Part shown: positions 1 to 64,000 of the stretch, piece by piece
Position numbering within the stretch: the stretch's first letter is position 1
Layout of the letters: each line of letters opens with the position of its first letter
Assembly (NCBI GenBank): GCA_005792635.1
Contig: SXRF01000068.1
Span: 180 to 64,179 of the forward strand
Length of the DNA stretch: 64,000 nucleotides
Reading direction: 5' to 3'
DNA from: Rickettsiales bacterium
GTDB taxonomy: Bacteria; Pseudomonadota; Alphaproteobacteria; Rickettsiales; SXRF01
Position numbers and translations under genes: made by a program
The notes under the pieces: generated by a model
The model's database searches: none
The model's input: the letters and a program-made list of their open reading frames with translations, nothing else
Told to the model about the DNA's origin: nothing

Positions 1-271
1 TGTTCTTGATCAATCGACCGCTGAAATAGTTTCTACTGCGAAGCGCACAGGCGCACAGGTTAATGGGCCGATTCCACTGCCGCTTCGTATTGAACGCTTC
101 ACGGTTAACCGTTCGCCACATATTGATAAAAAATCACGCGAACAATTTGAAATTCGCACTCATAAACGGTTGATTGATATTCTCAATCCAACGCCGCAGA
201 CGGTTGATGCTTTGATGAAGCTTGACCTTGCTTCTGGCGTTGACATTAAGATTAAGGCGGAGGCAGCGTAA
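1..271 (+). CDS. rpsJ: 30S ribosomal protein S10 (5' end cut by window edge)
   Basis: The frame starting at nt 2 is open and reads ...[63 protein letters not shown]. The stop TAA at 269-271 overlaps the rplC ATG, and this is the first gene of the S10 operon order. Confidence 0.9.
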
Positions 272-1005
272 TGCGTACAGGACTTATAGCAAAAAAGCTC
301 GGCATGACGAGTGTATATACGGAGGAAGGTGTGGAAACACCTGTGACCGTATTGCAGGTGGAAAATTGCCAAGTGGTAGCGCATAAAACCGTTGCGAAAG
401 ATGGCTACAATGCTTTGCAACTCGGTGTTGGTGCGGCGAAGGTGAAAAATGTTACTAAATCACTTCGTGGTCACTATGCAAAAGCGAAAGTTGAGCCAAA
501 GCGCAAGCTTGCGGAATTCCGTGTTGCTGAAAATGCAGTTGTTGAGGTTGGTGCAGAAATTGTTCCTAGCCATTTTGTCCCAGGGCAATTTGTTGATGTG
601 GTTGGTAACACCATCGGTAAAGGTTTTGCGGGTGTTATGAAACGCCACAATTTTGCTGGTTTGGAAGCGACCCACGGTGTGTCAGTATCGCATCGTTCGC
701 ACGGTTCAACTGGTCAACGCCAAGATCCGGGGCGTGTATTCAAAGGCAAGAAAATGGCTGGTCACATGGGGACTGTGCAAATCACTACTCAAAACCTCCA
801 GATTGTATCTGTTGATGATGATCGTGGACTTATTCTTGTAAAAGGTTCGGTTCAGGGTGCTGAAAATGGTTATATATTGGTGAAGGACGCTTGTAAAAAA
901 GGTGCGCATCCGCTTGCTCCATTCCCAGCTGGCGTTCGTAAAGCTGCGACGGTTGCGCCAGAAATTTCTGAGATTGCCGAAGCTCCTGTAGAACCACAGG
1001 CATAA
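271..1005 (+). CDS. rplC: 50S ribosomal protein L3
   Basis: 244-aa [19 protein letters not shown] and [13 protein letters not shown] are typical uL3 motifs, and the gene follows rpsJ. It has an Ala/Pro-rich C-terminal tail. Confidence 0.97.
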
Positions 1006-1024
1006 GGAAAAAAGGACTAAAAAT

Positions 1025-1645
1025 ATGAAAGTTAAAGTAGTTACATTAGAAAATAAAGCAGCTGGAGAGATTGAGCTTTCTGATGCGGTGTTCGGTGCGC
1101 CAGTGCGTAAGGACATTTTGCATCGCATGGTTCAGTGGCAGCGTGCTAAAGCGCAGTCTGGCACTCATAAAACCAAGACTATTAGCGAAATTAGCGGAAC
1201 TGGTAAAAAGCCTTTCAAACAAAAAGGTTCTGGTAATGCTCGCCAAGGTTCTATGCGTTCGGCTCAGATGCGCGGTGGCTCTACGATTTTTGGACCAGTG
1301 GTTCGCAGCCATGCGATTTCACTGCCGAAAAAAGTTCGCAAACTTGCCCTTCGCGTTGCTCTTTCTTCTAAACAGGCGGATGGTACGCTTATAATCATTG
1401 AAAATGCGGATGTTAAACTGCCAAAAACCAAGGCAATGAGTGAGCTTTTTGCTAAAAATGGTTGGGACGCTCCGCTATTTATTGATGGTGCGGCGGTTAA
1501 TGAAAATTTTGCAAAAGCAGCACGCAACATTAAATTTGTTGATGTATTGCCGCAGCAAGGCGCGAATGTGTATGATATTTTGCGTCATAAGCAATTGATT
1601 TTGACGAAAGATGCTGTAAAGCAACTTGAAGAGAGGCTTAAATGA
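1025..1645 (+). CDS. rplD: 50S ribosomal protein L4
   Basis: 206-aa ORF with the [12 protein letters not shown] motif, in the expected S10-operon position. Confidence 0.96.
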
Positions 1646-1971
1646 AAAAAGCAAAGAAAATAGAAAGCAAGGCATCGGCTCGCGCTTATCACTATGATGT
1701 GATTTTGTCGCCAGTCATTACCGAGAAGTCAACTGCGGTTTCTGAACAGAACAAGGTTATTTTCAATGTGGCTCTTAATTCTACGAAAGCGGATATTAAG
1801 TCAGCGGTTGAAGCTTTGTTCAGCGTGAAAGTGGCGAGCGTTAATACTCTTCGCCGCCTTGGAAAAACCAAGCGTTTCCGCAATGTTCTTGGCAAGCAAA
1901 ATGATACTAAAAAAGCCATTATTACTTTGGCAGAAGGTAGTGCAATTAACCTAGAAGGGGGAGTAAAGTAA
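1642..1971 (+). CDS. rplW: 50S ribosomal protein L23
   Basis: 109-aa ORF whose start overlaps the rplD stop (ATGA). It sits in the operon position between L4 and L2. Confidence 0.93.
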
Positions 1972-1972
1972 C

Positions 1973-2800
1973 ATGGCTCTCAAAAGTTTCAAACCTACAA
2001 CCCCAGCGCAACGCCAGCTAGTTTTGGTTGATCGTAGCGAGCTTTACAAAGGTAAGCCAGTTAAAAAGCTTACTGAAGGCAAAAGCAAATCTGGTGGACG
2101 CAATAACTATGGTCGCCTTACAGCATTCCGCGTGGGTGGTGGTCATAAGCAGTCTTATCGTATCATTGATTTCAAACGCCGTAAGTTTGATGTTGCGGCT
2201 ACTGTTGAACGCTTGGAGTATGATCCAAACCGCACTTCGTTTATCGCTCTTATTAAATATAGCGATGGCGAGCAGGCTTATATCATTGCGCCGCAACGCT
2301 TGGCAGTTGGCGACACGGTTATATCTTCTGAAAAAGCAGATATTAAACCGGGTAACACCATGCCGCTTAAAAATATTCCAGTGGGAACAATTGTTCACAA
2401 TGTGGAGCTAAAAGAAGGTAAGGGCGGTCAGCTTGCTCGCGCTGCTGGGGCTTATGTTCAGTTGGTTGGTAAAGATGGTGGTTACGCACAAGTAAAACTT
2501 CGTTCTGGCGAATTACGCCTTATCCGTTCAGATTGTCTGGCTACCATTGGTGCGGTTTCCAATCCGGACCATCAGAATGCAACCATTGGTAAAGCTGGTC
2601 GCAGCCGTTGGCTTGGTGTTCGCCCATCAGTTCGCGGTGTGGCGATGAACCCAGTTGACCATCCACATGGTGGTGGTGGAGGGCGCACTTCTGGTGGTCG
2701 TCATCCTGTAACACCTTGGGGTAAAGGCACAAAAGGTACAAAAACTCGTTCGAAGAAGAAGGTTAACAAGCTTATTCTTCGTAGCAGACATCAGAAATAG
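1973..2800 (+). CDS. rplB: 50S ribosomal protein L2
   Basis: 275-aa ORF with the GGGHKQSYR and [17 protein letters not shown] motifs. Confidence 0.97.
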
Positions 2801-2945
2801 TGCTAGTGGCTAGTGATTAGTGGCTAGTGATTAGTTGGGTAAAACTTTAAATTATAAGGAGGAGTGGAAAAACGGTTTGGTGAATTTGCTGGTGGTGATG
2901 AATGTTTCTTCACTGACCACTGACCACTGACCACTGACCACTAAA
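2801..2945. repeat. Heptad-periodic inverted-repeat element in the rplB-rpsS spacer
   Basis: The left arm at 2803-2837 reads CTAGTGG CTAGTGA TTAGTGG CTAGTGA TTAGTTG. The right arm at 2911-2945 reads CACTGAC x4 then CACTAAA. The arms are partly complementary through an AGTG/CACT core, and the element begins directly at the rplB stop. Confidence 0.85.
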
Positions 2946-2949
2946 ATCT

Positions 2950-3228
2950 ATGGCTAGATCAGTTTGGAAAGGCCCGTTTGTTGATGGCTATCTGCTTAAA
3001 AAAGCAGAAGTTGCAAAGGCTGCGGCACGAAATCAGGTTATTAAGACTTGGTCGCGTCGTTCAACTATACTTCCGCAATTTGTGGGCTTGACATTTGGCG
3101 TTTATAACGGCAAGAAGTTCATCCCTGTTTCTGTGAATGAAGATATGATCGGGCATAAATTCGGTGAATTTGCGCCAACTCGCACTTTCCACGGTCATAG
3201 TGCAGACAAAAAAGCTGTTAAAAAATAA
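2950..3228 (+). CDS. rpsS: 30S ribosomal protein S19
   Basis: 92-aa ORF with [12 protein letters not shown]...[13 protein letters not shown]. Confidence 0.97.
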
Positions 3229-3237
3229 GGACATAGT

Positions 3238-3618
3238 ATGAGTAAGAAATCAGCAGAACGGGCATTAGCCCCAACGGAAGCAAAGGCGGTTATCAAGCGT
3301 TTGCGCGTTAGTCCGCAAAAACTTAATTTGGTGGCGGGTTTAATTCGCGGCATGTCTGTTGGCGCGGCACTAAATCAGCTTTCATTTTCCAGCAAGCGCA
3401 TTGCAGTTGATGTTAAAAAAGCGTTGCAATCAGCGGTTGCTAATGCTGAAAACAACCATAACCTGAATGTAGATTCTCTTTATGTTAAAGAGGCTTTTGT
3501 TGGTAAGAATTTAGTTATGAAACGCATGCATACCCGTGGTCGTGGTAAGTCGGCTCGTGTATTTAGACCATTCGCAAATTTGACGCTGATTGTGCGTGAG
3601 AAAGAGGAGAAAGCATAA
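3238..3618 (+). CDS. rplV: 50S ribosomal protein L22
   Basis: 126-aa ORF with [16 protein letters not shown], in the expected operon order. Confidence 0.95.
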
Positions 3619-3619
3619 T

Positions 3620-4309
3620 ATGGGTCAGAAGGTAAACGCAATTGGTTTTCGTGTTGGCATCAACAAAACTTGGGATTCGCGTTGGTTCGCGGGTGCTGAC
3701 TATGCTACGAAATTACATGAAGATTTCAAAATTCAGGCATATTTGAAAAAGAGCCTTGATGCTGCTGGTGTGAGCAAAGTAGTGATTGAACGCCCAACTA
3801 AAAAGGCGCATATCACCATTCACACTGCTCGCCCTGGTGTGGTTATTGGTAAAAAAGGTGCTGATATTGATAAAATCAAGAAGGATCTTGCTAAATTCAC
3901 GAAAGATGAAATTCATCTGAATATCGTGCCTGTGGCAAAGCCTGAGCTTGACGCGACTCTTATCGCTGAATCAATCGCTCAGCAGCTGGAAAAGCGTGTT
4001 GCTTTCCGCCGTGCGATGAAGCGGTCGGTGCAATCTTGCCTGCGTCTTGGTGCGCAAGGGATTCGTATAAATGTGTCTGGTCGTCTTGGTGGCGCAGAAA
4101 TTGCGCGTATGGAATGGTATCGTGAAGGTCGTGTGCCTTTGCATACTCTGCGTTCAGACATTGACTATGGTGTTGCGCGTTCCGAAACTGCTTATGGCAC
4201 AATCGGCGTGAAAGTATGGGTTTATAAGGGAGAAATCCTTGGTAAAGAAAAAAAGATTGAAGCGGCGGCTGATGCTGTGCCTGTGGAAATCTTGTCAACT
4301 GAAAACTAG
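3620..4309 (+). CDS. rpsC: 30S ribosomal protein S3
   Basis: The ORF track starts at 3590 inside rplV. The canonical start [13 protein letters not shown] is the ATG at 3620, preceded by GAGGAGA. A KH motif GKKGADI is present. Confidence 0.95.
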
Positions 4310-4326
4310 GAAATTGGTAACCGACT

Positions 4327-4746
4327 ATGATGAGTCCTAAGAAAACTAAATATCGTAAAGCTCATAAGGGGCGCATTAAAGGCGCGTCTAAAGGTGGTTT
4401 TACTCTTAACTTCGGTGAGTATGGTCTGAAAGCTATGCAGCCAGAGCGTATTACAGCGCGTCAGATTGAAGCGGCTCGCCGTGCCATCTCTCGTCATGTA
4501 AAGCGCGTTGGTCGTATGTGGATTCGTATTTTTCCAGATCTTCCTGTAACTCGCAAACCAGCGGAAGTTCGCATGGGTAGCGGTAAAGGTTCTGTAGAAT
4601 TCTGGGCTGCTCGCGTTGCACCGGGGCGCATTCTTTTTGAAGTAGATGGTGTTCCAGAAGCTGTTGCACGGCAGGCTTTTGACATGGCTTCAGCGAAGTT
4701 GCCAATTAAAACCAAATTTGTTGCTCGTGTGAATGAAGGGGAATAA
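4327..4746 (+). CDS. rplP: 50S ribosomal protein L16
   Basis: 139-aa ORF with [14 protein letters not shown]...GKGSVEFW. Confidence 0.96.
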
Positions 4747-4748
4747 TC

Positions 4749-5006
4749 ATGAAAACTTCTGAATTACGCACAAAATCTGCGGAAGAGTTAAACTCTATCA
4801 TATTGGAATCAAAGAAGGAACAGTTCAATCTGCGTATGCAGACGGCAACTGGCTCTTTGGAAAATAAGCAAGGTTTTAGGGAGGCTCGCCGCACTATCGC
4901 TCGTGCAAAAACCCTCTTGAACGAAGAAAAGAATGGTGCTAATAATGCCGCCCCTAAAAAGGCAGTAGCGAAAAAAACGAAGCCAAAGAAAACGGAGAAG
5001 GAATAA
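4749..5006 (+). CDS. rpmC: 50S ribosomal protein L29 with Lys/Ala-rich C-terminal tail
   Basis: 85-aa ORF. The uL29 core (ELRTKSAEELN...FNLRMQ) is followed by NNAAPKKAVAKKTKPKKTEKE. Confidence 0.92.
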   Translation: MKTSELRTKSAEELNSIILESKKEQFNLRMQTATGSLENKQGFREARRTIARAKTLLNEEKNGANNAAPKKAVAKKTKPKKTEKE

Positions 5007-5009
5007 GCC

Positions 5010-5243
5010 ATGCCAAGGCGCGTACTACAAGGAACAGTCGTTAGCGACGCAAACGAAAAAACCGTAACTGTACGGGTTGATCGTAAAGTTGCGCATCCTA
5101 TTTATAAAAAAACCATTCGTCGTTCTAAAAAATATGCGGCGCATGATGAAAAAAACCAGTTTAAGGTTGGCGATAAGGTGCAAATCATTGAATCTGCTCC
5201 GATTTCCAAGACCAAGCGCTGGCAAGTTGTTTACCAAGGATAG
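5010..5243 (+). CDS. rpsQ: 30S ribosomal protein S17
   Basis: 77-aa ORF with [20 protein letters not shown]...KKYAAHDE. Confidence 0.95.
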
Positions 5244-5261
5244 AAGTTAGGAAATTAGAAT

Positions 5262-5630
5262 ATGATACAACAACAATCTAACCTTGAAGTTGCTGATAAT
5301 TCTGGTGCTCGTCGTGTGATGTGCATTAAGGTTCTTGGCGGTGCAGGGCGTAAATTTGCAGGCGTGGGTGATGTTATCGTGGTTTCTATCAAAGAAGCTA
5401 TACCGCGTGGAAAAGTGAAAAAAGGTGAGGTGCATCGCGCTGTTATCGTGCGTACTCGTCGCGATATTCACCGCCCAGATGGCAGCACTATTCGTTTTGA
5501 TAAAAATGCTGCGGTATTGCTTACCAAGCAAAATGAACCAATTGGTACGCGTATATTTGGGCCAGTTACTCGTGAGCTGCGTGCGAAGCAGTTTATGAAA
5601 ATTGTTTCTCTCGCGCCAGAAGTATTGTAA
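5262..5630 (+). CDS. rplN: 50S ribosomal protein L14
   Basis: 122-aa ORF starting [17 protein letters not shown]. Confidence 0.97.
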
Positions 5631-5642
5631 GGAATAGTTATA

Positions 5643-5957
5643 ATGGCACAAAAATTCAAAGTTAAAAAGGGTGACGAAGTTGTTGTCATCGCTGGTAAAG
5701 AAAAAGGCAAGAAGGGCGTTATCACCAAAGTGATAACCGATGAGGCGCGTGTTGTAGTCGGTGGCGTAAATATGGTTAAGCGTCATACCAAGGCGAGCCG
5801 TACTTCGGCTGGTGGCATCATTGAAAAAGAAGCTGCGCTTCATGTTTCTAATGTATCGCTGATTGACGCTAAATCTGGCAAGCCAACTCGTGTGGGCTAT
5901 AAATTTGAAGGAGAGCGCAAGATACGAGTTTCTAAGCGTTCGGGAGAGGCAGTATAA
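5643..5957 (+). CDS. rplX: 50S ribosomal protein L24
   Basis: 104-aa ORF with the KOW motif [19 protein letters not shown]. Confidence 0.95.
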
Positions 5958-6580
5958 TGGCTACTAAAGAAACAAAAGCTAAAAAAGCACCAAAAGCGGA
6001 AGCTGTGGCGACTGGCGATACCAAGCGTGATGCTGGCTATACCCCGCGTTTGCAGGCTTTGTATGAAAAGAGCGTTCGTGCTGATTTGCAAAAAAAATTC
6101 AACTATAAGAATGGAATGCAGATTCCTAAGTTGGATAAAATTGTAATAAATATGGGGGTTGGTGAAACTGTTGCTGATAGCAAAACCATCCAAGCTGCCG
6201 TGAACGAGCTTGGCTTGATTTCTGGTCAAAAAGCAATGATTACTAAATCCAAAAAAGCTATCGCTGGTTTCAAATTGCGTGAAGGAATGCCGATTGGTTG
6301 CAAAGTTACTCTGCGTAAGCAGCGTATGTATGAGTTTTTGGATCGTTTAATCAATACTGCTTTGCCGCGCGTACGCGATTTCCGTGGTGTTCCGCATAAA
6401 AGTTTTGATGGTCGCGGAAATTATGCGCTTGGTTTGAAAGAGCAAATTGTATTTCCAGAAATCAACTATGATAAAATTGACCAAATCCGCGGTATGGATA
6501 TTATCATTTGCAGTACCGCAAAAACTGATGAAGAAGCGAAAGCTTTGCTTTCTGCTCTCAACATGCCTTTTGTTAAATAA
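5957..6580 (+). CDS. rplE: 50S ribosomal protein L5 with Lys/Ala-rich N-terminal extension
   Basis: 207-aa ORF whose start overlaps the rplX stop (TAATG). The uL5 core begins at [11 protein letters not shown], after about 25 extra residues. Confidence 0.94.
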
Positions 6581-6590
6581 GGATTGAAAG

Positions 6591-6896
6591 ATGGCTAAAC
6601 TAAGTTCAATAAATAAAAATAACACCCGCGCTAAACTAGCAAAGCAAGCTGCCCCTAAACGCGCAGCACTTAAAGCTATCATCATGAACCGCGAGCTTCC
6701 GTTTGAAGAACGCTTGCAGGCGCAGATTAAGCTATCGGAAATGCCGCGCAATGGAGCGCAGATTCGTGTGCGGAATCGCTGCGAACTTACTGGTCGTACC
6801 CGCGGTGTGTATCGTAAATTCAAATTATCGCGTATTAAACTGCGCGAGCTTGGTTCGTTCGGGAAAATTCCGGGTCTTACCAAAGCTAGCTGGTAG
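6591..6896 (+). CDS. rpsN: 30S ribosomal protein S14 (long, zinc-free type)
   Basis: 101-aa ORF with [26 protein letters not shown] and no CxxC pairs. Confidence 0.95.
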
Positions 6897-6907
6897 AGGA
6901 AAAAATT

Positions 6908-7303
6908 ATGTCAATGAATTATCGTCTTGCTGATATGTTATCGCTTATTCGCAATGGTCAGGCGGCTCGTCTTGCTACTGTTCGTTGCCAAGCGACCAAC
7001 TTGCTTGGTAATGTTTTGGAAGTTTTGAAAGAAGAAGGCTTTATTGAGGACTATAAAAAAGTCGTTGATGGTAGCCGTGCTGATTTTGAAATCACGCTGA
7101 AATATCATGAAGGTGAACGGGTTATCAAGGAAATCAACTGCATTTCTAAACCTGGTCGCCGTGTTTATGCGCAGATTTCTAATTTGCCAAAATTTTTCAA
7201 TGGGCTTGGCATTGCAATTCTTTCAACATCTCGTGGCGTTATGTCTGATTTCAAGGCGCGTCAGGTTGGTGTTGGTGGCGAAGTTCTTTGTTCAGTATTC
7301 TAG
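6908..7303 (+). CDS. rpsH: 30S ribosomal protein S8
   Basis: 131-aa ORF with DMLSLIRNGQAA...GGEVLCSVF. Confidence 0.96.
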   Translation: MSMNYRLADMLSLIRNGQAARLATVRCQATNLLGNVLEVLKEEGFIEDYKKVVDGSRADFEITLKYHEGERVIKEINCISKPGRRVYAQISNLPKFFNGLGIAILSTSRGVMSDFKARQVGVGGEVLCSVF

Positions 7304-7334
7304 TTTTTAGTATTTGTTCTTAAGGAAAAATAAA

Positions 7335-7871
7335 ATGTCTCGTGTAGGTAAAAAGCCAGTTGCAATACCATCAGGCGTTACTGTTTCAGTAAAGTCCGGT
7401 GAAATTGCTGTAAAAGGTGGCAAGGGTGAGCTGAAGGCTAAACTAGCACCAGAAGTTACGGTTGCAGTTGAGGGTAGCAATGTTATTGTGCTTCCTATTA
7501 ACAAGGAAGATGCTCGCTCGCGTGCAATGTGGGGAACGACTCGCAACCAAGTGAACAATATGGTTGAAGGTGTGTCAAAGGGCTTTACTGTTCGTCTTGA
7601 AATTCAAGGCGTTGGTTTCCGTGCCGCTGCTGATAAGCAATATTTGACATTGGCTCTTGGGTTTAGCCATGAAATTAAATTTGCTATTCCAGAAGGAATC
7701 AGTATTGTCTGTGAAAAGCCAACCTCTGTTGCGATTTCTGGCTTTGATAAAAAATTGGTTGGTCAAGTTGCCGCTGAAATTCGCGGACTGCGTAAGCCTG
7801 AACCTTATAAAGGTAAGGGGGTTCGCTATGAAGGCGAATTTGTTCGCAAAAAAGAAGGGAAGAAAAAATAA
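7335..7871 (+). CDS. rplF: 50S ribosomal protein L6
   Basis: The canonical start MSRVGKKPV is the ATG at 7335, preceded by AAGGA. The ORF-track start at 7314 is an upstream extension. Confidence 0.95.
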   Translation: MSRVGKKPVAIPSGVTVSVKSGEIAVKGGKGELKAKLAPEVTVAVEGSNVIVLPINKEDARSRAMWGTTRNQVNNMVEGVSKGFTVRLEIQGVGFRAAADKQYLTLALGFSHEIKFAIPEGISIVCEKPTSVAISGFDKKLVGQVAAEIRGLRKPEPYKGKGVRYEGEFVRKKEGKKK

Positions 7872-7876
7872 GGGTA

Positions 7877-7935
7877 AATCTTAGCAGCTTTGCTGCTTAG
7901 ATTCCCCTTGTCCCGCACTTGTTGCGGGAACTGGA
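7877..7935 (+). repeat. Intergenic repeat, copy 1 (weak hairpin, then CCCGCA-loop-TGCGGG hairpin, then CTGG)
   Basis: TTAGCAGCTTTGCTGCTTAGATTCCCCTTGTCCCGCACTTGTTGCGGGAACTGG. By hand alignment it differs from the copy at 12356-12412 at roughly 7 positions. Confidence 0.85.
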
Positions 7936-7967
7936 TAAATTGATGGATTGAATGTAAGGAAGAAACT

Positions 7968-8339
7968 ATGAGTCAGGCCGTAAAATCTAAAGCGTTGTTT
8001 GAACGCCGTAAGGAGAGAGTTCGTTTTGCGCTTCGCAAGCAAACTAATAACCGTGTGCGCCTTAGCGTGTTTCGCTCTGGGAAACATATCTATGCACAAT
8101 TGATTGATGACACCAAAGGGGAAACTCTTGCTGCTGCTTCTACTCTTGATGCGGAAGTAAAAGGCAAGGTTAAATCTTCGGCGAGCATAGAGGCAGCAAA
8201 AGCTATTGGTGCGCTAATTGCTACTCGTGCTAGCAAAGTTAATGTAAAAGAAGTAGTGTTTGATCGCGGTGGATATTTGTTCCATGGTCGTGTAAAAGCA
8301 CTTGCTGATGCTGCTCGTGCTGCTGGTCTAGCGTTCTAA
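7968..8339 (+). CDS. rplR: 50S ribosomal protein L18
   Basis: 123-aa ORF with [18 protein letters not shown]...[21 protein letters not shown]. Confidence 0.96.
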
Positions 8340-8390
8340 TAGTGTAGCATTTTAGCAATAAATAACAAAAATTAGTTGAGGAATAAAAAG

Positions 8391-8957
8391 ATGGCTCGTC
8401 CAGAACGCAATGAAAAGAAAACCACTCAAGAAGGCAGCGATTTGATTGACAAGTTGGTGTCCATTAACCGTGTTGCCAAAGTGGTAAAGGGTGGTCGCCG
8501 TTTTGGTTTTGCTGCACTGGTTGTGGTGGGCGATGGCAAAGGTCGTGTTGGTTATGGTGCTGGTAAAGCGAAAGAGGTTTCTGACGCAATGCGTAAGGCT
8601 CTAGATTCGGCAAAAAAATCAATGATTCGCTTCCCGCTTCGTGAAGGTCGGACTGTGCATCATGATTTATATGGTCACTTTGGCGCGGGTAAAGTTATCA
8701 TCCGCACTGCGCCTGTTGGTACTGGTATCATCGCTGGTGGGCCGATGCGTGCAGTATTTGAAGCTCTTGGTGTGCAAGATGTGGTGGCTAAATCGGTTGG
8801 GACTTCTAACCCACACAACATGCTTAAAGCAACTTTTGATGCACTTGAAGGCATGAAATCTCCACGAGCTATTGCTGCGAAACGCGGTAAAGTTGTTGGT
8901 GAGATTGTGGATCGTCGTGAGGGAAAAACTTCATCAGCAAAAACTGCTGAAGCTTAA
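8391..8957 (+). CDS. rpsE: 30S ribosomal protein S5
   Basis: ATG at 8391 after GAGGAATAAAAAG. Contains [16 protein letters not shown]. The ORF-track start at 8376 is a TTG extension. Confidence 0.94.
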
Positions 8958-8975
8958 AATTTAAGGAATTGTAAT

Positions 8976-9296
8976 ATGGTAACCGATGCAGTAAAAAAAT
9001 CTCCAAAGGCGGCGGCAGCAGCAAAATCAGCTAGCGCACCAGAAGCGAAAAAAACAGAAACTAAGGCGGCTGCAAAGCCAGCTGTAAAAAAAGCTGCGGC
9101 TTCTACGGCGGCGGCTTCTGGCAAAGTTAAAGTTACACAGATGATAGGTTCTATCGGTCGTCGTTCGGATCAGCAGGCAACTCTAGTTGGTCTTGGTTTG
9201 AATAAACGCCATAAATCTCGCGTTTTGGAGGATACTCCTTCTGTTCGCGGCATGATTTATAAGGTGCGCCATTTGGTAAAAGTTGAAAACGCGTAA
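8976..9296 (+). CDS. rpmD: 50S ribosomal protein L30 with about 45-aa Ala/Lys/Pro-rich N-terminal extension
   Basis: 106-aa ORF. The uL30 core [26 protein letters not shown]...[15 protein letters not shown] is preceded by [47 protein letters not shown]. There is no in-frame start codon next to the core. Confidence 0.9.
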
Positions 9297-9320
9297 TTAC
9301 GAATATAAAAGAGAAAAGCT

Positions 9321-9794
9321 ATGCAATTAAATGAATTACAAGACAACCAAGGCGCAAGACATCGCAAAATGCGTGTTGGTCGTGGTATTGGCTCTGGCAA
9401 AGGTAAAACCTGTGGTCGTGGTGGTAAAGGTCAGACTGCCCGTACAGGTGTTCGCATCAATGGTTTTGAAGGTGGTCAAACCCCAATTCACCGCCGTTTG
9501 CCAAAGCGCGGCTTTAACAACTACACTCGTCATGAGTATGAAACAGTAAATCTTGGTGCAATTCAAAAAGCTGTTGATGCTGGTTCTTTGGATGCAAAGA
9601 AAACTGTGAATTTAGAAGTTTTGCAGGATGCTGGTTTGGTTCGTAAAGCCGCAACTGAAGTGAAATTGCTGGCGAAGGGTGCAATTGCTTCTAAAATCAA
9701 TTTGGAAGTTAATTTTGCTTCGGCTTCGGCTATTGCTGCGGTTGAGAAATCTGGCGGTAAGGTTACCGTAAGCGTTAGTGAAACAGCCGCTTAA
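9321..9794 (+). CDS. rplO: 50S ribosomal protein L15
   Basis: 157-aa ORF with [19 protein letters not shown]. Confidence 0.96.
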
Positions 9795-9807
9795 GTCTTT
9801 CCGAAAT

Positions 9808-9832
9808 CCCCGCCCAAGAGGCGGGGTTCTGG
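9808..9832 (+). repeat. GC hairpin (CCCCGCC-loop-GGCGGGG) followed by TTCTGG, between rplO and secY
   Basis: A 7-bp perfect stem at 9808-9826, then TTCTGG. This is the same hairpin-plus-CTGG layout seen at 7911-7935, 12388-12412 and 26056-26132. Confidence 0.7.
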
Positions 9833-9868
9833 TATTTGTCGTATTTATATAATGGAACTTGCAAAAAA

Positions 9869-11212
9869 ATGTCATCAGCCGCCGAACGCCTAGCCGCTAA
9901 CATGAATTTTGGTATGTTTTCTCGCGCTACGGAGCTTAAGAAACGGCTTTGGTTTGTTTTATTCGCACTCATTGTTTATCGTATCGGTACTTATATTCCA
10001 GTTCCGGGGATAGACCCTCATATTCTAGCTGAAATATTTAAGAAACATCAGGGCGGCGTTCTTGGTGTGTTTAATATGTTCTCTGGCGGTGCATTGTCGC
10101 GGATGACGATATTCGCACTAGCGGTTACGCCGTATATTTCCTCGTCTATTATCATGCAGATACTTTCTTTTGCCATTCCGTCGTTGGCGGCAATGAAAAA
10201 AGAAGGTGAGGCGGGGCGCAGAAAAATCAACCAATATACTCGTTATGGCACGGTTTTGCTCGCGGCATTGCAAGGCTACGGCATTGCTGTTGGGCTTGAG
10301 GGTATGCGCGGTGAACAAGGTTCGGCGGTGATTGAGGCAGGTGTGTTTTTCCGTTTTACCACTACAGTTACTTTGGTTGGCGGTACGATGTTCCTAATGT
10401 GGCTTGGCGAACAGATTACCTCTCGCGGAATTGGTAACGGCGTTTCTCTTATTATATTTGCGGGTATTGTCGCTGGGCTTCCAAGTGCAATCGGGCAGAC
10501 CTTTGAATTAGGGCGTACAGGTGTTATTTCAACACCGCTGGTTATGTTTATTATACTTGCGGTTTTGGCTTTAATCGCGCTTATCGTGTTTGTGGAGCGG
10601 GCGCAACGCAAGGTGATAATCCAATATCCAAAACGCCAAGTTGGCAATAAGGTTTTTGGTGGTGATACCAACCATATGCCGCTAAAGCTCAACACCGCTG
10701 GCGTTATTCCGCCGATTTTTGCGAGTTCTTTGCTTTTGTTTCCGCTTACTATCGCTAGTTTTAATGCGGAAGGCGGCTCTGGAATATTACAAACTATCAG
10801 CACATACCTCGCACATGGGCAGCCTTTATATATTGCGGCTTATATTGGGCTTATCGTGTTTTTTAGCTTTTTCTATACTTCTGTGGTGTTTAATCCAACT
10901 GAAACCGCTGATAATTTGAAGAAAAATGGCGGCTTTATAGCTGGTGTGCGTCCAGGGCAGCAAACGGCGGATTATCTGGATTTTATCCTTACTCGCCTGA
11001 CTGCTGTTGGTGCGCTGTATATGTCGCTAGTTTGCGTTATGCCTGAAATATTTGTGGCGAAATATGCTGTGCCATTCCAACTTGGCGGAACTGGATTGCT
11101 CATTGTGGTGAATGTGGTTATGGATTTTGTAACGCAGGTTCAGTCGCATCTTTTTGCTCATCAATATGAGAGTTTGATTAAAAAATCTCGCCTAAAGGGT
11201 AAGAAAAAATGA
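9869..11212 (+). CDS. secY: Protein translocase subunit SecY
   Basis: Large multi-[20 protein letters not shown]...[25 protein letters not shown] matches the SecY N-terminus. The ATG at 9869 is preferred over the ORF-track start at 9836. Confidence 0.95.
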
Positions 11213-11871
11213 AACTAATCCTACTAGGGCCTCCGGGGGCAGGGAAGGGTACGCAGGCGGATTATTTGCGCTCTTCGCTTGGAATTGCAAAATTATCTAC
11301 GGGGGACATGCTGCGGGCAGCGGTTGCTTCTGGCAGTGAGCTTGGCAAAAAAGCTAAAGATATTATGGCAAGTGGCGGGCTAGTTCCTGATGATTTAGTT
11401 ATTAGCCTGATTCATGATCGCACAGCGCAGGATGATTGCAAAAATGGCTTCATTCTTGATGGCTTTCCGCGTACGGTTGGACAGGCGGAGGCGTTGGACA
11501 AAATGCTTGCGGCGGAGAACAAAAAATTAGATTTTGTAATTGAGCTTCAGGTTGATGATAAGTTACTCACCGAGCGCATTGCTGGTCGTTTTTCCTGTGC
11601 AAAATGTGGTGCTGGCTATCATGACAGCTTTAAGCCAACTAAAGTTTCTGGAGCTTGCGACGAGTGCGGTGCGACTGAATTTTCTCGCCGTGCAGATGAT
11701 AAAGCGGAAACAGTGGCGGCTAGGCTTGAAGCCTATCATAAGCAAACCGCTCCGCTATTGCCATATTATTCAGCCAAAGGCATTTTAACCCCTGTTGACG
11801 GAATGGCGGAAATTGCTGATGTAACTAAACAAATTGATAAAATTGTAAAACAGAAAGAAAAAATTGCATAA
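11209..11871 (+). CDS. adk: Adenylate kinase (zinc-lid type)
   Basis: 220-aa ORF with P-loop [10 protein letters not shown] and lid cysteines CAKCG...CDECG. Its start overlaps the secY stop. Confidence 0.96.
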
Positions 11872-11876
11872 AACTG

Positions 11877-11904
11877 TTGACGGGGCGGATAAACTTACTA
11901 TTAT
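11877..11904 (+). promoter_or_regulatory. Candidate sigma-70 promoter for rpsM-rpsK-rpoA-rplQ
   Basis: TTGACG (11877-11882), a 16-nt spacer, then TATTAT (11899-11904). It lies about 70 nt upstream of the rpsM GTG and is followed by a tandem AACCGTATTTTT x2. Confidence 0.4.
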
Positions 11905-11971
11905 CCATCCTCCTCTTAACCGTATTTTTTAACCGTATTTTTAGTAACTTATTCATTTTTAGGGGTTTTTT

Positions 11972-12349
11972 GTGGCTCGTATTGCTGGTGTAAATATTCC
12001 TTCTGCTAAGCGTCTTGATATTTCGCTTACTTATATTCATGGTATTGGTCGCGTGAAGGCGACGGAAATCTGCGAAAAAGCAGGTTTGCCGCCTGAAAAG
12101 CGTGTTCATCAACTGGCGGAGTCGGAAGTGATTCGCGTTCGTGAGATTATTGACCGTGATTATACGGTGGAAGGTGATTTGCGCCGTGAAGTTTCCATGA
12201 ATATCAAGCGTTTGGTTGATTTGGGTTGCTATCGCGGTCTTCGTCATCGTAAGAAATTGCCTACTCGTGGGCAGCGTACGCATACCAATGCGCGTACTCG
12301 CAAGGGTAAGGCTAAGCCAATCGCTGGTAAGAAAATTGCAACTAAGTAA
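11972..12349 (+). CDS. rpsM: 30S ribosomal protein S13
   Basis: 125-aa ORF with a GTG start after AGGGG. Reads [10 protein letters not shown]...[24 protein letters not shown]. Confidence 0.96.
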
Positions 12350-12355
12350 GGGGAA

Positions 12356-12412
12356 AACTTGGCAGTTTTGCTGCTTGGATTCCCCTTATCCCGCATTTGA
12401 TGCGGGATCTGG
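12356..12412 (+). repeat. Intergenic repeat, copy 2 (same family as 7877-7935)
   Basis: TTGGCAGTTTTGCTGCTTGGATTCCCCTTATCCCGCATTTGATGCGGGATCTGG. It lies immediately downstream of the rpsM stop. Confidence 0.85.
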
Positions 12413-12443
12413 TAAATAGAAATGATAAAAGGATAACAAAACA

Positions 12444-12842
12444 ATGGCTGCTAAAGAAGCTGGTGCCGCAAGGCTTAAGAAACGCGAACGCAAAAACATC
12501 ACCACTGGTGTTGCGCATGTGAACGCGTCGTTCAACAACACCATCATCACTATCACTGACACCCAAGGGAACACTGTGTCTTGGTCGTCGGCTGGTCATC
12601 ATGGCTTTAAGGGGTCGCGTAAATCTACACCTTATGCGGCGCAGGTTACTGCTGAAGATGCTGGTCGTAAGGCGATGGAGCATGGTATGAAGACTGTTGC
12701 TGTTGTGGTGAAGGGGCCTGGTTCTGGTCGTGAATCGGCACTTCGGGCATTGCAAACTGTTGGTTTTACCGTTACTTCGATTAAAGATATTACGCCAGTT
12801 CCGCATAACGGTTGCCGTCCGCCAAAGCGTCGTCGTGTATAA
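12444..12842 (+). CDS. rpsK: 30S ribosomal protein S11
   Basis: 132-aa ORF with [18 protein letters not shown]...[14 protein letters not shown]. Confidence 0.97.
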
Positions 12843-12891
12843 AATATTTACCGCTTAATCGCTGGTTACTCATCTATTGGGAGAGAAAAAA

Positions 12892-13905
12892 ATGTTAGCA
12901 AAAAATTGGCAAGACTTAATTAAACCTGTAAAGCTCGATGTGTCTCAATCTAAGGGCAATCCAAACCAAGCAACGATTGTTGCTGAGCCGCTTGAGCGTG
13001 GCTTTGGGCATACTCTTGGTGTTGCTTTGCGCCGCATACTGCTTTCGTCTTTGCAGGGGGCTGCGGTGACCACTCTTAAAATTGAGGGTGTGTTGCATGA
13101 ATTCTCCTCAATCCCTGGTGTGCGTGAGGATGTGACCGATGTTATTCTGAACATCAAAGAATTGCGTATTAAGGCTGGTAGTTCAGAAAAAAAACGGGTT
13201 ACGCTTAATGCTGTTGGTCCTTGTGAAGTAAAGGCTGGTGCGATTGAGGTTTCTGGCGATGTTGAAATTATCAATAAAGAACATGTCATTTGCACTTTGG
13301 ACAAAGGTTCAAAGCTTAATATGGAAATGACTGTGGAAACTGGTAAGGGCTATGTGCGTGCTGCTCGTGCGGCTGATGCGCCTATTGGTCTTATTCCTGT
13401 TGATGCTTTGTTTAGCCCGATTGTTAAAGTTTCATACAAAGTTGAAAATGCTCGTGTTGGTCAGATAACTGACTATGACAAGCTTTCTATGACTATAGAA
13501 ACTGATGGCTCTATCACTGCGGAAGATGCGATTGCTCTTGCTGCTCGCATTTTGCAGGATCAGTTGCAATTATTTATCAATTTCGAAGAGTCTAAAGTTG
13601 AGCGCAAAGAAGATGCAAAACCAGAGCTTCCGTTTAGCCCGTATTTGCTCAAAAAGGTTTATGATTTGGATGAGCTTTCGGTTCGTGCGACAAATTGCCT
13701 GAAAAACGACAATATTATTTATGTTGGTGATTTGGTTCAGAAAACCGAAGGTGAGATGCTTAAAACCCCGAACTTTGGGCGTAAATCACTTAATGAAATC
13801 AAAGAAAAACTGGCAAAAATTGGTTTGCGCTTCGGTATGGAAATACCAAGCTGGCCACCAGAAAATATTGAAGAACTCGCTCGTAAATACGAGGATCCAT
13901 ACTAG
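12892..13905 (+). CDS. rpoA: DNA-directed RNA polymerase subunit alpha
   Basis: ATG at 12892 after GGGAGAG. Contains [23 protein letters not shown] and the C-terminal-domain sequence [20 protein letters not shown]. Confidence 0.96.
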
Positions 13906-13906
13906 G

Positions 13907-13991
13907 GAGTGGCGAGTGCTAAGTAATAAGTGGTAAGATTTTCTTACTAACTTATCACTCATCACTCACCACTTACCACTAACAACTAAGG
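13907..13991. repeat. Heptad-periodic inverted-repeat element in the rpoA-rplQ spacer
   Basis: Left arm GAGTGGC GAGTGCT AAGTAAT AAGTGGT AAG, loop ATTTTC, right arm ACTTATC ACTCATC ACTCACC ACTTACC ACTAACA ACTAAGG. It starts 1 nt after the rpoA stop, and its last unit runs into the rplQ SD AAGGAGA. Confidence 0.85.
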
Positions 13992-14000
13992 AGAATAAAA

Positions 14001-14411
14001 ATGCGTCACGCTATGAGAGGTCGCAAGCTAGGTCGTAAATCAGCACATCGCACAGCTATGTTTGCTAACCTTGCTTCTGCACTTATTAAACACGAACAGA
14101 TTTCTACAACCTTGCCAAAGGCGAAGGATTTGCGTCCGATTGTTGAAAAATTGGTAACTCTGGCAAAGCGTGGGGATCTTCACGCTCGCCGTCAGGTTTT
14201 GTCATCGCTTCGCGATGAAACTCAAACCAGCAAATTGTTTTCAGCAATTGCTGAACGCTATAAAACCCGTCAAGGCGGCTATCTGCGCGTTCTTAAAGCT
14301 GGTTTTCGCTATGGTGACAATGCTCCGATGGCGATTATCGAATTCGTTGACCGCGATGAATCAGCAAAAGGCAAAGATTCTGGGCTGGTGATCGAAGAAG
14401 CAGCGGCTTAG
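14001..14411 (+). CDS. rplQ: 50S ribosomal protein L17
   Basis: 136-aa ORF with [17 protein letters not shown]...[27 protein letters not shown]. Confidence 0.96.
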
Positions 14412-14419
14412 TAGTTTCT

Positions 14420-14605
14420 ATGAAATTGCATCCGCTCATCCCGTCTAGTTTTTGCGTGCTGGCTGGTTTGGTGTTTTTATACCAAGCTGCTGGCAGTCAC
14501 GGAAATGATTGGGAGATGCCGCTAGCTTTTGGGCTTTATTTTATTGGCAAGGGATTGTTTGTTTATAGCATTTTGTCTATTGCGAAAGATTACAAAAAGA
14601 ATTAG
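14420..14605 (+). CDS. Small hypothetical membrane protein (two predicted TM helices)
   Basis: 61-aa ORF starting 9 nt after the rplQ stop. It has two hydrophobic stretches and no recognisable family. Confidence 0.35.
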   Translation: MKLHPLIPSSFCVLAGLVFLYQAAGSHGNDWEMPLAFGLYFIGKGLFVYSILSIAKDYKKN

Positions 14606-14640
14606 CTGTTTTGGTTTTGAGTTTATCACTGTAATAAATA

Positions 14641-14670
14641 AAAAAGCAGTCTATAATGGGCTGCTTTTTT
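14641..14670 (+). terminator. Candidate rho-independent terminator ending the ribosomal operon
   Basis: AAAAAGCAG, an 11-nt loop, CTGCTTTTT, then a T-run. The GC core of the stem is short, so confidence is moderate. Confidence 0.4.
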
Positions 14671-14695
14671 ATTATCTGTGCAATATAGATGAAAT

Positions 14696-15085
14696 ATGGA
14701 ACTATTCTCAATACTCTATGTAATGGCTGGTGGTGCGCTTGGTTCTGCGGCAAGATATATTGCTATGTCAATAATCGGCAAAAATTCTGCCGCTGATTTC
14801 CCTTATGGCACTCTGGCGGTTAATATAATAGGTTCATTCCTTATGGGCGCGTGGATTGCCTATATGGCGAATTTGTTGCCTGAACGCGGGAAAAATCTAC
14901 ACTTGCTATTTGCCGTTGGTGTGCTTGGTGGCTTTACTACATTCTCTAGCTTTAGTTTGGATGTTTTTTATCTTTATGAGCGCGGTGAAACTATGCAAGC
15001 CGCACTGTATATTATCTCTTCGATACTCTTATCAATCGCTGCTCTCTTCTTTGGTGTGTGGCTAATTAAATTTGGAAAAATATGA
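14696..15085 (+). CDS. crcB: Fluoride ion channel CrcB
   Basis: 129-aa four-TM ORF with GGALGSAARY and GVLGGFTTFSSF motifs. Confidence 0.9.
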   Translation: MELFSILYVMAGGALGSAARYIAMSIIGKNSAADFPYGTLAVNIIGSFLMGAWIAYMANLLPERGKNLHLLFAVGVLGGFTTFSSFSLDVFYLYERGETMQAALYIISSILLSIAALFFGVWLIKFGKI

Positions 15086-16032
15086 TAAAACAAATAATTT
15101 CGGATGACGATAATGACATTCGATTGGATCGTTGGTTCAAACGGCATTTTCCAAGTCTGCAACATGCTATGTTGGAAAAAATGCTTCGCAAGGGAGATGT
15201 GCGTCTTGACGGCAAAAAAGCCAAGTCTTCACAGCGCGTTGTGGCTGGCGGTGAAATAAGTTATCCTGATCTTGGCGCGGAGTTTTTCTTTGTAAAAGCA
15301 AAGCCACTAGCTAGCGAACAAGATGCAAAAATGCTGCAAGGCTTGGTGTTATATAAAGACGCGAATATCATCATCATAAATAAGCCGTTTGGGCTAGCGG
15401 TGCAGGGGGGAACAAAGGTTCTTAAAAGCCTTGATGATATGCTCGACGGTTTGAAATTTGATGCTAAAGAACGCCCGAAATTAGTGCATAGGCTTGATAG
15501 GGATACTAGCGGAGTTTTGGTTCTGGCGCGAAATTCACGCACGGCAAGCCACATGGCGAAAATGTTTGCAGGCAAGGATATTGAAAAAACTTACCTTGCT
15601 TTGGTGCATGGTTGCCCGATGCAGGCAGTTGGCGTTATTGATTATCGCTTGCTGAAAGCCGCGCATGGTGCGGATTCTTACGAGCGGGTGGCGGTGGATG
15701 ATGAAGAGGGAAAATTTGCCCGCACGGAATATCGCGTCGTGGAAAATCTGGCGCGGAAATTTGCCCTGCTCGAGCTTAAGCCACTCACTGGTCGCACACA
15801 TCAGTTGCGTGTACACACGCAGGCGATTGGTTGCCCGATTGTCGGCGATATGAAATATGGTGGTGAAAGCTCGCAAATCGCTGATGTCGGAATTAGTGAC
15901 GGATTGCATCTACATGCTCGCCGTATAGTTATTCCCGCCTTTGGCAGCGGAAAAAAAATTGATATAACCGCTCCACTGCCGCCGCACATGAAAGAAAGTT
16001 TTAAGAATCTGGGAATAGAGGTGAAGAAATAA
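15082..16032 (+). CDS. RluA-family 23S rRNA pseudouridine synthase (S4 domain plus catalytic HRLDRDTSG)
   Basis: 316-aa ORF that overlaps the crcB stop. It carries the catalytic motif HRLDRDTSGVLVLAR and GRTHQLRVH. Confidence 0.88.
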   Translation: MIKQIISDDDNDIRLDRWFKRHFPSLQHAMLEKMLRKGDVRLDGKKAKSSQRVVAGGEISYPDLGAEFFFVKAKPLASEQDAKMLQGLVLYKDANIIIINKPFGLAVQGGTKVLKSLDDMLDGLKFDAKERPKLVHRLDRDTSGVLVLARNSRTASHMAKMFAGKDIEKTYLALVHGCPMQAVGVIDYRLLKAAHGADSYERVAVDDEEGKFARTEYRVVENLARKFALLELKPLTGRTHQLRVHTQAIGCPIVGDMKYGGESSQIADVGISDGLHLHARRIVIPAFGSGKKIDITAPLPPHMKESFKNLGIEVKK

Positions 16033-16659
16033 ATGACAAAACCAACTACAACACCTGCAAAAAATCCGTTTTCACTTCCTAATTCTGCTTTGGCGGCGGC
16101 GATTGAGCTTGAATGGCAATCGGGAAAAAAATATACGCCAACCAACATGCCGCTGACCGCGCTTGCTTATACCGCCATTGATAAAATTGCGCCCGCGAAG
16201 GAAAACATCATTGAGGTGTTGATGGTGTATGTGGATAGTGACACGCTGACTTACCGCGCCACGGGGTCGGAAAAGCTAGCAAAAGAGCAAGATGAAAAAT
16301 GGGGCGAGGTTTTGAAATGGGCTGGTGCGCGTTTTGACGCTTATTGGCAGGTAACTAGCGGCGTGATGCCTGTGGAGCAATCGCCAAATCTACACAAAGC
16401 TATTTCACGCTATTTGGCTTCGCTTGACGAATGGAAACTCTCGGCATTTTGTGTTTTGTCATCGCTGTTTTCATCGCTGGTGCTTGCCATTGCCGTGTGT
16501 GAGGAACATTTAAGCGCGATCGAAGCTTTCGCCCTCTCACGCCTCGAAGAAGAGCATCAGGCGGAACAATGGGGCAGGGACGAAGAGGCTGACAAACGCG
16601 CCGCCAATATGAAACAAGAAATTATTGATGCGGAGAAATTTTTGGAGCTGGTGAGGTGA
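16033..16659 (+). CDS. ATP12-family F1-ATPase assembly chaperone
   Basis: 208-aa ORF starting directly after the previous stop. LAAAIELEWQSG...MPLTALAYTAIDKI resembles the ATP12 family, and crcB-rlu-ATP12 synteny is common in alphaproteobacteria. Confidence 0.7.
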   Translation: MTKPTTTPAKNPFSLPNSALAAAIELEWQSGKKYTPTNMPLTALAYTAIDKIAPAKENIIEVLMVYVDSDTLTYRATGSEKLAKEQDEKWGEVLKWAGARFDAYWQVTSGVMPVEQSPNLHKAISRYLASLDEWKLSAFCVLSSLFSSLVLAIAVCEEHLSAIEAFALSRLEEEHQAEQWGRDEEADKRAANMKQEIIDAEKFLELVR

Positions 16660-16676
16660 GTTAATCAATTGAATTA

Positions 16677-16710
16677 CTTTGCCATACCGCCTTGCGGCGG
16701 TATGGCAAAG
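16677..16710. repeat. Perfect 15-bp-stem hairpin between convergent genes
   Basis: CTTTGCCATACCGCC TTGC GGCGGTATGGCAAAG. There is no flanking U-run. The stem core ATACCGCC/GGCGGTAT resembles the hairpins of the GTCAT...ATGAC elements. Confidence 0.8.
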
Positions 16711-16722
16711 TTAAGGCCGTGA

Positions 16723-17634
16723 CTAACGAGCAGCACCATTCGGTGCTTGCGCTTTTTCACCACTAATTGTCGGTGCTGGCTTATCGTGAGCATGTGATGC
16801 CGCAGTGCAATTATAATCCTTACCAGTACAACCAGCCGCTTCGGCTTCTTTCTGAGCTTTTTTCATTGCATCTTCGGCTCGTATCGCGCGTTCGCGTTCG
16901 TTCTCTTGCCTTGCTACTTCTTTATCAATTGCCTGATCTACTGCTTTGGGGTTATTCTCAAGTGTGTCTTTAGGTAATCTAATTACTGTACCCTTGTAAT
17001 CATCAGGCGGCAAAATTGTTGGTTGACCGTCAACTGCTTCAGGCAAAACCAACACGGGTGAATTAATAGTTACGCGATCCATTCGCGTTTCTACTACACG
17101 CCCATTTTCAATTTTTTGCGATTCCATATCGCCAAAGTCTTTAATTACCACTCCTTTTGGGGATTTTATAACTGTGTCGGTACTGAGGTATTTGTTAGTA
17201 TCAATACCCAAAGAATCAATTTTTACCACATCTCTGTCAGAGGCGATTTCTTTACCGCCAACACCATCCATTTCCACCGTACCAAGCTCTATAGCTCGAT
17301 TAGCTTGAATCTTAGGATTAGTAAGATGCGTGTGTTCAAGTTTGACATTTCCGTACGATCCTTGGGAATAAAATGTTACATCTTCATAGTTGCGCTGAAC
17401 ATTAGTTCTTTCATTCACTTTTGTGTCTGTTATACTACCTCCAATAATTGTTATATCTGATTTGTCTTCATCTCCACTAATAATGATACTGCGACCGTCT
17501 CCGTTTATAAGTTTGTTATCAGAAGTTTTATTATCAACAATAAGTGGCTGTTGAGCAGTCTCAAGCCGTTTATTTAAGTCATTTGCTTCTTCATCAGTCA
17601 AAAGCATTTCTCCGTCTTTATTCATATAAGGCAT
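16723..17634 (-). CDS. Hypothetical protein (acidic, no signal peptide, coiled-coil-like C-terminus)
   Basis: 303-aa ORF with no family recognised. It has an AT-rich upstream region containing a C9/G9 tract. Confidence 0.6.
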   Translation of the reverse strand: MPYMNKDGEMLLTDEEANDLNKRLETAQQPLIVDNKTSDNKLINGDGRSIIISGDEDKSDITIIGGSITDTKVNERTNVQRNYEDVTFYSQGSYGNVKLEHTHLTNPKIQANRAIELGTVEMDGVGGKEIASDRDVVKIDSLGIDTNKYLSTDTVIKSPKGVVIKDFGDMESQKIENGRVVETRMDRVTINSPVLVLPEAVDGQPTILPPDDYKGTVIRLPKDTLENNPKAVDQAIDKEVARQENERERAIRAEDAMKKAQKEAEAAGCTGKDYNCTAASHAHDKPAPTISGEKAQAPNGAAR

Positions 17635-17874
17635 AAAATTTCTCCATAATTTATATTTTTGTTATCGCTCCACGCTGACATTCAACAATGGAATCATTAA
17701 CAATCTTACCACCCCCCCCCGTTAATTAAAGCTTAATAAAAATTGAATTATTGGTTAATTTTTATGTAAATTCTCAGAAACAAATAAAAATTTGCAGTTT
17801 TTGCGCTTGCTAAAGGCGTAATAAATCGTTTAACTACATCGACATACTAACCACTAACCACGAGACACCAAAAA

Positions 17875-19482
17875 ATGATGACTCTTGCCCGCAATAAACG
17901 CGTAACTATCACTGAAAAACACGAGACTACCAGCAAAACAGGGGTGCATCCTAATTCTGTTATTCATGAGCTAGAGCATAAGCGCGAACGCGCAAGGCAA
18001 GGCGGCGGCGCGGTGCGGGTGGACGCTCAGCATGCAAAGGGTAAGCTTTCCTCGCGTGAGCGCATTGAGGTGTTACTAGATCCCGATTCTTTCGAAGAAT
18101 TTGACATGTTCGTTGAGCATCGCTGCACTAATTTTGATATGCAGAAAAACAAAGTTCCGGGCGATGGTTGCGTCACTGGGCATGGAACAATTAACGGTCG
18201 TATCGTGTTTATTTATAGCCAAGATTTCACCGTTCTTGGCGGCTCACTTTCGGAAACCAACGCTCAGAAAATCTGTAAAATTCTTGACATGGCGATGAAA
18301 GTTGGTGCGCCTGTGATTGGCTTGCTGGATTCTGGCGGTGCGCGGATTCAAGAAGGCGTGGATTCTCTGGGCGGCTTTGCGGAAATTTTCCAGCGCAATG
18401 TTTTGGCGTCGGGTGTTGTGCCGCAGCTATCGGTGATTATGGGACCATGCGCTGGTGGCGCGGTTTATTCGCCTGCGCTTACCGATTTTATCGTTATGGT
18501 TCGCGGCTCGTCATATATGTTCGTGACTGGGCCTGATGTAGTTAAAACCGTGACCCATGAAATCGTTAGCCAAGAAGATCTCGGCGGCGCGGACACACAC
18601 ACTCATAAAACTGGTGTTGCCGATCTGGCGTATGACAACGACATTGAGGCGTTGCTGCAAGTGCGCCGCATGTTCAATTTCTTGCCGCTTTCTAACCGCA
18701 GCGGTGTGCCTGTGCGCCCGACTTCTGACCCTGCTGACCGCGTGGAAATGTCGCTTAATACTCTTGTGCCAGACAGTCCAAACAAAGCCTATAATATGAA
18801 GGAATTGCTTGAGCGCGTGGTGGATGAGGGCGATTTTTTTGAGCTTCAGCCTGATTATGCGAAGAATATTATCATAGGTTTTGGGCGCATGGAGGGGCAT
18901 ACCGTTGGCTTTGTTGCCAACCAGCCGACGCAGCTTGCGGGTTGTCTTGATATTGACGCTTCGCGCAAAGCAGCGCGGTTTATCCGTTTTTGTGATGCTT
19001 TTTCCATTCCACTGGTTACTTTTGTTGATGTTCCGGGTTTTATGCCGGGGACGCATCAGGAGCATAACGGCGTTATTAAACATGGCGCGAAGCTATTGTT
19101 TGCTTATGCCGAGGCGACAGTGCCGAAAATCACCGTTATCACCCGCAAGGCTTATGGCGGGGCGTATGATGTGATGAGCAGCAAGCATTTGCGCGGCGAT
19201 GTGAACTATGCTTGGCCAAGCGCGGAAATCGCGGTTATGGGGCCAAAAGGTGCGGTGGAAATCATTTTCCGCGGGAAATATGCCAATGAGGAAGAGCAGC
19301 AGAAACTAATTGATGACTACCGCGAGAAATTCGCCTCGCCGTTTGTGGCGGCATCGCGCGGGTTTATTGATGATGTCATCCGCCCGCAGAACACCCGCTG
19401 GCGCATTTGTCGTTCGCTTTCCATTTTGCGGAGCAAAGATATCCAGAACCCATGGAAAAAACACGATAATTTGCCACTTTAG
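17875..19482 (+). CDS. pccB: Propionyl-CoA carboxylase beta chain (carboxyltransferase)
   Basis: 535-aa ORF with [36 protein letters not shown] and [13 protein letters not shown], which are typical acyl-CoA carboxylase CT-subunit motifs. Confidence 0.88.
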
Positions 19483-19565
19483 CTGGTATTTTGGTGATGC
19501 GTACTCGGTACTCGGGAATCCTTAATTTTTACCGAGTACCAATAACCGAGTACAGAGTACCCAAA
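19483..19565. repeat. Heptad-periodic inverted-repeat element downstream of pccB
   Basis: Left arm CTGGTAT TTTGGTG ATGCGTA CTCGGTA CTCGGGA, right arm ACCGAGT ACCAATA ACCGAGT ACAGAGT. GTACTCGG and CCGAGTAC pair perfectly. The element begins 1 nt after the pccB stop. Confidence 0.85.
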
Positions 19566-19669
19566 AAAGCAATCTTCACACAATTGTCATATAACTTTCA
19601 AAAATATTGTGTTATGGTGTTTTTGTGTGTAATATGGTGCAGAGCTTTTATCTGTAAGGGGTTGTTTTT

Positions 19670-21190
19670 GTGACAGTTTATCGTAACAATAATCAGGATG
19701 AAAAGTCTATCTTTGCGTCAGTCGATTTTGACGACGCGAGCAACACCGCATTTTTCTTTGTAAAACATGAAGTTGATGTTGAACATGCCAAGGAATCGCT
19801 AGCGGCGGCGGGGCAGACAATAGTCGCTCAGAGCTATGTCAAAGGTCATACGGTTATTATTGCCCACGGCTCAATCCCTAAGGAAGAGTTATTCAGCAAA
19901 ATTTCCACGGCACAGGGCGATAAATTCGAGCCAGTTCCTGAGGAAAAGAAAACATTCTTGCCGTGGATAAAAGAAAATGGTTGGAAATTACGCGGTGGGT
20001 CTAGCGTTGTCGGGCAGTCGATGACGCTATATTCAGCGTTTAACACGGTTTCTGCTAAAGATGCTGCTGCTGGTAAATTAAGCCCAAAATTCGATCCCGC
20101 AACTGGCGTGTTCGCGATTTTGAACCTAACGGCTAATTTTATCAATTATATTTTTGGTGGTCAGAAAGAGGAAGATGTTAAAGGTCTAGAAAAATTTGAT
20201 GTCATCATTGCGGATGAGATAAATCGTTATTTACCAGAAAATGAGAGAAAAATCTCGCCGGATGATGTTCGCAAACTTTCTTACATGAATGATAAGGAAT
20301 TAGGAGAGCATAATAAAGACCGAAGCCCGACTGGTATTTTGAAAAGAAATTCTGTACGGCTTGGTGAGGTTGGTTTGCGGACACTTGGTTCATTGGCTTT
20401 GGTATTTAATTATCGTAAAGTAGGTGCAGGTTTTAAGGAGCTAATGAAAGGTAATGTAAAAGAAGCATTTCTGACTGCTAAAACCGAGGATAAATTCACT
20501 TTTACCGCTGGTCTTGGTATGGTGGCAGGTAAGATAATGGGGCTTACCGCGCAAACACAAGATCCAAACAACCCTCCAACCACCTATTGGGGGGAAATTC
20601 GCCAAAAAGTTCTGTGGATAACCAGTTCATTTACGGAGATGATCGCTCAGAGTTCTTTTGTGTATGACAGGGCGAAGAACAAAAAATTGATAGTTAATGG
20701 GCAGCCGCATAGTGACATGGTTGGTGCTATTGGTAACGCTATTCTTACCGTTCCACCATATCCAACTCGTTTAGTATTGCCGTATGGTAAGAAAGAACTA
20801 GACATTGACGAGGTGCAGGCGCGGTTGCTTGATGAGCTGCATAAATTGCCGCCAGATAAAATCCCTGAAGTGGCGGCGCGGGTGACGGCGCGGATGGTGG
20901 AGCATATGGGGGAATCATCACCAAGTTTCAGCGAGCTATACCGCAAATTGCTCGGGAAATTGGATAAATATCATAATATTAGCATTCTGCCGTGCGCTGA
21001 CAAATTGGGCGAGAAATCGGACAGCCAAGAACAAAGCTGGGCTGGAAATCTAGCCGCGAAATTGGCGAGCAGCGAGGCAATTCCTGATGAACCTGCTACC
21101 AAAAAATTCTCGGATAAAGCTCCGCGCAATAAAATTGAAAAAATGCCATTCATCCGCGAGGCGGATATATCTGGCGTCAGCTTGGCTTAG
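19670..21190 (+). CDS. Hypothetical protein, 506 aa
   Basis: Long ORF with a GTG start. No recognisable motifs and several weakly hydrophobic segments. Confidence 0.6.
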   Translation: MTVYRNNNQDEKSIFASVDFDDASNTAFFFVKHEVDVEHAKESLAAAGQTIVAQSYVKGHTVIIAHGSIPKEELFSKISTAQGDKFEPVPEEKKTFLPWIKENGWKLRGGSSVVGQSMTLYSAFNTVSAKDAAAGKLSPKFDPATGVFAILNLTANFINYIFGGQKEEDVKGLEKFDVIIADEINRYLPENERKISPDDVRKLSYMNDKELGEHNKDRSPTGILKRNSVRLGEVGLRTLGSLALVFNYRKVGAGFKELMKGNVKEAFLTAKTEDKFTFTAGLGMVAGKIMGLTAQTQDPNNPPTTYWGEIRQKVLWITSSFTEMIAQSSFVYDRAKNKKLIVNGQPHSDMVGAIGNAILTVPPYPTRLVLPYGKKELDIDEVQARLLDELHKLPPDKIPEVAARVTARMVEHMGESSPSFSELYRKLLGKLDKYHNISILPCADKLGEKSDSQEQSWAGNLAAKLASSEAIPDEPATKKFSDKAPRNKIEKMPFIREADISGVSLA

Positions 21191-21192
21191 CC

Positions 21193-22212
21193 TTATCTCA
21201 CCTGCGTTACTTGAAATAATTTGCGGCTGCTGGCGGGGATTGATGGCAGGTCTGAGCTTTTGCAAGCGAGTTCCGCCGAAACTATAATTTTCAAAGCTTT
21301 AACGATATTCTCCGCGCTCCAGCTATTCGCGTGGCGGGTGAGGATTGGAGCTTGTTTGAAAAACACAGGCGGGCGGAGTCCCGCAATCACCATTTCCGCG
21401 CTTTGCCCGCTTGCCGTCATTTTTGCGCGGATTTCATAGAGTCGGCTAAAATAGCGTTGCAGCGAGCGAAGGTAAAGGATTGGCTGCACGCCCTCGCGGA
21501 TATTTTGGCTTAAATGTTTTTCCAAATTTGCCAGATTTTTATCCGCAACGGCATTTAGTAAGTCGTTTAACTTAGTGTCTTGGTTGTAGCCAACCAGCGT
21601 TTGCGCGGCGGCAAGGCTGATGATTTTTTCCTCGCCAGCATAGAGTGTTATTTTGTCAAGTTCTTGATAAGTAACATATCTATCGCTACCAAGTTGCGTA
21701 ACTAAATATTCCACCACCTCGCGCTCGGCGCGAATTCCTGCCTCACTGAATTTTTGGCTGATGAGCGATTGTATATCGCGGATTTCATCGCGGTAACAGG
21801 CGATGGCGGCAAAGTCTGGGCTTTTTTCGCAAAATACCCGCAAAGCTGATTTACTCTCCAATTCGCCCGCTGTTAGTATCACAAAACTGTCTTTGTTAAA
21901 AAAGGCGGCGGCAGATTCAATTATTTTGCTGATTTTACTACCTGCATCACGAATGATAATAACGCGCTTGGGCGACATCATGCTGAAAGCCGAGAGTTCA
22001 TCGGCAAGCTTGGTCGGGTCGGCGAGGATTTCCGCCTCGCTGAATTCAATTTTGGCGAAGCTGTCACCAGCCGCCGCACCCAAAAAGGATTTTACAATTT
22101 TTCCCGCCCGTTCGCGCACTACGCCGCCATCTGCACCAAAAATCAGCGCGGCGCGGTGATCGCGGGCGGGTGCGCTCAAAAAACCATCAATTAATTTGGG
22201 GGCGATTTTCAT
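21193..22212 (-). CDS. holA: DNA polymerase III subunit delta
   Basis: 339-aa ORF in the conserved leuS-lptE-holA arrangement, with an N-terminal LIFGADGGVVRE-type clamp-loader delta signature. Confidence 0.85.
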   Translation of the reverse strand: MKIAPKLIDGFLSAPARDHRAALIFGADGGVVRERAGKIVKSFLGAAAGDSFAKIEFSEAEILADPTKLADELSAFSMMSPKRVIIIRDAGSKISKIIESAAAFFNKDSFVILTAGELESKSALRVFCEKSPDFAAIACYRDEIRDIQSLISQKFSEAGIRAEREVVEYLVTQLGSDRYVTYQELDKITLYAGEEKIISLAAAQTLVGYNQDTKLNDLLNAVADKNLANLEKHLSQNIREGVQPILYLRSLQRYFSRLYEIRAKMTASGQSAEMVIAGLRPPVFFKQAPILTRHANSWSAENIVKALKIIVSAELACKSSDLPSIPASSRKLFQVTQVR

Positions 22213-22855
22213 TTGGCGTTATTTGAATAGGCATGATGGTCGGTTGTATGGCAACTGGCTCGGTTGGTTTGGTTTTTTCGGTAATCGCGCTCAAGCGTTG
22301 CAAATATCGCTCGGCAAGCTCAGCTGTACCGCGCTTCCTTGCGTCTTGCTCGGAAATATAGGTGGAAAAATATTGATTGCTCGGGTTGTTATAGCTGGTG
22401 ACGCTGCTGATTGCGCCGTTATCAATCAATTTTCCGTCGCTAATCCGCGTTAATTTATAGCCAGAATTTATGGTAAGGTTATAGCGCGATGCCGTTCCGT
22501 CCCGCGAAATGCCGATGCCTGTATTGGTTTGCGAGAGCGAAACTTCTAGGCGGTATAAAGGTGCAGTGGTTTTGGTGGAAGGAACGAGCAAATCCTCCAG
22601 ATTTTGTGAGAATTGGCGGGATATTCTATTTGCGGAATTATTGCTGGTGTCGGAACTGGAGGCAAGAACGCTGGTGGTTGAGCCACTGTCGCTTGCGACG
22701 ATGACTACCCCAGCCAGAACAGGAGAATTGGCAGGCAGCGCAGATTTTGTGCCATATACAGGCTGAAAGCCGCAGGAGGAAAAGCAGATTAGGAGTGTGG
22801 AGTATAGAGTGTAGAGTGTAAGAATCCTTATAGGAAAAAACGACTTTTTCCACAC
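22187..22855 (-). CDS. lptE: LPS-assembly lipoprotein LptE
   Basis: Located between leuS and holA. Lipobox ...LLICFSSC followed by GFQPVYG. The maximal ORF starts at the ATG at 22897 inside leuS. A GTG at 22855, with GGAG 6 nt upstream, gives a normal signal peptide (M)WKKSFFPIRILTLYTLYSTLLICFSSC. The start remains ambiguous. Confidence 0.75.
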   Translation of the reverse strand: MWKKSFFPIRILTLYTLYSTLLICFSSCGFQPVYGTKSALPANSPVLAGVVIVASDSGSTTSVLASSSDTSNNSANRISRQFSQNLEDLLVPSTKTTAPLYRLEVSLSQTNTGIGISRDGTASRYNLTINSGYKLTRISDGKLIDNGAISSVTSYNNPSNQYFSTYISEQDARKRGTAELAERYLQRLSAITEKTKPTEPVAIQPTIMPIQITPNENRPQIN

Positions 22856-22878
22856 TCCGCACTCCACACTCCACACTC
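22792..22878. repeat. Heptad-periodic inverted-repeat element spanning the lptE 5' end and the leuS 3' flank
   Basis: Left arm GGAGTGT GGAGTAT AGAGTGT AGAGTGT (22792-22819), an inner mini-hairpin GGAAAAA-ACGAC-TTTTTCC (22833-22851), and right arm CACACTC CGCACTC CACACTC CACACTC (22851-22878). Confidence 0.9.
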
Positions 22879-22880
22879 TT

Positions 22881-25445
22881 CTACGCAACCACGACATTCA
22901 CAATCCTATTCGCTACGACGATTATTTTTTTAATTTCTTTATCTTTTATAGACTCCGCAACATTCGGCAGGGCAAGGGCGGTTTTTTCCAAAATCGCTTT
23001 ATCTTCGTCTTTTTTTGCTTCAAACGCACCGCGCAATTTTCCATTTACTTGTACCGCGATATTCACCGAATCATCAATTAAAAACGCAGCATCGGCAATC
23101 GGAAACGGGCGGTTTGCCAGCTCGTCTTTATTACCCAGTTGCGCCCATAATTCTTCGGCGAGATGCGGCATAAACGGATTTATCAGATGAATTGCGGCAA
23201 TTATTGCCTCATTCCTTGCCGCTGAATTTTCCGCTGTAGGTTTGGTATCCTCAATTAGATTAGTCAGCTCACGAATTCGCGCAATGGCTTTGTTGAAATG
23301 GAATTTTTCCAGATCGTCAGTGACTGCGGCGATGGTTTTGTGGGTCTGGCGAATTAGGGCTTCGGGCTTTGGGCTTTGGGCTTCGGAAGAAATACTTGAA
23401 GCCTGAAGCCTAGAGCCTGAAGCCTCTTGAACTAACCGCCACAGCCGACCGATATACCGCCATGCACCTTCAATCCCTGCATCTGTCCATTCCAGATCGC
23501 GGTCGGGCGGGCTGTCGGAAAGCATGAACAACCGCGCCGCATCCACACCATAAGTCGCGATAATATGGCGCGGGTCAATGGTGTTTTTCTTGGACTTACT
23601 CATTTTCTCAATGCGCCCGACAGTAACAGGTTTGCCAGTTTTTATTTCTACAACCCCTAATCCAGAATTGCTAACCCCTATCTCATCAGGCGACAACCAT
23701 TTGCCTTCCGCGTTTTTATAGGTTTCGTGGGAAATCATCCCCTGCGTTTCAAGGCGTTTGAAGGGTTCTTGCAAATTCAGCAAGCCACATTTGGCGAGGG
23801 CGCGGGTGAAAAAGCGCGAATATAACAAATGCAAAACCGCGTGTTCAATGCCGCCGATATAGCAATCAACGCCGCCAGCCAGCCAATAGTTTAGCGCGGA
23901 TTTTTCCAGCGGGTCTGCGCTTGGCGTGGTTGCGTAACGCAAATAATACCATGACGACTCAAAAAATGTGTCAAATGTATCCGTTTCGCGGGTGGCTGGT
24001 TTTTCGCATTTCGGGCAGTTCACATGCTTCCATGTCGGATGATTGGCCAGCGGATTACCCGCTTTTTCAAAGCTCACATCTTTGGGTAACTCAACAGGAA
24101 GCTGCGCCTCTGGTACAGGCACTGCACCGCACGAAGCGCAATGGATAATCGGAATCGGGCAACCCCAGTAGCGTTGGCGCGAAATGCCCCAATCGCGCAG
24201 ACGATAATTGGTTTTGCCTGAGCCAATTCCGAGTTTTTCTAGCTCGGCGATGGCGCGTTTTTTTGCCTCGTCGACTGACAAGCCATTGAGAAAATCCGAG
24301 TTTATAAGTGCGTCATCATCGCCAACCACTTGCAAAATCGGCAGGTTATATTTAACTGCGAATTCGTGGTCGCGCTCGTCATGCGCTGGGCAACCAAAAA
24401 TCGCGCCAGTGCCATAATCCATCAACACGAAATTGGCGATATATAGTGGCACTTCGCGGTTTTCAAACGGATGTTTGATTTTTAATCCAGTATCAAACCC
24501 TTTTTTCTCGGCTTTTTCTATCGCTTCTTCGGATGTTCCAAGCTTATTACATTCAGCGATGAAAGCAGCGGCTTCTGGGTTATGTGCGGCTATATCTTTG
24601 GCAAGGGGATGACCAGTAGAAATCGCGCAGAAACTCATGCCGAAAAATGTATCAGGTCTTGTCGTATATATGTCTATGCTGCTCTCTATTACAGGCTTGT
24701 CAGGTTTGGCGCAAAGAACTTTGAGCGTGACAACAGCTCCCTGCGATTTTCCAATCCATTTTTCCTGCATTAGGCGGACTTTTTCTGGCCATTCTTTTAA
24801 GCCGTCTAGCCCTGCGAGTAAATCCTCGGCGAAATCAGAAATCCGCAAAAACCACTGCGATAATTTGCGGCGTTCCACCAGCGCACCGCTGCGCCAGCCG
24901 CGCCCGTCAATTACTTGCTCATTGGCAAGCACCGTGTTGTCCACAGGATCCCAGTTGACTTCCGCCTCTTTGCGATATGCTAAGCCATTTTCCAGAAATT
25001 TTAGGAAAAATTTTTGCTCGTGCTTGTAATAATCAGGAAGGCAAGTTGCCAGCTCACGCGACCAATCATAAGACAGTCCTATGAGTTTTAGTTGCTCGCG
25101 CATGGTTTCAATATTCGCCAGCGTCCATGTTTCTGGGTGCGAATTATTTTGAATCGCTGCGTTTTCCGCGGGCAAGCCGAACGCGTCCCAACCCATGGGG
25201 TGCAGGACATTAAACCCCTGCGCTCGCTTGCTTCGTGCCACTACATCGCCGAGCGTGTAATTTCGCACATGCCCCATGTGGATATTTCCAGACGGGTAGG
25301 GGAACATTTCCAGCACGAAGTATTTCGGCTTCTCGCTGTTAATGCTGGCGGCGAAGCTGTTGTTTTTTGCCCAGCGCTGTTGCCACTTGGCTTCAGTTTC
25401 GCGGAAGTTGTAGCGGGTGTTTTCTGTGGTTTTTGGTTCGGTCAT
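22881..25445 (-). CDS. leuS: Leucine--tRNA ligase
   Basis: 854-aa ORF with the HMGH motif (PYPSGNIHMGHVRNY), KMSKS and the CP1 editing domain. Confidence 0.97.
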   Translation of the reverse strand: MTEPKTTENTRYNFRETEAKWQQRWAKNNSFAASINSEKPKYFVLEMFPYPSGNIHMGHVRNYTLGDVVARSKRAQGFNVLHPMGWDAFGLPAENAAIQNNSHPETWTLANIETMREQLKLIGLSYDWSRELATCLPDYYKHEQKFFLKFLENGLAYRKEAEVNWDPVDNTVLANEQVIDGRGWRSGALVERRKLSQWFLRISDFAEDLLAGLDGLKEWPEKVRLMQEKWIGKSQGAVVTLKVLCAKPDKPVIESSIDIYTTRPDTFFGMSFCAISTGHPLAKDIAAHNPEAAAFIAECNKLGTSEEAIEKAEKKGFDTGLKIKHPFENREVPLYIANFVLMDYGTGAIFGCPAHDERDHEFAVKYNLPILQVVGDDDALINSDFLNGLSVDEAKKRAIAELEKLGIGSGKTNYRLRDWGISRQRYWGCPIPIIHCASCGAVPVPEAQLPVELPKDVSFEKAGNPLANHPTWKHVNCPKCEKPATRETDTFDTFFESSWYYLRYATTPSADPLEKSALNYWLAGGVDCYIGGIEHAVLHLLYSRFFTRALAKCGLLNLQEPFKRLETQGMISHETYKNAEGKWLSPDEIGVSNSGLGVVEIKTGKPVTVGRIEKMSKSKKNTIDPRHIIATYGVDAARLFMLSDSPPDRDLEWTDAGIEGAWRYIGRLWRLVQEASGSRLQASSISSEAQSPKPEALIRQTHKTIAAVTDDLEKFHFNKAIARIRELTNLIEDTKPTAENSAARNEAIIAAIHLINPFMPHLAEELWAQLGNKDELANRPFPIADAAFLIDDSVNIAVQVNGKLRGAFEAKKDEDKAILEKTALALPNVAESIKDKEIKKIIVVANRIVNVVVA
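23358..23425. repeat. Heptad-periodic inverted repeat inside the leuS coding sequence
   Basis: GGGCTTC GGGCTTT GGGCTTT GGGCTTC, loop, GAAGCCT GAAGCCT AGAGCCT GAAGCCT. On the minus strand it is translated as ...EASGSRLQASSISSEAQSPKPEA.... Confidence 0.9.
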
Positions 25446-25454
25446 AGCGTTGTT

Positions 25455-25520
25455 GTGTCGGTGTCGGTGCTAGTGTAGGTAAGTAAATACTACCGACACC
25501 GATCACCGACACTGACACTA
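25455..25520. repeat. Short-period (6-7 nt) inverted-repeat element between the leuS start and the upstream lipoprotein gene stop
   Basis: Left GTGTCGGTGTCGGTGCTAGTGTAGGTAAG, right TACCGACACCGATCACCGACACTGACACTA. It ends at the stop codon of the 25518-26024 gene. Confidence 0.8.
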
Positions 25521-26024
25521 TTTCCCTTGGTTAATCTTAAGTTCTCTGGCTCGTGTCAAAATAGTTTCTTCCAGCGTGCGGCTGAGTTTTGTATCAACTA
25601 TTTGGTCTTTCCACGCGCCTTTTTTATCTTTTGCTTGTTTGAAGACAGTGATTTTGATGCCGTCTGCTCGCAAGGTTTTGTCAAGGATTATCGCGTTGAT
25701 TTTGAAGCGTTCACCAACTGCTTCTGGGTCTTCATACCAGTCAGTTATAATAGTGCCACCAAAGGGATCGGCGGAGGTTAGCGGCATGAAAGACAGCGTG
25801 TCAAGCGATGCTCGCCATAGGAAACTATTCACGCCAAGCGGCGATGCACTGGCGGTCTTGTCGGTTTTTTCACCGATTACTAGCAAGCCATCATCACCCG
25901 TAACCTTGCCGCGGGCAGTTTCTCGTTCAACGCGCGGGTTTACAGCAGTGGGAGCTTCGCCTTTTATTCCAGAACAGGCGGAAATTATGAGGAGGGCAGA
26001 GATGGCAAGGAATAGTGATTTCAT
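25518..26024 (-). CDS. Lipoprotein, possibly DUF3576 family
   Basis: 168-aa ORF with signal peptide and lipobox MKSLFLAISALLIISAC. I recall that genes of this type sit next to leuS in alphaproteobacteria; this was not verified. Confidence 0.65.
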   Translation of the reverse strand: MKSLFLAISALLIISACSGIKGEAPTAVNPRVERETARGKVTGDDGLLVIGEKTDKTASASPLGVNSFLWRASLDTLSFMPLTSADPFGGTIITDWYEDPEAVGERFKINAIILDKTLRADGIKITVFKQAKDKKGAWKDQIVDTKLSRTLEETILTRARELKINQGK

Positions 26025-26055
26025 TGGTGGTTTTCTCCATTTGTGTGGCGTGTCA

Positions 26056-26132
26056 CCCCGTTTTTATAACGGGGTCTGGGGCTGCAAGTGCTGACTATAC
26101 GCTTGTTTCCAGACCCCGCAACAAGTGCGGGG
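26056..26132. repeat. Pair of CCCCG hairpins with CTGG/CCAG tails in inverted orientation
   Basis: CCCCGTT-TTTAT-AACGGGG TCTGG ... CCAGA CCCCGCA-ACAAG-TGCGGGG. The second hairpin is the reverse complement of the 17-nt core CCCGCACTTGTTGCGGG at 7912-7928. Confidence 0.8.
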
Positions 26133-26170
26133 TGGGCAAACTTATAACATAAAAAAAACATGGTGCAAGC

Positions 26171-26265
26171 GTCATCAGTTATCCTGCGGCGGCGTAGCCG
26201 AGCGCAGGATCTTGGATAATTTGCACGAGATCCTGTGCAGTCGCTTTGCGACTCACAGGATGACG
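26171..26265. repeat. Multi-hairpin element closed by CGTCATC/GATGACG
   Basis: The outer 7-bp stem encloses ATCCTGCG...CGCAGGAT and ATCCTGTGCAGTCGC-TTT-GCGACTCACAGGAT. The architecture matches the elements at 28441-28533 and 54088-54183, but the sequence is different. Confidence 0.7.
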
Positions 26266-26270
26266 GGTAC

Positions 26271-26309
26271 AAAAAAAGGGCGGTGCAAGCACCGCCCTTA
26301 ATTTTTTTT
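26271..26309. terminator. Bidirectional rho-independent terminator (terminates the porin gene)
   Basis: A7, GGGCGGTG, loop CAAG, CACCGCCC, then TTAATTTTTTTT. It lies 17 nt downstream of the porin stop on the minus strand. Confidence 0.8.
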
Positions 26310-26325
26310 CTAACCTAAGTTAGGA

Positions 26326-27462
26326 CTAGAAAGAAAGCTGAGTACCAGCAATGAACACAGTTGCGTCATTGTCGTTAGCAGTACCAGTTGGATCAATGTC
26401 AACGAAGTTAACTTCAGCATATGGGGTTAAGCCAGCTGCTAGTTTATAGTCAACACCGAAAGACAGGTTGCTGAAATCGTTATGGGTAGTACCACCATCA
26501 ACTTGGCTAGCTAGGTAGGTAACGCTAGCACCAAATGGACCAGTTTCATACGCGCCACCAACAGTCCAGAAATAGGTGCTGCTGTCATTGGTTGTGGTTT
26601 TGGTTTGTAAGCTGTCACCAAGGTTAGCATAAGAACCAGCTACGCTGAAGCCCATGTAAGAAACTTTAGCACCAACTTGATAGGTGCGAAGATCTTCTTG
26701 GGTGTTGCTTTCAGCATTGCCCCATTCACCAGTTGCGCCAACTTCAACGCCAACATTGCTGAATTTGCCTTGATAGTTCAAAGCACCGATGAATACATTT
26801 TCAGCTTCGCCAGAGGTGTTGTCCGCACGGCTAAGCTTGATACCGCGATCTAAAGCAGTGGTGTCAAACAAATAGCTCACGCCAGCTTGGAAACCAGAGA
26901 AACGAGGAGTGTAGTAGTTCACTTTGTTGATTGCTTCTTGTGATTCATCACCAAGTTGAACAGCACCAGTCGTACCATAATCAAGGAACAAATCAGGGGT
27001 AGCGATAACGCGACCAGAGGTCGGGGTTACGAAATAGGTGAAGTCACCATCAACACCGCCAGTAGCGCGAGCGATGCGAGAAGCATCAACTTTCATGTTA
27101 GCAGCAACGCCGTAGGTAGAACCACCTTCGATTTTGCCCCATGCGCCATCAACATAGATCCAGCTATGGTTAAGTTGGTCGGTGTTGTTATCTTGATCAT
27201 TATGACCAGAAAGAGCTAGGTCGATCTGTGCGCCATAACCAAGACCAGCGTCGGTTTTCGCATCAACTTTTACATTCACTTCGGTTTCGGTGCGGAATGC
27301 GCCAGAGCGAAGGTTTGCATCGTTATCTTCACCAACGATACCAACTTGGAAATCAGAAGTACCGCCAACGGTTACTTTTGGGGTTTGAGCAGCGTTTGCA
27401 GCACCTGCGAATATTGCAGCAGCAGCAACCAAAGCCGATGTACCGAGAAGAATTTTTTTCAT
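26326..27462 (-). CDS. Outer-membrane porin (alphaproteobacterial Porin_2-like beta-barrel)
   Basis: Start at the ATG at 27462 after AAGGAT. Signal peptide MKKILLGTSALVAAAAIFAGAANA, alternating beta-strand pattern and C-terminal ...FIAGTQLSF. Confidence 0.85.
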   Translation of the reverse strand: MKKILLGTSALVAAAAIFAGAANAAQTPKVTVGGTSDFQVGIVGEDNDANLRSGAFRTETEVNVKVDAKTDAGLGYGAQIDLALSGHNDQDNNTDQLNHSWIYVDGAWGKIEGGSTYGVAANMKVDASRIARATGGVDGDFTYFVTPTSGRVIATPDLFLDYGTTGAVQLGDESQEAINKVNYYTPRFSGFQAGVSYLFDTTALDRGIKLSRADNTSGEAENVFIGALNYQGKFSNVGVEVGATGEWGNAESNTQEDLRTYQVGAKVSYMGFSVAGSYANLGDSLQTKTTTNDSSTYFWTVGGAYETGPFGASVTYLASQVDGGTTHNDFSNLSFGVDYKLAAGLTPYAEVNFVDIDPTGTANDNDATVFIAGTQLSF

Positions 27463-27687
27463 AATCTTATCCTTATTAAAGTTAAAAAACACTGTGACTA
27501 AAACCATTTATGCCCATATACTTTTCAAGTAGATGATTGGCACTCTAGGCTACACAAGGCGCAATCACGACGCTTTATGCTTGTACCTAGGCATGTTATT
27601 ATGCAAACAAATCGCCCTTGCAAGTCGTAATGAAAATAATTGGGGTTTGAAATGGTGTTTTCCCTTCGTCTGTGGCAATATGGCAAC

Positions 27688-27738
27688 AGACAGGGGCTGT
27701 GGGCTAGGAATTGGGGATTAGGAAAGAGGAAGTATAGT
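27688..27738. repeat. Heptad-periodic G-rich tract directly upstream of the yggS start
   Basis: GGGCTGT GGGCTAG GAATTGG GGATTAG GAAAGAG GAAGTAT. It is a single arm with no clear partner arm. Confidence 0.55.
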
Positions 27739-28416
27739 ATGTTGAATATAAAAGATAAATTGCAAAAAATTGCGGATGATATAGAAAAGGCGAGGGGGGC
27801 TTCGCCCATTGCTGCGCCAGCCGTTACTATACTTGCTGCCAGTAAATCGCAGTCCGCCCTATATATAGAAGAGGCGATTGCGGCGGGCATCACCGATTTT
27901 GGCGAAAACCGCGTGCAAGAAGCGGCGGAAAAGTGGGGGCAGGGCGGCTTGCGGGAAAAATATCCGCATATAAAACTACATCTAATAGGGGCATTGCAAA
28001 CTAATAAAGTGAAGCAGGCACTAGCACTTTTTGATGTTATTCAGAGTGTGGATAGCCCAAAGTTAGCAGAGGCTTTGAGTAAGCACTACACTTCACACTC
28101 CACACTCCGCACTCGTTCTTTCTATATCCAAATCAACACTGGCGAAGAGCCGCAGAAATCAGGGATTTTTCCCGCGCAGGCGGATGAATTCATAAAATAT
28201 TGTGTGGACGAGTTGCAATTGCCAGTTGTTGGGCTGATGTGTGTCCCGCCCGCTGATCAGCCGCCCGCGCCGCATTTTGCTTTGCTGCGTGAAATCGCCA
28301 AGCGGAATAATCTGCGCGAGCTTAGCATGGGCATGAGCGGCGATTACGAAGTGGCGGTGCGGATGGGCGCGAGCTGCGTTCGTGTTGGGACGGCGTTGTT
28401 TGGTGAGCGCGCATAG
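27739..28416 (+). CDS. yggS: PLP-homeostasis protein YggS (COG0325)
   Basis: MLNIKDKLQKIADDIEKA... LAASKSQS ... GENRVQE ... HLIGALQTNKVK ... ELSMGMSGDYEVAVRMGASCVRVGTALFG. The ORF-track start at 27640 is an upstream extension. Confidence 0.88.
   Translation: MLNIKDKLQKIADDIEKARGASPIAAPAVTILAASKSQSALYIEEAIAAGITDFGENRVQEAAEKWGQGGLREKYPHIKLHLIGALQTNKVKQALALFDVIQSVDSPKLAEALSKHYTSHSTLRTRSFYIQINTGEEPQKSGIFPAQADEFIKYCVDELQLPVVGLMCVPPADQPPAPHFALLREIAKRNNLRELSMGMSGDYEVAVRMGASCVRVGTALFGERA
28084..28114. repeat. CACACTC-type heptad array inside the yggS coding sequence
   Basis: ...CACACTC CACACTC CGCACTC, sharing the 14-nt string CACACTCCGCACTC with 22851-22864. It is translated as KHYTSHSTLRTR. Confidence 0.8.
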
Positions 28417-28440
28417 ATTTGTAAGCCACTGATTTTTCGT

Positions 28441-28533
28441 CTTGTCATACCGACGAAGGTCGGTATCCATGCCTATCGGCGTTTTATAAAGCAAGTGGCT
28501 TGGCATAGATTCCGCCCTGCGGCGGAATGACAG
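28441..28533 (-). repeat. GTCAT...ATGAC multi-hairpin element, copy 1 (reverse orientation relative to 54088-54183)
   Basis: CTTGTCAT ACCGAC-GAAG-GTCGGTAT CCATGCC ...variable... GGCATAG ATTCCGCC-CTGC-GGCGGAAT GACAG. Confidence 0.85.
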
Positions 28534-28635
28534 AATAAAGTTGCACAGTGCGTTATATAGTAATTGTTTATATAATTTTTCTTGCAATTAAAAATTGAGA
28601 AGAGCAGAATGATAATACAACTATAAGGTGGTATT

Positions 28636-28836
28636 ATGAATTATTCTTACTCGCGTTTTTATGAATTTCTAGGGTGGTTTATTTCGCTGCTGTTGTGGCT
28701 GCCGATAACTATTGGCTGGTGGTTTGTGCATCTCGATTTTTTATCAACCTATAATATGCTTATTGTTAGTGGTATTATTAGCGCAATAGTTGCAATATAT
28801 TGGGTGCGTAGTGATCACGCTAATTTATCCGTTTGA
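28636..28836 (+). CDS. Small hypothetical membrane protein
   Basis: 66-aa ORF with two hydrophobic helices. It overlaps the convergent ORF 28815-29186 by 22 nt, so it is uncertain. Confidence 0.3.
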   Translation: MNYSYSRFYEFLGWFISLLLWLPITIGWWFVHLDFLSTYNMLIVSGIISAIVAIYWVRSDHANLSV

Positions 28837-29186
28837 TTATATTTGTCCGTGACGGCGGCGAAAAGATTTCCGCCAATGTCTTTTCCCGTTCCGCTTTGCA
28901 CAATTTCATTGAGTAGTGCGACAGCAAAGCCAATCGGCCCGCCGATCAGTGTGCCGCCCAGCAAGCGCGAGCCAGTTGAAATCGTGTCGCCGCTAATTTC
29001 GCGGTAGGCAGTGGAAATAACAGGCAATTGTTGCAGCGGGTTAAAAATATCCAGCACTGATTTGAAGCTCACGCCGCCCGCACCCAAAAAATTATCATTG
29101 GTAACATCATAACCCTTTGCCATTTTTTGTTGATATGGCGAGAGATTGCGCTCTGGCTGGGCATAAATTGTAATTTCCGTTGTCAT
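28815..29186 (-). CDS. Hypothetical protein, 123 aa
   Basis: ORF with a Gly-rich C-terminal half (LLGGTLIGGPIGFAVALL). No family assigned. Confidence 0.5.
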   Translation of the reverse strand: MTTEITIYAQPERNLSPYQQKMAKGYDVTNDNFLGAGGVSFKSVLDIFNPLQQLPVISTAYREISGDTISTGSRLLGGTLIGGPIGFAVALLNEIVQSGTGKDIGGNLFAAVTDKYNQTDKLA

Positions 29187-29240
29187 ATTTTTCCCTTTTG
29201 TTTTTAGCTTTAGGAAGCAATAGCCGTGCCAATTTTTTCC

Positions 29241-29268
29241 TTGACAGTTTTTTGTTGTCGGCTATCCG
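29241..29268 (+). promoter_or_regulatory. Possible promoter for tRNA-Thr
   Basis: TTGACA (29241-29246), a 16-nt spacer, then TATCCG. It overlaps a 9-nt direct repeat GTTGTCGGC (29254-29262 and 29268-29276). The -10 is weak. Confidence 0.25.
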
Positions 29269-29307
29269 TTGTCGGCGCAATTATTATTTGCCCATTATTT
29301 GTCTTGT

Positions 29308-29382
29308 GCCGCTTTAGCTCAGGGGTAGAGCAACCGCCTTGTAAGCGGTAGGTCGTCAGTTCGAATCCGACAAGCGGCACCA
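29308..29382 (+). tRNA. tRNA-Thr (anticodon UGU)
   Basis: Hand-folded cloverleaf: acceptor GCCGCTT/AAGCGGC, D arm GCTC-AGGGGTA-GAGC, anticodon arm ACCGC-CTTGTAA-GCGGT, variable loop AGGTC, T arm GTCAG-TTCGAAT-CCGAC (one A-C mismatch), and an encoded CCA. Confidence 0.9.
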
Positions 29383-29542
29383 TTCTCCAAACTCTCAGTA
29401 TGTTTCCACAAGGCGGTTGCTCTATATAGTTTAATCCGCTCGCATAGCTGTTTTTGGTTGTTTTTCTCGCGCATTTTTTCGCAAAATTAATAAAAAATCA
29501 ATTATTGCCATATAAACTTGATGGTTTAAGTGGGAATATTTG

Positions 29543-30007
29543 ATGAGCATAAAATATTATAAATTGAAAATGCTGCATGAGGTCGCGGATCTTTCTGTTG
29601 TGCTGTCGGAATATTTTCCTGCACCATCTCTTGCGGCTCTTGGGATTTATGAGCTGCTAATCAATGCCATTGAGCATGGCAATCTTGGAATAACCCACGC
29701 CGAGAAACAGCAGCTAATTTTTAATGGTGGGTTTGAAGATGAAATTAATGCGCGGCAAGCCATGCCTGAAAATGCAAATAAGCATGTGGATGTGGCTTTG
29801 TTTTCCTCTGATGAAATATGTATCATTACCATAACCGATCAGGGTGCGGGATTTAATTGGAAACAATATATCCGTGAATATGTCGCGGATGATGATGTAC
29901 ATGGTCGTGGGATTATGCTTGCACGCAATTGTGGCTTTGATTCTGTTGCTTATAATGATGCGGGAAATTCGGTTATTTGTGCGAGCAAAAAAATTGTGCA
30001 AAAATAA
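29543..30007 (+). CDS. RsbW/SpoIIAB-like GHKL serine kinase (anti-sigma-factor-type HATPase)
   Basis: 154 aa with N-box ELLINAIEHGN, G1 DQGAGF and G2 GRGIMLARN. It is co-oriented with and directly upstream of the che operon. Confidence 0.7.
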   Translation: MSIKYYKLKMLHEVADLSVVLSEYFPAPSLAALGIYELLINAIEHGNLGITHAEKQQLIFNGGFEDEINARQAMPENANKHVDVALFSSDEICIITITDQGAGFNWKQYIREYVADDDVHGRGIMLARNCGFDSVAYNDAGNSVICASKKIVQK

Positions 30008-30123
30008 TTTTCTCCGTTAATTGTTTCTTTACTAAAAACTTCTATACCTAAAAAATAGTTGTGTTACTAAAGAGAAATACAACCCGTTTTTTATGCGAAC
30101 AATTTAGTTAAGCGGAGGGTGCC

Positions 30124-30447
30124 ATGACGGCAAATAATACGGCAAAAAACATAGCTTTGCCAGAGCTGCTGAGCAGTGATGCTTTTGAGCAATTCCACGC
30201 GCTGCTCGCTGAGGAAATTTCTTCCACTGATGATATAGAATTTGATGCTTCTGGTGTTTCGCGCCTTACCACGCCTTGCGCTCAGCTTTTGGCATCGTTC
30301 TTGCAAACAAGAAATTTGCAGGTGGGAAATTCACAGGTGGGAAATTCACAAGTTGGAAAAGCACAAAAAACAGAAATAAAAAATGCCTCTGATGCGTTTC
30401 GTTCGGCGTGGAGCGATCTTGGGCTTGGAGCGCAGTTTGCCTTATAA
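30124..30447 (+). CDS. STAS-domain protein, CheS-like (first gene of the che operon)
   Basis: 107-aa ORF containing IEFDASGVSRLTTPCAQLL. Its position upstream of cheY-cheA matches cheS of Sinorhizobium meliloti. It contains an internal QVGNS repeat. Confidence 0.6.
   Translation: MTANNTAKNIALPELLSSDAFEQFHALLAEEISSTDDIEFDASGVSRLTTPCAQLLASFLQTRNLQVGNSQVGNSQVGKAQKTEIKNASDAFRSAWSDLGLGAQFAL
30319..30363 (+). repeat. 15-bp tandem repeat x3 inside the CheS-like gene
   Basis: CAGGTGGGAAATTCA CAGGTGGGAAATTCA CAAGTTGGAAAAGCA, encoding QVGNS QVGNS QVGKA. Confidence 0.95.
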
Positions 30448-30480
30448 AAGATAATTATAGATAATTGGGGAGTATAAATT

Positions 30481-30852
30481 ATGGCGAAAAAAATTCTAGC
30501 GGTTGATGATTCTAAAACCATGCGTGACATGGTTGGTTTTACACTGAAAGCCGCTGGTTTTGAAGTGGTTGATGCTGAAGACGGCAAGGACGCTTTGGAG
30601 AAATTAAAAGGCGGAAAAGTTGACGCGGTAGTGACCGATCTCAATATGCCGAATATGAATGGGTTCGAGCTTATTCGCGCTCTGCGGGCGATGGCGGAAT
30701 ATAAAATGACGCCGATTTTGATGCTCACCACCGAGGGTGACGATACCAAAAAACAAGAGGGAAAAAGTGCTGGCGCGACGGGGTGGATTGTCAAGCCGTT
30801 TAACCCTGAAAAATTGGTGCAGGTAGTAAAAAAAGTTTGCGGCGAGGCGTAA
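30481..30852 (+). CDS. cheY: Chemotaxis response regulator CheY
   Basis: 123-aa receiver domain with ILAVDDS, VVTDLNMPNMNG and KPF. Confidence 0.93.
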   Translation: MAKKILAVDDSKTMRDMVGFTLKAAGFEVVDAEDGKDALEKLKGGKVDAVVTDLNMPNMNGFELIRALRAMAEYKMTPILMLTTEGDDTKKQEGKSAGATGWIVKPFNPEKLVQVVKKVCGEA

Positions 30853-30856
30853 GATT

Positions 30857-32875
30857 ATGACCGATCCAATGGCGCAATTCAAAGACACATATATCACCGA
30901 ATGCTTGGAACTCCTCGCGCAGATGGAAGTTGATTTGCTGGAGTTGGATGAGTCTGCTGATAAGGAAAAACTAAATGCTATTTTTCGTTGCGCTCACTCT
31001 ATAAAGGGCGGTGCTGGTGCGTTTGGGCTTTCGCAAATGGCGGGGTTCACTCATATACTGGAAGCATTGCTGGATAAGCTGCGCGAAGGCGAGCTTGCCA
31101 TAACCCGCGAGCTTACCGATGTATTGTTGCGGGCGCGTGATGTGGTTTTGCAGATGGTTTTTGCAGCGCGTGACAATGAAAAGCTTGCAGAAAATTATGG
31201 TGCGGAAGTAAAAAGTGAGCTGGAAGTTATTTGCTCTGGTGGCGCAAAACCTGCGGCGACTTCTTTGTTGCAAAAAATGAATAAGCCGCTGGAAACCACG
31301 GTTGCTAAAGTTATCAGCAACTATACGGTTCGCTTTGTTCCGAAACCCTCTTTGCTTTCTACTGGTAACGAGCCTTTGTTGCTACTGCGCGAACTTAAAA
31401 AACTTGGCGAAGCGACTATCGTTTGTGACACTGGAAAAATGCCGAGCTTTAGCGAAGTGCAACAGGATATTTGCCATTTGAGTTGGACGATTTCGTTGGT
31501 TACGGAAAAAAGTGAAGCCGACATCCGCGAAGTTTTCGAATTTGTGGAGGACGAGTGCGATTTAGACATTGTGCAAACCAATGTTGAAAACCCTGAATTT
31601 ATTGGTGAAGCTCCTGTCAAACAAACTATTGTTCCTGCGGCGGAAAAAGACAAGGCAGCGGCGGCATCGCCAGCGGCAACCTCTATCCGTGTGGATATTG
31701 AAAAAGTTGATAGACTTATCAATATGGTTGGCGAAATCGTTATTATTCAGGCGATGCTTGCCATGCAAACGCGCTTTCTGCCCGCGCAGCAATATCCAGA
31801 ACTCATGCGCGGTATTGACGAGCTAAACCAACATACCCGCGAGTTGCAAGAGGCGGTGATGGCGGTGCGGATGCAGCCCGTGAAATCAATTTTCTCGCGG
31901 ATGCCGCGAATTGTGCGCGATTTATCGGCGCAGCTCGGCAAAGATATTCGTATGGAAACTGCTGGTGAAAACACTGAGGTTGACAAAACCATCATTGAGC
32001 AGCTTTCCGATCCGTTAACCCACATGATTAGAAATTCTGTGGATCACGGTATTGAAACGCCTGCTATCCGCCGCGAAAAAGGCAAGCCAGAACAAGGGCG
32101 GATTTTGCTGGCGGCTGAGCATCGTGGTGGCAAGATTGTGATTACTATTAGCGATGATGGTGCGGGCATCAACCGCGAAAAAGTTCTCGCCAAAGCCAAG
32201 GAAAAAGGTGTGGTCGCGCCCGACGCGCAACTTTCGGATAGCGAAATTGATATGCTGATTTTTGCTGCTGGTTTTTCCACGGCGGACGCAGTTACCAATG
32301 TTTCTGGGCGTGGTGTGGGCATGGATGTGGTCAAGCGCAATATTGAAGGTCTTGGCGGCACAGTTTCGGTTTATAACACGCCGAATAAAGGTTCGCAGTT
32401 TGTTATTTCTCTGCCGCTAACCCTTGCCATTCTGGACGGAATGGTGGTGCGGGTGGCACAGGAGCATTACATTGTGCCGATTGCCAATATCATTGAAACC
32501 ATGCGCCCGAAACCAGAAGAAACCAAAAATGTGGCAGACGGCAATGTAGTTATCAATGTTCGCGGCGAGTTTGTGCCAGTTCTTTATCTGCATCAATTAT
32601 TCAATGTTAGTGGCGCGGAAACTGATGCGAGCAGGGCTTTGGTGGTGCTGGTGGAAAATGGCGACATGGCACTTGGGCTGGTGGTGGACGAGCTGGTCGG
32701 GCAGCAACAGGTGGTGATTAAATCGCTGGAAGAAAATGCCGATCCTGTGGACGGAGTGTCGGGTGCGACTATTCTTGGTGATGGCAAAGTGTCGCTGATT
32801 TTGGACATACCGAGCTTGTGCCGCATGAAACAACGCATGAATAATCAACATAAACTTCATTCTAAAGCAGCTTAA
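30857..32875 (+). CDS. cheA: Chemotaxis histidine kinase CheA
   Basis: 672 aa with Hpt motif FRCAHSIKGGAGAFG, HATPase motifs (HMIRNSVDHGIE, DDGAGI, GRGVGMDVV) and a C-terminal CheW-like domain. Confidence 0.96.
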   Translation: MTDPMAQFKDTYITECLELLAQMEVDLLELDESADKEKLNAIFRCAHSIKGGAGAFGLSQMAGFTHILEALLDKLREGELAITRELTDVLLRARDVVLQMVFAARDNEKLAENYGAEVKSELEVICSGGAKPAATSLLQKMNKPLETTVAKVISNYTVRFVPKPSLLSTGNEPLLLLRELKKLGEATIVCDTGKMPSFSEVQQDICHLSWTISLVTEKSEADIREVFEFVEDECDLDIVQTNVENPEFIGEAPVKQTIVPAAEKDKAAAASPAATSIRVDIEKVDRLINMVGEIVIIQAMLAMQTRFLPAQQYPELMRGIDELNQHTRELQEAVMAVRMQPVKSIFSRMPRIVRDLSAQLGKDIRMETAGENTEVDKTIIEQLSDPLTHMIRNSVDHGIETPAIRREKGKPEQGRILLAAEHRGGKIVITISDDGAGINREKVLAKAKEKGVVAPDAQLSDSEIDMLIFAAGFSTADAVTNVSGRGVGMDVVKRNIEGLGGTVSVYNTPNKGSQFVISLPLTLAILDGMVVRVAQEHYIVPIANIIETMRPKPEETKNVADGNVVINVRGEFVPVLYLHQLFNVSGAETDASRALVVLVENGDMALGLVVDELVGQQQVVIKSLEENADPVDGVSGATILGDGKVSLILDIPSLCRMKQRMNNQHKLHSKAA

Positions 32876-32901
32876 AATAATCCAAGAAGGAGGAAACTAC
32901 A

Positions 32902-33423
32902 ATGGCAGAAGCAGCAGTTGCAATAAACGAAGCGGGATATAGCTCTGGTGGCAAGCTTGCCATTGGCGGCAATACCGAGCAATTCCTTACCTTTACGCTG
33001 GGCGCAGAGGAATATGGCGTTGATATTATGATGGTGCGTGAGGTGAAGGGGTGGACGGAAACCACGCGCCTTCCTAACACGCCAGAATATATTCGCGGTG
33101 TGCTGAATTTGCGCGGTATTATCATTCCAATTTTTGACTTGCGGGCGCGGTTCACAGGGCAGCTAACCAACCCAGACGCTAAAAATGTGGTGGTAATCCT
33201 CGCCGTTGGCGACCGCACGATTGGGATATTGGCGGACACAGTTTCCGATATTCTGACTGTTGGTTCGGATGAAATAAAACCCGCACCAGAAACCGATAAC
33301 GCGGTGGATAAACATTTTGTAAGCGGGCTTATTGCGGTTGAGGGGCGCATGGTGGTGTTGCTGGATATTGGCAAGCTGCTTGACCCACACGACCTTGAAA
33401 TAGCCCCTCAGTCAGTCAACTAA
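32902..33423 (+). CDS. cheW: Chemotaxis coupling protein CheW
   Basis: 173 aa with FLTFTLGAEEYGVDIMMVREV...GVLNLRGIIIPIFDLR. Confidence 0.94.
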   Translation: MAEAAVAINEAGYSSGGKLAIGGNTEQFLTFTLGAEEYGVDIMMVREVKGWTETTRLPNTPEYIRGVLNLRGIIIPIFDLRARFTGQLTNPDAKNVVVILAVGDRTIGILADTVSDILTVGSDEIKPAPETDNAVDKHFVSGLIAVEGRMVVLLDIGKLLDPHDLEIAPQSVN

Positions 33424-33470
33424 CTAATATAGAATTAATCATATAAAACATAAATATAGGAGAATTAAAT

Positions 33471-36400
33471 ATGTCAGCTATCAAAATGAGAATTCGCAGC
33501 AAACTAACTTTACTCTTACTTGGTTTTGGTGCGTTACCGCTTGGGGCGGCGATGCCTGTAGTGTTTAACAAGCTGGCTGATATGCAGCAGTCAGCTCTTG
33601 ATGACATGAAAAATACTGCGGCTAGCGTTGCCGAGCTGGTTGATCGCAATTTATTTGAACGCTATGGCGATGTTCAGGCATTTACCACCAACGCCGCCGC
33701 AAAGGATGTTGCAAATTGGTATAAAGCCTCTGGGACACCTCTGGTTAGCTCTATGAATGCGTATATGACCAATTATGGGCTGTATAAGCTTATGATTGTT
33801 GTTGATATGGATGGTAAAGTTGCCGCTGTCAATTCTGTTGATAATAAAGGCAAAGAACTCAATACCTCTGCGCTTTATAGCAAAAATTTCAAGGATGCTG
33901 GATGGTTTCAAAAAGCTGTACGCAAAGAATTTACCAAAAGTGAGACGCTGGATGGTACGGTTATTGAACAACCACATTATGACGCAAATGTGTCAGAGGC
34001 ATATAAGGGGGAAGACGGCTATAGTATTACTTTCTCCGCACCAATTTATGACCATAGTGGAAAAATGATTGGCGTTTGGGCGAATTTCGCTGACTTTGGC
34101 TTGGTGGAAGACATTGTAAAAAGCGTATATGCGCAGAAAAAAGCAAGCGGTTCAGAGGCAATAGCTTTTGCGATTGGAGATGAAAAAGGAATTGCGCTGC
34201 TTAATTATGACCCAGCTCTGGGTGCGGAGACGGAGCGTCGTAATCCTGCGAATATTGGCAAGCAAACGCTAGCTAGTCTTGATATTCCTGCTTCCGTGGA
34301 TGCTGTGAAAGCTGAATCTGGAACTGTTATAGAAACAGACAAAAATAGCGGCGAAAAAGACGCGGCTAGTTGGTCAAAAAGCAAAGGCATACTCGGTATG
34401 CCTAGCCTCGGCTGGACGGTGATTATGCATCAGCCAGCGGATCATGCCTTTGCAGGAATTTATAGCGCGAAGAATACACTATATACCATCATGGGCGTGG
34501 CGTTAATCACAATTCTTGGTGTTGGCTCATTCATTGGAACGCTTGCTAGCCGCCCACTTCGCAAATCAAAAGACGCGATGCAGGCAATTGTGCAGGGCGA
34601 CTATACAACGGTTGTTGAGGGTGAGGATAGCGGTGATGAGATGGGCGAATTAGCGCAGTCTATGAACCAGCTTAAATCTACGCTGGACACCAATACTCGC
34701 CTGAAACAAGCTCTTGATAGTGTTAGCAGTAATGTGATGATGGCGGATGAAAATTTCAATATCATCTATTTGAATGAATCGGTTTCTTCGTTCCTGCGTG
34801 AAGCGGAGAAGGATATTCAGAAAGACCTTCCGCGCTTTTCGGTGGCAAATTTAATGGGTGCGAATATTGATATTTTCCACAAAAATCCATCGCATCAACG
34901 CAACATGTTGGCGGCGATGAGTACGACAACAAAAACCTCAATTCAGGTTGGTGGGCGTTCTTTTGATTTGGTGGCTGTGCCGTTGTTTGATCAAAATAAA
35001 AAGCGCATCGGTACAACTGTTGAGTGGCTTGATGGCGCGGCTGCGGGCATGGTGAATGCTATCAATAAATCGCAAGCGGTTATTGAGTTCCAAGTTGATG
35101 GTACGATTATAAATGCCAACGAAAATTTCCTAGGCGCGTTGGGTTATAGCTTGGATGAAATTAGAGGCAAGCATCACTCAATGTTTGTTGATCCGACTTA
35201 TAAGAATTCGCCAGAATATCGTCAATTCTGGGAGGCTTTGGGGCGTGGTGAAGCACAGACAGCAGAGTTCAAACGCATTGCCAAAGGTGGGCGGGAAATC
35301 TGGATTCAAGCTTCTTACAACCCAATTGCCGACCTTAAAGGGCGTATTGTACGGGTGGTAAAAACCGCAACCGATATTACGCAGATGGTAACTACGCGGA
35401 TTGAAAACGAGGCGGGTATGCGCGAGGCAGTGCATGTATTGACCGAGATTTCAAATGGCAATCTCGCGCTTTCAATGACTGGCGATTATAAAGGCACATT
35501 CTCTGACATTAAAAAAGCGGTGAATGCGACGGTTGAAAAACTGATTGAAATGGTGAACCGCATTAAGGAATCAGCGCAGTCAGTAAGTTCAGCTTCCAAT
35601 GAAATCAGTGCGGGCAGCAGCGATTTGTCGCAGCGCACCGAGCAGCAAGCTTCTTCTCTGGAAGAAACCGCGGCTTCTATGGAAGAAATCACAGGTACAG
35701 TTCGCGCCAACACTGAAAACGCGAAAAATGCCAATACGCTTTCAGCGGAAGCTAGCGATGTAGCGCAGCGCGGTGGGAAAGTGGCGGAAGATGCGGTTGG
35801 TGCGATGAAAAATATTGAAAAATCTTCGCAGAAGATTTCCGATATTATCAGCGTGATTGACGAAATCGCTTTCCAAACCAATTTGCTTGCTCTGAATGCT
35901 GCGGTTGAGGCGGCTCGTGCTGGTGAGGCTGGAAAAGGCTTTGCGGTGGTGGCTTCCGAAGTTCGCTCGCTGGCGGGTCGTTCGGCTTCTGCTTCCAAGG
36001 AAATTAAAGCCCTGATTATGGAAAGTAACAGCCAAGTTAAAACTGGTGCTGAGCTGGTGAACCAAGCTGGTGACACGCTGAAAGACATTGTGGCATCGGT
36101 GAGAAAAGTTTCGGAAATTATTTCGGAAATAGCAGCAGCCAGCGTTGAGCAGTCAACAGGTATTGACGAAATCAATTCGGCAATCTCGCAAATGGACGAA
36201 GTGACACAGCAAAACGCCGCGCTGGTGGAAGAAAACACCGCTGCTGCACAGTCGCTAGTGCATCAGGCGCAGGAGTTGGATGCAATGATGAAATTCTTCA
36301 AAGTTAGCGAAGAAGATAGCTCGTCATCTGCACCACGCTCTCACTCGTCGCACCACGCTCCTGAACTAGTGGTGGCGAAGAAAGCACCAACAGCGGCGCG

Positions 36401-36476
36401 GCCTGTTCCTAAAAAGCCAGTGGTTGCCAAACCAGCTGCGAAAACAGGTACTGACCGCGAGTGGGAGGAATTCTAG
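33471..36476 (+). CDS. Methyl-accepting chemotaxis protein (2 TM, periplasmic Cache-like domain, HAMP, two PAS, MA domain, C-terminal EWEEF)
   Basis: 1001 aa. The signalling hairpin is [40 protein letters not shown]-like segments occur around [16 protein letters not shown] and [17 protein letters not shown]. The C-terminus ends ...DREWEEF. Confidence 0.93.
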
Positions 36477-36592
36477 TAGTGATGTTTGAGGACTAGAGGA
36501 TTAGAGAAATAGAGAATTCAATTCTTTTGTTTTTCTAGTCCTCTAATCCTCTAGTTTTCTAGTTCTCCAATCATCTAATAATCCAATTATCC
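36474..36592. repeat. Heptad-periodic inverted-repeat element in the mcp-cheR spacer
   Basis: TAGTAGT GATGTTT GAGGACT AGAGGAT TAGAGAA ATAGAGA ... TAGTCCT CTAATCC TCTAGTT TTCTAGT. The segment 36492-36506 (ACTAGAGGATTAGAG) is perfectly complementary to 36541-36555. Confidence 0.9.
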
Positions 36593-36594
36593 AT

Positions 36595-37416
36595 ATGCCA
36601 ACACCACAAGCAAACGACAGAGAATTTGACTTCACGCAGAGGGATTTCCAGTTTATTTCCAAGCTGGTGCATCAGCGCATCGGCATTGTGCTGAAGGAAA
36701 ATAAATTTGACATGGTTTATTCGCGGATGGCGCGGCGGTTGCGCGTGCTTAATTTGCGAAGTGTGGCTGATTATCTTGATTTCCTACAAAGTGATGCTGG
36801 CGCGGATGAAATGGGTAATATGGTGAATGCGATTACCACTAACCTCACCAGTTTTTTCCGCGAGCCACATCATTTTGAGCATCTGGCAAAACATGTATTT
36901 ACGCCATTTGCCAAGTCGGGCGAAAGCCGCCTTAGGATTTGGTCGGCGGGCTGTTCGGCTGGCGCAGAGCCATATAGCATCGCTATGACTATGATGGAGG
37001 CGATTCCTGATTTTGCCCGCAGGGATTGTAAAATACTTGCCACCGATATTGACACTAACATGGTGGAAAAAGGCAGAAACGGAATTTATGACGAAGATTG
37101 GATAGATAAAATCCCAGCCAATTTGCGCGTGAAATATGTGGAAGGCAACCAAATAGGCGCGAAAGCCAAATCTCTCATTACCTTTAAGCCGCTAAATTTG
37201 TTGGATGGTTGGCCGATGAGCGGAAAGTTTGACGCGATATTTTGCCGCAATGTGGTGATTTATTTTGACAAAGAAACGCAAGCTCCTCTGTTCTCGCGCT
37301 ATGCGGATATGCTTAAACCAAATGGATATTTATATATCGGGCATTCGGAAAATTTGAATGGCGTTTGCGATCGTTTTAAGCTGGTGGACAAAACTACATA
37401 TCAGAGGATTAAGTAG
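36595..37416 (+). CDS. cheR: Chemotaxis protein methyltransferase CheR
   Basis: 273 aa with TTNLTSFFREPHHFE, RIWSAGCSAGAEPYSIAM and FCRNVVIYFD. Confidence 0.95.
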   Translation: MPTPQANDREFDFTQRDFQFISKLVHQRIGIVLKENKFDMVYSRMARRLRVLNLRSVADYLDFLQSDAGADEMGNMVNAITTNLTSFFREPHHFEHLAKHVFTPFAKSGESRLRIWSAGCSAGAEPYSIAMTMMEAIPDFARRDCKILATDIDTNMVEKGRNGIYDEDWIDKIPANLRVKYVEGNQIGAKAKSLITFKPLNLLDGWPMSGKFDAIFCRNVVIYFDKETQAPLFSRYADMLKPNGYLYIGHSENLNGVCDRFKLVDKTTYQRIK

Positions 37417-37437
37417 TAGAGGATTAGAAAAAAGAAA

Positions 37438-38109
37438 ATGAACCAAGAAGAAACGCAAAAATTTAACCGCCGTAGCACCGATCGCCTGACAGCAAAGAAA
37501 CCAGACGGAACAACGATTGTTGAGCGCAGGAGCAGCGAGCGCGAAAACTTGGCAAAAGTTACCACGCTTTATTCTGGCGATTATTATGTAACTGATAAGC
37601 CAAACGAGATGATTGTTACCATCCTCGGCAGTTGCGTGGCGGCTTGTTTGCATGACCCTGTGGCAAGGGTTGGCGGAATGAATCATTTTTTGCTGCCTGA
37701 CAACACGGCTGGTGGTTCGGTTAGTAATGGCTCTAGCTCTGCGGAATCCACGCGTTACGGCGCGTTTGCTATGGAGCAGTTAATCAACGGAATTTTACAG
37801 CGCGGCGGGCTAAAAAGCCGCATTGAAGCTAAAGTATTTGGTGGTGCAAATGTTATCAATAATTCGGCGATGATTGGCAGCAAAAATGTTTCTTTTATCA
37901 GAAATTTTTTGAAGCAAGAGGGGTTAAAGGTAACCAGCAGTGATTTAGGGGGAGATTATCCTCGGCGGCTGCGTTTTTATCCTGATACGGGCAAAGCAAT
38001 GCTGATGAAACTGGCGAGAAAAGATGATATGATGGTGGTGGATGAGGAAAAACAATTTGCTGAAAAACTTAAAGTTAAACCAGTTGAGGGTGATATTGAG
38101 TTGTTTTAG
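37438..38109 (+). CDS. cheD: Chemoreceptor glutamine deamidase CheD
   Basis: 223 aa with ILGSCVAACLHDP...GGMNHFLLP and KVFGGANV, preceded by an N-terminal extension of about 45 aa. Confidence 0.88.
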   Translation: MNQEETQKFNRRSTDRLTAKKPDGTTIVERRSSERENLAKVTTLYSGDYYVTDKPNEMIVTILGSCVAACLHDPVARVGGMNHFLLPDNTAGGSVSNGSSSAESTRYGAFAMEQLINGILQRGGLKSRIEAKVFGGANVINNSAMIGSKNVSFIRNFLKQEGLKVTSSDLGGDYPRRLRFYPDTGKAMLMKLARKDDMMVVDEEKQFAEKLKVKPVEGDIELF

Positions 38110-38144
38110 TGGCTAGTGACAAGTGGTGAATGATAAGGAAAAAG

Positions 38145-39191
38145 ATGAAAAAAATAAAACTACTAATTGTTGATGATTCCATGCTCATCCGTGCGATGTT
38201 CTCGGAGATGCTTGCGGATTCTCCAGATATTGAGGTGGTGGGGACGGCGGTTGACCCGTTTGATGCGCGGGAAAAAATAAAGCTGCTCAACCCTGATGTG
38301 ATTACTCTGGATGTGGAAATGCCGAAAATGGACGGCATAACTTTCCTAGAGAAAATAATGAGCTTGCGCCCGATGCCTGTTATCATGGTGTCGTCGCTGA
38401 CGGCAAAGGGTGCGGACATAACCATCCGCGCATTGGAAATTGGTGCGGCGGATTTTCTGACCAAGCCAGCAGTGCAGGACGAAACGAGCTTGCTTGCTAT
38501 GAAGCAAGATCTCATCAAAAAAATACATTCCGCTGCCCAGCAAAAAATGTCGGCTCGGAGCGAAAAATTGGTGCAGAAGCCAGCGGGCGAAGGGCAGCTT
38601 AGCTATCGCGGAAGTTCGGTTGGAAAGCTTATAGCCATTGGTGCGTCCACTGGCGGGGTGGAGGCTCTGCGAGAAGTTTTGCAAGTTTTACCGCAAAATA
38701 TGCCGCCGATTGTGGTGACGCAGCATATGCCAGCTGGATTTACCAAGTCATTCGCCAATCGTCTGGATACTCTTTGCGCGATGAGCGTTCAGGAAGCAAC
38801 ACATTTGCAGCCGTTACAGGCGGGGAATATTTATATAGCCGCTGGCGACAGGCATATGGAAATTGAAGCGCAGACGGGCAAATGGGTGATAAAACTGCGT
38901 GATGGTGAGAATGTTTCCAGCCATAAGCCATCGGTGGATGTTTTATTCGCGTCGGTTGCCAAAAACATTGGCAAAAAAGCTGTTGGTGTTATACTTACGG
39001 GCATGGGGCATGACGGAGCAGAGGGTTTGCTGAAAATGCGTGAGGCGGGTGCGAAAACCATCGGGCAGAATGAGGCAAGTTGCGTGGTGTACGGAATGCC
39101 AAAAGTTGCGAAGAATATCGGCGCGGTGGAAACGGAAATGCCGCTTTCTCGGATAGCTGGCGGAATAATTCATCTTTGTGAGAAAATATGA
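38145..39191 (+). CDS. cheB: Chemotaxis methylesterase/deamidase CheB
   Basis: Receiver domain (KLLIVDDS...DVEMPKMDG) plus esterase domain (IGASTGG, HMP, GMGHDG). The ATG at 38145 after AAGGAAAAAG is preferred. The ATG at 38130 is also possible. Confidence 0.93.
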   Translation: MKKIKLLIVDDSMLIRAMFSEMLADSPDIEVVGTAVDPFDAREKIKLLNPDVITLDVEMPKMDGITFLEKIMSLRPMPVIMVSSLTAKGADITIRALEIGAADFLTKPAVQDETSLLAMKQDLIKKIHSAAQQKMSARSEKLVQKPAGEGQLSYRGSSVGKLIAIGASTGGVEALREVLQVLPQNMPPIVVTQHMPAGFTKSFANRLDTLCAMSVQEATHLQPLQAGNIYIAAGDRHMEIEAQTGKWVIKLRDGENVSSHKPSVDVLFASVAKNIGKKAVGVILTGMGHDGAEGLLKMREAGAKTIGQNEASCVVYGMPKVAKNIGAVETEMPLSRIAGGIIHLCEKI

Positions 39192-40357
39192 AAATACTTC
39201 AGTTTTTTTCAAAGGTTGCGGATGAGGAAACGGAGGTGGCGGAAGTTCCTGTCCGTCCTGTGTCTGCGCCTCAGCCTGCCGCCTCTGAAAATTTACTGAA
39301 AGATATGGGGGGTAAATTTTTACCCACCGAACATGCCGAAGAGCTTAAAACATGGATTTCGCAAACCGCGCTTTATGGGCAAAGTGTTGATGTATTGTGC
39401 AATTTGCTTTCCGAATCAGCAAAATATGTTGAGGTGAACACCCATCGGTTGAATGATCAATTTGTAGGTCTTGCCACTGGTGCGCGTGAGCAGGGCGAGC
39501 AGATTCAGAAGGTTATTGACTTAAGCAAAGGGATTGAGGTTGCTGGTGAGGTGATTTCCGTCAGTGATTTTATTGGGGTTTTTTCGGAGACTTTATCGTC
39601 GCTTATGCAAAAAATTCTCGCTGTGTCGGAAAATTCTATGAACATGGCGTATCAAATGGAATCCGCCATAAAAAACATTGCCTATCTTGAGGAATTTACC
39701 ACGCGCATTCGCACTATTAACCGCCAGATGAATTTTCTCGCGCTTAATGCCACGATAGAGGGGGCAAGGGCAGGGGAGGCAGGCAAGGGGTTCAATGTGG
39801 TGGCGGAGGAAGTGAAAAATGTTTCCAAGGAAATTGGCGGGCTTACCAATGACATGGCGAAACGCATCGGCACAGTTTCCGACAGCTTGCATTCGAGCTA
39901 TAAATTGGTGGAGGATTTAGCAACTACCGATATGTCAGATAATATTTTGGCGCAGGAAAAGCTTGATATTTTGCTTGCGGGCATGGTTGCACAGAATGAA
40001 CGCTTTACCGAAGTTATGAAGCGGGCGGTGGCAACTTCCAAAGAAATTTCAGGAAATATCTCGCAAGCAGTGGTCAGTATGCAGTTTCAGGATAGAAATA
40101 CGCAGTATGTTGGCAATGCGGTTGGGGTTCTTCGTCATTTTTTTGAGCATCTTTCAACGCTTCCAGCCGATATGGAGCCGCACGGTGAAACAGTGGTGGC
40201 AGCGGCACGCTTTATCAGTAGTCAATTTACCTTAAGCGAATTCCGTAAGGCGTTTCTTGAGCATTTGATTGACAAAAATTGGATAAAAGCGGAAGATGTA
40301 GAGGGTGTTACATCGTCACAATCAACAGCGTCAGATGATGACATAGAGTTTTTTTAG
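39188..40357 (+). CDS. Soluble methyl-accepting chemotaxis protein-like transducer (no TM segments)
   Basis: 389 aa with the MA-domain core [33 protein letters not shown] and MQFQDRNTQ. Its start overlaps the cheB stop (ATGA). The C-terminus ends ...DDDIEFF. Confidence 0.85.
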   Translation: MKILQFFSKVADEETEVAEVPVRPVSAPQPAASENLLKDMGGKFLPTEHAEELKTWISQTALYGQSVDVLCNLLSESAKYVEVNTHRLNDQFVGLATGAREQGEQIQKVIDLSKGIEVAGEVISVSDFIGVFSETLSSLMQKILAVSENSMNMAYQMESAIKNIAYLEEFTTRIRTINRQMNFLALNATIEGARAGEAGKGFNVVAEEVKNVSKEIGGLTNDMAKRIGTVSDSLHSSYKLVEDLATTDMSDNILAQEKLDILLAGMVAQNERFTEVMKRAVATSKEISGNISQAVVSMQFQDRNTQYVGNAVGVLRHFFEHLSTLPADMEPHGETVVAAARFISSQFTLSEFRKAFLEHLIDKNWIKAEDVEGVTSSQSTASDDDIEFF

Positions 40358-40377
40358 AAGAAATTGGAGTTGGTTTT

Positions 40378-40680
40378 ATGGAATTATCTATTTCAAGAAA
40401 TGGTGATGCGGCATTTGCCAAAATGTCTGGCAAATTCACATTTTCAGATCACATGAAGTTTAAGGATGTCCTCGCGCTTGCTGAGGATGCGAGCATAAAA
40501 TCCGTAACGCTTGATTTTGCGGCGATTGAGTTTCTGGATTCCGCTGGTCTTGGGATGCTTATGATTTTGCGAAAGATAGCCATGCAAAACGGGCAGGGGG
40601 TGACCATAGCCTCGGCGAATGGACAGGTTGACAAAGTTCTTCGGTTGTCGCGCTTTGACGAAATGTTCAATATGGTTTAG
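40378..40680 (+). CDS. SpoIIAA/RsbV-like STAS-domain anti-sigma-factor antagonist
   Basis: 100 aa containing FLDSAGLGMLMIL, which keeps the Asp-Ser phospho-acceptor context. It is the last gene of the co-oriented che cluster. Confidence 0.8.
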   Translation: MELSISRNGDAAFAKMSGKFTFSDHMKFKDVLALAEDASIKSVTLDFAAIEFLDSAGLGMLMILRKIAMQNGQGVTIASANGQVDKVLRLSRFDEMFNMV

Positions 40681-40687
40681 GCTCTAC

Positions 40688-41863
40688 CTAGCGCAATCTG
40701 TTTAGACCCTGTTCCAAATCCGCTATTAAATCGTCAGTATTTTCCAAGCCGATATGCAGGCGTAGCAAAAACCCATCATGTTTCCACTTGCTGGCTGTGC
40801 GGATTTTTTCTGGTTTGCAGGTGATGATCAGGCTCTCAAATCCACCCCAGCTATAGCCCATACCGAAATATTCAAGCCCGTCGAGCATCGCGGCTAGTGC
40901 CTCCAGCGAATAGCCATCTTTCAAAATAATACTGAACAGGCTGGTTGCACCTGTGAAATCGCGTTTCCATATTTCATGACCAGCGCAGGACGGCAGGGCA
41001 GGGTGCAAAACTTTTGCTACTTCTGGTCGGGTTGCTAGCCAATTTGCTACACGCAAACCGCTCGCATATTGTTGCTTAACGCGAACCGCCATCGAGCGAA
41101 GACCGCGCAGAGCAAGGTAGCATTCATCACCACTCGCCCGCGCACCAATATTGCGGAATGTTTGCAATAGTTTTTTATAATGTACCTCTTTGCAAGAAAG
41201 TACGCCCATTATTAAATCAGAATGCCCGCTTATATATTTAGTGGCAGAGTGAACAGAAACATCAATTCCCAGCTCAAACGGGTGAATAAACAGCGGTGTT
41301 GCCCAAGTGTTATCGGCAATAACCACCGCGCCTTTTGCGTGCGCCGCTGCGGCAATCGCTGGTATATCCTGAACCTCAAAGGTGAGTGATCCTGGACTTT
41401 CTACAAACACTACCTTGGTGTTAGCTTTGATGAGTTTTGCAATATCAGCACCAATAATCGGGTCGTAATATTCAACCTCAATCCCCAGCCGCTTTAGCTC
41501 ATGGTCACATGAACGGCGTGTTGGCCCGTAAGTGCTGTCAACCATCAGCAAATGATCGCCAGCACTCAGAAAAGCCAGCAATGATGTCATAATCGCCGAT
41601 AAACCAGAGGCGGTAACGATTGAGTAATCAGCACCTTCAAGCTCGGCTATTGCCTTTTCCAATGCCTCAGTGCTTGGTGTGCCAAATCTACCATAAGTCG
41701 GGTATGGGCAGTTGCCGCTATCGGCTGCCTCAAACTCGGCAAGGGTCGGGAATAATATCGTGGAGGCGCGATACACAGGCACATTCACCGCCCCACGATG
41801 GGCATTGTTGTGAACACTAGAAGCGCAGCCAGAGGTAGCGAGGATGGTTTCGATTTTTTTCAT
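40688..41863 (-). CDS. metC: Cystathionine beta-lyase (Cys/Met-metabolism PLP enzyme)
   Basis: 391 aa with the PLP-lysine context SATKYISGHSD. The overall family is clear, but the beta-lyase versus gamma-synthase subtype was assigned from length and N-terminus only. Confidence 0.7.
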   Translation of the reverse strand: MKKIETILATSGCASSVHNNAHRGAVNVPVYRASTILFPTLAEFEAADSGNCPYPTYGRFGTPSTEALEKAIAELEGADYSIVTASGLSAIMTSLLAFLSAGDHLLMVDSTYGPTRRSCDHELKRLGIEVEYYDPIIGADIAKLIKANTKVVFVESPGSLTFEVQDIPAIAAAAHAKGAVVIADNTWATPLFIHPFELGIDVSVHSATKYISGHSDLIMGVLSCKEVHYKKLLQTFRNIGARASGDECYLALRGLRSMAVRVKQQYASGLRVANWLATRPEVAKVLHPALPSCAGHEIWKRDFTGATSLFSIILKDGYSLEALAAMLDGLEYFGMGYSWGGFESLIITCKPEKIRTASKWKHDGFLLRLHIGLENTDDLIADLEQGLNRLR

Positions 41864-41866
41864 GTT

Positions 41867-42181
41867 TTATATCATTCCTTTATTAAATGCGTCACGCAGT
41901 AATTTTTCAACTTTTACATTATAGCCCTTGCCGACAGATTTAATTAAATCCACTAAATCAGGGGAAAAACGAAAGGCGATCATTTTTTTTGGTGCGATGG
42001 AGGCTGGGCGACCGCGATTTTTATTTTGGATAGCGGATAGTTTTTTTTGCAAGGAAAGCGGCAAACCAGAAAACGGCACGGCATTTTTGAAAAATTCATC
42101 GGTAAGCTCTGGAACATCGTCATCATCAAGCAGTACACGCGTACCATCTTCATATTCAATGTATTCTTGTTTTTTTTTCAT
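41867..42181 (-). CDS. brnA: BrnA-type antitoxin (COG3514-like, RHH)
   Basis: 104 aa with GRPASIAPKKMIAFRFSPDLVDLIKSVGKGYNVKVEKLLRDAF. It overlaps and lies downstream of the BrnT gene. Confidence 0.75.
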   Translation of the reverse strand: MKKKQEYIEYEDGTRVLLDDDDVPELTDEFFKNAVPFSGLPLSLQKKLSAIQNKNRGRPASIAPKKMIAFRFSPDLVDLIKSVGKGYNVKVEKLLRDAFNKGMI

Positions 42182-42434
42182 AATCTTTCCTTTCTCGCAA
42201 ATTTGCTTTTCTGAGGCTTATCGCTCGCACTCCATTTTGTGTTTCCACAAAACATAAAATATGCAGTCTTTCATAGATATAACCAGTTGAAACGCAACGA
42301 ACCTCGCCATAATCCTTTCGAGAGTCGATTGCGATTTTGGCAGTCGCATAATCAAACAACCCCGCATCAGCAAGTGATATGCCGTGCTTGTTTATATTCT
42401 TCTCATTCTTAACTGGATCGAATTCTATATCCAT
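42156..42434 (-). CDS. brnT: BrnT-type toxin (DUF497 ribonuclease toxin)
   Basis: 92 aa with MDIEFDPVKNEKNINKHGISLADA...YGEVR...RAISLRKANLRERKDY, the typical DUF497 pattern. It overlaps brnA by 26 nt. Confidence 0.8.
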   Translation of the reverse strand: MDIEFDPVKNEKNINKHGISLADAGLFDYATAKIAIDSRKDYGEVRCVSTGYIYERLHILCFVETQNGVRAISLRKANLRERKDYEKKTRIH

Positions 42435-42486
42435 ACATCCCAGTCTATTTATTGTATTAGCAATAATTTAGGAAGTCAAGACGCGA

Positions 42487-43740
42487 TTATTGGTTGAAAA
42501 ACTCCACAAGTGCAGCTTCAAGCCGTTCTATGCCCGTTGCCAGCTCTTTTTCGGTAATAAGCAGCGACGGCAAAAAGCGCAGTACATTCGGCCCAGCTTG
42601 CAACACCAGAACGCCGCCAAGCCGCGCCGCTTCTGCAATATCGCCAGCTTTTCCGTGATATTCTGGTTTTAGCTCCGCGCCAATCATCAGCCCGCGACCG
42701 CGAATTTCTGTGAAGATTTTGTGTTTTTTGTTAATGGCATTAAGCCCAGCAACCAATTGTTTTCCGCGCTCTTTTACATTTTTGCCAAGGCTTGCCGATT
42801 GCAACGATTTAAGCACCACCCTCGCCACCGCGCAAGCAATCGGGTTGCCGCCAAAGGTTGAGCCGTGGCTGCCAAATTGGAAGGTGTTTTCCGCCTTCTC
42901 GCCCACCAGCATCGCGCCAATCGGAAGACCGCCGCCCAGAGCCTTCGCCAGCGTCACCACATCAGGCTTTACGCCGTCTTCAGCAAAATGCGAAAATAAT
43001 TTTCCCGTCCGCATCATGCCGCACTGCACTTGGTCAAGTATCAGCAGTGCGTCATATTTATGGCATAAATCCTGAACATGTTTGAGAAAGCCCTTGGCAA
43101 CAGGCGTTACACCGCCTTCACCCTGCACCACTTCCAGCATCACCGCGCAGGTTTTGTCGCTAACTGCTTTTTCAATTGCCGCGAAATCATTAAAGGGAAC
43201 ATAGGTGAAACCAGCGGGCAGCGGCTCAAAACCAGCCTGATATTTTGGCTGAGCGGTGGCGGTGATGCTCGCTAGAGTGCGCCCATGGAACGAACCTGTA
43301 AAGGTTATAATCTCGCGCTTTTCTGGTGGTTTTCCCTTGTCAGCCGCATATTTGCGGGCGAGCTTGATTGCCGCTTCGTTGGCTTCCGTTCCTGAATTGG
43401 AAAAGAAAGCGCGGCGAGCGAATTTTGAGGCTTTTACTAGCTCTTCGGCGAGTAAAATCGCTGGCTCATTGAAAAAAACATTGCTGGTATGCCAAATGTT
43501 TTTTGCTTGCGCGGTCATCGCCGCAATCAGTTTTTTATTGTTATGCCCAAGGCTAGTTACGGAAATTCCCGCTCCAAGGTCAATATATTCATTTCCGTCC
43601 GCGTCCCAAATCTTCGCGCCTGCGCCACGCGCCACTATCATTTCCCGCGGTTTATAAGCCAGAGAATAATATTTTTTACCCTTGGCAAGCAAGGTTTTGG
43701 TTTTTGCCGTTACGGCTTTTCTTTGTGGTTTTTTTTTCAT
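42487..43740 (-). CDS. argD: Acetylornithine/class-III aminotransferase
   Basis: 417 aa with FFSNSGTEANEAAIKLARKY, DQVQCGMMRTGKLF and TLAKALGGGLP (PLP Lys). Confidence 0.8.
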   Translation of the reverse strand: MKKKPQRKAVTAKTKTLLAKGKKYYSLAYKPREMIVARGAGAKIWDADGNEYIDLGAGISVTSLGHNNKKLIAAMTAQAKNIWHTSNVFFNEPAILLAEELVKASKFARRAFFSNSGTEANEAAIKLARKYAADKGKPPEKREIITFTGSFHGRTLASITATAQPKYQAGFEPLPAGFTYVPFNDFAAIEKAVSDKTCAVMLEVVQGEGGVTPVAKGFLKHVQDLCHKYDALLILDQVQCGMMRTGKLFSHFAEDGVKPDVVTLAKALGGGLPIGAMLVGEKAENTFQFGSHGSTFGGNPIACAVARVVLKSLQSASLGKNVKERGKQLVAGLNAINKKHKIFTEIRGRGLMIGAELKPEYHGKAGDIAEAARLGGVLVLQAGPNVLRFLPSLLITEKELATGIERLEAALVEFFNQ

Positions 43741-43874
43741 GTTTTTACCTTGAGGCTAGCGGATAGAGGAGATTGACAAAGAATATTCTTTTATAGTCAG
43801 CGTTTTTGCAAGCGGTTTTTCTTTACAAAACATTCTTAATCCTTTAATCATCCAGTCATCCAAAATGGCAATAA

Positions 43875-44939
<1,065 letters not shown>

Positions 44940-44944
44940 TAAAA

Positions 44945-46210
44945 ATGCACGATATAAAATTTATACGCCAAAACGCGGAAGTTTTTGATGCGGGGCTGGT
45001 TCGCCGTGGACTCGCGCCGCTATCTGCGGAGATTTTGAAGCTAGACGAGCAAAAACGCGCTGAGCAAACCAATTTGCAAAATCTGTTGGCGAAAAAAAAC
45101 GCATTTGCCAAGGCAATTGGCGAGGCGAAGCGGGCGGGCGCGGATGCGTCAGCGATTATGGAAGAAGCCAAGCTGGTGAACGAGCAAATCGCAAAGCTTG
45201 AGGGTGAGCTGGCTGGGCGTGGTGCGCTAGAGGAAATGCTGGAAACCATACCCAATCTTCCAGCCGCTGATGTGCCTGATGGTGATGATGAAAATGGCAA
45301 TTTGCAAGTGCGCGTGGTTGGTGAAAAGCCAAGATGGAATTTTGTATCAAAGGCGCATGATGAGCTTGGTGTTGCGCTGGGGCTGATGGATTTTGACGCA
45401 GCGGCGAAGCTTTCTGGCGCAAGGTTCGTGGTGCTAAAAGGTGCGCTTGCTAAAATGGAACGCGCTCTGGCAAGTTTTATGCTGGATATTCATACTAATG
45501 AATTTGGCTATACCGAGCACAACCCGCCTTTCCTTGTGCGTGACAACGCGGTTTATGGCACAGGTCAACTGCCAAAATTTTCTGAGGATTTATTCAAAAC
45601 AGAAAACGGTTTTTGGCTAATACCAACCGCCGAAGTGCCGCTGACGAATCTTTATGCCGACACGATAATAGATGCGGAGCAACTGCCCATCCGCATGACG
45701 GCTTACACGCCATGCTTCCGTTCGGAAGCTGGGGCGGCTGGGCGCGACACGCGGGGTATGGTGCGCCAGCATCAATTTTCCAAGGTGGAGCTGGTGAGCA
45801 TTGTCGCTGCTGATAAATCCGAGGCAGAACATGAACGCATGACGGCTTGCGCCGAGGAAATCCTAAAACGCCTTGGATTGCATTACCGTGTTGTGTTGCT
45901 CTGCACGGGCGATATGGGCTTTTGCTCGCAAAAAACCTATGATTTAGAGGTGTGGTTGCCCGCGCAGAACACCTTCCGCGAGATTTCCAGCTGCTCCAAT
46001 TGCGGTGCATTTCAAGCACGGCGCATGAAAGCACGGACGAAGGCAAAAGGCGCAAAAGAAACAGAATTCGTTCATACCCTAAACGGCTCTGGGCTTGCCA
46101 TTGGCCGCACTATGGTCGCTATTTTGGAAAACTATCAACAAGCCGATGGCAGCATCGTTGTGCCAGAGGCTTTGCGTCCATATATGGGTGGATTAACGGT
46201 GATTAGCTAA
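44945..46210 (+). CDS. serS: Serine--tRNA ligase
   Basis: 421 aa with an N-terminal coiled coil and class-II motifs ([30 protein letters not shown]). Confidence 0.96.
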
Positions 46211-46222
46211 GAAAGAAAAAAT

Positions 46223-47350
46223 ATGACTAATAAAGCTGTAATTTGCGGATATGCTCGTTCACCATTCACACCTGCGGGTAAGGGGGAGCTGGCTCGCACT
46301 CGCCCTGACGATATTTTGGCGCAAGTTCTGAAAGGCTTGCTGACGAAAATTTCGCTGAATACGGCGGATATTGAGGATGTTATGGTTGGTTGCGCCTTCC
46401 CCGAGGGCGAGCAGGGCATGAATATTGGGCGGCAATTGGTGTTGCTGTCTGGTTTGCCAATCAGCATTGGCGGCGCGACGGTTAATCGTTTTTGCGGTTC
46501 GTCAATGGAGGCGATTCACATTGCGGCGGGGAAAATCACTTGCGGTGCTGGTGAATTATTTATCGCTGGCGGAGTGGAGTCTATGAGCCGCATACCGATG
46601 GGCGGTTTTAATCTTGCACCGAATCCTGCGCTATATTCTGCCATGCCTGCTGCTTATATGTCTATGGGGCTGACGGCGGAGCAGGTATGCAAAAAACTTT
46701 CTATAGCTCGCGCCGAGCAAGAAAAATTCGCGCTAGCCAGCCATCAAAAAGCCGCAAAAGCTGATTTTTCAGGTGAGATTATTCCTATTGTAAGCAAAGC
46801 AGGAACGGTTAGCAAAGACGGTTGCATTCGCCCTGAAACCAGCCTTGAAAGCATGGCGGGATTAAAACCTGCCTTTGATGTAAGCGGCACGGTGACGGCG
46901 GCGACTTCTTCACCAGTAACCGATGGTGCAGCGGTGGTGATTGTCGCATCAGAGGCGTATGCCAAGAAAAATAATCTGCCGATTTTAGCGCGGATAAAAT
47001 CTTTTGCGACATCGGGAATTGCGCCAGAAATTATGGGGCTAGGGCCAGTGGAAGCCAGCAAAAAGGCAATTTCTCGCGCTGGTCTAACGCTTTCCGATAT
47101 TGATATTATTGAGCTAAACGAAGCTTTCGCAGTGCAAGCCCTTGGCGTTATTGCTGAGCTTGGGCTGGACGCAAGCAAAATAAATCTCGACGGTGGCGCG
47201 CTCGCCCTTGGTCATCCGCTAGGTGCATCGGGCGCAAGGATAACTGGTAAAGCCGCGCAGTTGCTAGCAAAACACGGGAAGAAATACGCCCTAGCCACTC
47301 AGTGCATCGGCGGCGGGCAGGGCATAGCCACGATTCTTGAAGCTGTTTAA
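46223..47350 (+). CDS. Acetyl-CoA C-acyltransferase (thiolase)
   Basis: 375 aa with the catalytic contexts NRFCGSSMEA, GHPLGASGAR and CIGGGQG. Confidence 0.9.
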   Translation: MTNKAVICGYARSPFTPAGKGELARTRPDDILAQVLKGLLTKISLNTADIEDVMVGCAFPEGEQGMNIGRQLVLLSGLPISIGGATVNRFCGSSMEAIHIAAGKITCGAGELFIAGGVESMSRIPMGGFNLAPNPALYSAMPAAYMSMGLTAEQVCKKLSIARAEQEKFALASHQKAAKADFSGEIIPIVSKAGTVSKDGCIRPETSLESMAGLKPAFDVSGTVTAATSSPVTDGAAVVIVASEAYAKKNNLPILARIKSFATSGIAPEIMGLGPVEASKKAISRAGLTLSDIDIIELNEAFAVQALGVIAELGLDASKINLDGGALALGHPLGASGARITGKAAQLLAKHGKKYALATQCIGGGQGIATILEAV

Positions 47351-47351
47351 C

Positions 47352-49547
47352 TTACGCCATAAACTCTGGCAGCCAGCTTTCATTAGTAGCTTTTAGTTGT
47401 TCAACTGATATTTTGTCGTCGCCAATAGTCAGTTGACTGACTTGCGTTTTCCCGATTAGGTAGGCTGGCACATTTATCGCTTTTGCCGCCGCTAGAATAT
47501 CCGCGCTGTTTCTTGCAGTGATTATATAGCGAGCTTGATCTTCACCGAACCAGAACCCAGCATCACCAATCGCTGTAATATCCGCGCCAATCCCATTTCT
47601 ATAAGTCATTTCGGCGATGGCAACTAGCAGCCCACCGTCGGAAATATCATGACAAGCGGTGATTTTTCCGCCCTCAATCATTGAGCGCACAAAATCGCCA
47701 TTGGCTTTTTCCGCCTGCAAATCAACTGTTGGTGGTAAGCCTTCTTCGCGTCCCAAAATCTCGCGCAGATATAACGAAGCTCCCAGATGTTCTTTGGTTT
47801 CACCAATCAGGATAATATCCTCACCAGCCGCCAGAAAACTATTACCCACGCGCTTGTTCACATCGCGCAAAATGCCAACACCGCCGATGGCTGGGGTGGG
47901 TTGAATGGCTGTGCCGCTGGTTTCGTTATATAGCGACACATTGCCCGAAATAATCGGGTAATTGAGTGCGCGGCAAGCCTCGCCCATACCCTGCAATGCG
48001 CCAACGATTTGCCCCATTATTTCGGGTTTTTCTGGGTTGCCGAAATTCAGGCAGTTGGTGATGGCAAGCGGCGTTGCGCCCACGGCGGTTAAATTCCGCC
48101 AAGTTTCGGCAACTGCTTGCTTTCCGCCCTCCACAGGGTCGGCGTAGCAATAGCGCGGTGTGCAGTCGGTGGTTATTGCCAATGCCTTATTCGTGCCATG
48201 CACGCGCACCACCGCAGCATCCCCACCACTTCGTGCCACAGTGTCATTGCCAACTTGGCTGTCATATTGTTCGTATATCCAGCGTTTGGAGCTTAAATCT
48301 GGAGACTTGAGCAGAGTGTGGAGTGTAGAGTGTAGAGTGTGGTGAGCAGGTAATTCAACACTCGTAACGAAGCACTCTACACTCCTCTTAATTTCATACG
48401 GTCGGTCGTAAATCGGAGCATCCGTTGAAACTGGCGCGATTGGCATATCAGCGACTACTTCGCCGTGCATTTTCAGCACGATATGCCCAGTATCGGTGAT
48501 TTTACCGATGGTGGCGAATGACAACTCCCATTTCTCAAACACAGCGCGGGCGATATGTTCTTTTTCTGGCTTAATCACCATCAGCATGCGCTCCTGCGAT
48601 TCTGAAAGCATGATTTCGTAAGGTGTCATGCCCACTTCGCGCATCGGCACTTTGTCCAAATCCATCTCAATTCCCGTGCCGCCTTTACCCGCCATTTCAA
48701 GGGATGAGGAGGTTAAGCCCGCCGCGCCCATGTCCTGAATGGCAAGGATGGTGTCAGTTTGCATGAGTTCAAGGCAAGCTTCAATGAGTAATTTTTCCGT
48801 AAAAGGATCTCCAACCTGCACAGTCGGGCGTTTTTCTTCGGAGTTTTCGCCGAATTCCGCTGAAGCCATCGTCGCGCCGTGGATGCCGTCGCGCCCTGTT
48901 TTGCTGCCGACATACACCACGCTGTTGCCAACGCCCGCCGCCGCCGAATAGAAGATTTTGTCTTGGTCAGCGATGCCAACGGTCATAGCATTGACGAGGA
49001 TATTGCCGTTATATGACGAGTGAAAATTGCACTCGCCGCCAACAGTGGGAACACCAACGCAGTTGCCATAGCCGCCGATGCCCGCCACCACGCCAGAAAG
49101 CAAATGTTTGGTTTTGGGGTGCGAAGGGTCGCCAAAGCGCAGCGCGTTCATATTCGCAATCGGACGCGCGCCCATGGTGAACACATCGTGCAGAATTCCG
49201 CCAACACCTGTGGCAGCACCCTGATATGGCTCAATGTAAGATGGGTGGTTGTGCGATTCCATTTTGAAAATCGCCGCTTGCCCGTCGCCAATGTCTATCA
49301 CGCCCGCGTTTTCCCCCGGCCCGCAGATGACCCAAGGTGCGCTGGTTGGCAAGTCGCGTAAGTGTTTGCGCGTGGTTTTATAAGAGCAATGCTCGCTCCA
49401 CATAACCGAGAAAATCCCCAGCTCCACCATGTTCGGCTCACGCCCCATGATTTTCAGCACGCGGGCATATTCATCAGGCGATAAGCCATGTTCAGCCACG
49501 ATTTGCGGGGTTATTTTTGATTCTATTCTTTGTGCAGCTTGGTTCAT
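47352..49547 (-). CDS. purL: Phosphoribosylformylglycinamidine synthase subunit PurL
   Basis: [21 protein letters not shown] and DCLNFGNPE-like motifs. The ATG at 49547 ([22 protein letters not shown]) is preferred over the TTG at 49598 used by the ORF track. Confidence 0.95.
48314..48386. repeat. GAGTGT-type heptad inverted repeat inside the purL coding sequence
   Basis: GAGTGTG GAGTGTA GAGTGTA GAGTGTG (48314-48341), a loop, then CACTCTA CACTCCT (48373-48386). On the minus strand it is translated as ...[17 protein letters not shown].... Confidence 0.88.
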
Positions 49548-49575
49548 AAAATTGATTACTTTTTGATGGTGTTTT

Positions 49576-50334
49576 CTAGCTTCTTTTAATAGGTTCAATC
49601 TGTTTTTGTATGTTTTTTATGTATTCATCAATTTTAAACTCCATTTTTGTACACATTTTTATCAATTCCTGCATTTTTAGGTCAATATAACTACCTTCAT
49701 ACTGTTCTGGGAGGAGATAGTCATTAACTTTATCTACGCTATAGGTAGGCAACAATTTATTAAACTCTTGTTCATATTCTTCAAAAGAAAAAGATTTATT
49801 GTTTTGTACCCACTCATTCATATCGTTGAATATGTTTATATTAGCATTTTCAGCGTATTCTTCATATTTATTATCCAATCCTTGTTCTATTAATCTATTT
49901 TTTTCATCTCTTATAACATTCCAATTTTTCTGTATACCATCAGATAATTTTTGAAAACCGTCTTTAAATTGAGCGATACCTGATATTATTCCATTACGCA
50001 AATCAGACAAATTTTCACCAGTAACTCTATCTGTATAAAGGTAAGAACTTAAAAGATTTCTGAGCCCTGACAGCATATTTATGTAAAAACTCTCATCTGA
50101 AGATGTATTACTATTATCCTTTAATCCTTTGATTATATAACCATACTCACCAACAGAACAGTATAAAGGCGAGTTTTGTAATGAAGGATTTTTAGTTCCG
50201 ATCTTGTGATACAAAATATCGTTTATTATTCCCTTTTTATCTTCCGTAGCTATTGAAAGAATAATAGCATCTATGTCTTTACATATGCTGTCAGGAGTGA
50301 TTTCTGCTTGTGACTTCTGTGCGGCGGTATTCAT
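49576..50334 (-). CDS. Hypothetical protein, strongly AT-rich orphan directly upstream of purL
   Basis: 252-aa ORF, Asn/Ile/Lys/Glu-rich. Sampled 60-nt lines give about 32-37% G+C, against about 53% for a purL line. No family recognised. Confidence 0.6.
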
Positions 50335-50437
50335 ACAATAATTGTTTTTTTCGGTTAATTTTCAGGATAAACTAACAATATCCAAAAGATTTGCAATATA
50401 TTTTGACTTATTATCAAGATAATTGGATAATCGGCGG

Positions 50438-51706
50438 ATGCGTAATTTTACTATTTTCTATTTTTTGTTGCTTTCTTTCTTCTTAGAGCCTCTTCATAAT
50501 CTCGCTCCAGCGCAAGCGAAAACAGTTGTTTCCGAGAACCGCAGCGCAGTGTACACAAAGTACATGAGCAGCGGAAGCACAGGAAATGACTGTTTGCAGC
50601 AAGCTGGAGTAGAGATTAGGAGCAGGCTCTTGGGCGCGACTGCCTGTGCGGAGAACTCTGTTCCTGCCCGCTATATAGTTTCGTTAGAAACCGCGCTGCA
50701 TGACTACGAAAAACTGGCGACAAGTGGCGGTTGGGAAGCGTTTCCCGCTGGCAAGAGCATAAAATTAAATAATCAAGACCAGCGCGTCCCCACCCTCCGC
50801 AAAATACTTAAAACTATGGGCGATAATCCTGACGACGCGGCTCTGGATTCTGATATATTGGACGCGCAATTGTCGGAGGCGGTGAAAAAATTTCAGCTTC
50901 GCCATGGTCTAGAGCCAGATGGCGCGGTTGGCAAGCAAACGCAATCCGCTCTTGCCGTCCCTGTCCAAGCTCGCATAGTACAAATGCAGAAAACTCTGGA
51001 AAAAATGCGGGATATGCAGGTTATTGGTGGGTTTGGCGATCGCTATATATTGGTGAATGTTGCGGGTTTTTACTTGCAAGCCGTGGATAAAGACCTCCCA
51101 ACCATTAATTCCAAGATTATCGTGGGCAATCGGCAAAATCACACGCCGCTTTTTCAAAGCATGATAACCGAGGTTAGCTTCAATCCACCGTGGTATGTGC
51201 CAGAGCGTATCGCCCGCGAGGAAATTATCCAGAAACAGCGCGAAGACCCAGAATTTTTGAGCAAGGGTAACTATATGGTGACGACGCGTGATGGTAAAAT
51301 TATAGACCATGACGCTGTGGATTGGAATAATGTTGACGCTAGCCCATATCGCTTTACCCAGCGGGCGGGTGAGAAAAGTGCGCTGGGCAAGGTTAAATTC
51401 AACCTGCCTGATACGGATAACATTTATCTGCACTCCACTGGCACACCGAAATTATTTGCAAAAGCGCAGCGCGCTTTTAGCCATGGTTGCATCCGTGTGG
51501 AAAAAGCCCGCGAATTGATTGATTTTGTGCTAAAAGGACAAGAAGGCTGGGACGCTGAGCGCATTGCAAAATTTTATGATGGCAGTGCGTCACGAATTAT
51601 CAGCGTAACCGCGCCACCGCCAGTTTATTTAGTTTATTGGACAAGCTGGGTCGATGAATCTAGCAACCGTCCGTATTTTTACCAAGATATTTATGCGAAA
51701 TATTAG
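50438..51706 (+). CDS. L,D-transpeptidase with peptidoglycan-binding domain (YcbB/LdtD-like)
   Basis: PG-binding repeat (AVKKFQLRHGLEPDGAVGKQT) and YkuD catalytic motif SHGCIRV. The signal peptide follows the ATG at 50438. Confidence 0.85.
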   Translation: MRNFTIFYFLLLSFFLEPLHNLAPAQAKTVVSENRSAVYTKYMSSGSTGNDCLQQAGVEIRSRLLGATACAENSVPARYIVSLETALHDYEKLATSGGWEAFPAGKSIKLNNQDQRVPTLRKILKTMGDNPDDAALDSDILDAQLSEAVKKFQLRHGLEPDGAVGKQTQSALAVPVQARIVQMQKTLEKMRDMQVIGGFGDRYILVNVAGFYLQAVDKDLPTINSKIIVGNRQNHTPLFQSMITEVSFNPPWYVPERIAREEIIQKQREDPEFLSKGNYMVTTRDGKIIDHDAVDWNNVDASPYRFTQRAGEKSALGKVKFNLPDTDNIYLHSTGTPKLFAKAQRAFSHGCIRVEKARELIDFVLKGQEGWDAERIAKFYDGSASRIISVTAPPPVYLVYWTSWVDESSNRPYFYQDIYAKY

Positions 51707-52172
51707 AATGCCCCGCGTCGCGTTGGTGATAGCAATCGCCCTGCTTGCCTTTTCAGCCCATGCTGCGACTATGCCAGCAGTAAAATACATTGCTGAAAAT
51801 GGTGCAAAACAAACGGTTGATTTTAGCAAAAACCGCCTGACCGCGCTGCATTTTTGGGCGACATGGTGCAGCCCGTGCGTGGAGGAGTTTCCGCAAGTAA
51901 GCCGCATCCAAGAAAAATATCAAAATAGAGGGTTTCAGGTGATTGCCTTGTCGCTTGATACACAAAAAGAACAGGTGAAAAAATTCTTTGCTGAAGAAAA
52001 TATCAGAAATCTCGCGCCATTATTCGATGGTGGAAATTCGCAAGCCTTAAAAATTCGCGGGCTGCCAACTACGATTTTTGTGAATAGTAGCGGCGAAGCA
52101 ATAGCGCGAATTGACGGCGCGGTGGATTGGCAAAGTGAAAAAATAAACAGATTTATTGAGCGGAATCTATAG
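51693..52172 (+). CDS. TlpA-like periplasmic thiol:disulfide oxidoreductase
   Basis: Signal peptide ...ALLAFSAHA and thioredoxin motif FWATWCSPCVEEFP. The start could be the ATG at 51693 or at 51708. Confidence 0.8.
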   Translation: MRNIRMPRVALVIAIALLAFSAHAATMPAVKYIAENGAKQTVDFSKNRLTALHFWATWCSPCVEEFPQVSRIQEKYQNRGFQVIALSLDTQKEQVKKFFAEENIRNLAPLFDGGNSQALKIRGLPTTIFVNSSGEAIARIDGAVDWQSEKINRFIERNL

Positions 52173-52974
52173 CCGCTGTAATTCTTTCCAACGCTTTGTA
52201 ATCTGTCATGTCCATATTAATTGGAGTAACAGTGATATAACCATTTTCTAGAAAATCTATATCCACGCCTGTTTTTTCTGGTGTATTGTCGCGGTCACCC
52301 CCCAGCCAGAAATACGGCCTGCCCTTTGGGTCGGCGCGTTCACTAAGCTTTACCGTCATCATCCGCTTTCCCTGCGAGCAAACTTTTACGCCGCGCACCT
52401 TGCTTGCCGCGCAATTCGGAAAATTCAGATTTATTAGCGTATTTTCCGCCCAACCAACCGCTATTAGCTTTTTAATAATCTCTGGCGCAAATTTTTCCGC
52501 TGTTTCCCAGTGCGCTTTTTCAGAATCCTCCGTTAGCAAGCTAAGCGCAATGCTCGGAATATTGAGGACTGTTCCCTCCATCGCCGCCGCCACTGTCCCC
52601 GAATAAGTCACATCATCACCAACATTTGAGCCGCGATTAACACCTGAAAGCAACAGCGTTGGTTTTTGTTTGGCGGGAATAATCTGCTTGAGCGCGAGCA
52701 GAACGCAGTCAGTCGGTGTGCCGCTAACGGCAAATCGCCGCGCCTCAATTTTTCGCACCCGCACAGGCAGGTGCAAAGTCAGCGAATGCCCAGCTCCGCT
52801 TTGCTCAGTTTCGGGTGCAACCACCCAAATATCATCAGAAATCGCCTGTGCGATGCGCTCTAAAGCCCGCAAGCCATCGGCATTGATGCCATCGTCGTTG
52901 GAAAGTAAAATTTTAGGAGGTATGGTTTGTGGCTTATGGCTTGAGGAAGAAGCGGACGAGGAAGAAATAGACAT
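52153..52974 (-). CDS. surE: 5'/3'-nucleotidase SurE with Ser-rich N-terminal extension
   Basis: ILLSNDDGINADGLRAL and GSNVGDDVTYSGTVAAAMEG. These are preceded by MSISSSSASSSSHKPQTIPPK. Confidence 0.9.
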   Translation of the reverse strand: MSISSSSASSSSHKPQTIPPKILLSNDDGINADGLRALERIAQAISDDIWVVAPETEQSGAGHSLTLHLPVRVRKIEARRFAVSGTPTDCVLLALKQIIPAKQKPTLLLSGVNRGSNVGDDVTYSGTVAAAMEGTVLNIPSIALSLLTEDSEKAHWETAEKFAPEIIKKLIAVGWAENTLINLNFPNCAASKVRGVKVCSQGKRMMTVKLSERADPKGRPYFWLGGDRDNTPEKTGVDIDFLENGYITVTPINMDMTDYKALERITAAIDSAQ

Positions 52975-53063
52975 GAGTTACGCAATGTATGATTTTTTAG
53001 GTTTATCTAATTATGAGATTGCTGTAACTATCGCACAGCATTTAATTTTTGAAAAGGAATAAT

Positions 53064-54071
53064 ATGCAAAATTTTGCAACGGATGTAGTGGTGATTGGGG
53101 CTGGGCCTGCTGGGTTGTTCTCGGTTTTTGAGCTGGGAATGCTTAAATTAAAAGCGCATGTGGTGGACGCTCTCGATGCGCTTGGCGGTCAGTGTAGTGC
53201 GCTGTATCCTGAAAAACCGATTTACGATATACCCGCGCATCCGAGCATCCTCGCGCAGGATTTGGTGGATAAACTTGCCGCGCAAGCTGCGCCATTTACG
53301 CCGACTTATCACCTTGGGCAGCGGGTAGAAAAGCTAGTAAAAACCGACTCTGGCTGGCAGGTTATTACCTCAAAAAATCTGCAAATAGCTTGCAAAGCCA
53401 TCATCATTGCCGCTGGTTGCGGTGCATTTGGGCCAAACCGCCCGCCGATGGAAAATCTGGAGCAGTTTGAAGGCAAAAGCGTGTTTTATTTCGTGAATAA
53501 ACGCGAGGATTTTCGTGGGAAAAAAGTAGTAATCGCTGGTGGTGGCGACTCGGCGGTGGACTGGGCTATTTCGCTTTCGGAACTTGCGGAAAAAATCTTC
53601 GTGGTGCATCGTCGTCCGAAATTCCGCTGCGCTCCTGAATCCGCCGCCAAGCTGCAAGAACTGGCGGATAGCGGCAAGATTGAGCTAGTGATACCATACC
53701 AGCTTGACGGTCTTGAAGGTGAAAATGGCTCACTGAAAAATGTGATTGTCAGTACTCTGGAGGGTGAAAAACGCGCTCTGCCTGCGGATGTTTTGCTGCC
53801 ATTTTTCGGGCTGTCTATGGAGCTGGGTGAAATCGCAAATTGGGGATTAAATCTGGAGAGCAACCATATAACTGTGAACCAAACCACGATGGCGACGAAT
53901 GTTGCGGGAATTTTTGCCATTGGCGACATTGCGACATACTCTGGCAAGTTGAAGCTCATCCTTTCTGGCTTTGCCGAAGCGGCGACCGCGGCGCACAGCG
54001 CACATAAAATCTGCCGACCTGATGAGGTGTTGCATTTTGAATATTCAACCACTAGCGGAGTGCCGAAGTGA
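53064..54071 (+). CDS. Ferredoxin--NADP(+) reductase, thioredoxin-reductase-like type
   Basis: VVVIGAGPAGL, GGQCSALYPEKPIYDIP and GGGDSAVDWA, with no CxxC redox pair. ATG at 53064 after AAGGA. Confidence 0.8.
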   Translation: MQNFATDVVVIGAGPAGLFSVFELGMLKLKAHVVDALDALGGQCSALYPEKPIYDIPAHPSILAQDLVDKLAAQAAPFTPTYHLGQRVEKLVKTDSGWQVITSKNLQIACKAIIIAAGCGAFGPNRPPMENLEQFEGKSVFYFVNKREDFRGKKVVIAGGGDSAVDWAISLSELAEKIFVVHRRPKFRCAPESAAKLQELADSGKIELVIPYQLDGLEGENGSLKNVIVSTLEGEKRALPADVLLPFFGLSMELGEIANWGLNLESNHITVNQTTMATNVAGIFAIGDIATYSGKLKLILSGFAEAATAAHSAHKICRPDEVLHFEYSTTSGVPK

Positions 54072-54087
54072 TGAGTGCAATTCGTTT

Positions 54088-54183
54088 CTGTCGTCATTCC
54101 GCCGAAGGGCGGAATCCATGCCTAACCGCAAGTGTATCGCTAGTTGTTTGGCATGGATACCAGCCTTCGCTGGTATGACAAGG
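54088..54183 (+). repeat. GTCAT...ATGAC multi-hairpin element, copy 2
   Basis: CTGTCGTCAT TCCGCC-GAAG-GGCGGAAT CCATGCC ...variable... GGCATGG ATACCAGC-CTTC-GCTGGTAT GACAAG. It matches the reverse complement of 28441-28533, with compensatory stem changes. Confidence 0.85.
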
Positions 54184-54226
54184 CGAGAGGTTGATGGAAA
54201 ACACATTTGTATATTATGGAGAAGTG

Positions 54227-55090
54227 ATGATCAAAACAAAAATAATTGATGGCAAGAAATTTGCGGAGAATTTGCGGGCGGATATTGCGCTGCGTGTGGC
54301 GAAATTAAAGGCTGAAAAAGGCATAACCGCTGGGTTGGCGGTGGTGCTGGTGGGCAGTGACCCCGCCAGCGAGGTTTATGTCCGCAATAAAGGCAAGCAA
54401 ACCCGCGAGGCGGGCATGGAATCTTTTGAATTCCATTTCCCAGAAACCACCAGCGAAGCCGCGCTACTCGCCAAAATTAATGAGCTTAATAATGACACCT
54501 GCGTTCACGGCATTTTGGTGCAGCTACCACTGCCCAAACATATTAATGAAGAGGCGGTTATCAACGCCATTTCACCAGAAAAGGATGTGGATGGTTTTCA
54601 TGTCATCAATGCGGGCAAGCTGGCAACGGGTCAGCCAAGCTTTGTTCCCTGCACACCGCTTGGTTGCTTGATGTTGCTGCGCGACGCGGTTGGCGATTTG
54701 TCTGGTAAAAACGCGGTGGTTATTGGTCGTTCCAATATTGTGGGTAAGCCGATGGCGGCGTTGTTGCTTGGCGAAAGCTGCACGGTTACCATCGCCCATT
54801 CGCGCACAAAGGATTTGCCAGCATTGCTTAAAACCGCGGATATTGTGGTTGCCGCCGTTGGTCGCCCGAATATGGTGAAGGGCGAGTGGCTAAAGCAAGG
54901 CGCGGTGGTGATTGATGTTGGCATCAACCGCATTGACGACGCGGAAGCTGGAAAAACCAAGCTGGTTGGCGATGTAGATTTTGCGAGCTGTGATGGCATC
55001 GCCGCCGCCATCACTCCCGTCCCAGGTGGCGTTGGGCCAATGACCATAGCCTGCTTGTTGGAAAACACCATCCGCGCGGCTTCTGCTTAG
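54227..55090 (+). CDS. folD: Bifunctional methylenetetrahydrofolate dehydrogenase/cyclohydrolase FolD
   Basis: [13 protein letters not shown]..., [33 protein letters not shown] and [14 protein letters not shown] at 54227. Confidence 0.95.
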
Positions 55091-55264
55091 TGTAGATAAA
55101 ACTATCAGTTTTCGTCATTGCATCCAGAAATGTCAGAAAACCCACTACCAGCGCATATTTTCCTGTGCTATGGTTGTTTTATGGTGCTTGTGGGCGCAGT
55201 AAATATTTATTTTGTTTGACTAAATGAAAGGTGTTTTTTTACTTGCACTTGATAATCATTCTCA

Positions 55265-56803
55265 CTAATGCCTAAAATGCCGAATTCCCGTAAATACCAT
55301 AGCGATTTTATGTTTATCGGCGGCGGCGATAACTTCTTCGTCGCGGATTGATCCGCTAGGCTGAATAATCGCGGAAATTCCCGCCTCTGCCGCCATTTCC
55401 ACATTATCGGCAAAGGGGAAAAATGCGTCCGATGCTAGCACGCAGCCAGCGGTTTCCAGCCCTGCTTCCTTGGCTTTCCAGCAGGCGATGCGCGTGGAGT
55501 CAATGCGGCTCATTTGCCCCGCGCCGATGCCAACCGTTGCGCCGTTTTTGGCAAGCACGATGGTGTTGGATTTAACATGTTTAGCCACGGTAAAGGCAAA
55601 CTGCATATCGGCGAATTGCTGTGCGCTTGGCGCGGTTTTCGTCGCGGTTTTGAGCGCGTCTTTAGTCACGATATTATCATCATCCTGATATAAAAACCCG
55701 CCTGAAATAGTTTTTATGGTCATTTTCGTGGCTGGTTTTTGCACTTCGCCAGAAAGGAGAAGTTTAAGTTTCTTGCGGGTTTCTAGCTGGGCAGTCGCGC
55801 CCGCGTCAGCATCGGGCGCAATCATCACTTCCAGAAATAATTTGCCAAGAGCATCAGCAAATTCAGGGGTTAGTGGGCGGTTGGTGGCAATAATTCCGCC
55901 ATAAGCCGACACAGGGTCGCAGGCGAGAGCTTTAGTAAAAGCCTCCACGATATTCGCACCCACCGCTACACCGCAAGGATTCGCGTGCTTTACAATAACC
56001 ACCGCAGGTTCAGAAAATTCACGCACTAGCTCAAACGCAGCACTAGCGTCATTTAAGTTATTATAGCTCAACTCCGCGCCTTGCACTTGTCGTGCGCCAG
56101 CCAGCGTTCCACGCGCATCGCCACTTACATAAAACGCAGCTTTTTGATGCGGGTTTTCGCCGTAATGCAGATTTTGTTTTAGCTTGCCAGCAATAGTCAG
56201 GCTTTGCGGAAAATGCGTGTCGTTTTGGGCATTAAACCAGCCGCTAATCGCCGCGTCATACGCTGCCGTTTTGCTATAAGCCTTTGCCGCTAGTTTCTTG
56301 CGGGTTTCAAGGGTGGTTGCGCCATTGTTGGCTTTCATTTCCTTGGTTATGCTAGCATAATCGCTCGGGTCAACTACGATGGTAACAAAGGCGTGATTTT
56401 TGGCGGCACTGCGCACCATACTTGGCCCGCCGATGTCTATATTTTCTATACAAGTGGCAAAATCTGCGCCATTGGCAACGGTTTCTTCAAATGGGTATAG
56501 ATTGATAACCACCAGATCAATCGGCGAAATATCATGCTCCGCCATGGCTTTTTGATGCTCGGAATTATCGCGCACGGCAAGCAAACCGCCATGAATTTTT
56601 GGGTGCAGGGTCTTCACCCGCCCGTCCATAATCTCTGGGAATCCAGTATGCTCGGAAACATCCTTCACCGCGATGCCAGCGTCGCGCAGAGTCTTCGCCG
56701 TCCCCCCCGTAGAAAGGATCTCCACACCGCCCGCCGACAGAAATTTAGCAAATTCTAACAATCCAGCTTTATCGGAAACTGAAATTAAAGCGCGTTTTAT
56801 CAT
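55265..56803 (-). CDS. purH: Bifunctional AICAR transformylase/IMP cyclohydrolase PurH
   Basis: 512 aa with [12 protein letters not shown]...GGTAKTL...[13 protein letters not shown] and the C-terminus ...TGIRHFRH. Confidence 0.96.
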
Positions 56804-56891
56804 TATTTTTTCTTCTTTATAATTTGTAAAATTGATATTCGTAAGTTACAGCTTATTAGTATAATCTATTCGTGGTAGGCAACAAAAATAT

Positions 56892-57896
56892 ATGATAAAC
56901 AGCACAAAACAGCGTATTTTCTCTGGCGTTCAGCCGACTGGCAACTTGCATCTGGGCAATTATTTGGGTGCAATTCGCCGTTGGGTGGATATGCAGCACG
57001 ATGCGCAGAGCCTGTTTTGCATTGTGGATTTGCACGCGATTACTGTGCCGCAAGACCCTGTAAAACTGCGGGCTTCAGTGCGGGAAACGGCGGCGGCATA
57101 TATCGCTTGCGGCATTGACGCGCAGAAAAACATTATCTTTCCACAATCAGCGATTGCCGCCCATGCCGAGCTGGCATGGATACTTTCCTGCCAAACGCCG
57201 ATGGGTTGGCTAAACCGCATGACGCAGTTTAAGGAAAAGGCGGGAAAAGACAAGGAAAAAGCCTGTCTTGGCTTGTATTCGTACCCTGTTCTCATGGCGG
57301 CAGATATTTTGCTCTATAAGGCAACGGTTGTGCCTGTTGGCGAGGATCAGAAGCAGCATATTGAGCTAGCACGCGACATTGCGGGGGCGTTCAACCGCGC
57401 ATATGGGCAGGAGTTTTTCCCGCTGCCAGAGCCAGTAATTGCGCCAGAAGCTGCGCGGATTATGTCGCTTCGTGACGGCACGAAAAAAATGAGCAAGTCC
57501 GATGAGTCCGACTATTCACGGATAAACCTAACCGATGATGCGGACGCTATCGCGCTCAAATTCCGCAAGGCAAAATCGGATATGATAGACGGAATGAGCT
57601 ATGCCACAGACCGACCAGAAGCAGCGAATTTGCTCAGTATTTACGCAGCACTCAAGGGCATAAGCAAGGAAGTGGCGCTCGCGGAATGTGGGAATATGAA
57701 TTTTTCTGCATTCAAAGGCTTGCTGACTGAAGTTGCTGTTGCTAATCTTTCGCCAATAACCGCGAAAATGCGCGAATTGCTTGCTGATACGGGCTATATT
57801 GATAAAATTTTGCGTGACGGAACACAGCGGGCAGGTGAGATAGCTAGCAAAACAATGAATGAAGTGAAGGACTTAAGTGGGTTTTTGAAGGTGTGA
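56892..57896 (+). CDS. trpS: Tryptophan--tRNA ligase
   Basis: 334 aa with [17 protein letters not shown] (HIGH-type motif) and KMSKS. Confidence 0.96.
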
Positions 57897-57900
57897 ATTT

Positions 57901-59208
57901 ATGACAGAAATAATAGATAAAAAAGCAATTTTGCCGACGGATGCTGCTGCTCCGCTGGTGAAGAAGATATTCGCTACCAAGGAGGAGTTGCTGGAGGCTT
58001 TGGGGAGTGGAGATTTTTATCTCGAGCTGATGATGGTTGCTCTTGCCATTGTGTTGGCTGGGCTTGCTGCTTATGTTATTCGCCGTCGCACCAGAATATA
58101 TTTTGACGCTCACCCACCAAAAAAGATTGATATTGAATTTATTATTAAGCCGCTTGCGCTTCTATCGTCTTTACTGTCTTTATTGTTCCTGAGCATAGCA
58201 AAGCCATTTGCCGAGGAATATAGCCATAGTAGCGCATTGACCGATGCTGCGATTCAACTTTGCTTGTCATATACGGCGGCGAAATCAGTCTTGCTGATTG
58301 TGCGCTCGCGCCTTGTTGCGTGGTTTATCGCTCTGGTTATCATGGTGGTGGCGGTGCTTAATGTTACTGGTTTTATGAAAACCACGACCGCCTATCTTGA
58401 TGCGATGTCGTTTGAGGTTGGTAAATTCAAAATTTCTATGCTTGGTCTTACCAATGGTTTGGTAATTTTGGTGGTGGTTTTTTGGGGGGCTGGGTTGCTT
58501 TCTCGTACACTGGAAAGCTATCTGCGCCGTACATCGGCTCTCAGCTATAATGCTCGCGAGCTTACGGTAAAATTCTTCAAAATATTCATCTATTTTGTAG
58601 CAATTCTTATTACTCTTTCCGCTGTTGGCGTGGATCTCACCGCTTTTGCTGTATTCAGCGGTGCGCTCGGTGTTGGTATCGGTCTTGGTTTGCAAAAAAT
58701 TACTGCCAATTTCGTTAGCGGTATCACTCTGCTTCTTGAAAAATCTATAAAACTTGGTGATTTAATTGAGGTGGCGGGAACAACTGGTTGGGTGCGTGCG
58801 CTCAATATTCGTTACGCGCTGATGGAAACTTCTGATGGGCGAGAGTTGCTAATTCCCAATGAAGAACTTACTTCCACACGGGTGACCAATTGGTCGCACA
58901 GCAACGACAAGGCGCGGATTGAGATTAAAGTAACGCTGGATTATGAGACTGACGCGAAGAAAGTTATAGAGCTAATGCTGGAATGCGCTAGATTGCATCC
59001 GCGTTGTTTGCGTAAGCCAAAGCCGATTTGTTGGCTGCGCGAATTCACTGATACTGGCTTGGTGTTTGTCCTCGCCTTCTGGATTCCTGATGTGCACGAA
59101 GGGCGCAATACGCCGCAAAGCGAGGTTATGCTTTCTATATTGGAGGTTTTCCGCAAAGAGGGAATTGTGTTTGCGCAAAGTGCGAACGCTGTGCGGAAAA
59201 GTGTTTAA
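57901..59208 (+). CDS. MscS-family mechanosensitive channel
   Basis: 435 aa with multiple N-terminal TM helices and the MscS core GVGIGLGLQKITANFVSGITLLLEKSIKLGDLIEV. Confidence 0.88.
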   Translation: MTEIIDKKAILPTDAAAPLVKKIFATKEELLEALGSGDFYLELMMVALAIVLAGLAAYVIRRRTRIYFDAHPPKKIDIEFIIKPLALLSSLLSLLFLSIAKPFAEEYSHSSALTDAAIQLCLSYTAAKSVLLIVRSRLVAWFIALVIMVVAVLNVTGFMKTTTAYLDAMSFEVGKFKISMLGLTNGLVILVVVFWGAGLLSRTLESYLRRTSALSYNARELTVKFFKIFIYFVAILITLSAVGVDLTAFAVFSGALGVGIGLGLQKITANFVSGITLLLEKSIKLGDLIEVAGTTGWVRALNIRYALMETSDGRELLIPNEELTSTRVTNWSHSNDKARIEIKVTLDYETDAKKVIELMLECARLHPRCLRKPKPICWLREFTDTGLVFVLAFWIPDVHEGRNTPQSEVMLSILEVFRKEGIVFAQSANAVRKSV

Positions 59209-60758
59209 TGACAAAGGCAATATATATTTCAGTCGCTGCAATGCTTGCGTTTGTCTTGTTGCGTGAGGTTTGGTTTTTTCCTTCGCCTGAGCTTATTCCT
59301 AATCCTGATAATGCTTGGTTGCTCTATGCGGCTGGGCGTTTGGCGGCTGGGCAGAAACTATATATTGATATATTGGAAACCAACCCGCCGCTGATTGTTT
59401 GGCTTAATTTGCTGCCCTTATACCTTGGGCGGTTGCTTTCCGTAAATCCATTGATTATGCTGCCGATTTTGGTGTCTGCCCTCGCTTTGTATAGCTTGTT
59501 TTTATGTTCTCGGATTTTGCGGGATTATAAGTTTCAAAGTGAATTTATTATTTATATCGCCTTTGGTTTTTTTATCCTCTCCACCATGATTTATGGGCAG
59601 CGCGAGCATATCTTTATAATTTTAGCACTGCCATATTTATTGACTTCCTTGTCAAAAAATAGCCGCTACTCACTCGCTATAATAATGATGGCGGCGATTG
59701 CTTTTGCTATTAAACCATTTTTTATGTTGTTGTGGGGAATAAACGAATTGGCGCGGGCAGTGGAAAACCGCAAAATATCAACGATCTTTGCATGGCATAA
59801 TTGGTTTATTGGTTTGTTTCAACTAGCATATTTCGCAGCGATTTACTTTATTACGCCTGAATATTTCTCGGTTATTATTCCAGCTCTATTCACCACATAT
59901 TTTGCTTATGAAACGCCGCTACTTAATATATTGAAAATAATTGGATATATAACAGCTCCTGTTTTTTTATTGTTATTACTATCGAAACTGCGCGACTGCA
60001 AAAATGGTGCAAATAAACTAATTCCAAGAGCGGTTTTGTGGATGTTTGCTTGCGCGATGTTTATGGTTTTGCAACAAAAAATCTGGATAAACCATCAATA
60101 TCCATTGTTGTTTATGGCGGGGCTGGTTTTGCTGTTGCTGCTTACTCACCTTATTGAGCAGTGGAAAATATTGCGACTGGAAATCGGACGCCCAAAATTT
60201 GCGGCACTCGCTGCTATAATCTCAATATTTATTGGTGCATTATTTGTTGATGTAAAAACCAGTTATCTGATGGTCAGTAAGCCGTCAAAAATTAGTGAAC
60301 AGCTTATTGAAGCCATAAATACAAACGCGGACGGAAAATATATTTACCCGCTGGTGTATAATATGCAGCCAAGTTTTCCCGCGATTAACCTATCTAAAGG
60401 CGTGTTTCTAGGCGGATTTCATCAGCTATGGGCTATGGCGGGCTTGATTATTCGTGATAACGATAGCTTTCCTGCGATAGATAAAACGAGAAAATGGTTT
60501 TATGATACGCTGGTTGATGATTTCAGCAAATTTCCACCACAACTAGTATGGGTGGATGAAAATATCAATTTGGAGAAAGTAAATATTTATGATATTAGCC
60601 CTGCTGATAGGGATATAATAGCCGTTTTGTCGCGCGATGTCCGCTTTGCCAAAATTTGGCAGAATTATAAAAAAATTGGTGAAATAATCGGCGAGCAAGA
60701 TAAAAAAAACAATGATAAAAAACCAGAGAAATACTCTCTGTATATTCGGAAAAATTAG
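59208..60758 (+). CDS. Polytopic membrane protein, GT-C (ArnT/PMT-like) glycosyltransferase family candidate
   Basis: 516 aa with at least 10 hydrophobic helices. The N-terminal loop PDNAWLLYAAGRLAAGQKLYIDILETNPPL resembles the DE..Y...G...kPPL signature of GT39/GT83 enzymes. Its start overlaps the mscS stop. Confidence 0.55.
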   Translation: MTKAIYISVAAMLAFVLLREVWFFPSPELIPNPDNAWLLYAAGRLAAGQKLYIDILETNPPLIVWLNLLPLYLGRLLSVNPLIMLPILVSALALYSLFLCSRILRDYKFQSEFIIYIAFGFFILSTMIYGQREHIFIILALPYLLTSLSKNSRYSLAIIMMAAIAFAIKPFFMLLWGINELARAVENRKISTIFAWHNWFIGLFQLAYFAAIYFITPEYFSVIIPALFTTYFAYETPLLNILKIIGYITAPVFLLLLLSKLRDCKNGANKLIPRAVLWMFACAMFMVLQQKIWINHQYPLLFMAGLVLLLLLTHLIEQWKILRLEIGRPKFAALAAIISIFIGALFVDVKTSYLMVSKPSKISEQLIEAINTNADGKYIYPLVYNMQPSFPAINLSKGVFLGGFHQLWAMAGLIIRDNDSFPAIDKTRKWFYDTLVDDFSKFPPQLVWVDENINLEKVNIYDISPADRDIIAVLSRDVRFAKIWQNYKKIGEIIGEQDKKNNDKKPEKYSLYIRKN

Positions 60759-60803
60759 GGAAAAACAGTTGCAGCAGTTACTGCAAATATTTATGGATGA
60801 TTG

Positions 60804-61748
60804 ATGAGATTTATAATTGAAAAAATTAAACAGCTGCCAAGCTTATTTTTTAGAGTATTGTTGATTACGCTGGCTATCATTTTGCTGATTTACTACCCAG
60901 TTGGTATGTTGCTGATACATGAAATAGATGATTCTCCAGACTATTCAGCTGAAGCATTTATGATTGAGAATGGCAGCTTTTCGGTTAGCACGGCAGCAGC
61001 ACTTGTGGATAGAGAAGTAAATAGACATCACTGGGTTTCGAGCGATCCATTTTTCTATCCAAGTGCAATGCTGGATCGCATGCCAGCCTATCAGCGTGGT
61101 ATAATTTCTGCGGTTGCACGCTTTACGATTGAACTTTCCGACCAGATAGCTCGCACTCGCGGTTCTAGCGGTGTTGACACTGATGTACAAAAAGCAAATG
61201 GTCTTTTCAATTATTCGCCATATGTATGGATGTTTGACCCTTCCACTTCTTGGTTGCCAACCGCCTCTAGCCCAACCCAATATCGCTCAGGAATGCAAGC
61301 ATTAATGAGCTATAATAAGCGACTTGGTGAAGGCAGAGCAGTATTTGATAGGCGTGCTGATAATTTACTAGAAGCCCTAAATCGTATGGCGGCGGATTTG
61401 GGTTCTTCTTCGGCGGACATAGATACTTATATAGAGGGAAAAGAAAAACTATCCTTTTCATCCGCGTCAGAGCTTTTTTACTATAACAAAGGCAGAATGT
61501 ATGCTGATTATATGTTACTTGCCGCACTAGAAAAAGATTTTGCATCCGTTATTAGCGAGCGGCAGCTTGGTGCATCTTGGGCGCAAATGTTGGAAAGCCT
61601 TCGTTTTGGCATGTCATTCGATCATTTATTTGTGCTTAACTTTCATCCTGACAGCATAATTCTGGCTAATCATTTGACTAGTCAAGGTTTTTATCTTATG
61701 CGCGCAAGAACGCAGATGCGTGAAATAACTGATATTTTAACAAAATAA
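60804..61748 (+). CDS. Membrane-anchored hypothetical protein (possibly DUF2333 family)
   Basis: 314 aa with a single N-terminal TM helix (FFRVLLITLAIILLIYYPVGMLLI). The family assignment is from memory only. Confidence 0.55.
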   Translation: MRFIIEKIKQLPSLFFRVLLITLAIILLIYYPVGMLLIHEIDDSPDYSAEAFMIENGSFSVSTAAALVDREVNRHHWVSSDPFFYPSAMLDRMPAYQRGIISAVARFTIELSDQIARTRGSSGVDTDVQKANGLFNYSPYVWMFDPSTSWLPTASSPTQYRSGMQALMSYNKRLGEGRAVFDRRADNLLEALNRMAADLGSSSADIDTYIEGKEKLSFSSASELFYYNKGRMYADYMLLAALEKDFASVISERQLGASWAQMLESLRFGMSFDHLFVLNFHPDSIILANHLTSQGFYLMRARTQMREITDILTK

Positions 61749-61806
61749 TATAGATTTTACACAATGTTAGGTGTAAACAGAATATAGCTTCTTGTAGGGG
61801 AAAATA

Positions 61807-63108
61807 ATGAGTAATAAATTACAGCCTGTGCGCGGAACGCATGATATTTTACCTGATGAATTTGAAAAATTCAGTGCGGTGACGGGTGCGGCGCGTGAGC
61901 TGGCGACTTTGCATGGTTTCCGCGAGATGGCAACGCCTATTTTTGAGATGACCGAGGTTTTCTCGCGCTCTATGGGCGAGACTTCTGATGTGGTTTCCAA
62001 GGAGATGTTTTCCTTTGAAACGCGCGGCGGCGAGAGCGTGTGTTTGCGTCCAGAATTCACGGCGGGAACGGCGCGGGCGTTTATCTCAAACGGAATGCAG
62101 CAGAATTTGCCGCTGAAACTATTTTCCACTGGCGCAGTGTTTCGCTATGAACGCCCACAAAAGGGCAGGCAACGCCAATTTCACCAAGTGAATTTTGAGT
62201 GGCTGGGCGATGCTGGTTGGCAGGCGGACGCCGAGATTATTTTACTGGCTGGGCATTTGCTGTCTATGCTTTCCGAGGAAAAATTCACACTTCATATCAA
62301 CACCCTTGGCGATACGGATAGCCGCGAAAAATATCGGGCTGCTTTGGTCGCTTACCTAACTCCACTAGCCGATAAATTATCCGATGACAGCAAGCGTCGG
62401 CTTGCTCAAAATCCTTTGCGGATATTGGATACGAAAGACGCTGGCGACCGCGAATTGCTAAAAAATGCGCCAATCATGACCGATTATTTGAGCGAGGCGG
62501 CAAAGGCTAGATTTGCTAGTATTTGCACAGTTTTGCAAGCCGAGGAAAAAACTCTGTTCCAGCAAATAAAGATTGACCCTGCGCTGGTGCGCGGGCTGGA
62601 TTATTATACTGACACGGTGTTTGAATTTGTGGCAAATTCTGGCGAGCTAGGAGCGCAGAATACTGTGCTGGCGGGCGGGCGATATGATGGGCTGATCGAG
62701 CAAATGGGCGGCAAAGCAACGCCAGCCATTGGTTTTGCTGCTGGCGTGGAGCGATTGTCAATGCTGATTCCCGATGATGTGGAAGCCGAAAAATCCGAAA
62801 AAGTTATCGTGCTGCCTTTTGAAGAAATTGCACCCAGCGAAGTTTTTTCCATTGCCAGCTTGCTGCGCTTCGGGCTGTATAATATTTTTCCTGATTTGAG
62901 CCTAGAAATTTACTGGGAAGGAAAACTTTCCAAACGCCTTGAAAAAGCTGTGAAAAACGGCGCAACCCACGCGGTTATCCTCTCGCCCGAGGAAATGAAA
63001 AACGAAGTTTGCATAGTAAAAAATCTGAACACGCGAACCGAACAAAAAATCCCGCTGGAAGATTTTGAGGATGACGCAAAGTTGGAAGTGATTTTTGGGA
63101 TAGAATAG
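61807..63108 (+). CDS. hisS: Histidine--tRNA ligase
   Basis: 433 aa with LQPVRGTHDILPDE, FRYERPQKGRQRQFHQ and GGGRYDGL. Confidence 0.96.
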   Translation: MSNKLQPVRGTHDILPDEFEKFSAVTGAARELATLHGFREMATPIFEMTEVFSRSMGETSDVVSKEMFSFETRGGESVCLRPEFTAGTARAFISNGMQQNLPLKLFSTGAVFRYERPQKGRQRQFHQVNFEWLGDAGWQADAEIILLAGHLLSMLSEEKFTLHINTLGDTDSREKYRAALVAYLTPLADKLSDDSKRRLAQNPLRILDTKDAGDRELLKNAPIMTDYLSEAAKARFASICTVLQAEEKTLFQQIKIDPALVRGLDYYTDTVFEFVANSGELGAQNTVLAGGRYDGLIEQMGGKATPAIGFAAGVERLSMLIPDDVEAEKSEKVIVLPFEEIAPSEVFSIASLLRFGLYNIFPDLSLEIYWEGKLSKRLEKAVKNGATHAVILSPEEMKNEVCIVKNLNTRTEQKIPLEDFEDDAKLEVIFGIE

Positions 63109-63139
63109 AAGCACCAACCACTCCCTCCAACTTTGAGGG

Positions 63140-63157
63140 CTGAACATATATGTTCAG
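63140..63157. repeat. Perfect 18-bp palindrome downstream of hisS
   Basis: CTGAACATATATGTTCAG, flanked by imperfectly complementary C-rich and G-rich arms (63113-63176). It is a possible terminator or island junction. Confidence 0.8.
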
Positions 63158-63419
63158 GGTTGAGGTGGGAGGTGTCATGAAACTAAAATTAAAACTTGAT
63201 TATAATACTTAATTATGCTTGATATTTAGATGGCGTGGACACGCTCTTGAATTTTAAGTGCCATCGATGGCAGAAGAATATGGAGGTCAATATGTAGAAT
63301 TTTATGCAAACTACACCGCAAAAGCCGTGTGGTTTTTTTTGTGCAAATTTTTTGTCAGGTGCTGAGTTCGCAGAGACAAATGGAACTTTTAAAAACAAAA
63401 AACATAAGGATTTTTTTAT

Positions 63420-64000
63420 ATGACTAATACAGAAATAACTAGGATTATTCTAAAAACAGATTATTCTCGTCGCTTTCCAGACCCACTTAATAAATTGGAA
63501 ACATCTAATTTACAAATGGAGCATCACATATTGCTTGTTAAAGCGATAGATTTGCCAAAAGAAATATCTCGAAAACCAAACCCTAGAGAGCAGAATATAG
63601 ACAAAAGGGTGTATAAAAAAATACAAGAATCTCTTGCTAACCCCAATGATGCCAAGTTTCATTTAAGAAACAAAGGCATTACTATGTTCGCTCAAAAAGT
63701 AGAAATAAGCGATGATAAAAAGAATGTAACAGTTTTTATTGGAGCAAAGGATGGAATCGCAGATGGTGGGCATACTTATGAAATAATAATCGATGCTCAA
63801 GAAAGGCAAGAATGTCCAGATAATCAATATGTTAAAATTGAAATAATTACAGGTATTCCAGAAGACGATAAAGTAGAAATTGTTGGAGGGCTGAATACTT
63901 GTGTTCAAGTTCAGGCTATTAGCCTAGCAAATCTTGATAGTAAGTTTGATTGGGTTAAAGGCGAAATAAAGGATATGCCATATTCAGACAAAATCGCCTA
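63420..64000 (+). CDS. AT-rich ORF running off the window end; N-terminal ParB/DndB/AIPR-like motifs (partial)
   Basis: Hand translation from the ATG at 63420 is open to the window end (193 codons): MTNTEITRIILKTDY...SRKPNPREQNIDKRVYKKIQESL...FHLRNKGITMFA...GAKDGIADGGHTYEII.... It is absent from the ORF track because no stop falls within the window. The functional guess rests on the NPR and DGxH motifs only. Confidence 0.5.
   Translation, partial: MTNTEITRIILKTDYSRRFPDPLNKLETSNLQMEHHILLVKAIDLPKEISRKPNPREQNIDKRVYKKIQESLANPNDAKFHLRNKGITMFAQKVEISDDKKNVTVFIGAKDGIADGGHTYEIIIDAQERQECPDNQYVKIEIITGIPEDDKVEIVGGLNTCVQVQAISLANLDSKFDWVKGEIKDMPYSDKIA

What the first reader, a model, noticed from the sequence alone, without database searches (positions are those of the whole stretch)
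28043..28114. CACACTC heptad array embedded in yggS, and a G-rich heptad tract at its 5' end
Within yggS, the segment CACTACACTTCACACTCCACACTCCGCACTC (28084-28114) encodes KHYTSHSTLRTR and shares CACACTCCGCACTC exactly with the lptE/leuS element. It is in the stop-free orientation. From memory, it replaces a variable linker before the conserved IQINTG strand with no obvious length gain. A short complementary AGAGTGTGG lies at 28043-28051, but that codes for the conserved IQSVD motif and may be fortuitous. Upstream, 27688-27738 is a heptad-periodic tract (GGGCTGT GGGCTAG GAATTGG GGATTAG GAAAGAG GAAGTAT) ending at the start codon.
Basis: partly seen in the sequence, partly recalled or inferred. 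Interest (0 to 1): 0.6.

Follow-up and report, generated by a model that had tools for sequence, protein, structure and literature searches.

The report
Heptad-repeat remnant inside the yggS gene
The CACACTC tract in yggS is real: it is one surviving arm of a 7-base repeat hairpin, a kind of element that in this group of uncultured alphaproteobacteria sits between genes and, in frame, inside tolerant loops of essential proteins. The yggS loop is a hot spot for these elements across the whole group.

Summary
Positions 28084-28114 (core 28088-28114) carry about four CACACTC-type heptads in frame in yggS. The tract shares CACACTCCGCACTC exactly with a hairpin at 22793-22878.

It belongs to a family. 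The window has period-7 arrays at about ten loci and none at other periods from 4 to 12. Close relatives have the same excess; 488 kb of other alphaproteobacteria have none. Most arrays form pairs: a G-rich arm, a short loop, then a C-rich arm. Four or five of these loci lie inside coding sequences (lptE, leuS, purL, yggS and probably surE).

In YggS relatives of 60-70% identity, the same loop before FYIQ(V/I)NTG carries full heptad or octad hairpins or single four-heptad arrays, with different units in different lineages. About half of the 119 closest homologues are lengthened there. The window's array lies in register with the 3' arm of one such family (20/33 nt). It has no partner arm (fold z = -0.9) and adds only 0-2 residues.

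The complementary 9-mer at 28043-28051 is ancestral IQSVD coding sequence and is fortuitous. The upstream G-rich tract is only weakly periodic.

Best reading: translated passenger DNA, a decayed arm of a heptad palindrome. This is a new variant of known heptamer repeats and of Rickettsia-style in-gene palindromes.

The parts
28084..28114 (+). The CACACTC-type heptad array in yggS (clean core 28088-28114: ACACTTC ACACTCC ACACTCC GCACTC). It is the C-rich 3' arm without a partner. It is translated as HYTSHSTLRT(R), residues 116-126.
   Evidence: periodicity and family match; in register with the L085 arm; structure context.
27739..28416 (+). The yggS coding sequence (225 aa, PLP homeostasis protein family) that hosts the array.
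   Evidence: The start at ATG 27739 agrees with all relatives.
28044..28052 (+). GAGTGTGGA, complementary to 28099-28107. These are ancestral codons of the conserved IQSVD motif and are not part of the element.
   Evidence: The identical codons occur in L172, which has a different array. The fold is not significant, z = -0.94.
27694..27735 (+). G-rich, weakly heptad-periodic tract in the yggS leader, ending 3 nt before the start codon and containing the Shine-Dalgarno-like GAGGAAG. It may be a degenerate G-type array.
   Evidence: lag-7 P = 0.005; 0.04 for any lag. The homologous leader of L172 has GTGGCTG heptads. Other relatives have an unrelated T/A-rich leader.
22793..22878 (-). Full heptad palindrome of the same unit family: (GAGTGTR)x4, a 28-nt loop, then (YRCACTC)x4. 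It lies inside the 5' end of the lptE reading frame and adds about 30 aa between the start codon and the lipobox.
   Evidence: Fold -48.7 kcal/mol, z = -7.8. LptE alignment and the conserved 17-nt leuS/lptE overlap.
48313..48395 (-). Palindrome of the same unit family inside purL, between the two AIRS/AIRS_C halves. The stop-free arm is intact and the GAGTGTA-type arm is decayed.
   Evidence: Fold z = -3.7.
23357..23425 (-). Heptad palindrome of another unit family, (GGGCTTY)x4, a 10-nt loop, then (TGAAGCC)x4, inside leuS in the linker before the anticodon-binding domain.
   Evidence: Fold z = -6.5. The same LeuS site carries other palindromes in relatives.
2798..2942 (+). Intergenic heptad palindrome between rplB and rpsS: TAGTGRY arm, then CACTGAC x4.6, ending 8 nt before the rpsS start.
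   Evidence: Fold z = -3.5.
13905..13990 (+). Intergenic heptad palindrome between rpoA and rplQ: GAGTGSY/AAGTRRT arm, then CACTYAC arm, ending at the rplQ ribosome-binding site.
   Evidence: Fold z = -6.0.
19498..19563 (+). Intergenic GTACTCG palindrome.
   Evidence: Fold z = -4.2.
17846..17861 (+). Short single array, ACTAACC x2.3, 14 nt upstream of a carboxyltransferase gene.
52921..52942 (-). Short array (AGCCATA AGCCACA AACCATA on the coding strand) in the 20-aa N-terminal extension of the surE reading frame.
36488..36579 (+). Related period-8 palindrome, (GAGGATTA/GAGAAATA), then (TCTAATCC)x5.8, intergenic between an MCP gene and cheR.
25455..25518 (+). Related period-6 palindrome, (GTGTCG)x2.5 then CACCGACACTGACAC, intergenic upstream of leuS.

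Best explanation
The yggS tract is the C-rich 3' arm of a 'heptad palindrome'. This is a class of short arrays of about four 7-nt units. In this alphaproteobacterial clade the arrays normally come as a G-rich arm, a short loop and a complementary C-rich arm. They lie between genes and, in frame, in permissive loops of housekeeping proteins.

The loop of YggS between helix 107-119 and strand 127-132 lies at the N-terminal end of a barrel strand. In TIM-barrel enzymes that is the face away from the active site (general knowledge of the fold, not measured on the model). This loop is a clade-wide hot spot for such elements.

In this genome the G-rich arm is gone and only about 27 nt of the C-arm remain. 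The tract cannot form a significant hairpin. It is simply translated as HYTSHSTLRT(R) with a net length change of 0-2 residues, and most likely behaves as neutral passenger sequence.

Shown here: the array, the family, its restriction to the clade, the hot spot, the shared register with the arm in L085, the absence of a hairpin, and the loop position.

Inferred: arrays grow and shrink by replication slippage of 7-nt units; inside genes only stop-free, frame-preserving states survive; the partner arm was lost by deletion; and the units were homogenised toward this genome's CACACTCC family by ectopic conversion with the lptE and purL copies, as the shared CG variant suggests.
For: Family and specificity. 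My scan finds 6 strong period-7 arrays in the window and none at periods 4-6 or 8-12. Close relatives have 14 in 103 kb. Other alphaproteobacteria have 0 in 488 kb. Three loci share the CACACTC unit, against 0.25 expected.

Palindromes are real elsewhere, with fold z-scores from -3.5 to -7.8.

Hot spot. DNA of the same YggS loop holds full hairpins in L083, L087, L088 and L090 (heptads) and L089 (octads). It holds single four-heptad arrays in L085, L172, L174 and L091. The L083 and L090 hairpins fold with z = -5.4 and -6.4. Among the 119 closest YggS proteins the segment length is modal at 49, which is the window's length, but about half are 50-76.

Register. The window array matches the L085/L083/L087/L088 3' arm at 16-20 of 33 nt in the same codon phase, against 7-11 of 33 for the other unit families.

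No hairpin in the window: z = -0.94.

Position. The AlphaFold model has mean pLDDT 93.5, with helix 107-119 and strand 127-132. The length gain against PDB 3r79 is only 2 residues.

Other in-gene copies are in lptE (+30 aa), leuS and purL.

Literature. Heptanucleotide repeats are the commonest long simple sequence repeats in bacteria and are attributed to polymerase slippage (Mrazek 2007, as summarised in PMC4679880). In Xanthomonas, GGGAATC arrays prefer four units and form 70-75 convergent pairs per genome (PMC4692102).
Against: No relative closer than 70% identity was found, so the order of events (hairpin first, then loss of an arm) is not polarised. The array could equally be a single arm that never had a partner.

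The 20/33 in-register match rests largely on the shared ACTC core.

Only 64 kb of this genome was available, so family size and unit preferences are samples.

Slippage, template switching and ectopic conversion are inferred, not observed. No copy-number polymorphism was seen: the three assemblies are identical.

Unit variants in the two arms of full palindromes are not mirror images. The strict G-arm-then-C-arm polarity is unexplained by simple slippage.
Confidence: 0.8

Rival explanations
1. Recent, independent insertion of a mobile element. In this view a MITE- or RPE-like heptad element, or half of one, copied from the lptE/purL family, transposed into the yggS loop. The different units seen at this site in other lineages are then separate insertions into a preferred target.
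For: The same unit, including the rare CG variant, is at three loci within 64 kb. Completely different elements occupy the same site in L087 and L089, whose yggS is otherwise about 97% identical 3' of the loop. Several hairpin loops share GAAGAAA..ATACT.
Against: The elements have no conserved termini or core and no target-site duplication. Arm length and unit vary from copy to copy. The window array adds no length and lies in register with the array of a 70%-identical relative. No transposase, reverse transcriptase or RAYT was found among 37 window ORFs scanned, although such a gene could lie elsewhere in the genome. The L087/L089 mosaic can also be explained by homologous recombination of alleles.
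Confidence: 0.15
2. A functional element. In this view the heptads or hairpins are selected, for example as RNA or DNA structures or protein-binding sites that tune transcription, mRNA stability or translation, or as a useful peptide. The yggS tract would then be a working part of that system.
For: Hairpin potential is kept while the unit sequence changes between lineages. Several arrays end right at start codons or ribosome-binding sites: rpsS, rplQ, the carboxyltransferase gene and the yggS leader. This resembles the TAACTGA repeats proposed as post-transcriptional regulator sites (PMC4679880). The strict arm polarity is specific to the clade.
Against: The window's yggS copy has no hairpin, and other clade members have no array or an unrelated one at this site, so any function is dispensable here. 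The peptide is not conserved. Complementarity can arise from copying between arms without selection. No known RNA family matches.
Confidence: 0.1
3. Chance, or codon usage of a T/S/H/L-rich peptide.
For: The array is short, at 27-31 nt, and the loop is variable, so any sequence could drift there.
Against: The lag-7 periodicity is reached by 0 of 20,000 shuffles. The exact 14-mer shared with another array has an expectation of 0.25 even allowing 2 mismatches. The excess is restricted to period 7 and to this clade. The peptide is not conserved in orthologues.
Confidence: 0.02

Closest known systems
Heptameric simple sequence repeats of Xanthomonas (GGGAATC) and Nostoc (GGGGA(T/C)T), Rehm et al. 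2015, PMC4692102; more generally the heptanucleotide 'long simple sequence repeats' of Mrazek et al. 2007
   Same: Both are dispersed tandem 7-nt units with a preference for about four units. Many occur as two convergent arrays, G-rich on each strand pointing inward, able to form stem-loops. That is the same geometry and polarity as here.
   Different: [quoted passage not shown] Here many unit families coexist, most cannot form G4 (CACACTC has no G or C runs), four or five of about ten heptad loci in the window are inside genes, and the host is an uncultured alphaproteobacterial clade.
STRR (short tandemly repeated repetitive) heptanucleotides of heterocystous cyanobacteria (Mazel et al. 1990; own knowledge, also cited in PMC4692102)
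   Same: Both are tandem heptanucleotide arrays scattered through the genome, with several unit families per genome.
   Different: STRR arrays are described mainly in non-coding DNA of cyanobacteria. Residence in frame in conserved housekeeping genes and site-level hot spots are not part of that description, as far as I could check.
Rickettsia palindromic elements (RPE), Ogata et al. 2000 (own knowledge; mentioned in PMC1779305 and PMC1166351, listed)
   Same: Both are palindromic repeats found in frame inside essential protein genes, at sites that tolerate extra residues, as well as between genes. Both are translated as part of the protein.
   Different: RPEs are 100-150-bp elements with a conserved consensus per family and are not built from tandem short units. 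The elements here have no conserved core, are 60-150 nt long, and vary in unit sequence. The window's yggS copy adds almost no length.
TAACTGA direct repeats of marine Beggiatoaceae, cyanobacteria and Bacteroidetes (MacGregor 2015, PMC4679880)
   Same: Both are heptamer direct repeats of 2-6 copies, often a few nucleotides upstream of start codons, including in ribosomal protein operons. In reading frames they occur only in the stop-free orientation. Relatives here even carry ACTGAYA-type units.
   Different: The Beggiatoaceae repeats are a single unit sequence, almost always direct (only one indirect repeat reported), and mostly intergenic.
REP/REPIN elements mobilised by RAYT transposases (PMC3116915, listed; otherwise own knowledge)
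   Same: Both are short dispersed palindromes that can form hairpins and are often paired.
   Different: REPs have a conserved sequence per family, are extragenic, and co-occur with a RAYT gene. None of these features was found here.

Membership tests
Heptanucleotide simple sequence repeat family (STRR / LSSR type) | Head-to-tail copies of a 7-nt unit, three or more copies. | tested here: met
   TRF reports period 7, 3.9 copies and 90% matches at 28088-28114. Lag-7 matches are 19/24, reached by 0 of 20,000 shuffles.
Heptanucleotide simple sequence repeat family (STRR / LSSR type) | Genome-wide over-representation of period 7 relative to other periods, at many dispersed loci. | tested here: met
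   Window: 6 arrays at period 7 and 0 at periods 4-6 and 8-12. Relatives: 14 at period 7 and 2 at period 8. Other alphaproteobacteria: 0 in 488 kb. Only 64 kb of this genome was available.
Convergent heptamer pairs (Xanthomonas GGGAATC type) | Two arrays of complementary units close together, with the G-rich strands converging. | tested here: not met
   This is met for the family: 21 of 21 scored pairs have the G-rich arm 5', and the control in other alphaproteobacteria is 32 vs 30. The yggS array itself has no partner arm; the only complement is a fortuitous 9-mer and the fold z is -0.94.
Convergent heptamer pairs (Xanthomonas GGGAATC type) | G-tracts able to form a G-quadruplex; four units preferred. 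| tested here: not met
   The array has about four units, but CACACTC/GAGTGTG has no run of three G or C. Some relatives' arrays (GGGATTC in L172) would qualify.
Rickettsia palindromic elements (RPE) | In-frame residence in protein-coding genes at tolerant sites. | tested here: met
   The yggS, lptE, leuS and purL reading frames all run through their arrays. The yggS array maps to a helix end and an alpha-to-beta loop in the model.
Rickettsia palindromic elements (RPE) | A conserved consensus sequence of 100-150 bp shared by all copies of a family. | tested here: not met
   Copies share only the heptad unit. Loops and arm lengths differ, and the units differ between loci and between lineages.
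REP/REPIN-RAYT | A conserved 20-40-nt imperfect palindrome, extragenic, with a RAYT (IS200/IS605-like) gene in the genome. | tested here: inconclusive
   The sequence is not conserved and four or five loci are intragenic, so those features are not met. No Y1 transposase was found among 37 window ORFs, but the rest of the genome was not available.
YggS / PLP homeostasis protein (the host gene) | The Ala_racemase_N-type TIM barrel fold with the conserved motifs. | tested here: met
   Pfam PF01168, E = 1e-16 over residues 9-224. PDB 3r79 matches at E = 2e-62 and E. coli YggS 1w8g at E = 6e-25. K36, N57, the SMGMS motif and other positions are invariant in the alignments. The model has pLDDT 93.5.

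The most novel reading that the evidence does not exclude
The clade may possess a specific repeat-writing process rather than ordinary slippage. One candidate is break repair or snap-back synthesis that adds about four G-rich 7-nt units in the 5'-to-3' direction on both sides of a lesion. This would explain three things: the invariant polarity of G-arm, loop, C-arm; the roughly 28-nt arms; and the arms being made of the same units without being mirror copies. Such a process would keep rewriting permissive sites, including loops of essential proteins, giving site-level hot spots with turnover between genomes that are about 97% identical in the flanks. The yggS tract would be one scar of this process.
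Probability: 0.15. Interest if true: 0.85.

Novelty: new variant of a known kind. Interest (0 to 1): 0.6.

Why it matters
Palindromic repeats inside essential genes are best known from Rickettsia. Heptamer arrays are best known from non-coding DNA of cyanobacteria and Xanthomonas. Here the two phenomena meet in a group of uncultured alphaproteobacteria.

Short heptad palindromes with many different units occupy the same tolerant loops of YggS, LeuS and LptE in different lineages. They turn over quickly and obey a strict arm polarity that ordinary inverted repeats in other alphaproteobacteria do not show.

This gives a natural experiment on three questions: which protein sites tolerate arbitrary low-complexity inserts, how tandem repeats and hairpins are generated, and whether the widespread bacterial preference for 7-nt units has a specific enzymatic cause.

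For annotation, it explains lineage-specific low-complexity inserts in otherwise conserved proteins of these metagenome-assembled genomes.

Tried and rejected
(1) Codon usage or a conserved peptide as the cause. Rejected: the loop peptide differs in every relative.

(2) A hairpin between 28044-28052 and the array. Rejected: z = -0.94, and the 9-mer is identical in L172, which has a different array.

(3) The metagenome-contig scan with the YggS alignment returned only distant homologues (63% identity or less), because the patterns chosen were too general. It gave nothing for the hot-spot question, although those loci served as extra negative controls.

(4) The genome-contig scan found no relative above 58% identity, so the window's own species and the close clade are not among those representatives. 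Closer relatives had to be fetched one at a time by exact protein look-up.

(5) Rfam gave no family for any array or for the yggS leader.

(6) G-quadruplex reading (Xanthomonas model). Rejected for the CACACTC family, which has no G or C runs.

(7) A conserved loop motif as the sign of a mobile core. GAAGAAA..ATACT recurs, but only in about two independent sites, and in sense orientation it could reflect selection for E/K-rich surface loops. It is kept as a lead only.

(8) A search for a transposase, reverse transcriptase or RAYT in the window found none among 37 ORFs.

(9) Literature searches found no description of heptad palindromes inside housekeeping genes of alphaproteobacteria. The library is incomplete, so this is not proof of novelty.

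Full report
**1. The observation**

The 31-nt string is at 28084-28114 on the + strand. It lies in frame in a 225-aa gene, 27739-28416. This gene is a YggS-type PLP homeostasis protein: Pfam Ala_racemase_N across residues 9-224, PDB 3r79 at E = 2e-62 and E. coli YggS at E = 6e-25.

Tandem Repeats Finder gives period 7, 3.9 copies and 90% matches for 28088-28114. The lag-7 self-match (19/24) is never reached in 20,000 shuffles.

CACACTCCGCACTC recurs exactly at 22851-22864. With up to two mismatches it hits three loci seven times, against 0.25 expected. The sense orientation has no stop codon in any frame, while the reverse has stops in two frames. Two other assemblies of the same organism (GCA_005779685.1 and a Logan assembly of SRR8894382) have the identical gene.

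**2. It is one member of a family**

The window has period-7 arrays at about ten loci. A uniform scan finds six strong arrays at period 7 and none at periods 4-6 or 8-12.

Most are inverted pairs that fold far better than shuffled controls (all):

| Locus | Fold z-score |
|---|---|
| 22793-22878 | -7.8 |
| 23357-23425 | -6.5 |
| 13905-13990 | -6.0 |
| 19498-19563 | -4.2 |
| 48313-48395 | -3.7 |
| 2798-2942 | -3.5 |

Related period-8 (36488-36579) and period-6 (25455-25518) pairs also exist.

Four pairs are intergenic: rplB-rpsS, rpoA-rplQ, 19498-19563 and the period-8 pair between an MCP gene and cheR. The period-6 pair is also intergenic. The others are inside genes.
- The GGGCTTY/GAAGCCY pair lies in leuS, before the anticodon-binding domain.
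- A GAGTGTR/YACACTC pair lies in purL.
The lptE start codon overlaps leuS by 17 nt, here and in four relatives, and the window's LptE is about 30 aa longer exactly where the palindrome lies.
- A short array also sits in the N-terminal extension of surE.

**3. The family is clade-specific**

The same scan gives 14 period-7 and 2 period-8 arrays in 103 kb from seven close relatives. It gives none in 488 kb around yggS of 78 other alphaproteobacteria. The two best hits of the species-representative collection (58% and 53% identical) also lack them.

**4. The yggS loop is a hot spot**

The 119 closest YggS proteins (55-70% identity) align cleanly except in the loop before FYIQ(V/I)NTG. The segment from QTNK to NTG is modal at 49 residues, which is the window's length. 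About half of the proteins have 50-76 residues there.

I fetched DNA for ten relatives (sequences):

| Locus | Element in the loop |
|---|---|
| L083, L087, L088 | Full heptad hairpins: GCTGAGT/TTAGAGT arm, A-rich loop, ACTCAGC/ACTCAAA arm |
| L090 | GACAGTG ... GTCCACC heptad hairpin |
| L089 | Octad hairpin ending in (AATTCCTC)x4.5 |
| L085 | Only the ACTCAAA/ACTCAGC arm |
| L172, L174, L091 | Single four-heptad arrays of GGGATTC, GGATTCA and GGCTTAG |
| L173 | Degenerate heptads (CGGAAAA CGAACGG CGGAGGG CGAACAA) |

The hairpins in L083 and L090 fold with z = -5.4 and -6.4.

LeuS shows the same behaviour at the site after WRLVQ. The window has GGCTTCA/GAAGCCC, L089 and L174 have GTSGTCA/GACAACT, and L085 has a single C-arm. 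The 5' end of lptE also carries different elements in different relatives.

L087 and L089 are about 97% identical 3' of the yggS loop, yet they carry unrelated elements in it. Turnover, or allele exchange, is therefore fast.

**5. What the window's copy is**

Anchored on the FY codons, the window array matches the 3' arm of L085 at 20 of 33 nt in the same codon phase, and those of L083, L087 and L088 at 16-18. The other unit families match at only 7-11, which is chance level.

K-H/K-Y-T before the array is shared with L085. KHY or RHY is also seen in array-free relatives, so the leading CACTAC is probably ancestral and the true array starts near 28088.

There is no G-rich partner arm. The only complement is the 9-mer in the IQSVD codons. 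The nearest relative, L172, has the identical CAGAGTGTGGAT although its array is GGGATTC, and the predicted stem is not better than shuffles (z = -0.94).

An AlphaFold model (mean pLDDT 93.5) puts residues 116-126 at the end of helix 107-119 and in the loop before strand 127-132. In a TIM barrel this alpha-to-beta loop is on the face opposite the catalytic C-terminal strand ends; this follows from established knowledge of the fold. The length gain is 2 residues against PDB 3r79 and most alphaproteobacteria, and 0 against the clade's mode.

**6. The upstream tract**

The quoted heptads are at 27694-27735. Lag-7 matches are 22/44, with P = 0.005 for lag 7 alone and about 0.04 allowing any lag. 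TRF does not call the tract.

The tract lies between a motif conserved in all relatives (TGTGGCAATATRGCAACA) and the start codon, and it includes the likely ribosome-binding site. L172 has GTGGCTG-type heptads at the same place (P = 0.002). Most relatives instead have a T/A-rich leader. I rate it a plausible degenerate array, not a demonstrated one.

**7. Mechanism**

*Shown:* the arrays are real, specific to the clade, tolerated in frame, concentrated at permissive sites, and change quickly.

*Constraint seen directly:* three copies of a heptad expose all three frames, so units with TAG, TGA or TAA cannot persist on the sense strand. Accordingly, the stop-free C-type arm is intact in purL and yggS. 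G-type arms in genes are decayed (purL), or built from two copies each of two different units (L083: TTAGAGT x2 plus GCTGAGT x2).

*Inferred:* growth and shrinkage occur by slippage of 7-nt units, as proposed for bacterial heptanucleotide repeats (Mrazek 2007, summarised in PMC4679880, and in PMC4692102). The G-arm was lost by deletion. The units were homogenised toward this genome's CACACTCC family by ectopic conversion; the rare CG variant shared with the lptE copy points that way.

I found no sign of a transposase among 37 ORFs of the window, no conserved element core and no known RNA family.

**8. An unexplained regularity**

In 21 of 21 scored pairs (about 17 independent loci) the 5' arm is the G-rich one. 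This does not depend on the strand read, because the reverse complement of such a palindrome has the same arm order.

Perfect inverted repeats in general show 26:3 in the clade but 32:30 in other alphaproteobacteria. The same 'convergent' arrangement, and a preference for four units, is reported for GGGAATC arrays of Xanthomonas (PMC4692102).

The unit variants of the two arms are not mirror images, so one arm is not simply an inverted copy of the other. This leaves room for a dedicated repeat-making process. I give that reading a low probability, but it is the most novel one the evidence does not exclude.

**9. Comparison and verdict**

The tract works like a decayed, translated passenger repeat. 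The family combines features of heptanucleotide repeats (STRR of cyanobacteria, GGGAATC of Xanthomonas, TAACTGA of Beggiatoaceae) with the in-gene lifestyle of Rickettsia palindromic elements.
- It is a member of the first kind by structure.
- It is not an RPE or a REP, because there is no conserved consensus.
- The yggS copy itself fails the 'paired' criterion.

I found no description of such elements inside housekeeping genes of alphaproteobacteria in the searchable literature. I rate it a new variant of a known kind, with interest 0.6.

Noticed in passing
window 28441-28531 and 54093-54179; also L083 2915-2990 and L090 about 4975-5060: A second, unrelated repeat family. It is a nested palindrome of about 95 nt: GTCATnCCnnCGAARGnnGGnATCCATGCC ... 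GGCATGGATnCCnnCYTTCGnnGGnATGAC. One copy lies just 3' of yggS. In relative L090 a copy is translated inside the 5' end of lptE.
   Followed up: partly
window about 27607-27690 (upstream of yggS): A sequence block conserved in all close relatives: CTTGCAAGYCGTAA, then GGTGTTTTC-N8-10-TGTGGCAATATRGCAACA. It may be a promoter plus an operator or leader. It has no Rfam match.
   Followed up: no
all scored inverted pairs in the window and in L083-L091, L172-L174: Strict arm polarity. The 5' arm is G-rich in 21 of 21 array-based pairs, and in 26 against 3 perfect inverted repeats. Other alphaproteobacteria show 32 against 30.
   Followed up: partly
L087 1427-2158 versus L089 10001-10744: These two yggS alleles are about 97% identical 3' of the loop, yet one carries a heptad hairpin and the other an unrelated octad hairpin. 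Their first 100 nt are also divergent, giving a mosaic pattern.
   Followed up: partly
window 23387-23396 versus L089 and L174 at the same LeuS site: The loop motif GAAGAAA..ATACT recurs in several in-gene hairpins. In the window's leuS element it is on the antisense strand (GGAAGAAATACT), as if the loop had been flipped between the inverted arms.
   Followed up: partly
L083 3194-3219; window 27934-27950: A second array site in YggS, after EKW. L083 has (GGCTTGG)x3.7 coding LGAWGLGL. The window and L172 have 3 extra residues there (GQG and GIG) without clear periodicity.
   Followed up: no
window 30311-30366: A 15-nt tandem repeat of about 3 copies, coding QVGNS repeats, in a small ORF (30124-30447) upstream of a chemotaxis operon.
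   Followed up: no
window 29308-29382 and 29408-29424: tRNA-Thr(TGT). A perfect 17-nt inverted copy of its positions 29326-29342 lies 25 nt downstream.
   Followed up: no
L085, L089 and L090 leuS (alignment): Other lineage-specific inserts occur in LeuS of relatives. L090 carries AQDPAQSL(C/R)ASQDD at two separate sites. L085 has SPYRGEAGRGASTIVEQDSPHPSPPPTGEG. L089 has a GGCTTAT-type palindrome in the catalytic domain.
   Followed up: no
window as a whole: Gene content is a ribosomal protein cluster, a che operon with MCPs, mreB, and purine and folate genes. No mobile-element genes were found among the ORFs scanned. This looks like a free-living motile alphaproteobacterium, although NCBI labels relatives 'Rickettsiales bacterium'.
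   Followed up: partly

Follow-up and report, generated by a model that had tools for sequence, protein, structure and literature searches.

The dRS3 repeats and NIMEs of Neisseria carry hairpins of the form ATTCCC-N8-GGGAAT, which flank RS units; dRS3 also serves as a site of phage integration. The same kind of hairpin has been described more broadly as the CGTC-1 family of REPs, or repetitive extragenic palindromes (Di Nocera, De Gregorio, Rocco 2013, BMC Genomics 14:522; PMC3733652). Its units have the tag CGTC, often TGTC (CCTC is also allowed), followed by an 8-bp stem in which the first and second positions are almost always complementary A-T and T-A pairs, a 4-nt loop, the second half of the stem, and the tail CCA. 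Most are arranged as head-to-head (HH) dimers, meaning that the tags are outside, with the partners 20-100 bp apart and heterodimers included. A genome can have from tens up to thousands of units; CGTC-1 is commonest in alphaproteobacteria and is equivalent to dRS3 of Neisseria and RPE-6 of Rickettsia. No dedicated transposase is known for CGTC REPs, and no RAYT or other IS200-type gene was found flanked by CGTC units; many REPs were argued to be transcribed and possibly to act as RNA hairpins (PMC3733652).

In 2025 these hairpins were redefined as a class of NTS and Ssn-related motifs (SRMs), together with the nuclease SsnA (Chenal et al. 2025, Nat Commun 16:2388; PMC11893778). SsnA is a 94-amino acid single-domain GIY-YIG protein (cd10448) that binds and cuts the hairpin as single-stranded DNA (ssDNA) only, has no action on duplex DNA, and shows no interaction with RNA. 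The cut falls a few bases upstream of the motif. Binding depends critically on the C right after the palindrome, and cleavage on the three bases ahead of it; ssn genes are typically flanked by SRMs. With the Neisseria enzyme, cutting is abolished by a change of stem sequence despite kept pairing. This study is the only biochemistry on the repeat family (PMC11893778).

The present analysis concerns two elements of about 90 nt, copy A and copy B, in a 64-kb window (the whole 64,000-nt stretch of DNA analysed, from an uncultured alphaproteobacterium). Both are very probably HH heterodimers of CGTC-1 REPs, equivalent to the SRM class, and their hairpins would most likely be recognised as ssDNA by an Ssn-type nuclease. 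They belong to an already known kind and are a rediscovery, neither a new RNA nor a new transposon. The novelty implied by a first-pass annotation of this DNA therefore falls away, as the elements fit the published CGTC-1 and SRM definitions of a class described in 2013 and tied to a nuclease in 2025. For this window the result carries little weight, the elements being ordinary instances of that class. The wider class is of more general interest for its mode of multiplication, for its link to Ssn ssDNA nucleases, established only in 2025, and for its role outside Neisseria.

Sequence and layout of the two copies

Copy A and copy B have two arms of about 31 nt in common, seen when 28443-28532 is compared with the reverse complement of 54092-54180. 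The arms are 86-89% identical, and a repeat search pairs them as inverted repeats at 86% and 89% (I1/I2). Alignment of 28431-28545 on the forward strand with 54078-54195 on the reverse strand gives near-identical ends and a middle that cannot be aligned; the sequences agree with the earlier description. A further repeat (D13, 84%) is direct and is formed by the left arms of copies A and B, which means that each element is one unit used twice, inverted. The five-part layout reported previously is present, but it is made up of a single unit of about 31 nt, repeated in inverse orientation, plus a spacer; the "terminal" and "central" stems of that description arise because two copies of one unit face each other, inverted.

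The unit shared by both copies consists of a (C/T)GTC tag, an 8-bp stem starting AT, a 4-nt loop, the second stem half, and the tail C(C/T)ATGCC. Copy A has its left unit at 28443-28473 on the forward strand (TGTC-ATACCGAC-GAAG-GTCGGTAT-CCATGCC), a core or spacer of 28 nt at 28474-28501 (TATCGGCGTTTTATAAAGCAAGTGGCTT), and its right unit, inverted, at 28502-28532 on the reverse strand (TGTC-ATTCCGCC-GCAG-GGCGGAAT-CTATGCC). Copy B has a unit at 54092-54122 on the forward strand (CGTC-ATTCCGCC-GAAG-GGCGGAAT-CCATGCC), a core of 27 nt at 54123-54149, and an inverted unit at 54150-54180 on the reverse strand (TGTC-ATACCAGC-GAAG-GCTGGTAT-CCATGCC). The hairpins of each copy are separated by 41-42 nt, and the tags are outside in both.

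In each of the four stems (ATACCGAC, ATTCCGCC twice, and ATACCAGC) all eight pairs are Watson-Crick, and the three sequences are minor variants of the commonest stem, ATTCCCGC. The half-site pattern GTCATWCCNNCNNNNGNNGGWATC matches the four arms perfectly and no other place in the window; allowing three mismatches raises the number of matches to nine, while 0.72 are expected and nine were reached in none of 100 shuffles. The compensatory change noted earlier in the last hairpin is real: two adjacent pairs differ together, ACCGAC/GTCGGT in one stem and ACCAGC/GCTGGT in the other (GA/TC to AG/CT). Folding of both strands of A and B as ssDNA gave z values of -4.5 to -6.4, with either a three-way junction (the "cloverleaf") or one long hairpin predicted.

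The window has a GC content of about 45%. Copy A lies in a series of genes for LeuRS, a DUF3576 protein, a Porin_4 porin, and YggS, followed by tRNA-Thr and then a chemotaxis cluster; 26 nt separate its start from the stop codon of yggS, and 103 nt its end from the next ORF. Copy B lies between an ORF resembling ferredoxin-NADP reductase (named by eye from its translation) and an ORF labelled folD in the first-pass annotation; it starts 20 nt past the stop codon of the former and ends 10-46 nt ahead of the latter. Both copies are thus intergenic between co-directional genes, and they are opposite to each other in orientation relative to transcription. The closest YggS homologues come from MAGs labelled Alphaproteobacteria or Rickettsiales, with an identity of no more than 70%. 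Searches for intrinsic terminators and promoters linked to A or B gave weak consensus matches only, with no T-run after the hairpins. At gathering score, tRNA-Thr was the sole Rfam match in the whole window, and at E<=10 nothing relevant was found around copy A. Small ORFs over the elements (with translations such as ...IPAKAGIHA... and ...DSALRRNDD...) are spurious and due to the REP repeats. Copy A is also found, identical, in the MAG GCA_005779685.1 and in a Logan contig, which were located via the CheY and YggS proteins and carry no independent information.

Comparison with CGTC-1 REPs, SRMs, and dRS3

Apart from one tail, the four arms have all the features that define a CGTC-1 unit. The tags are TGTC, TGTC, CGTC, and TGTC; the stems start with AT and have 8 bp; the loops are GAAG, GCAG, GAAG, and GAAG; and three of the tails read CCA, the other CTA. 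Both A and B are HH dimers with different stems in their two arms and, like CGTC-1 elements, are intergenic, close to the 3' end of the upstream ORF, and alphaproteobacterial. Nothing essential sets them apart; the differences are the CTA tail of one arm and stems that are minor variants.

The published SRM regular expression, HGTCWYN(0-2)YYVSBRHN(0-5)WNVSBRGN(0-2)RNCYNB (PMC11893778), matches three of the four arms exactly and nothing else in the window, with 0.11 matches expected per shuffled window. The remaining arm (28443-28473, ATACCGAC) falls outside the expression by one compensated A-T stem pair. The GTC before the palindrome and the C right after it are kept in all four arms, and both are absent from another palindrome of the window, at 16677-16710. 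The stricter NTS motif, CGTCATTCCCGCGMAVGCGGGAATCYRG, with at most one mismatch allowed, does not match: the best arm, 54092-54119, has five mismatches when counted by eye. The elements are therefore SRMs and not Neisseria NTS proper. They differ from the published cases also in their host, which is an uncultured alphaproteobacterium and not Neisseria, and in that there is no ssn gene in the window; the layout around a single-domain GIY-YIG gene on a related contig, L159 (see below), is like that of NTS-ssnA-NTS.

The dRS3/NIME hairpins of Neisseria are of the same class, and there too inverted hairpins bracket short variable segments; however, the window elements do not have the consensus ATTCCC...GGGAAT (they have ATTCCG or ATACC), and the window lacks large mosaic arrays.

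Occurrence in other genomes and covariation of the stems

Genomes, one per species, were scanned with the half-site pattern GTCATWCCNNCNNNNGNNGGWATCYATGCC, which left three stem pairs free. It occurs at at least 119 genome loci in alpha-, beta-, and gamma-proteobacteria and in many other phyla. Among the matches listed, the recurring layout is a tagged hairpin, a variable spacer, and an inverted tagged hairpin: 71 of the 127 units listed have a head-to-head partner, at a spacer of 5-188 nt (median 39), and in most of these pairs the stems differ between the two arms. Single units and tandem arrays also occur, an example of the latter being locus L025. Second arms, which the pattern did not constrain, have, among the matches listed, the tags CGTC (20) or TGTC (14) and mostly CCA tails.

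The clean test of covariation is given by the three stem pairs that the scan pattern left free. These are Watson-Crick in 126, 122, and 123 of the 127 units among the matches listed, which include at least 11 different fully complementary stem variants. In an alignment of 55 distinct units, partly biased in that second arms were picked for at least seven of eight pairs, 99.1% of cells are paired, compared with 84.7% in shuffles; double changes occur at five of the eight pairs; and the covariation score is 0.384, compared with 0.098 when shuffled, a signal that collapses when partner columns are slid. A covariance model built solely from units of other genomes (R1) finds exactly the four arms in the window, at 43.6-47.7 bits and E values of about 1e-10 to 1e-11: 28443-28473 at 46.0 bits (E 2.8e-11), 28502-28532 at 43.6 bits (E 1.5e-10), 54092-54122 at 47.5 bits (E 9.5e-12), and 54150-54180 at 47.7 bits (E 8.5e-12). 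Covariation in further copies had been proposed as a check of the fold; across the 127 units listed, which come from many phyla, it is near-perfect in the stems.

The arm hairpins are clearly under selection for pairing. There is no comparable evidence for a multi-helix fold, as both the length and the sequence of the spacer are free. The earlier claim that the fold is selected accordingly holds for the arm hairpins, by covariation across genomes, but not for the cloverleaf as an RNA fold, given a spacer of 5-188 nt among the matches listed and no Rfam match.

Besides the four canonical units, the window has two units of a sister family. These form a second head-to-head dimer at 26170-26265, between the genes for the DUF3576 protein and the porin, with CGTC tags, the stems ATCCTGCG and ATCCTGTG, and long loops containing hairpins of their own; the fold has a z of about -6, and a pattern search gave two matches where 0.00 are expected. 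The related fold that had been seen at 26171-26265 is therefore a second CGTC-tagged dimer with different stems. The hairpin at 16677-16710 is a perfect palindrome (TTTGCCATACCGCC-TTGC-GGCGGTATGGCAAA) and lies between convergent ORFs, but its relation to the arms is restricted to the stem, as it has the tag GCC instead of GTC and a G, not a C, after the stem. It is the next match of model R1 below the four arms, with 18.3 bits for the stem at 16684-16703, covering model stem positions 5-24 only. This palindrome is probably either a degenerate REP unit or an unrelated hairpin.

Association with GIY-YIG genes

The 64-kb window itself has no GIY-YIG or Ssn gene detectable by motif scan or by tblastn (E>8). 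In the genome sample a GIY-YIG ORF (Pfam PF01541, 3e-17) adjoins a unit at two loci among the matches listed, and in a metagenome scan with the stem types of this lineage a GIY-YIG gene is present at 12 of 120 loci. Across both samples GIY-YIG ORFs abut SRMs at 14 loci, and in eight of the 14 the ORF is bracketed on both sides with the tags outward. The clearest case for comparison with the window is contig L159 (GC 0.44), in which TGTCATACCGCCGCAGGGCGGTATCCATGCC arms are found on both sides of a 97-amino acid GIY-YIG gene (Pfam 8e-14). The stem of these arms is the same as in dimers of Alphaproteobacteria bacterium UBA6149 and in the window palindrome at 16677-16710. The L159 protein has a weak NCBIfam match to group I intron endonucleases, and a PDB sequence search returned UPF0213 (1zg2) only. 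In L159 the published SRM-ssn-SRM layout recurs with arms that hardly differ from those of the window.

For the window, we infer the nuclease link by analogy and through these related contigs. As the Neisseria enzyme depends on stem sequence, the window stems would need a cognate enzyme of their own. The object under selection is the unit of about 28-31 nt, with its (C/T)GTC tag, 8-bp hairpin, 4-nt loop, and C straight after the stem. The published work and the related contigs suggest that the hairpin may act as ssDNA, exposed in replication, transformation, or repair, and that a small single-domain GIY-YIG nuclease, a member of the Ssn family, would recognise the stem together with the 3' C and make a nick a few bases 5' of the tag. 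Spread of the repeats may take place together with SRM-ssn-SRM units, or in the form of gene-less miniatures of them, and any effects on flanking mRNAs, as hairpins at 3' ends, would be secondary.

Alternative explanations

The position of the elements invites an explanation at the level of RNA, in which the whole element of about 90 nt would be a structured RNA, either a small RNA or a cis-acting 3'-UTR stabiliser or terminator of the upstream mRNA, with the fold selected as RNA. A and B are 20-26 nt past stop codons with co-directional genes on either side, the predicted folds are strong, and Di Nocera et al. hold that many REPs are transcribed and may be RNA hairpins (PMC3733652). However, the two copies face opposite ways with respect to transcription, Rfam gives no match, around copy A not even at E<=10, and the hairpins have neither a T-run after them nor a convincing intrinsic terminator. 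Across the family the spacer is 5-188 nt long among the matches listed and variable in sequence, so that the arm hairpins alone, and no multi-helix fold, are conserved. The asymmetric flanks, GTC before the stem and C after it, are moreover the determinants of an ssDNA nuclease without RNA interaction (PMC11893778). A structured RNA is thus unlikely; RNA-level side effects of the elements are possible, because A and B lie between co-directional genes.

Two further explanations treat the elements as DNA. The architecture is that of a REPIN or BIME of Pseudomonas or E. coli, in which a pair of classical REPs is moved in trans by a RAYT (REP-associated tyrosine transposase, IS200/IS605-like): two REPs inverted to each other across a short spacer, the potential to fold as one long hairpin, and possibly copying as a unit, in a class of repeats known to form such dimers. 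RAYT-linked REPs have the tag GTAG, though, where these arms have (C/T)GTC, Di Nocera et al. saw no RAYT or other IS200-type gene flanked by CGTC units (PMC3733652), and in the sampled loci the gene between such arms is apparently GIY-YIG and not a Y1 transposase; a RAYT-driven origin is very improbable. In a classical MITE, an internally deleted IS would be moved by a DDE transposase and leave target-site duplications. The terminal inverted repeats of about 31 nt, the variable core, and copies at unrelated loci have this appearance, and the layout for which the elements had been called MITE-like is real; it mirrors the SRM-GIY-YIG gene-SRM units. No direct repeats flank A (TCGTCT...GAATAA) or B (TCGCCT...GACAGA), so the proposed check for target-site duplications was negative for both copies, and in two relatives (L016 and L167) the flanking repeats are inverted, not direct. 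Single units and tandem arrays exist as well, and each "TIR" is itself a conserved covarying hairpin, for which a DDE transposase has no need. A classical MITE is scarcely credible here. The evidence weighed together favors dimers of CGTC-1 REPs, probably recognised by an Ssn-type nuclease.

Dimers as units and their mobility

The cores of A and B had been taken as unrelated. They are mutually dissimilar (p~0.12), yet each resembles cores in other genomes. The closest relatives among the matches listed are in UBA6149 (L007, L008, L014, and L016), which has several dimers on separate contigs and whose DNA shares about 70-72% identity with coding parts of the window. The core of copy A matches that of L007 at 16 of 28 positions (permutation p~0.002), and the core of copy B resembles those of L014 (p<0.0005) and L016 (p~0.0065). 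A dimer on metagenome contig L167 is 89% identical to copy B over 90 nt, with unrelated flanking genes. Core length is 27-28 nt in all dimers of this lineage, and relatives of the whole dimer with equal core length (L007, L014, and L016 of UBA6149 and metagenome contigs L164 and L167) are at non-orthologous loci. It would appear from this that dimers are inherited or spread whole, in the manner of REPINs.

The dimers could conceivably be gene-less miniatures of SRM-ssn-SRM units, copied whole and moved in trans by a small GIY-YIG nuclease of the Ssn type that works on hairpins in single-stranded form. The constant core length, the core similarity at non-orthologous loci, and the eight of 14 GIY-YIG genes that are bracketed fit such an origin; comparison of the dimer cores with the inner ends of the L159 unit by eye gave no clear relation. 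The alternatives are other modes of spread, gene conversion, and simple vertical decay of the repeats. To our knowledge, the way in which CGTC REPs multiply has never been demonstrated, nor has a GIY-YIG enzyme been demonstrated as the driver of a REP/MITE-like mobile system. If the dimers are indeed miniatures moved in trans, a GIY-YIG enzyme would drive just such a system. A lineage with a few clean, uniform 90-nt dimers, together with a related contig on which similar arms flank a GIY-YIG gene, offers a tidy test case for the movement of these units.

The site of copy A was also compared with relatives. A search for an empty site via YggS homologues, the closest about 70% identical, gave no exact insertion boundary. 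In a syntenic relative (L124/L125) the gap downstream of yggS has different CGTC REPs, with the stem ATCCTGCG of the family found at 26170-26265 in the window, and in another (L128) the gap is without CGTC REPs. From the contents of the gap in L124 and L128, turnover at the site downstream of yggS is evident.

Related units in the window and in metagenome contigs

Besides copies A and B, the two head-to-head heterodimers of CGTC-1 REP units, the window contains a second type of CGTC-tagged head-to-head dimer at 26170-26265. Its stems, ATCCTGCG and ATCCTGTG, differ from those of copies A and B, and its long loops contain small hairpins of their own. This stem type is also found directly after yggS in a syntenic relative (L124/L125). 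A dimer that resembles copy B lies in metagenome contig SXGU01146576.1 (L167, 3098-3185), with 89% identity over 90 nt, core included; the neighbouring genes on both sides are unrelated, and the sequences directly flanking the dimer form an inverted repeat (GACTTTTTCTC ... GCACAAAAAGTC).

Metagenome contig SXGT01288840.1 (L159), which has a GC content of 0.44, similar to that of the window, carries an SRM-gene-SRM unit at 413-789: a 97-aa single-domain GIY-YIG ORF lies between two identical arms, TGTCATACCGCCGCAGGGCGGTATCCATGCC, with their tags facing outward. Across the genome and metagenome samples, 8 of 14 GIY-YIG loci are bracketed by tags-outward arms. The stem of the L159 arms recurs as the inner stem of a perfect palindrome in the window (16677-16710; TTTGCCATACCGCC-TTGC-GGCGGTATGGCAAA; 14-bp stem), which is enclosed by convergent ORFs at 16033-16659 (+) and 16723-17634 (-). 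The palindrome has GCC in the tag position and G after the stem; it could be a unit that has decayed, or else a bidirectional hairpin.

Arrays and taxonomic spread

The family also forms tandem arrays, since complete dimers are arranged head-to-tail in at least three copies, with a period of 76 nt, at a contig end in Limnohabitans parvus (NZ_NESN01000009.1, 11-192; L025). Among the matches listed, MAGs whose labels name Nanoarchaeota, Candidatus Harrisonbacteria, Dehalococcoidia, and Zixiibacteriota, among others, carry the same 30-nt half-site (for example L005, L052, L022, and L042), which may reflect either horizontal spread or binning contamination.

Spurious reading frames and other repeats

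Long spurious ORFs run across the elements at 53971-54249 (+), 54045-54206 (-), and 28159-28587 (-). They encode peptides such as FRRRAESMP, IPAKAGIHA, and DSALRRNDD, which are typical translations of the CGTC-type REP repeat class; such read-through ORFs could be mis-annotated as hypothetical proteins.

A 69-nt two-hairpin repeat, with copies 86% identical, is located at 7866-7934 and 12344-12412, both in intergenic gaps within the ribosomal-protein gene cluster. The second of the two hairpins, CCCGCA-N5-TGCGGG, has one further copy at 26115-26131, which makes three matches in the window versus 0.02 expected. The repeat appears to represent a further family of small palindromic repeats. Runs of CACACTC/CGCACTC-like heptamers are present at 22793-22882, 28086-28114, and 48310-48342. 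One run falls within the yggS reading frame, and an inverted pair lies just past the stop codon of LeuRS.

Follow-up and report, generated by a model that had tools for sequence, protein, structure and literature searches.

In Shewanella, the REC-PP2C-kinase protein CrsR and the STAS protein CrsA, both encoded in the che1 locus, form a characterised partner switch that controls RpoS, and HsbR/HsbA of Pseudomonas aeruginosa is the homologous pair (PMC9855816, PMC6482189). The characterised partners of HsbA/CrsA-type antagonists are kinase/anti-sigma domains, FlgM (FlgM/FliA) and a diguanylate cyclase, HsbD (PMC6482189). A link from CheA to the CrsR-type receiver is a proposal in the literature ('could be involved', PMC9855816; 'function ... 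remains unclear'), which counts against our main reading of the locus below. Stage-1 F7 chemosensory clusters are themselves defined by two anti-sigma-factor antagonists and a serine phosphatase (Ortega et al. 2020, PMC7184735); the same paper gives no description of gene order in the alphaproteobacterial F7 clade. LvrC of Leptospira interrogans is a Rec-regulated putative anti-sigma factor crystallised with ADP-Mg (PDB 9qih; Nat Commun 2026, PMC13269768), whose N-terminal receiver domain is phosphorylated by the histidine kinase LvrB (PMC13269768). CheS of Sinorhizobium meliloti, according to the account of Dogra et al. 2012 in PMC12654446, binds CheA and speeds CheY1 dephosphorylation.

The locus described here lies in a 64-kb window (the whole stretch of DNA analysed) from an alphaproteobacterium represented by metagenome assemblies only. 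Eleven co-oriented ORFs span positions 29540/29543 to 40680 of the + strand. ORF calls and Pfam bear out the order of chemotaxis and partner-switch genes given in a preliminary description of this DNA; STAS1 falls below the Pfam cut-off but is STAS by profile. The features are:

29308–29382, + strand: tRNA-Thr (TGT), found by ARAGORN, directly 5′ of the kinase gene
29543–30007, + strand: stand-alone GHKL/Bergerat Ser-kinase or anti-sigma-type protein, 154 aa (Pfam HATPase_c_2; alternative start TTG at 29540)
30124–30447, + strand: STAS1, small STAS-only protein directly 5′ of cheY-cheA, a CheS-like position (Pfam STAS_2 below cut-off; family profile)
30311–30355, + strand: tandem repeat of 15 bp, three copies, in frame inside STAS1
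30481–30852, + strand: CheY, single-domain response regulator (Pfam Response_reg, 101.9 bits)
30857–32875, + strand: CheA histidine kinase with Hpt, H-kinase_dim, HATPase_c and CheW domains (Pfam)
32902–33423, + strand: CheW coupling protein, single copy (Pfam)
33471–36476, + strand: MCP1, transmembrane receptor, 1001 aa, with an Aer2-like cytoplasmic body (Pfam)
36595–37416, + strand: CheR methyltransferase (Pfam)
37438–38109, + strand: CheD deamidase, C-terminus GDIELF (Pfam, NCBIfam)
38130–39191, + strand: CheB methylesterase with receiver domain (Pfam)
39188–40357, + strand: MCP2, soluble McpA-like receptor, 389 aa, C-terminus DDDIEFF (Pfam MCPsignal)
40378–40680, + strand: STAS2, canonical anti-sigma-factor antagonist, HsbA/CrsA-like (Pfam STAS and STAS_2; NCBIfam ant_ant_sig)

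The run lies on one strand and is free of competing ORFs, with short gaps (in order 116, 33, 4, 26, 47, 118, 21, 20, −4 and 20 bp). On its 5′ side the locus is bounded by the tRNA-Thr gene; an internal segment of this tRNA recurs as a 17-nt perfect inverted copy at 29408–29424. Promoter and terminator scans give counts at chance level only. Co-transcription of the kinase gene with the others is putative, and both the 116 bp that separate it from STAS1 and the tRNA gene that precedes it count against our main reading. The phosphatase and sigma factor, already reported missing in the preliminary description, are indeed not found, which also counts against our main reading: cluster-specific HMMs run on the 64-kb window reveal neither a PP2C nor a second kinase, and no STAS or receiver domain beyond those listed, and a Pfam scan detects no sigma-factor domain in 32 flanking ORFs, all beyond the first 14.7 kb of the window.

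Gammaproteobacterial stage-1 F7 clusters, the type to which V. cholerae cluster III belongs, were compared via chromosome 2 of Vibrio aquimaris (L168), whose layout is exactly that of Ortega et al. 2020: STAS, CheY, CheA, CheW, CheW, Aer2-like receptor (ending DEWEEF), CheR, CheD, CheB, MCP2 (ending EVEFF), STAS and a 564-aa REC-SpoIIE-HATPase_c_2 protein. All 11 window genes have counterparts in L168, 10 of them in matching order from the 5′ STAS to the 3′ STAS, and all the proteins are homologous at 28–60% identity (CheY 60%, CheB 49%, CheA 43%, CheR 42%, CheW 41%, CheD 38%, MCP1 38% over residues 410–1001, STAS2 33%, kinase 30%, MCP2 28%). Both loci encode an Aer2-like receptor ending in xWxxF, CheD plus a McpA-like receptor whose conserved C-terminus is not of the tether type, and two STAS proteins from two different subfamilies. 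By this layout and homology the CheA system, whose class had been left to be checked, is provisionally assigned to F7, and the locus is, as judged from sequence, an alphaproteobacterial copy of the known 'ancestral F7' cluster type of Vibrio, Shewanella and Pseudomonas, which usually bears genes for an anti-sigma-type kinase, an antagonist and a phosphatase. It is probably an ancestral (Aer2/McpA-type, 'stage 1') F7 cluster in an alphaproteobacterium, and the partner-switching output module that is common in the class is present here in part and divided. The arrangement is not unprecedented, since the stage-1 definition already includes two antagonists and a serine phosphatase (PMC7184735), and the earlier statement that no characterised example is known is refuted by CrsR/CrsA and the homologous HsbR/HsbA (PMC9855816, PMC6482189).

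Several features set the locus apart from stage-1 F7. Vibrio clusters carry two cheW genes, whereas the window has one; the Aer2-like body is fused here to a periplasmic dCache/TM/HAMP module; and the host is an alphaproteobacterium. A REC-PP2C-kinase gene lies 3′ of the second STAS gene in L168 but not in the window, which has at the 5′ end of its locus a kinase gene without REC or PP2C. The deviations from the usual F7 cluster are the receiver-less kinase, its co-oriented position at the 5′ end beside tRNA-Thr, and the lack of any PP2C, sigma factor, second kinase or other STAS in the scanned parts of the window; the lone kinase at the front and the missing phosphatase are the only oddities of this cluster copy.

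Within the chemosensory core, CheA is matched best in NCBIfam by PRK10547, the model for CheA of the E. coli type (586 bits over the full length, under its equivalog cut-off). MCP1 contains dCache_1 (weak), HAMP, PAS_8, PAS_4, HAMP_2 and MCPsignal domains and two hydrophobic segments (about residues 12–33 and 336–361). Its top NCBIfam model is Vibrio Aer2, and its C-terminal pentapeptide, EWEEF, follows the [DG]W[EKQ]EF ending kept in relatives. MCP2 is soluble, as first described, with no hydrophobic segment in its 389 aa, and the CheR-tether pentapeptide is absent from it. CheD and MCP2 share a C-terminal motif.

The kinase (HATPase_c_2 33.1 bits, cut-off 27.4) is a complete Bergerat domain, for which ATP binding is predicted from the residues it keeps, namely all those invariant in its family (E38, N42, E45, H46, G47, N48, D100, G102, G104, F105, G122, R123, G124, G142 and N143). 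The motifs originally listed, ELLINAIEHGN, DQGAGF and GRGIML here and FLDSAGLG in STAS2, are all present in the translations. LvrC is the closest solved relative (PDB profile search, E 1e-18; Foldseek TM 0.82 with an AF2 model of pLDDT 92), sharing the motifs ELxxNAxEHG, DxGxGF and GRG; it has an N-terminal receiver, which the window kinase lacks, and is described without a STAS partner. Domain 3 of CrsR-type proteins likewise aligns with the kinase family; the proteins used for this comparison, from Vibrio and Thioalkalivibrio, share the CrsR architecture (30% identity to the Vibrio C-terminus; hhalign probability 97% for the Thioalkalivibrio C-terminal domain). The kinase, without receiver or PP2C domain, is thus of the LvrC/CrsR-domain-3 type and homologous to both. 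CrsR/CrsA, HsbR/HsbA and the window all combine a STAS antagonist bearing a phosphorylatable Ser with a GHKL kinase/anti-sigma domain, and CrsR/CrsA and the window genes alike lie inside an F7 che locus. However, CrsR and HsbR each unite REC, PP2C and kinase in one polypeptide, whereas the window kinase stands alone in a locus without a CrsR-like receiver or phosphatase. RsbW/RsbV and SpoIIAB/SpoIIAA of Bacillus share the Bergerat kinase fold (Foldseek E 4e-6 to 6e-4) and, with STAS2, the STAS fold with its Asp-Ser acceptor. Sequence similarity of the kinase to them is marginal (profile E 0.002 for RsbW, 0.03 for SpoIIAB), and unlike those systems the window has no adjacent sigma factor gene or PP2C and its genes lie inside a che cluster.

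The two STAS proteins belong to separate subfamilies. STAS2 (STAS_2 49.6 bits, STAS 41.9 bits; PDB match TM1442, E 7e-10) retains the Asp54-Ser55 acceptor, as the preliminary description had noted, and D54, S55 and G59 are invariant across its family. It is 33% and 29% identical to the Vibrio and Thioalkalivibrio STAS proteins, each of which precedes a CrsR-type gene. Some STAS2 relatives are labelled 'HptB-dependent secretion and biofilm anti anti-sigma factor' by JGI. STAS1 is a genuine STAS protein despite its weak Pfam score (STAS_2 25.9 bits, cut-off 29.2): the profile of its positional homologues matches solved STAS proteins (4hyl, E 3e-7; SpoIIAA and RsbV, E 5e-4 to 2e-3) and aligns over its full length with the STAS2 family (hhalign, E 2e-5). 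Its subfamily, 'TTP..Q', has Thr-Thr-Pro in place of the Asp-Ser acceptor, with Asp replaced by Thr and the acceptor Ser by Thr in 35/51 positional homologues. The tandem repeat lengthens a loop by 13 aa (QVGNS repeats), an insertion private to this protein. STAS1 is found in 40 of the 48 relatives with sufficient upstream sequence. The epithet 'CheS-like' holds by position and fold: like CheS of S. meliloti and Agrobacterium, as far as PMC12654446 describes it, STAS1 is small, consists of a STAS domain alone and has its gene directly 5′ of cheY-cheA, and a 106-aa protein in the STAS1 position of an Agrobacterium plasmid che cluster weakly matches the STAS1 profile (hhalign 70%).

Among relatives whose CheA is 48–88% identical, the commonest order is STAS1, CheY, CheA, CheW, MCP1, CheR, CheD, CheB, MCP2, STAS2, REC-PP2C. 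Across 30 fully covered alphaproteobacterial relative loci, the canonical Asp-Ser STAS occurs in 18, and it accompanies every REC-PP2C phosphatase (14/14, p = 2e-5) and every kinase of the window family (8/8, p = 0.0075); REC-PP2C and kinase genes were confirmed by Pfam. MCP2 likewise co-occurs with the Asp-Ser STAS (p = 0.0025). Partner-switch genes are wholly absent from 12 of the 30, which counts against our main reading, and some loci have only parts of the module. This gene-neighbourhood check, proposed earlier, shows the association of STAS and kinase with the che class to be evolutionarily real. The bracketing of the operon by kinase and STAS, by contrast, is not a conserved design. The closest relatives with upstream sequence (CheA 88%, 76% and 70% identical) have no kinase 5′ of STAS1, so its position in the window is recent, a point against our main reading. 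The slot holds nothing but AT-rich non-coding DNA in L083, a SpoU gene in L082, a drug-resistance gene in L084 and a REC-less PP2C in L044; where present, the kinase of most relatives adjoins the Asp-Ser STAS or REC-PP2C gene.

The kinase gene could be a mere neighbour, encoding an LvrC-like anti-sigma or Bergerat protein brought beside tRNA-Thr by rearrangement and independent of STAS2 and of a che operon that begins at STAS1. The 116-bp gap, the tRNA gene with its odd inverted fragment just 5′ and the empty slot in the closest relatives fit such an origin, as does the kinase family at large: in about 65 of 80 metagenomic loci the family member is fused to REC and has no che or STAS gene nearby, a count that also weighs against our main reading, because the family can evidently do without a STAS partner. 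We nevertheless consider it unlikely. The kinase is co-oriented, no terminator is predicted in the gap (a weak test), and its best genomic homologues (L055 43%, L039 39%, L022 38%, then L019, L018 and L031) all adjoin F7-type clusters, by an Asp-Ser STAS or REC-PP2C gene. In relatives it always comes with an Asp-Ser STAS, and most REC-less family members with visible context adjoin PP2C or STAS genes (L003, L018, L039, L055, L085, L095, P0003, P0007), P0011 having neither nearby.

Less likely still is a decaying module, in which the kinase would have moved after loss or alongside loss of REC-PP2C, and STAS2 would now be idle or locked in its phosphorylated state, with only the chemosensory core functional. 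Such decay would agree with the absence of PP2C from 64 kb, with the patchy or missing module in relatives and with the private repeat insertion in STAS1; yet all three ORFs are intact, the kinase and STAS2 keep every invariant residue given above, a PP2C may be encoded elsewhere in the genome, and the Holosporales relative L022 likewise has STAS2 and kinase without a local PP2C. The preliminary description suggested that STAS phosphorylation is wired into chemosensory signalling or its output. The output half stands as most likely, but signs of feedback on chemotaxis were not found, and a phospho-STAS that modulates CheA, CheY or the soluble receptor in the manner of CheS seems very improbable. 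The CheA-binding activity reported for S. meliloti CheS, the correlation of MCP2 with STAS2 and the C-terminal motif common to CheD and MCP2 would suit it. However, the STAS in the CheS position lacks the Asp-Ser acceptor, and the phosphorylatable STAS2 groups with HsbA/CrsA-type antagonists, whose characterised partners are those given above. The CheS system, moreover, has a CheY1/CheY2 phosphate sink, a scheme inapplicable here because the cluster has one CheY.

In the ancestral-F7 reading that we prefer, the kinase would phosphorylate STAS2 at Ser55, and unphosphorylated STAS2 would bind the kinase and displace its partner, a sigma factor or other regulator, as CrsR/CrsA do with RpoS. To our knowledge RpoS is generally absent from alphaproteobacteria, so RpoS itself is an improbable target in this organism. 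In relatives, chemosensory input would arrive via a receiver that forms one protein with the PP2C phosphatase or with the kinase, and the CheA of the cluster presumably phosphorylates this receiver. Both kinds of fused receiver are missing here, and therefore a phosphatase encoded elsewhere may dephosphorylate STAS2, or control may run via free CheY or kinase level. STAS1 would assist CheA and CheY in the manner of CheS and would not be a kinase substrate. The STAS and kinase genes of this cluster thus most likely belong to the output side, as a partner switch whose target is a regulator.

Eleven ORFs, all in one direction, occupy positions 29540-40680 with spacings of 116, 33, 4, 26, 47, 118, 21, 20, -4 and 20 bp. 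Pfam and NCBIfam searches confirm all eleven assignments, among them CheY, CheA, CheW, CheR, CheD and CheB, and the motifs quoted in the preliminary description are all found in the window translations. The first gene (29543-30007, +) encodes a stand-alone GHKL/Bergerat kinase, a 154/155-aa HATPase_c_2 protein (Pfam). One STAS protein precedes cheY (STAS1) and a second is encoded by the last gene (STAS2). Of the two receptors, MCP1 (1001 aa) carries two hydrophobic segments and dCache, HAMP, PAS, PAS, HAMP_2 and MCPsignal domains, and MCP2 (389 aa) has no hydrophobic segment.

This order is that of the ancestral, 'stage-1' F7 chemosensory cluster, described as antagonist, cheY, cheA, cheW, aer2-like, cheR, cheD, cheB, mcpA-like and antagonist (Ortega et al. 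2020, PMC7184735). Exactly the same layout is seen on chromosome 2 of Vibrio aquimaris (locus L168), a record of the plasmid/chromid collection that gave the best CheA match among the cultured organisms searched; its last gene encodes a 564-aa REC-SpoIIE-HATPase_c_2 protein. From the 5' to the 3' STAS the window equals it gene for gene, and every protein is homologous: identities are 60% for CheY, 49% for CheB, 43% for CheA, 42% for CheR, 41% for CheW, 38% for CheD, 38% for MCP1 (residues 410-1001), 33% for STAS2 and 28% for MCP2, with a weak match for STAS1. The kinase shares 30% identity with the C-terminal domain of the Vibrio three-domain protein. Two differences stand out. Stage-1 F7 clusters contain two cheW-like genes, whereas the window has a single one (32902-33423), as do most alphaproteobacterial relatives; and in stage 1 a serine phosphatase gene follows the 3' antagonist, whereas the window lacks it and 14 of 30 relatives retain it. 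The F7/36H label is tentative and drawn from proxies: residues 655-960 of MCP1 match positions 225-530 of the E. coli Tar model (306 positions each), the best NCBIfam model for MCP1 is Vibrio Aer2, and the best CheA matches in the plasmid/chromid collection are Vibrio chromosome-2 clusters, followed by E. coli CheA (39-40% over 90% of the query). CheA itself scores highest against the E. coli-type model of NCBIfam, without reaching that model's cut-off.

The receptor C-termini follow the same pattern. Aer2-like receptors end in a CheR-tether motif, x-[HFYW]-x2-[HFYW] (PMC7184735), which the EWEEF terminus of MCP1 fits and which is conserved in the relatives and in Vibrio. MCP2 ends in DIEFF, where Ile at position 2 breaks the motif, as in McpA; its counterparts end in D[IV]ELF in the relatives and EVEFF in Vibrio. 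In addition, the C-termini of CheD (38092-38109) and MCP2 (40340-40357) share a motif, [DE][IV]E[LF]F (GDIELF and DDIEFF in the window), which recurs in nearly all alphaproteobacterial relatives (L003-L084) and in the Vibrio locus (DVELFG and EVEFF). The conserved McpA C-terminus was left unexplained by Ortega et al. (PMC7184735), who do not mention that CheD shares it; a common docking partner of CheD and MCP2 is a possibility. Structurally, MCP1 (33471-36476) appears to combine a periplasmic dCache/TM/HAMP module with a PAS-PAS-HAMP-signalling body of the Aer2 type (residues 410-1001), which would make it a membrane-anchored form of a receptor that gammaproteobacteria have in the cytoplasm.

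STAS2 gives a clear Pfam STAS match, and STAS1 a weak one (25.9 bits, below the cut-off). A false match for STAS1 was considered and rejected, as its family profile matches solved STAS structures and aligns with the STAS2 family; both are true STAS proteins. They are not equivalent candidate substrates of the kinase, since they belong to two distinct subfamilies and only STAS2 carries Asp-Ser. The STAS2 family is canonical (xDS[AS][AG]LGML), with D54, S55 and G59 invariant. The STAS1 subfamily has Thr-Thr-Pro and then a conserved Gln in place of Asp-Ser, and 35 of 51 members carry Thr where the Ser would stand; the 5' STAS proteins of Vibrio and Thioalkalivibrio have Asp-Ala instead. By its position and fold, STAS1 resembles CheS, likewise a small STAS-only protein encoded just before cheY-cheA; the STAS1 gene lies 33 bp 5' of cheY. 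CheS acts with two CheY proteins, whereas the window cluster encodes one. The STAS1 gene also contains an in-frame 15-bp repeat in three copies (30311-30355), producing a 13-aa loop insertion of QVGNS repeats that is private to the window and absent from every relative examined.

The kinase retains the complete nucleotide-binding signature of its family. A 31-member alignment shows invariant E38, N42, E45, H46, G47 and N48 in the N-box, D100, G102, G104 and F105 in G1, G122 and G124 (with near-invariant R123) in G2, and an invariant G142 followed by a near-invariant N143, all of which the window protein keeps. Its sole close relative of solved structure is PDB 9qih (profile E 1e-18), with RsbW and SpoIIAB marginal by sequence. 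The AlphaFold model (pLDDT 92) agrees, with Foldseek returning 9qih at TM 0.82 and then SpoIIAB/RsbW at E 4e-6 to 6e-4. The 9qih entry is labelled 'SenB', and its Foldseek title identifies it as Leptospira LvrC, a receiver-Bergerat protein phosphorylated by LvrB (PMC13269768). The window kinase shares the LvrC-like Bergerat domain but, unlike LvrC, has no N-terminal receiver (no Response_reg match), which about 65 of its 80 metagenomic relatives possess. The same family extends to the fused proteins: its profile aligns full-length with the C-terminal domain of the Thioalkalivibrio REC-PP2C-kinase protein (hhalign 97.2%, E 3.7e-11), and the Vibrio protein matches the family HMM at 69 bits. The family is large, and across its 80 metagenomic loci (L085-L164) the receiver fusions are ∼300 aa long and mostly have no che, STAS or PP2C genes nearby; a minority of members lie in che/STAS/REC-PP2C clusters, some with the module at the front. 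Receiver-less members with visible context usually have PP2C or STAS neighbours, as in a run of Hpt, REC-PP2C and kinase with a STAS close by; one is an orphan. On Azospirillum lipoferum plasmid AZO_p4 (L167), a family member follows a large 'response regulator' gene and adjoins a diguanylate cyclase.

Genomic neighborhood analysis places these genes in a wider context. Eighty genome loci around CheA homologues were annotated with the window proteins and our own HMMs; the nearest CheA relatives (60-88% identity) are all uncultured Alphaproteobacteria, labelled 'Rickettsiales', Holosporales or plain Alphaproteobacteria, and the GTDB representatives do not include the species of the window. The best 120 matches of a STAS2-family profile search were likewise all uncultured sequences, and the Vibrio chromosome-2 record was used for comparison instead. 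The usual alphaproteobacterial order is STAS1, CheY, CheA, CheW, MCP1, CheR, CheD, CheB, MCP2, STAS2 and then a receiver-PP2C protein some 395-405 aa long, confirmed by Pfam. The kinase occurs in several forms.

Forms of the kinase and the loci in which they occur
Stand-alone, between STAS2 and REC-PP2C: L003, L004
Stand-alone, divergent, at the 5' edge beside an Asp-Ser STAS: L018, L039
Stand-alone, beside REC-PP2C: L055
Receiver fusion: L022, L019, L031
Kinase-REC-PP2C fusion: L042
REC-PP2C-kinase fusion: Thioalkalivibrio, Vibrio

Co-conservation of the kinase and STAS2 with che genes, the test proposed in the preliminary description, holds in part. Among 30 fully covered alphaproteobacterial loci, the TT-type 5' STAS is present in 24, MCP2 in 22, the Asp-Ser STAS in 18, PP2C in 14 and the kinase in 8. 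Both PP2C (one-sided Fisher p = 2e-5) and the kinase (p = 0.0075) are confined to loci with an Asp-Ser STAS, in tests uncorrected for phylogeny; however, all three are absent from 12 of the 30. The partner-switch genes are thus common but dispensable and mobile accessories of the F7-type cluster class. In three metagenomic loci (L128, L135 and L155), REC-PP2C, REC-kinase, STAS and an McpA-like receptor stand in front of cheY-cheA, a split-gene analogue of the gammaproteobacterial 'stage 2' rearrangement.

Within this variety the window is distinguished by a receiver-less, co-oriented kinase at the 5' end, STAS2 at the 3' end and no PP2C, and its kinase arrangement is not shared by its closest relatives. 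No kinase gene lies 5' of STAS1 in the nearest of these by CheA (L083, 88%), where 426 bp of AT-rich, non-coding DNA are found, or in L082 (76%) and L084 (70%), where unrelated genes occupy the slot; in L044 (70%) the slot holds a receiver-less PP2C, a SpoIIE domain alone (278 aa, L044:8350-9186). The best genomic homologues of the window kinase are nonetheless all cluster-associated.

The surroundings bear out the statement that the cluster lacks a PP2C phosphatase and a sigma factor gene. Cluster-specific HMMs detect no PP2C, second kinase, further STAS or further receiver in the 64-kb window, and no sigma factor gene is seen among the 32 flanking ORFs scanned with Pfam, which lie beyond the first 14.7 kb. 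These flanks encode housekeeping functions (LeuRS, porin, MreB, SerRS, PurL and others), and the ORF layout of the first 14.7 kb resembles a ribosomal-protein operon. Five flanking ORFs have no Pfam match.

Flanking ORFs without a Pfam match
16723-17634, minus strand, 303 aa
19670-21190, plus strand, 506 aa
21193-22212, minus strand, 339 aa
28815-29186, minus strand, 123 aa
59208-60758, plus strand, 516 aa

On the 3' side, a convergent gene for a Cys/Met-metabolism PLP enzyme starts 8 bp past STAS2, and the slot contains no serine phosphatase gene. On the 5' side, a tRNA-Thr gene lies 160 bp before the kinase gene start; because of it no remnant ORF precedes the kinase, and a search there for a REC/PP2C remnant found just the tRNA gene and non-coding DNA. 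Predicted promoters and terminators were as numerous across 29100-41000 as in shuffled controls and are thus uninformative on operon structure. Two further features adjoin the cluster. Positions 29408-29424, 26 nt past the tRNA and before the kinase gene, repeat 17 nt from inside the tRNA-Thr gene (29326-29342) perfectly and in inverted orientation; this copy may be a rearrangement scar or a structured element. Just 3' of the cluster, flanked by two aminotransferase-type genes, a BrnA-antitoxin-like ORF (41867-42181, -) is overlapped by an upstream 92-aa ORF (42156-42434, -), a possible BrnT toxin partner.

The characterised counterparts of this set are CrsR/CrsA, encoded in the Shewanella che1 (F7) locus, and the Pseudomonas pair HsbR/HsbA. 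There, RpoS is held by a kinase/anti-sigma domain that also phosphorylates the STAS antagonist. Once a PP2C domain has dephosphorylated it, the antagonist binds to the kinase domain and the sigma factor is released; the input comes in through a receiver domain (PMC9855816, PMC6482189). The window kinase is homologous to GHKL domain 3 of CrsR-type proteins, and the phosphorylatable Ser of CrsA/HsbA has its counterpart in D54-S55 of STAS2. Whereas CrsR and HsbR combine receiver, PP2C and kinase on one polypeptide, the window protein is the 154-aa kinase domain alone. By homology and co-occurrence, the window kinase would phosphorylate STAS2 at Ser55, and the pair would control a partner.

The receiver-bearing components of the partner switch, through which the chemosensory signal would reach this pair, are both absent from the window locus. 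The simplest answer would be a phosphatase elsewhere in the genome. It is improbable, by our estimate, that the array drives the switch without phosphatase or receiver, with free CheY~P, or the array via MCP2/CheD, regulating the LvrC-type kinase in trans and STAS2 phosphorylation forming the primary F7-type output of a bacterium without RpoS. Even for the fused proteins, CheA feeding a CrsR-type receiver is so far a proposal ('could be involved', PMC9855816; 'remains unclear', PMC7184735), and accounts of ancestral F7 systems still treat their output as unclear (PMC7184735).

The suggested tie of STAS and kinase to the chemosensory cluster is thus real; its novelty does not stand, as the association is described at the genomic level and partly characterised (CrsR/CrsA in che1). 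Our literature search found no description of the split-gene alphaproteobacterial forms or of the window's reduced arrangement, and no paper that places the kinase in the LvrC-type Bergerat family. The window is one reduced variant, kinase and STAS with no local phosphatase, and its own value is mainly comparative because the organism is uncultured. Its alphaproteobacterial relatives carry STAS, kinase and REC-PP2C as separate genes in several arrangements, so that the steps from CheA to receiver, from phosphatase to STAS and from kinase to STAS become separately testable. The recently solved LvrC-type Bergerat domain is now tied to STAS-dependent partner switching.

Follow-up and report, generated by a model that had tools for sequence, protein, structure and literature searches.

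A heptad-repeat hairpin read in frame within purL of an uncultured alphaproteobacterium and its likeness to the heptamer repeats of cyanobacteria and Xanthomonas

Knowledge of heptamer repeats dates back to 1990 for cyanobacteria and to 2015 for Xanthomonas. The STRR units of heterocystous cyanobacteria are CCCCAGT, TTGGTCA, and CAACAGT; STRR sequences in the RNase P RNA gene of these organisms were reportedly described by Vioque in 1997 (cited in PMC2858038), and small dispersed repeats in Nostoc are said to have been treated by Elhai et al. in 2008. Rickettsia palindromic elements (RPEs) form families of ~100 to 150 bp with a conserved consensus and appear as net insertions.

In Nostoc PCC 7120 (unit GGGGA(T/C)T) and Xanthomonas (unit GGGAATC), four units per array are preferred, convergent pairs are frequent, and the gene context is kept between relatives while the sequence varies (Rehm et al. 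2015, PMC4692102). The TAACTGA heptamers of Beggiatoaceae and cyanobacteria form lineage-restricted arrays of 2 to 6 units, nearly all of them direct and located just upstream of start codons, with one inverted case reported (PMC4679880). The conserved sequence of REP elements is headed by GTAG/CGTC (PMC3733652). Template switching at quasipalindromes homogenizes the arms of inverted repeats (PMC7202029, PMC8604942).

The segment analyzed here lies in a 64-kb stretch of DNA (the window) from a MAG of an uncultured alphaproteobacterial clade, and on balance we favor its interpretation as one copy of a lineage-specific palindromic repeat family with the layout 5'-(U)~4 - short loop - (revcomp U)~4-3'. 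Its features are as follows.

47352..49598, minus strand: purL (FGAM synthase subunit PurL, small type), 748 aa as listed, TTG start
48355..48386, minus strand: coding-sense 5' arm, partly decayed, GGAGTGT AGAGTGC ttcgtta CGAGTGT TGA, coding for R405-E415
48342..48356, minus strand: hairpin loop, coding sense GAATTACCTGCTCAC, E-L-P-A-H, with homologous loops in relatives
48314..48341, minus strand: coding-sense 3' arm, CACACTC TACACTC TACACTC CACACTC (4 heptads), from TRF and translation

The product matches the PurL subunit model NCBIfam NF002290 (1037.6 bits vs. a cutoff of 648) and Thermus PurL 3VIU (E = 1.4e-186); in public annotation of this contig, the protein begins at Met18 and has 731 aa (47352-49547; identical proteins P0242 and P0243). 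On the plus strand, positions 48314-48341 read GAGTGTG GAGTGTA GAGTGTA GAGTGTG, and the partner CACTCTACACTCC at 48373-48385 is CACTCTA CACTCC. TRF places 4.0 copies of a 7-nt period at 48313-48340, and the best inverted repeat in the segment comprises 13 nt with 100% complementarity (48320-48332 and 48373-48385, 40 nt apart). The original prediction, i.e., that ORF 47352-49598 is purL and that the hairpin is read in frame within it, agrees with the NF002290 match and with a translation exactly as written, and the sequence, TRF, and the inverted repeat likewise bear out an array with pairing at 48314-48386. TAG codons, expected in several frames of the plus strand, were found in two, and the coding-strand array is free of stops in all three frames, as had also been stated. 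As DNA, the 101-nt segment has a folding energy of -16.3 kcal/mol (z = -3.15), and as RNA one of -28.5 kcal/mol (z = -2.76). Perfect pairing is left in the 5' arm only at 48373-48385 (with 48320-48332), and the middle of this arm reads TGC TTC GTT ACG vs. TGT GGA GTG TGG in the relative L081 and TCT GGA GTG TGG in L168; compared with these arms, the window hairpin is imperfect, with a 5' arm that has decayed in its middle.

The site had been described as a variable linker of similar length in other PurLs, and the inter-domain linker is indeed as long in the window PurL as in Thermus 3VIU (ungapped alignment) and in 80 other alphaproteobacterial PurLs. The reading of the element as a net insertion into a loop had to be given up, because the linker length is unchanged relative to 3VIU and because a 66-nt hairpin stands in place of 57 nt of ordinary linker when the filled purL of L169 is compared with the empty purL of L170. 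The proposed surface loop was found in part. In the AF2 model of PurL, the coil extends over residues 387-421, and the 5' arm and the loop fall into low-confidence coil (residues 405-420, pLDDT 64-72), whereas the 3' arm, which comprises the codons of H420-T428 (HTLHSTLHT) plus the first base of L429, lies mostly within helix 422-430 (pLDDT 93). This conserved helix contains L426, invariant among 76 PurLs, and L429, at least 90% conserved, both supplied by the 3' arm; a location in conserved structure, named beforehand as evidence against the prediction, thus applies to the 3' arm and not to the 5' arm and loop.

The leucines could indicate an innovation at the protein level, in which a leucine-spaced amphipathic helix, H-T-L-H-S-T-L, improves PurL: the 3' arm provides L422, L426, and L429 of the conserved helix, and the TACACTC variants place Leu (CTA) at a position that CACACTC would fill with Pro (CCA). 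Since units coding for quite different peptides occupy the same place, and since PurLs without a hairpin already have the leucine pattern, selection explains the surviving variants and not the presence of the repeat, and we consider this explanation very improbable. The CACACTC arm seems to encode H-T-L-H-S-T-L-H-T by chance, which leaves the conserved helix its leucines; the 5' arm is probably drifting, and the element would have no dedicated role in PurL.

The purL hairpin has company in the window, where GAGTGTRGAGTGT with at most one mismatch occurs 13 times vs. 0.05 expected. Seven period-7 arrays are present, whereas every other period between 4 and 12 yields 0 or 1 and shuffled sequence yields none. 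The copies outside purL that are described here are the following.

2796..2942, no strand assigned: intergenic hairpin rplB/rpsS, TAGTGGC/TAGTGAT x5, 81-nt spacer, CACTGAC x4.6
13905..13989, no strand assigned: intergenic hairpin from the rpoA stop to rplQ, GAGTGGC GAGTGCT AAGTAAT AAGTGGT ... CTTATCA CTCATCA CTCACCA CTTACCA
22789..22878, no strand assigned: GAGTGT-unit hairpin at the leuS/lptE-like junction, GAGTGTG GAGTATA GAGTGTA GAGTGTA, 28-nt loop, CCACACT CCGCACT CCACACT CCACACTC
23351..23425, minus strand: in-frame leuS hairpin, GGGCTTC x4 / TGAAGCC x4 on the plus strand, with a unit that differs from that of purL
28044..28114, plus strand: yggS member, native seed GAGTGTGGA at 28044-28052, single array at 28088-28114

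Three or four of the seven copies lie within ORFs, and the palindromic repeat is in frame inside the conserved genes purL, leuS, and yggS. In LeuS, the hairpin-encoded EASGSRLQASSISSEAQSPKPEA falls into the variable linker that precedes HKTIAAVTDD, and the yggS array (ACACTTC ACACTCC ACACTCC GCACTC, 28088-28114) is read in frame as HYTSHSTLRTR, starting 35 nt downstream of the seed GAGTGTGGA, which represents the codons of Q-S-V-D. The hairpin at 22789-22878 closely follows the leuS stop and occupies the 5' end of a minus-strand ORF (22187-22897) that has a lipoprotein-like N-terminus and no match in NCBIfam. A role as intrinsic terminators was considered for the intergenic copies at 2796-2942 and 13905-13989 and rejected, as no T-run follows them (judged by eye).

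The counts refute an ordinary microsatellite, in which chance slippage met a fortuitously complementary stretch: 13 occurrences face an expectation of 0.05, only period 7 is enriched, 13 inverted pairs share one polarity, and the orthologous site is filled in many species. Unpartnered (GAGTGTG)n arrays in unrelated viral contigs would fit such an origin, which nevertheless is scarcely credible for purL.

Heptad-array hairpins occupy the same purL site in 10 of the 11 relatives with readable DNA, with at least seven different units: GAGTGTR in L081, L082, and L168, GCTGAGT in L169, AGCGGTC in L001, GAGGTCA in L083, CGGGATT in L084, GTTGCCA in L085, GGCATTA/GGGATTG in L086, and GGGATTA in L087. 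The DNA-fold z scores of these hairpins range from -2.0 to -7.0, vs. -0.4 for the hairpin-free linker of L170; stems are weakened in the window, L082, and L083 (z of -2.0 to -3.2), and that of L081 still has 4+4 near-perfect units. The loop E-L-P-A-H is homologous to the loops E-I-P-(A/E/K)-N of L081, L082, and L168, and the GAGTGT cassettes of the window and these three relatives are 70 to 78% identical. Since such homologous cassettes stand at the same site between flanks that are only 75 to 83% identical, and since other relatives have other units there, the notion of a recent arrival in the window genome was not upheld. In L082 and L085, the flanks are 93% identical vs. 47% for a block of ~115 nt that takes in 30 nt of non-repeat coding DNA; the whole cassette and adjacent coding DNA were thus swapped in at least one lineage. 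Judged from such block-vs-flank identities, the site has apparently been occupied since before the divergence of these species, with repeated replacement of the unit, and the arrays are old yet kept regular. A neighbor-joining tree of 120 PurLs is star-like at depth and fits many independent gains as well as an old gain followed by replacements. All sequences are metagenome assemblies, and the hairpins recur across independent assemblies.

Comparable changes were found beyond purL. The LeuS linker of relatives carries other units at the same site, and rnpB of L084 and L169 contains heptad hairpins at a P12-like position (helix assigned by eye), with RF00010 lengths of 527 nt and 460 nt, respectively, vs. 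382 nt in L082; these rnpB hairpins were found in relatives and not in the window. The linker peptides of P0055-P0057, available as protein only, have no obvious hairpin signature.

Selection for a structure would likewise keep a hairpin at one site in many species while its two arms change in concert. A selected purL mRNA structure between the PurL halves, acting as a translational pause for N-terminal folding or as an RNase processing or stability element in which the heptads are incidental, would explain the location at the inter-domain linker, the retention in 10 of 11 relatives despite total sequence change in both arms, and the same pattern in the LeuS linker. However, stems are in decay in L082, L083, and the window itself, a hairpin is absent from close relatives such as L170, the P0055-P0057 peptides show no obvious signature, and identical structures occur in non-coding spacers and within rnpB. 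The sense strand also has no G·U advantage, with 21 G·U pairs in sense and 17 in antisense stems, 269 vs. 271 total pairs, and similar folding energies in a small sample of nine hairpins. The similarity of sense and antisense stems in these respects points to the DNA level and not to the sense-RNA level, and a selected mRNA structure is in our estimation improbable.

The filled and empty alleles indicate replacement rather than insertion. Their DNA was compared for P0042 and P0067 (P0044/P0070 being the closest filled/empty protein pair, with 88.7% identity), and no target-site duplication was seen at the L169/L170 borders or at a second filled/empty site in purL, where 33 nt stand in place of 27 nt. 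At this second site, L086 carries the array TCCCTAATCCCCAATCCCGAATCCCCAATCCC. Its reverse complement is the native GGGATTGG (codons N-G-I-G), which lies 4 nt upstream of the array, with its start 12 nt before that of the array. L081 has a near-identical array there, and the seed GGGATTGG is present also in the empty window allele. Equally long seed matches were found in 5 of 3182 (yggS), 10 of 632, and 8 of 1093 control windows. The single-arm arrays are thus the reverse complement of a native heptamer located upstream; no native seed was found for the purL hairpin with its two arms.

These observations bear on the proposed common origin of the copies. The unit of purL is, as predicted, the same as in the leuS/lptE-like (22793-22878) and yggS (28088-28114) copies, and the identity would allow an origin in common. 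On the other hand, local native heptamers template the single-arm arrays, so that identical units can stem from a shared process and need not share one ancestor.

A miniature mobile palindromic element of the RPE or MITE-like type, mobilized by a transposase in trans and tolerated as an in-frame linker insertion that adds a harmless peptide, is suggested by the several identical-unit copies within one 64-kb window, their location both between genes and, in frame, within three or four housekeeping genes, and the in-frame palindromic repeats known in Rickettsia (PMC1950309). We nonetheless hold it to be quite unlikely, since the filled/empty pairs show neither a net insertion nor a target-site duplication, since there is no conserved core and loops and units change from locus to locus, and since some arrays equal the reverse complement of adjoining native coding sequence. 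The MITE combination of TIRs, target-site duplication, and conserved interior was not found.

Thirteen paired hairpins, 8 of which lie in purL, were scored in the window and its relatives, and every one has its G-rich arm on the 5' side, with a G minus C of +4 to +15 and arm lengths of 3.1 to 4.9 units (mean, ~4.2); the purL-type element measures ~70 nt. The unit repertoire is small and recurs across loci and genomes (GAGTGTR, GGGATTR, CAGTTGY, GGTCAGN, and others), loops are unrelated between loci, and no consensus beyond the heptad is shared. A scan of viral contigs for (GAGTGTR)4 returned seven plain direct arrays without partners in unrelated contigs, which is uninformative on origin. Period-7 arrays reach a density of 8.6 per 100 kb in the window and eight relatives (64 kb plus 145 kb, not whole genomes) vs. 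0.15 in 1.3 Mb of other alphaproteobacteria, a ~57-fold enrichment that is inflated, since every relative's locus was picked via purL. The outgroup consisted of distant relatives (at most 73% identity) among the listed matches of a PurL scan of metagenome contigs, and periods other than 7 are not enriched in the clade.

The closest counterparts are the heptamer repeats of Nostoc and Xanthomonas, which share the 7-nt unit, ~4 units per array, and frequent convergent inverted pairs able to form stem-loops. Copies are likewise scattered over the genome, mostly between co-oriented genes with a minority within ORFs, gene context is shared by relatives with variable length and sequence, and copies occur inside the RNase P RNA gene, here in relatives. 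The properties of STRRs and long SSRs were thus found with respect to period-7 tandems of at least 3 copies, period-7 over-representation, inverted pairs with four units, and RNase P helices, but not with respect to the described unit sequences and the cyanobacterial or Xanthomonas host. The sole match to a described unit is GGGGATT of L087, which is literally that of Nostoc. In contrast to both systems, the host is an uncultured alphaproteobacterial clade, with GAGTGTR as the unit of the window, conserved housekeeping enzymes contain in-frame copies at sites that are orthologous between species, and there are many unit families, most of them without G-tracts, so that G-quadruplex formation cannot explain the four-unit preference in this clade. 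Unit turnover, native-seed templating, and strict G-first polarity were not found described in the heptamer-repeat literature consulted.

Other systems are less similar. RPEs are also alphaproteobacterial, intergenic as well as in frame in conserved genes, read through, and apparently tolerated (PMC1950309), but the present elements have tandem-heptad arms, variable units, and no conserved core and replace native sequence of about equal length; an in-frame palindrome in conserved genes is thus common to both, and a net insertion of a ~100- to 150-bp consensus was not found. REP/BIME and REPIN are likewise short multicopy hairpin repeats, often between genes of one operon, but they are extragenic and lack heptad periodicity, unlike the window family with three or four of seven copies in ORFs, among which no GTAG/CGTC-headed consensus is visible. 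The unit TCAGTTG of L085 is one base from TCAGTTA, the reverse complement of the Beggiatoaceae TAACTGA; the forward orientation of TAACTGA repeats contains stop codons, unlike the coding-strand array of the window purL. As in quasipalindrome template-switch mutagenesis and in snap-back templated insertions at repaired breaks (PMC7202029, PMC8604942), the complement of the other arm replaces sequence adjacent to an inverted repeat, the length hardly changes, the arms become alike, and coding sequence can change. Known events of this type involve one copying, in contrast to ~4 iterations in 7-nt steps, an invariably C-rich 3' array, and a frequency sufficient to shape the genome. The likeness is one of mechanism and not of family membership.

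Overall, the reading that we prefer, with modest confidence, is that the purL segment is an STRR-like palindromic repeat of the DNA level, shaped by template switching and slippage, cassette exchange, and in-frame tolerance. DNA-copying machinery, and not a transposase, would write and refresh the arrays. As the anatomy suggests, a nascent or resected 3' end may snap back onto a nearby G-rich heptamer, copy it repeatedly with slippage, and return to the template further on, whereby a reverse-complement array would overwrite a similar length of the original sequence. A reciprocal event on the other strand could complete the second arm, and slippage and arm-to-arm template switching would keep the units alike. 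Hairpins persist only where they are tolerated, i.e., in intergenic regions, variable RNase P RNA helices, and variable protein linkers, and proteins retain them only if they are in frame, free of stops, and close in length to the original sequence; the inter-domain linker of purL is such a tolerant place. The strict G-first polarity and the four-unit arms are not accounted for by the copying model. Recurring units are not predicted by purely local seeding and suggest inter-locus copying, a sequence-specific factor, or a bias in heptamer seeding. A bolder proposal, possible and rather unlikely as it stands, is that a dedicated or idiosyncratic DNA-synthesis activity exists in this clade, and by extension in Nostocales and Xanthomonas. 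It would copy a G-rich heptamer ~4 times by iterated snap-back, placing palindromes of fixed polarity and arm length in the chromosome, and would repeatedly rewrite linkers and helix starts of the essential proteins PurL, LeuS, and YggS and variable helices of RNase P RNA.

Palindromic DNA of a non-coding type can thus enter conserved enzymes, even at the start of a conserved helix, without a change in length. In genome annotation, heptad segments should be taken neither for recent insertions nor for assembly errors. Phylogenies and recombination scans can also be misled by them, since the evolution of the linker block is independent of that of the remaining gene. The clade offers natural experiments in essential genes, i.e., filled and empty alleles, native seeds beside reverse-complement arrays, a cassette swap at 93% identity, and a fixed polarity and arm length, which make the origin of heptamer repeats testable. 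If true, the iterated snap-back activity would represent an endogenous templated "sequence writer" that makes new coding sequence, and it would account for the origin of bacterial heptamer repeats, a question since 1990.

The plus strand of the purL segment reads GAGTGTG GAGTGTA GAGTGTA GAGTGTG at 48314-48341 and, beyond a spacer, CACTCTA CACTCC at 48373-48385. The hairpin described in the original prediction was confirmed by a period-7 array of 4.0 copies (TRF) and by the best inverted repeat, a perfect 13-mer pairing 48320-48332 with 48373-48385, and the segment folds more stably than its shuffles (z = -3.15 for DNA and -2.76 for RNA). Within the window, the heptad pattern is far above chance (13 occurrences versus 0.05 expected), and enrichment is seen for period 7 only (7 arrays versus 0-1 at other periods; shuffles, 0). 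The host gene is listed as follows.

47352-49598, minus strand, small-type purL ORF (NCBIfam NF002290, 1037.6 bits; Thermus thermophilus PurL 3VIU, E = 1.4e-186)

The listed start is a TTG 17 codons before the Met of the public annotations (731 aa, identical contig), the extra stretch being 49548-49598; residues are numbered here on the 748-aa ORF. The proposed in-frame translation was reproduced as residues 405-440, and it was correctly stated that the array contains TAG in several plus-strand frames and that the coding-strand units are stop-free in all three.

The alignment with Thermus PurL is ungapped across the repeat region, and the linker is equally long in 80 PurLs from other alphaproteobacteria; the repeat therefore adds no length, which contradicts the suggested insertion into a loop. 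In an AlphaFold2 model based on 76 relatives (mean pLDDT, 82.6), the element falls into two zones, with residues 387-421 as coil (pLDDT of 72 for 401-410 and 64 for 411-420) and residues 422-430 as a helix (pLDDT, 93). The coding-sense 5' arm and loop (15 residues) are thus predicted to map to the flexible inter-domain linker, and the four CACACTC-type heptads (HTLHSTLHT) mostly to the conserved helix, in which L426 is invariant and L429 at least 90% conserved. With half of the element encoding this helix, the supposed loop-only location does not hold. Translation of a 7-nt repeat in frame yields a 7-residue peptide repeat, which spaces L422, L426, and L429 by three or four residues and matches the helix requirement; the TACACTC variant units contribute CTA (Leu) at a position that CACACTC would fill with CCA (Pro). 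PurL most likely carries the element as a neutral passenger.

The window comes from an uncultured alphaproteobacterium, which like its relatives is recorded publicly as a "Rickettsiales bacterium" MAG. The purL DNA was read for eleven relatives (protein identity, 73-88%), ten of which carry a heptad-array hairpin at the identical site, between YDRP and L..LL.SPDL. The orthologous site is hence occupied throughout these ten loci, and the unit turns over among them.

Units of the purL 5' arm in relatives (purL loci)
L081, L082, L168: GAGTGTR
L169: GCTGAGT
L001: AGCGGTC
L083: GAGGTCA
L084: CGGGATT
L085: GTTGCCA
L086: GGCATTA / GGGATTG
L087: GGGATTA / GGGGATT

Among the relatives' hairpins, DNA-fold z scores lie between -2.0 and -7.0, the lowest belonging to L081 with its near-perfect 4+4 units; the linker of L170, which has no hairpin, gives -0.4. 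The copy in the window has decayed: compared to L081, the middle of its 5' arm shows six substitutions in 12 nt. In a protein alignment of 120 relatives, hairpin peptide signatures are found in most close relatives and scattered among more distant ones, the ordinary linker being VPTPKR...DVPA.KDL..AL..L. Directly 3' of the hairpin, conserved purL codons form additional perfect stems in L081 (~11231-11260, GCTCAAATC-CCCC-GATTTGAGC, LKSPDLS) and L087 (~8715-8740, GACTTGCTAAC-GTT-GTTAGCAAGTC, DLLTLLAS), which could be due to chance or to further arm-to-arm templating.

Identity among the window, L081, L082, and L168 is 70-78% in the GAGTGT cassette and 75-83% in the flanking 900 nt, as expected if an old occupant had been inherited vertically and contrary to a recent arrival. 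What stands of the original interpretation is accordingly a translated repeat in a variable linker with a unit common to other copies; the insertion, the recency, and the restriction to the loop are abandoned. The units of L081 are almost perfect despite this age, suggesting that some process keeps re-homogenizing them. Between L082 and L085, flanks are 93% identical and the block only 47%; the block extends from TATGAGAT to AARCGCTGG and takes in, 3' of the hairpin, 30 nt of coding DNA outside the repeat (KSPDLSS versus SCPDLAS). The cassette has thus been swapped recently, and homologous exchange with another allele is the simplest explanation. A comparison of the filled L169 site with the empty L170 site (flank identity, 81%) revealed replacement rather than insertion: a 66-nt hairpin stands in place of a 57-nt linker, and no target-site duplication was seen.

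Further members of the family are present in the window.

Other repeat elements of the window
2796-2942, heptad hairpin between rplB and rpsS
13905-13989, heptad hairpin between rpoA and rplQ
22789-22878, hairpin at the leuS/lptE-like junction, unit identical to that of the window purL (GAGTGT)
23351-23425, minus strand, in-frame hairpin inside leuS (22881-25445), GGGCTTC x4 / TGAAGCC x4
28088-28114, single array, in frame in yggS
36485-36579, intergenic octad hairpin, G-rich arm first

The first two are large, lie within the ribosomal-protein/rpoA operons, and begin at or a few bases from the preceding stop codon; since neither is followed by a T-run, they do not resemble intrinsic terminators. 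The leuS hairpin encodes EASGSRLQASSISSEAQSPKPEA in a variable LeuS linker, where relatives show signatures of other units, e.g., QLSVVSSQLSEEKNTDNRQLTTDN and KDSGFRIQDS...PECRILHPES. Beyond the stop codon of leuS, the GAGTGT hairpin extends into the 5' end of the following ORF (22187-22897, minus strand), for which there is no NCBIfam match. Translated there, its C-rich arm would give ILTLYTLYSTLL, which would form the hydrophobic core of a signal peptide resembling those of lipoproteins (…KKSFFPIRILTLYTLYSTLLICFSSC); initiation at an internal GTG would yield a signal peptide of normal length. The arms at 36485-36579 consist of 8-nt units (GAGGACTA GAGGATTA GAGAAATA GAGAATTC ... TTTTCTAG TCCTCTAA TCCTCTAG ...), so the periodicity is not strictly 7.

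The RNase P RNA gene of relatives (RF00010) measures 527 nt in L084 (17439-17965), 460 nt in L169 (16188-16647), and 382 nt in L082. That of L084 contains (CAGAAGT)n near its 5' end and GAGTTTA x3 ... CTACACT x4 at a P12-like position, where L169 has a GGGTTAT-type hairpin; a GAGTG/GAGTT-type hairpin lies directly 3' of the gene in L083 (20109-20181), L084, and L085 (~12075-12140). The heptad family is restricted to the clade, with 8.6 period-7 arrays per 100 kb, a figure inflated because each relative's locus was picked via purL, versus 0.15 per 100 kb in other alphaproteobacteria (1.3 Mb). The more distant contig L099 (PurL 67% identical) has a plain 7-unit array, (CAACTGG/CAACCGG)n, behind a stop codon at 9879-9930, with no inverted partner; its unit and that of the L085 purL hairpin (GTTGCCA) are of one family.

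All 13 paired hairpins place the G-rich arm first (5'-arm G minus C, +4 to +15), a polarity identical when read on either strand, and have arms of 3.1-4.9 units (mean, ~4.2). Stem G·U pairs number 21 in sense and 17 in antisense, with similar energies. Selection on the purL message is unlikely given this lack of sense-strand bias and the hairpins in spacers and structured RNA. Arrays with a single arm each mirror, as its reverse complement, a native heptamer closely upstream, as in yggS, where the (CACACTC)~4 array lies 35 nt downstream of GAGTGTGGA (Q-S-V-D codons), and at a second purL site (codons ~655-665; DITAIGDAG before FWFGEDQ), where a 33-nt array replaces 27 nt in L081 and L086.

Second-site purL array, AATCCCC-type
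L081, 11963-11995
L086, 11963-11994
Window, ~47565-47591, empty allele

The L086 array, TCCCTAATCCCCAATCCCGAATCCCCAATCCC, to which the L081 version is nearly identical, is the reverse complement of native GGGATTGG (N-G-I-G codons) 4 nt upstream; the window possesses this seed and lacks the array. Seed-array matches of equal length occur in just 5/3182, 10/632, and 8/1093 control windows. Transposition is unlikely on account of these native seeds, the replacement without net gain, and the lack of duplications and of a conserved core. The same observations, together with the absence of strand bias and the fact that spacers, structured RNA, and protein linkers alike harbor the hairpins, argue for templated copying at the DNA level.

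A template switch fits these data best. We infer that a nascent or resected 3' end would snap back onto a nearby G-rich heptamer, copy it several times with slippage, and rejoin its own template further along, with the second arm completed by a reciprocal event. Continued arm-to-arm switching, which is known to keep the arms of quasipalindromes alike (PMC7202029, PMC8604942), would do the same here, and selection would retain only in-frame, stop-free versions of approximately the right length at tolerant places. The small shared unit repertoire, the G-first polarity, and the four-unit arms are left unexplained by this account.

STRR sequences have reportedly been found within cyanobacterial rnpB (Vioque 1997), a parallel to the relatives' RNase P RNA hairpins. 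The nearest described repeats are the heptamers of Nostoc (GGGGAYT; STRR) and Xanthomonas (GGGAATC), of which 7-32% of copies lie within ORFs (PMC4692102). They share with the clade the four-unit preference, many convergent pairs, copies inside ORFs, and a constant gene context with variable sequence among relatives, and the L087 unit equals that of Nostoc. G-quadruplex formation cannot explain the clade's four-unit preference, since most units lack G-tracts. Rickettsia palindromic elements are longer, follow a consensus, and take the form of insertions. Tests for membership in MITE, REP, and RPE were each negative for the element; among palindromic repeats read in frame, the Rickettsia palindromic element is the nearest precedent (PMC1950309). 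The elements are STRR-like heptad palindromes of an alphaproteobacterial clade that sit in frame within essential genes, at sites that are orthologous, an unusual phenomenon that is informative on the origin of bacterial heptamer repeats.
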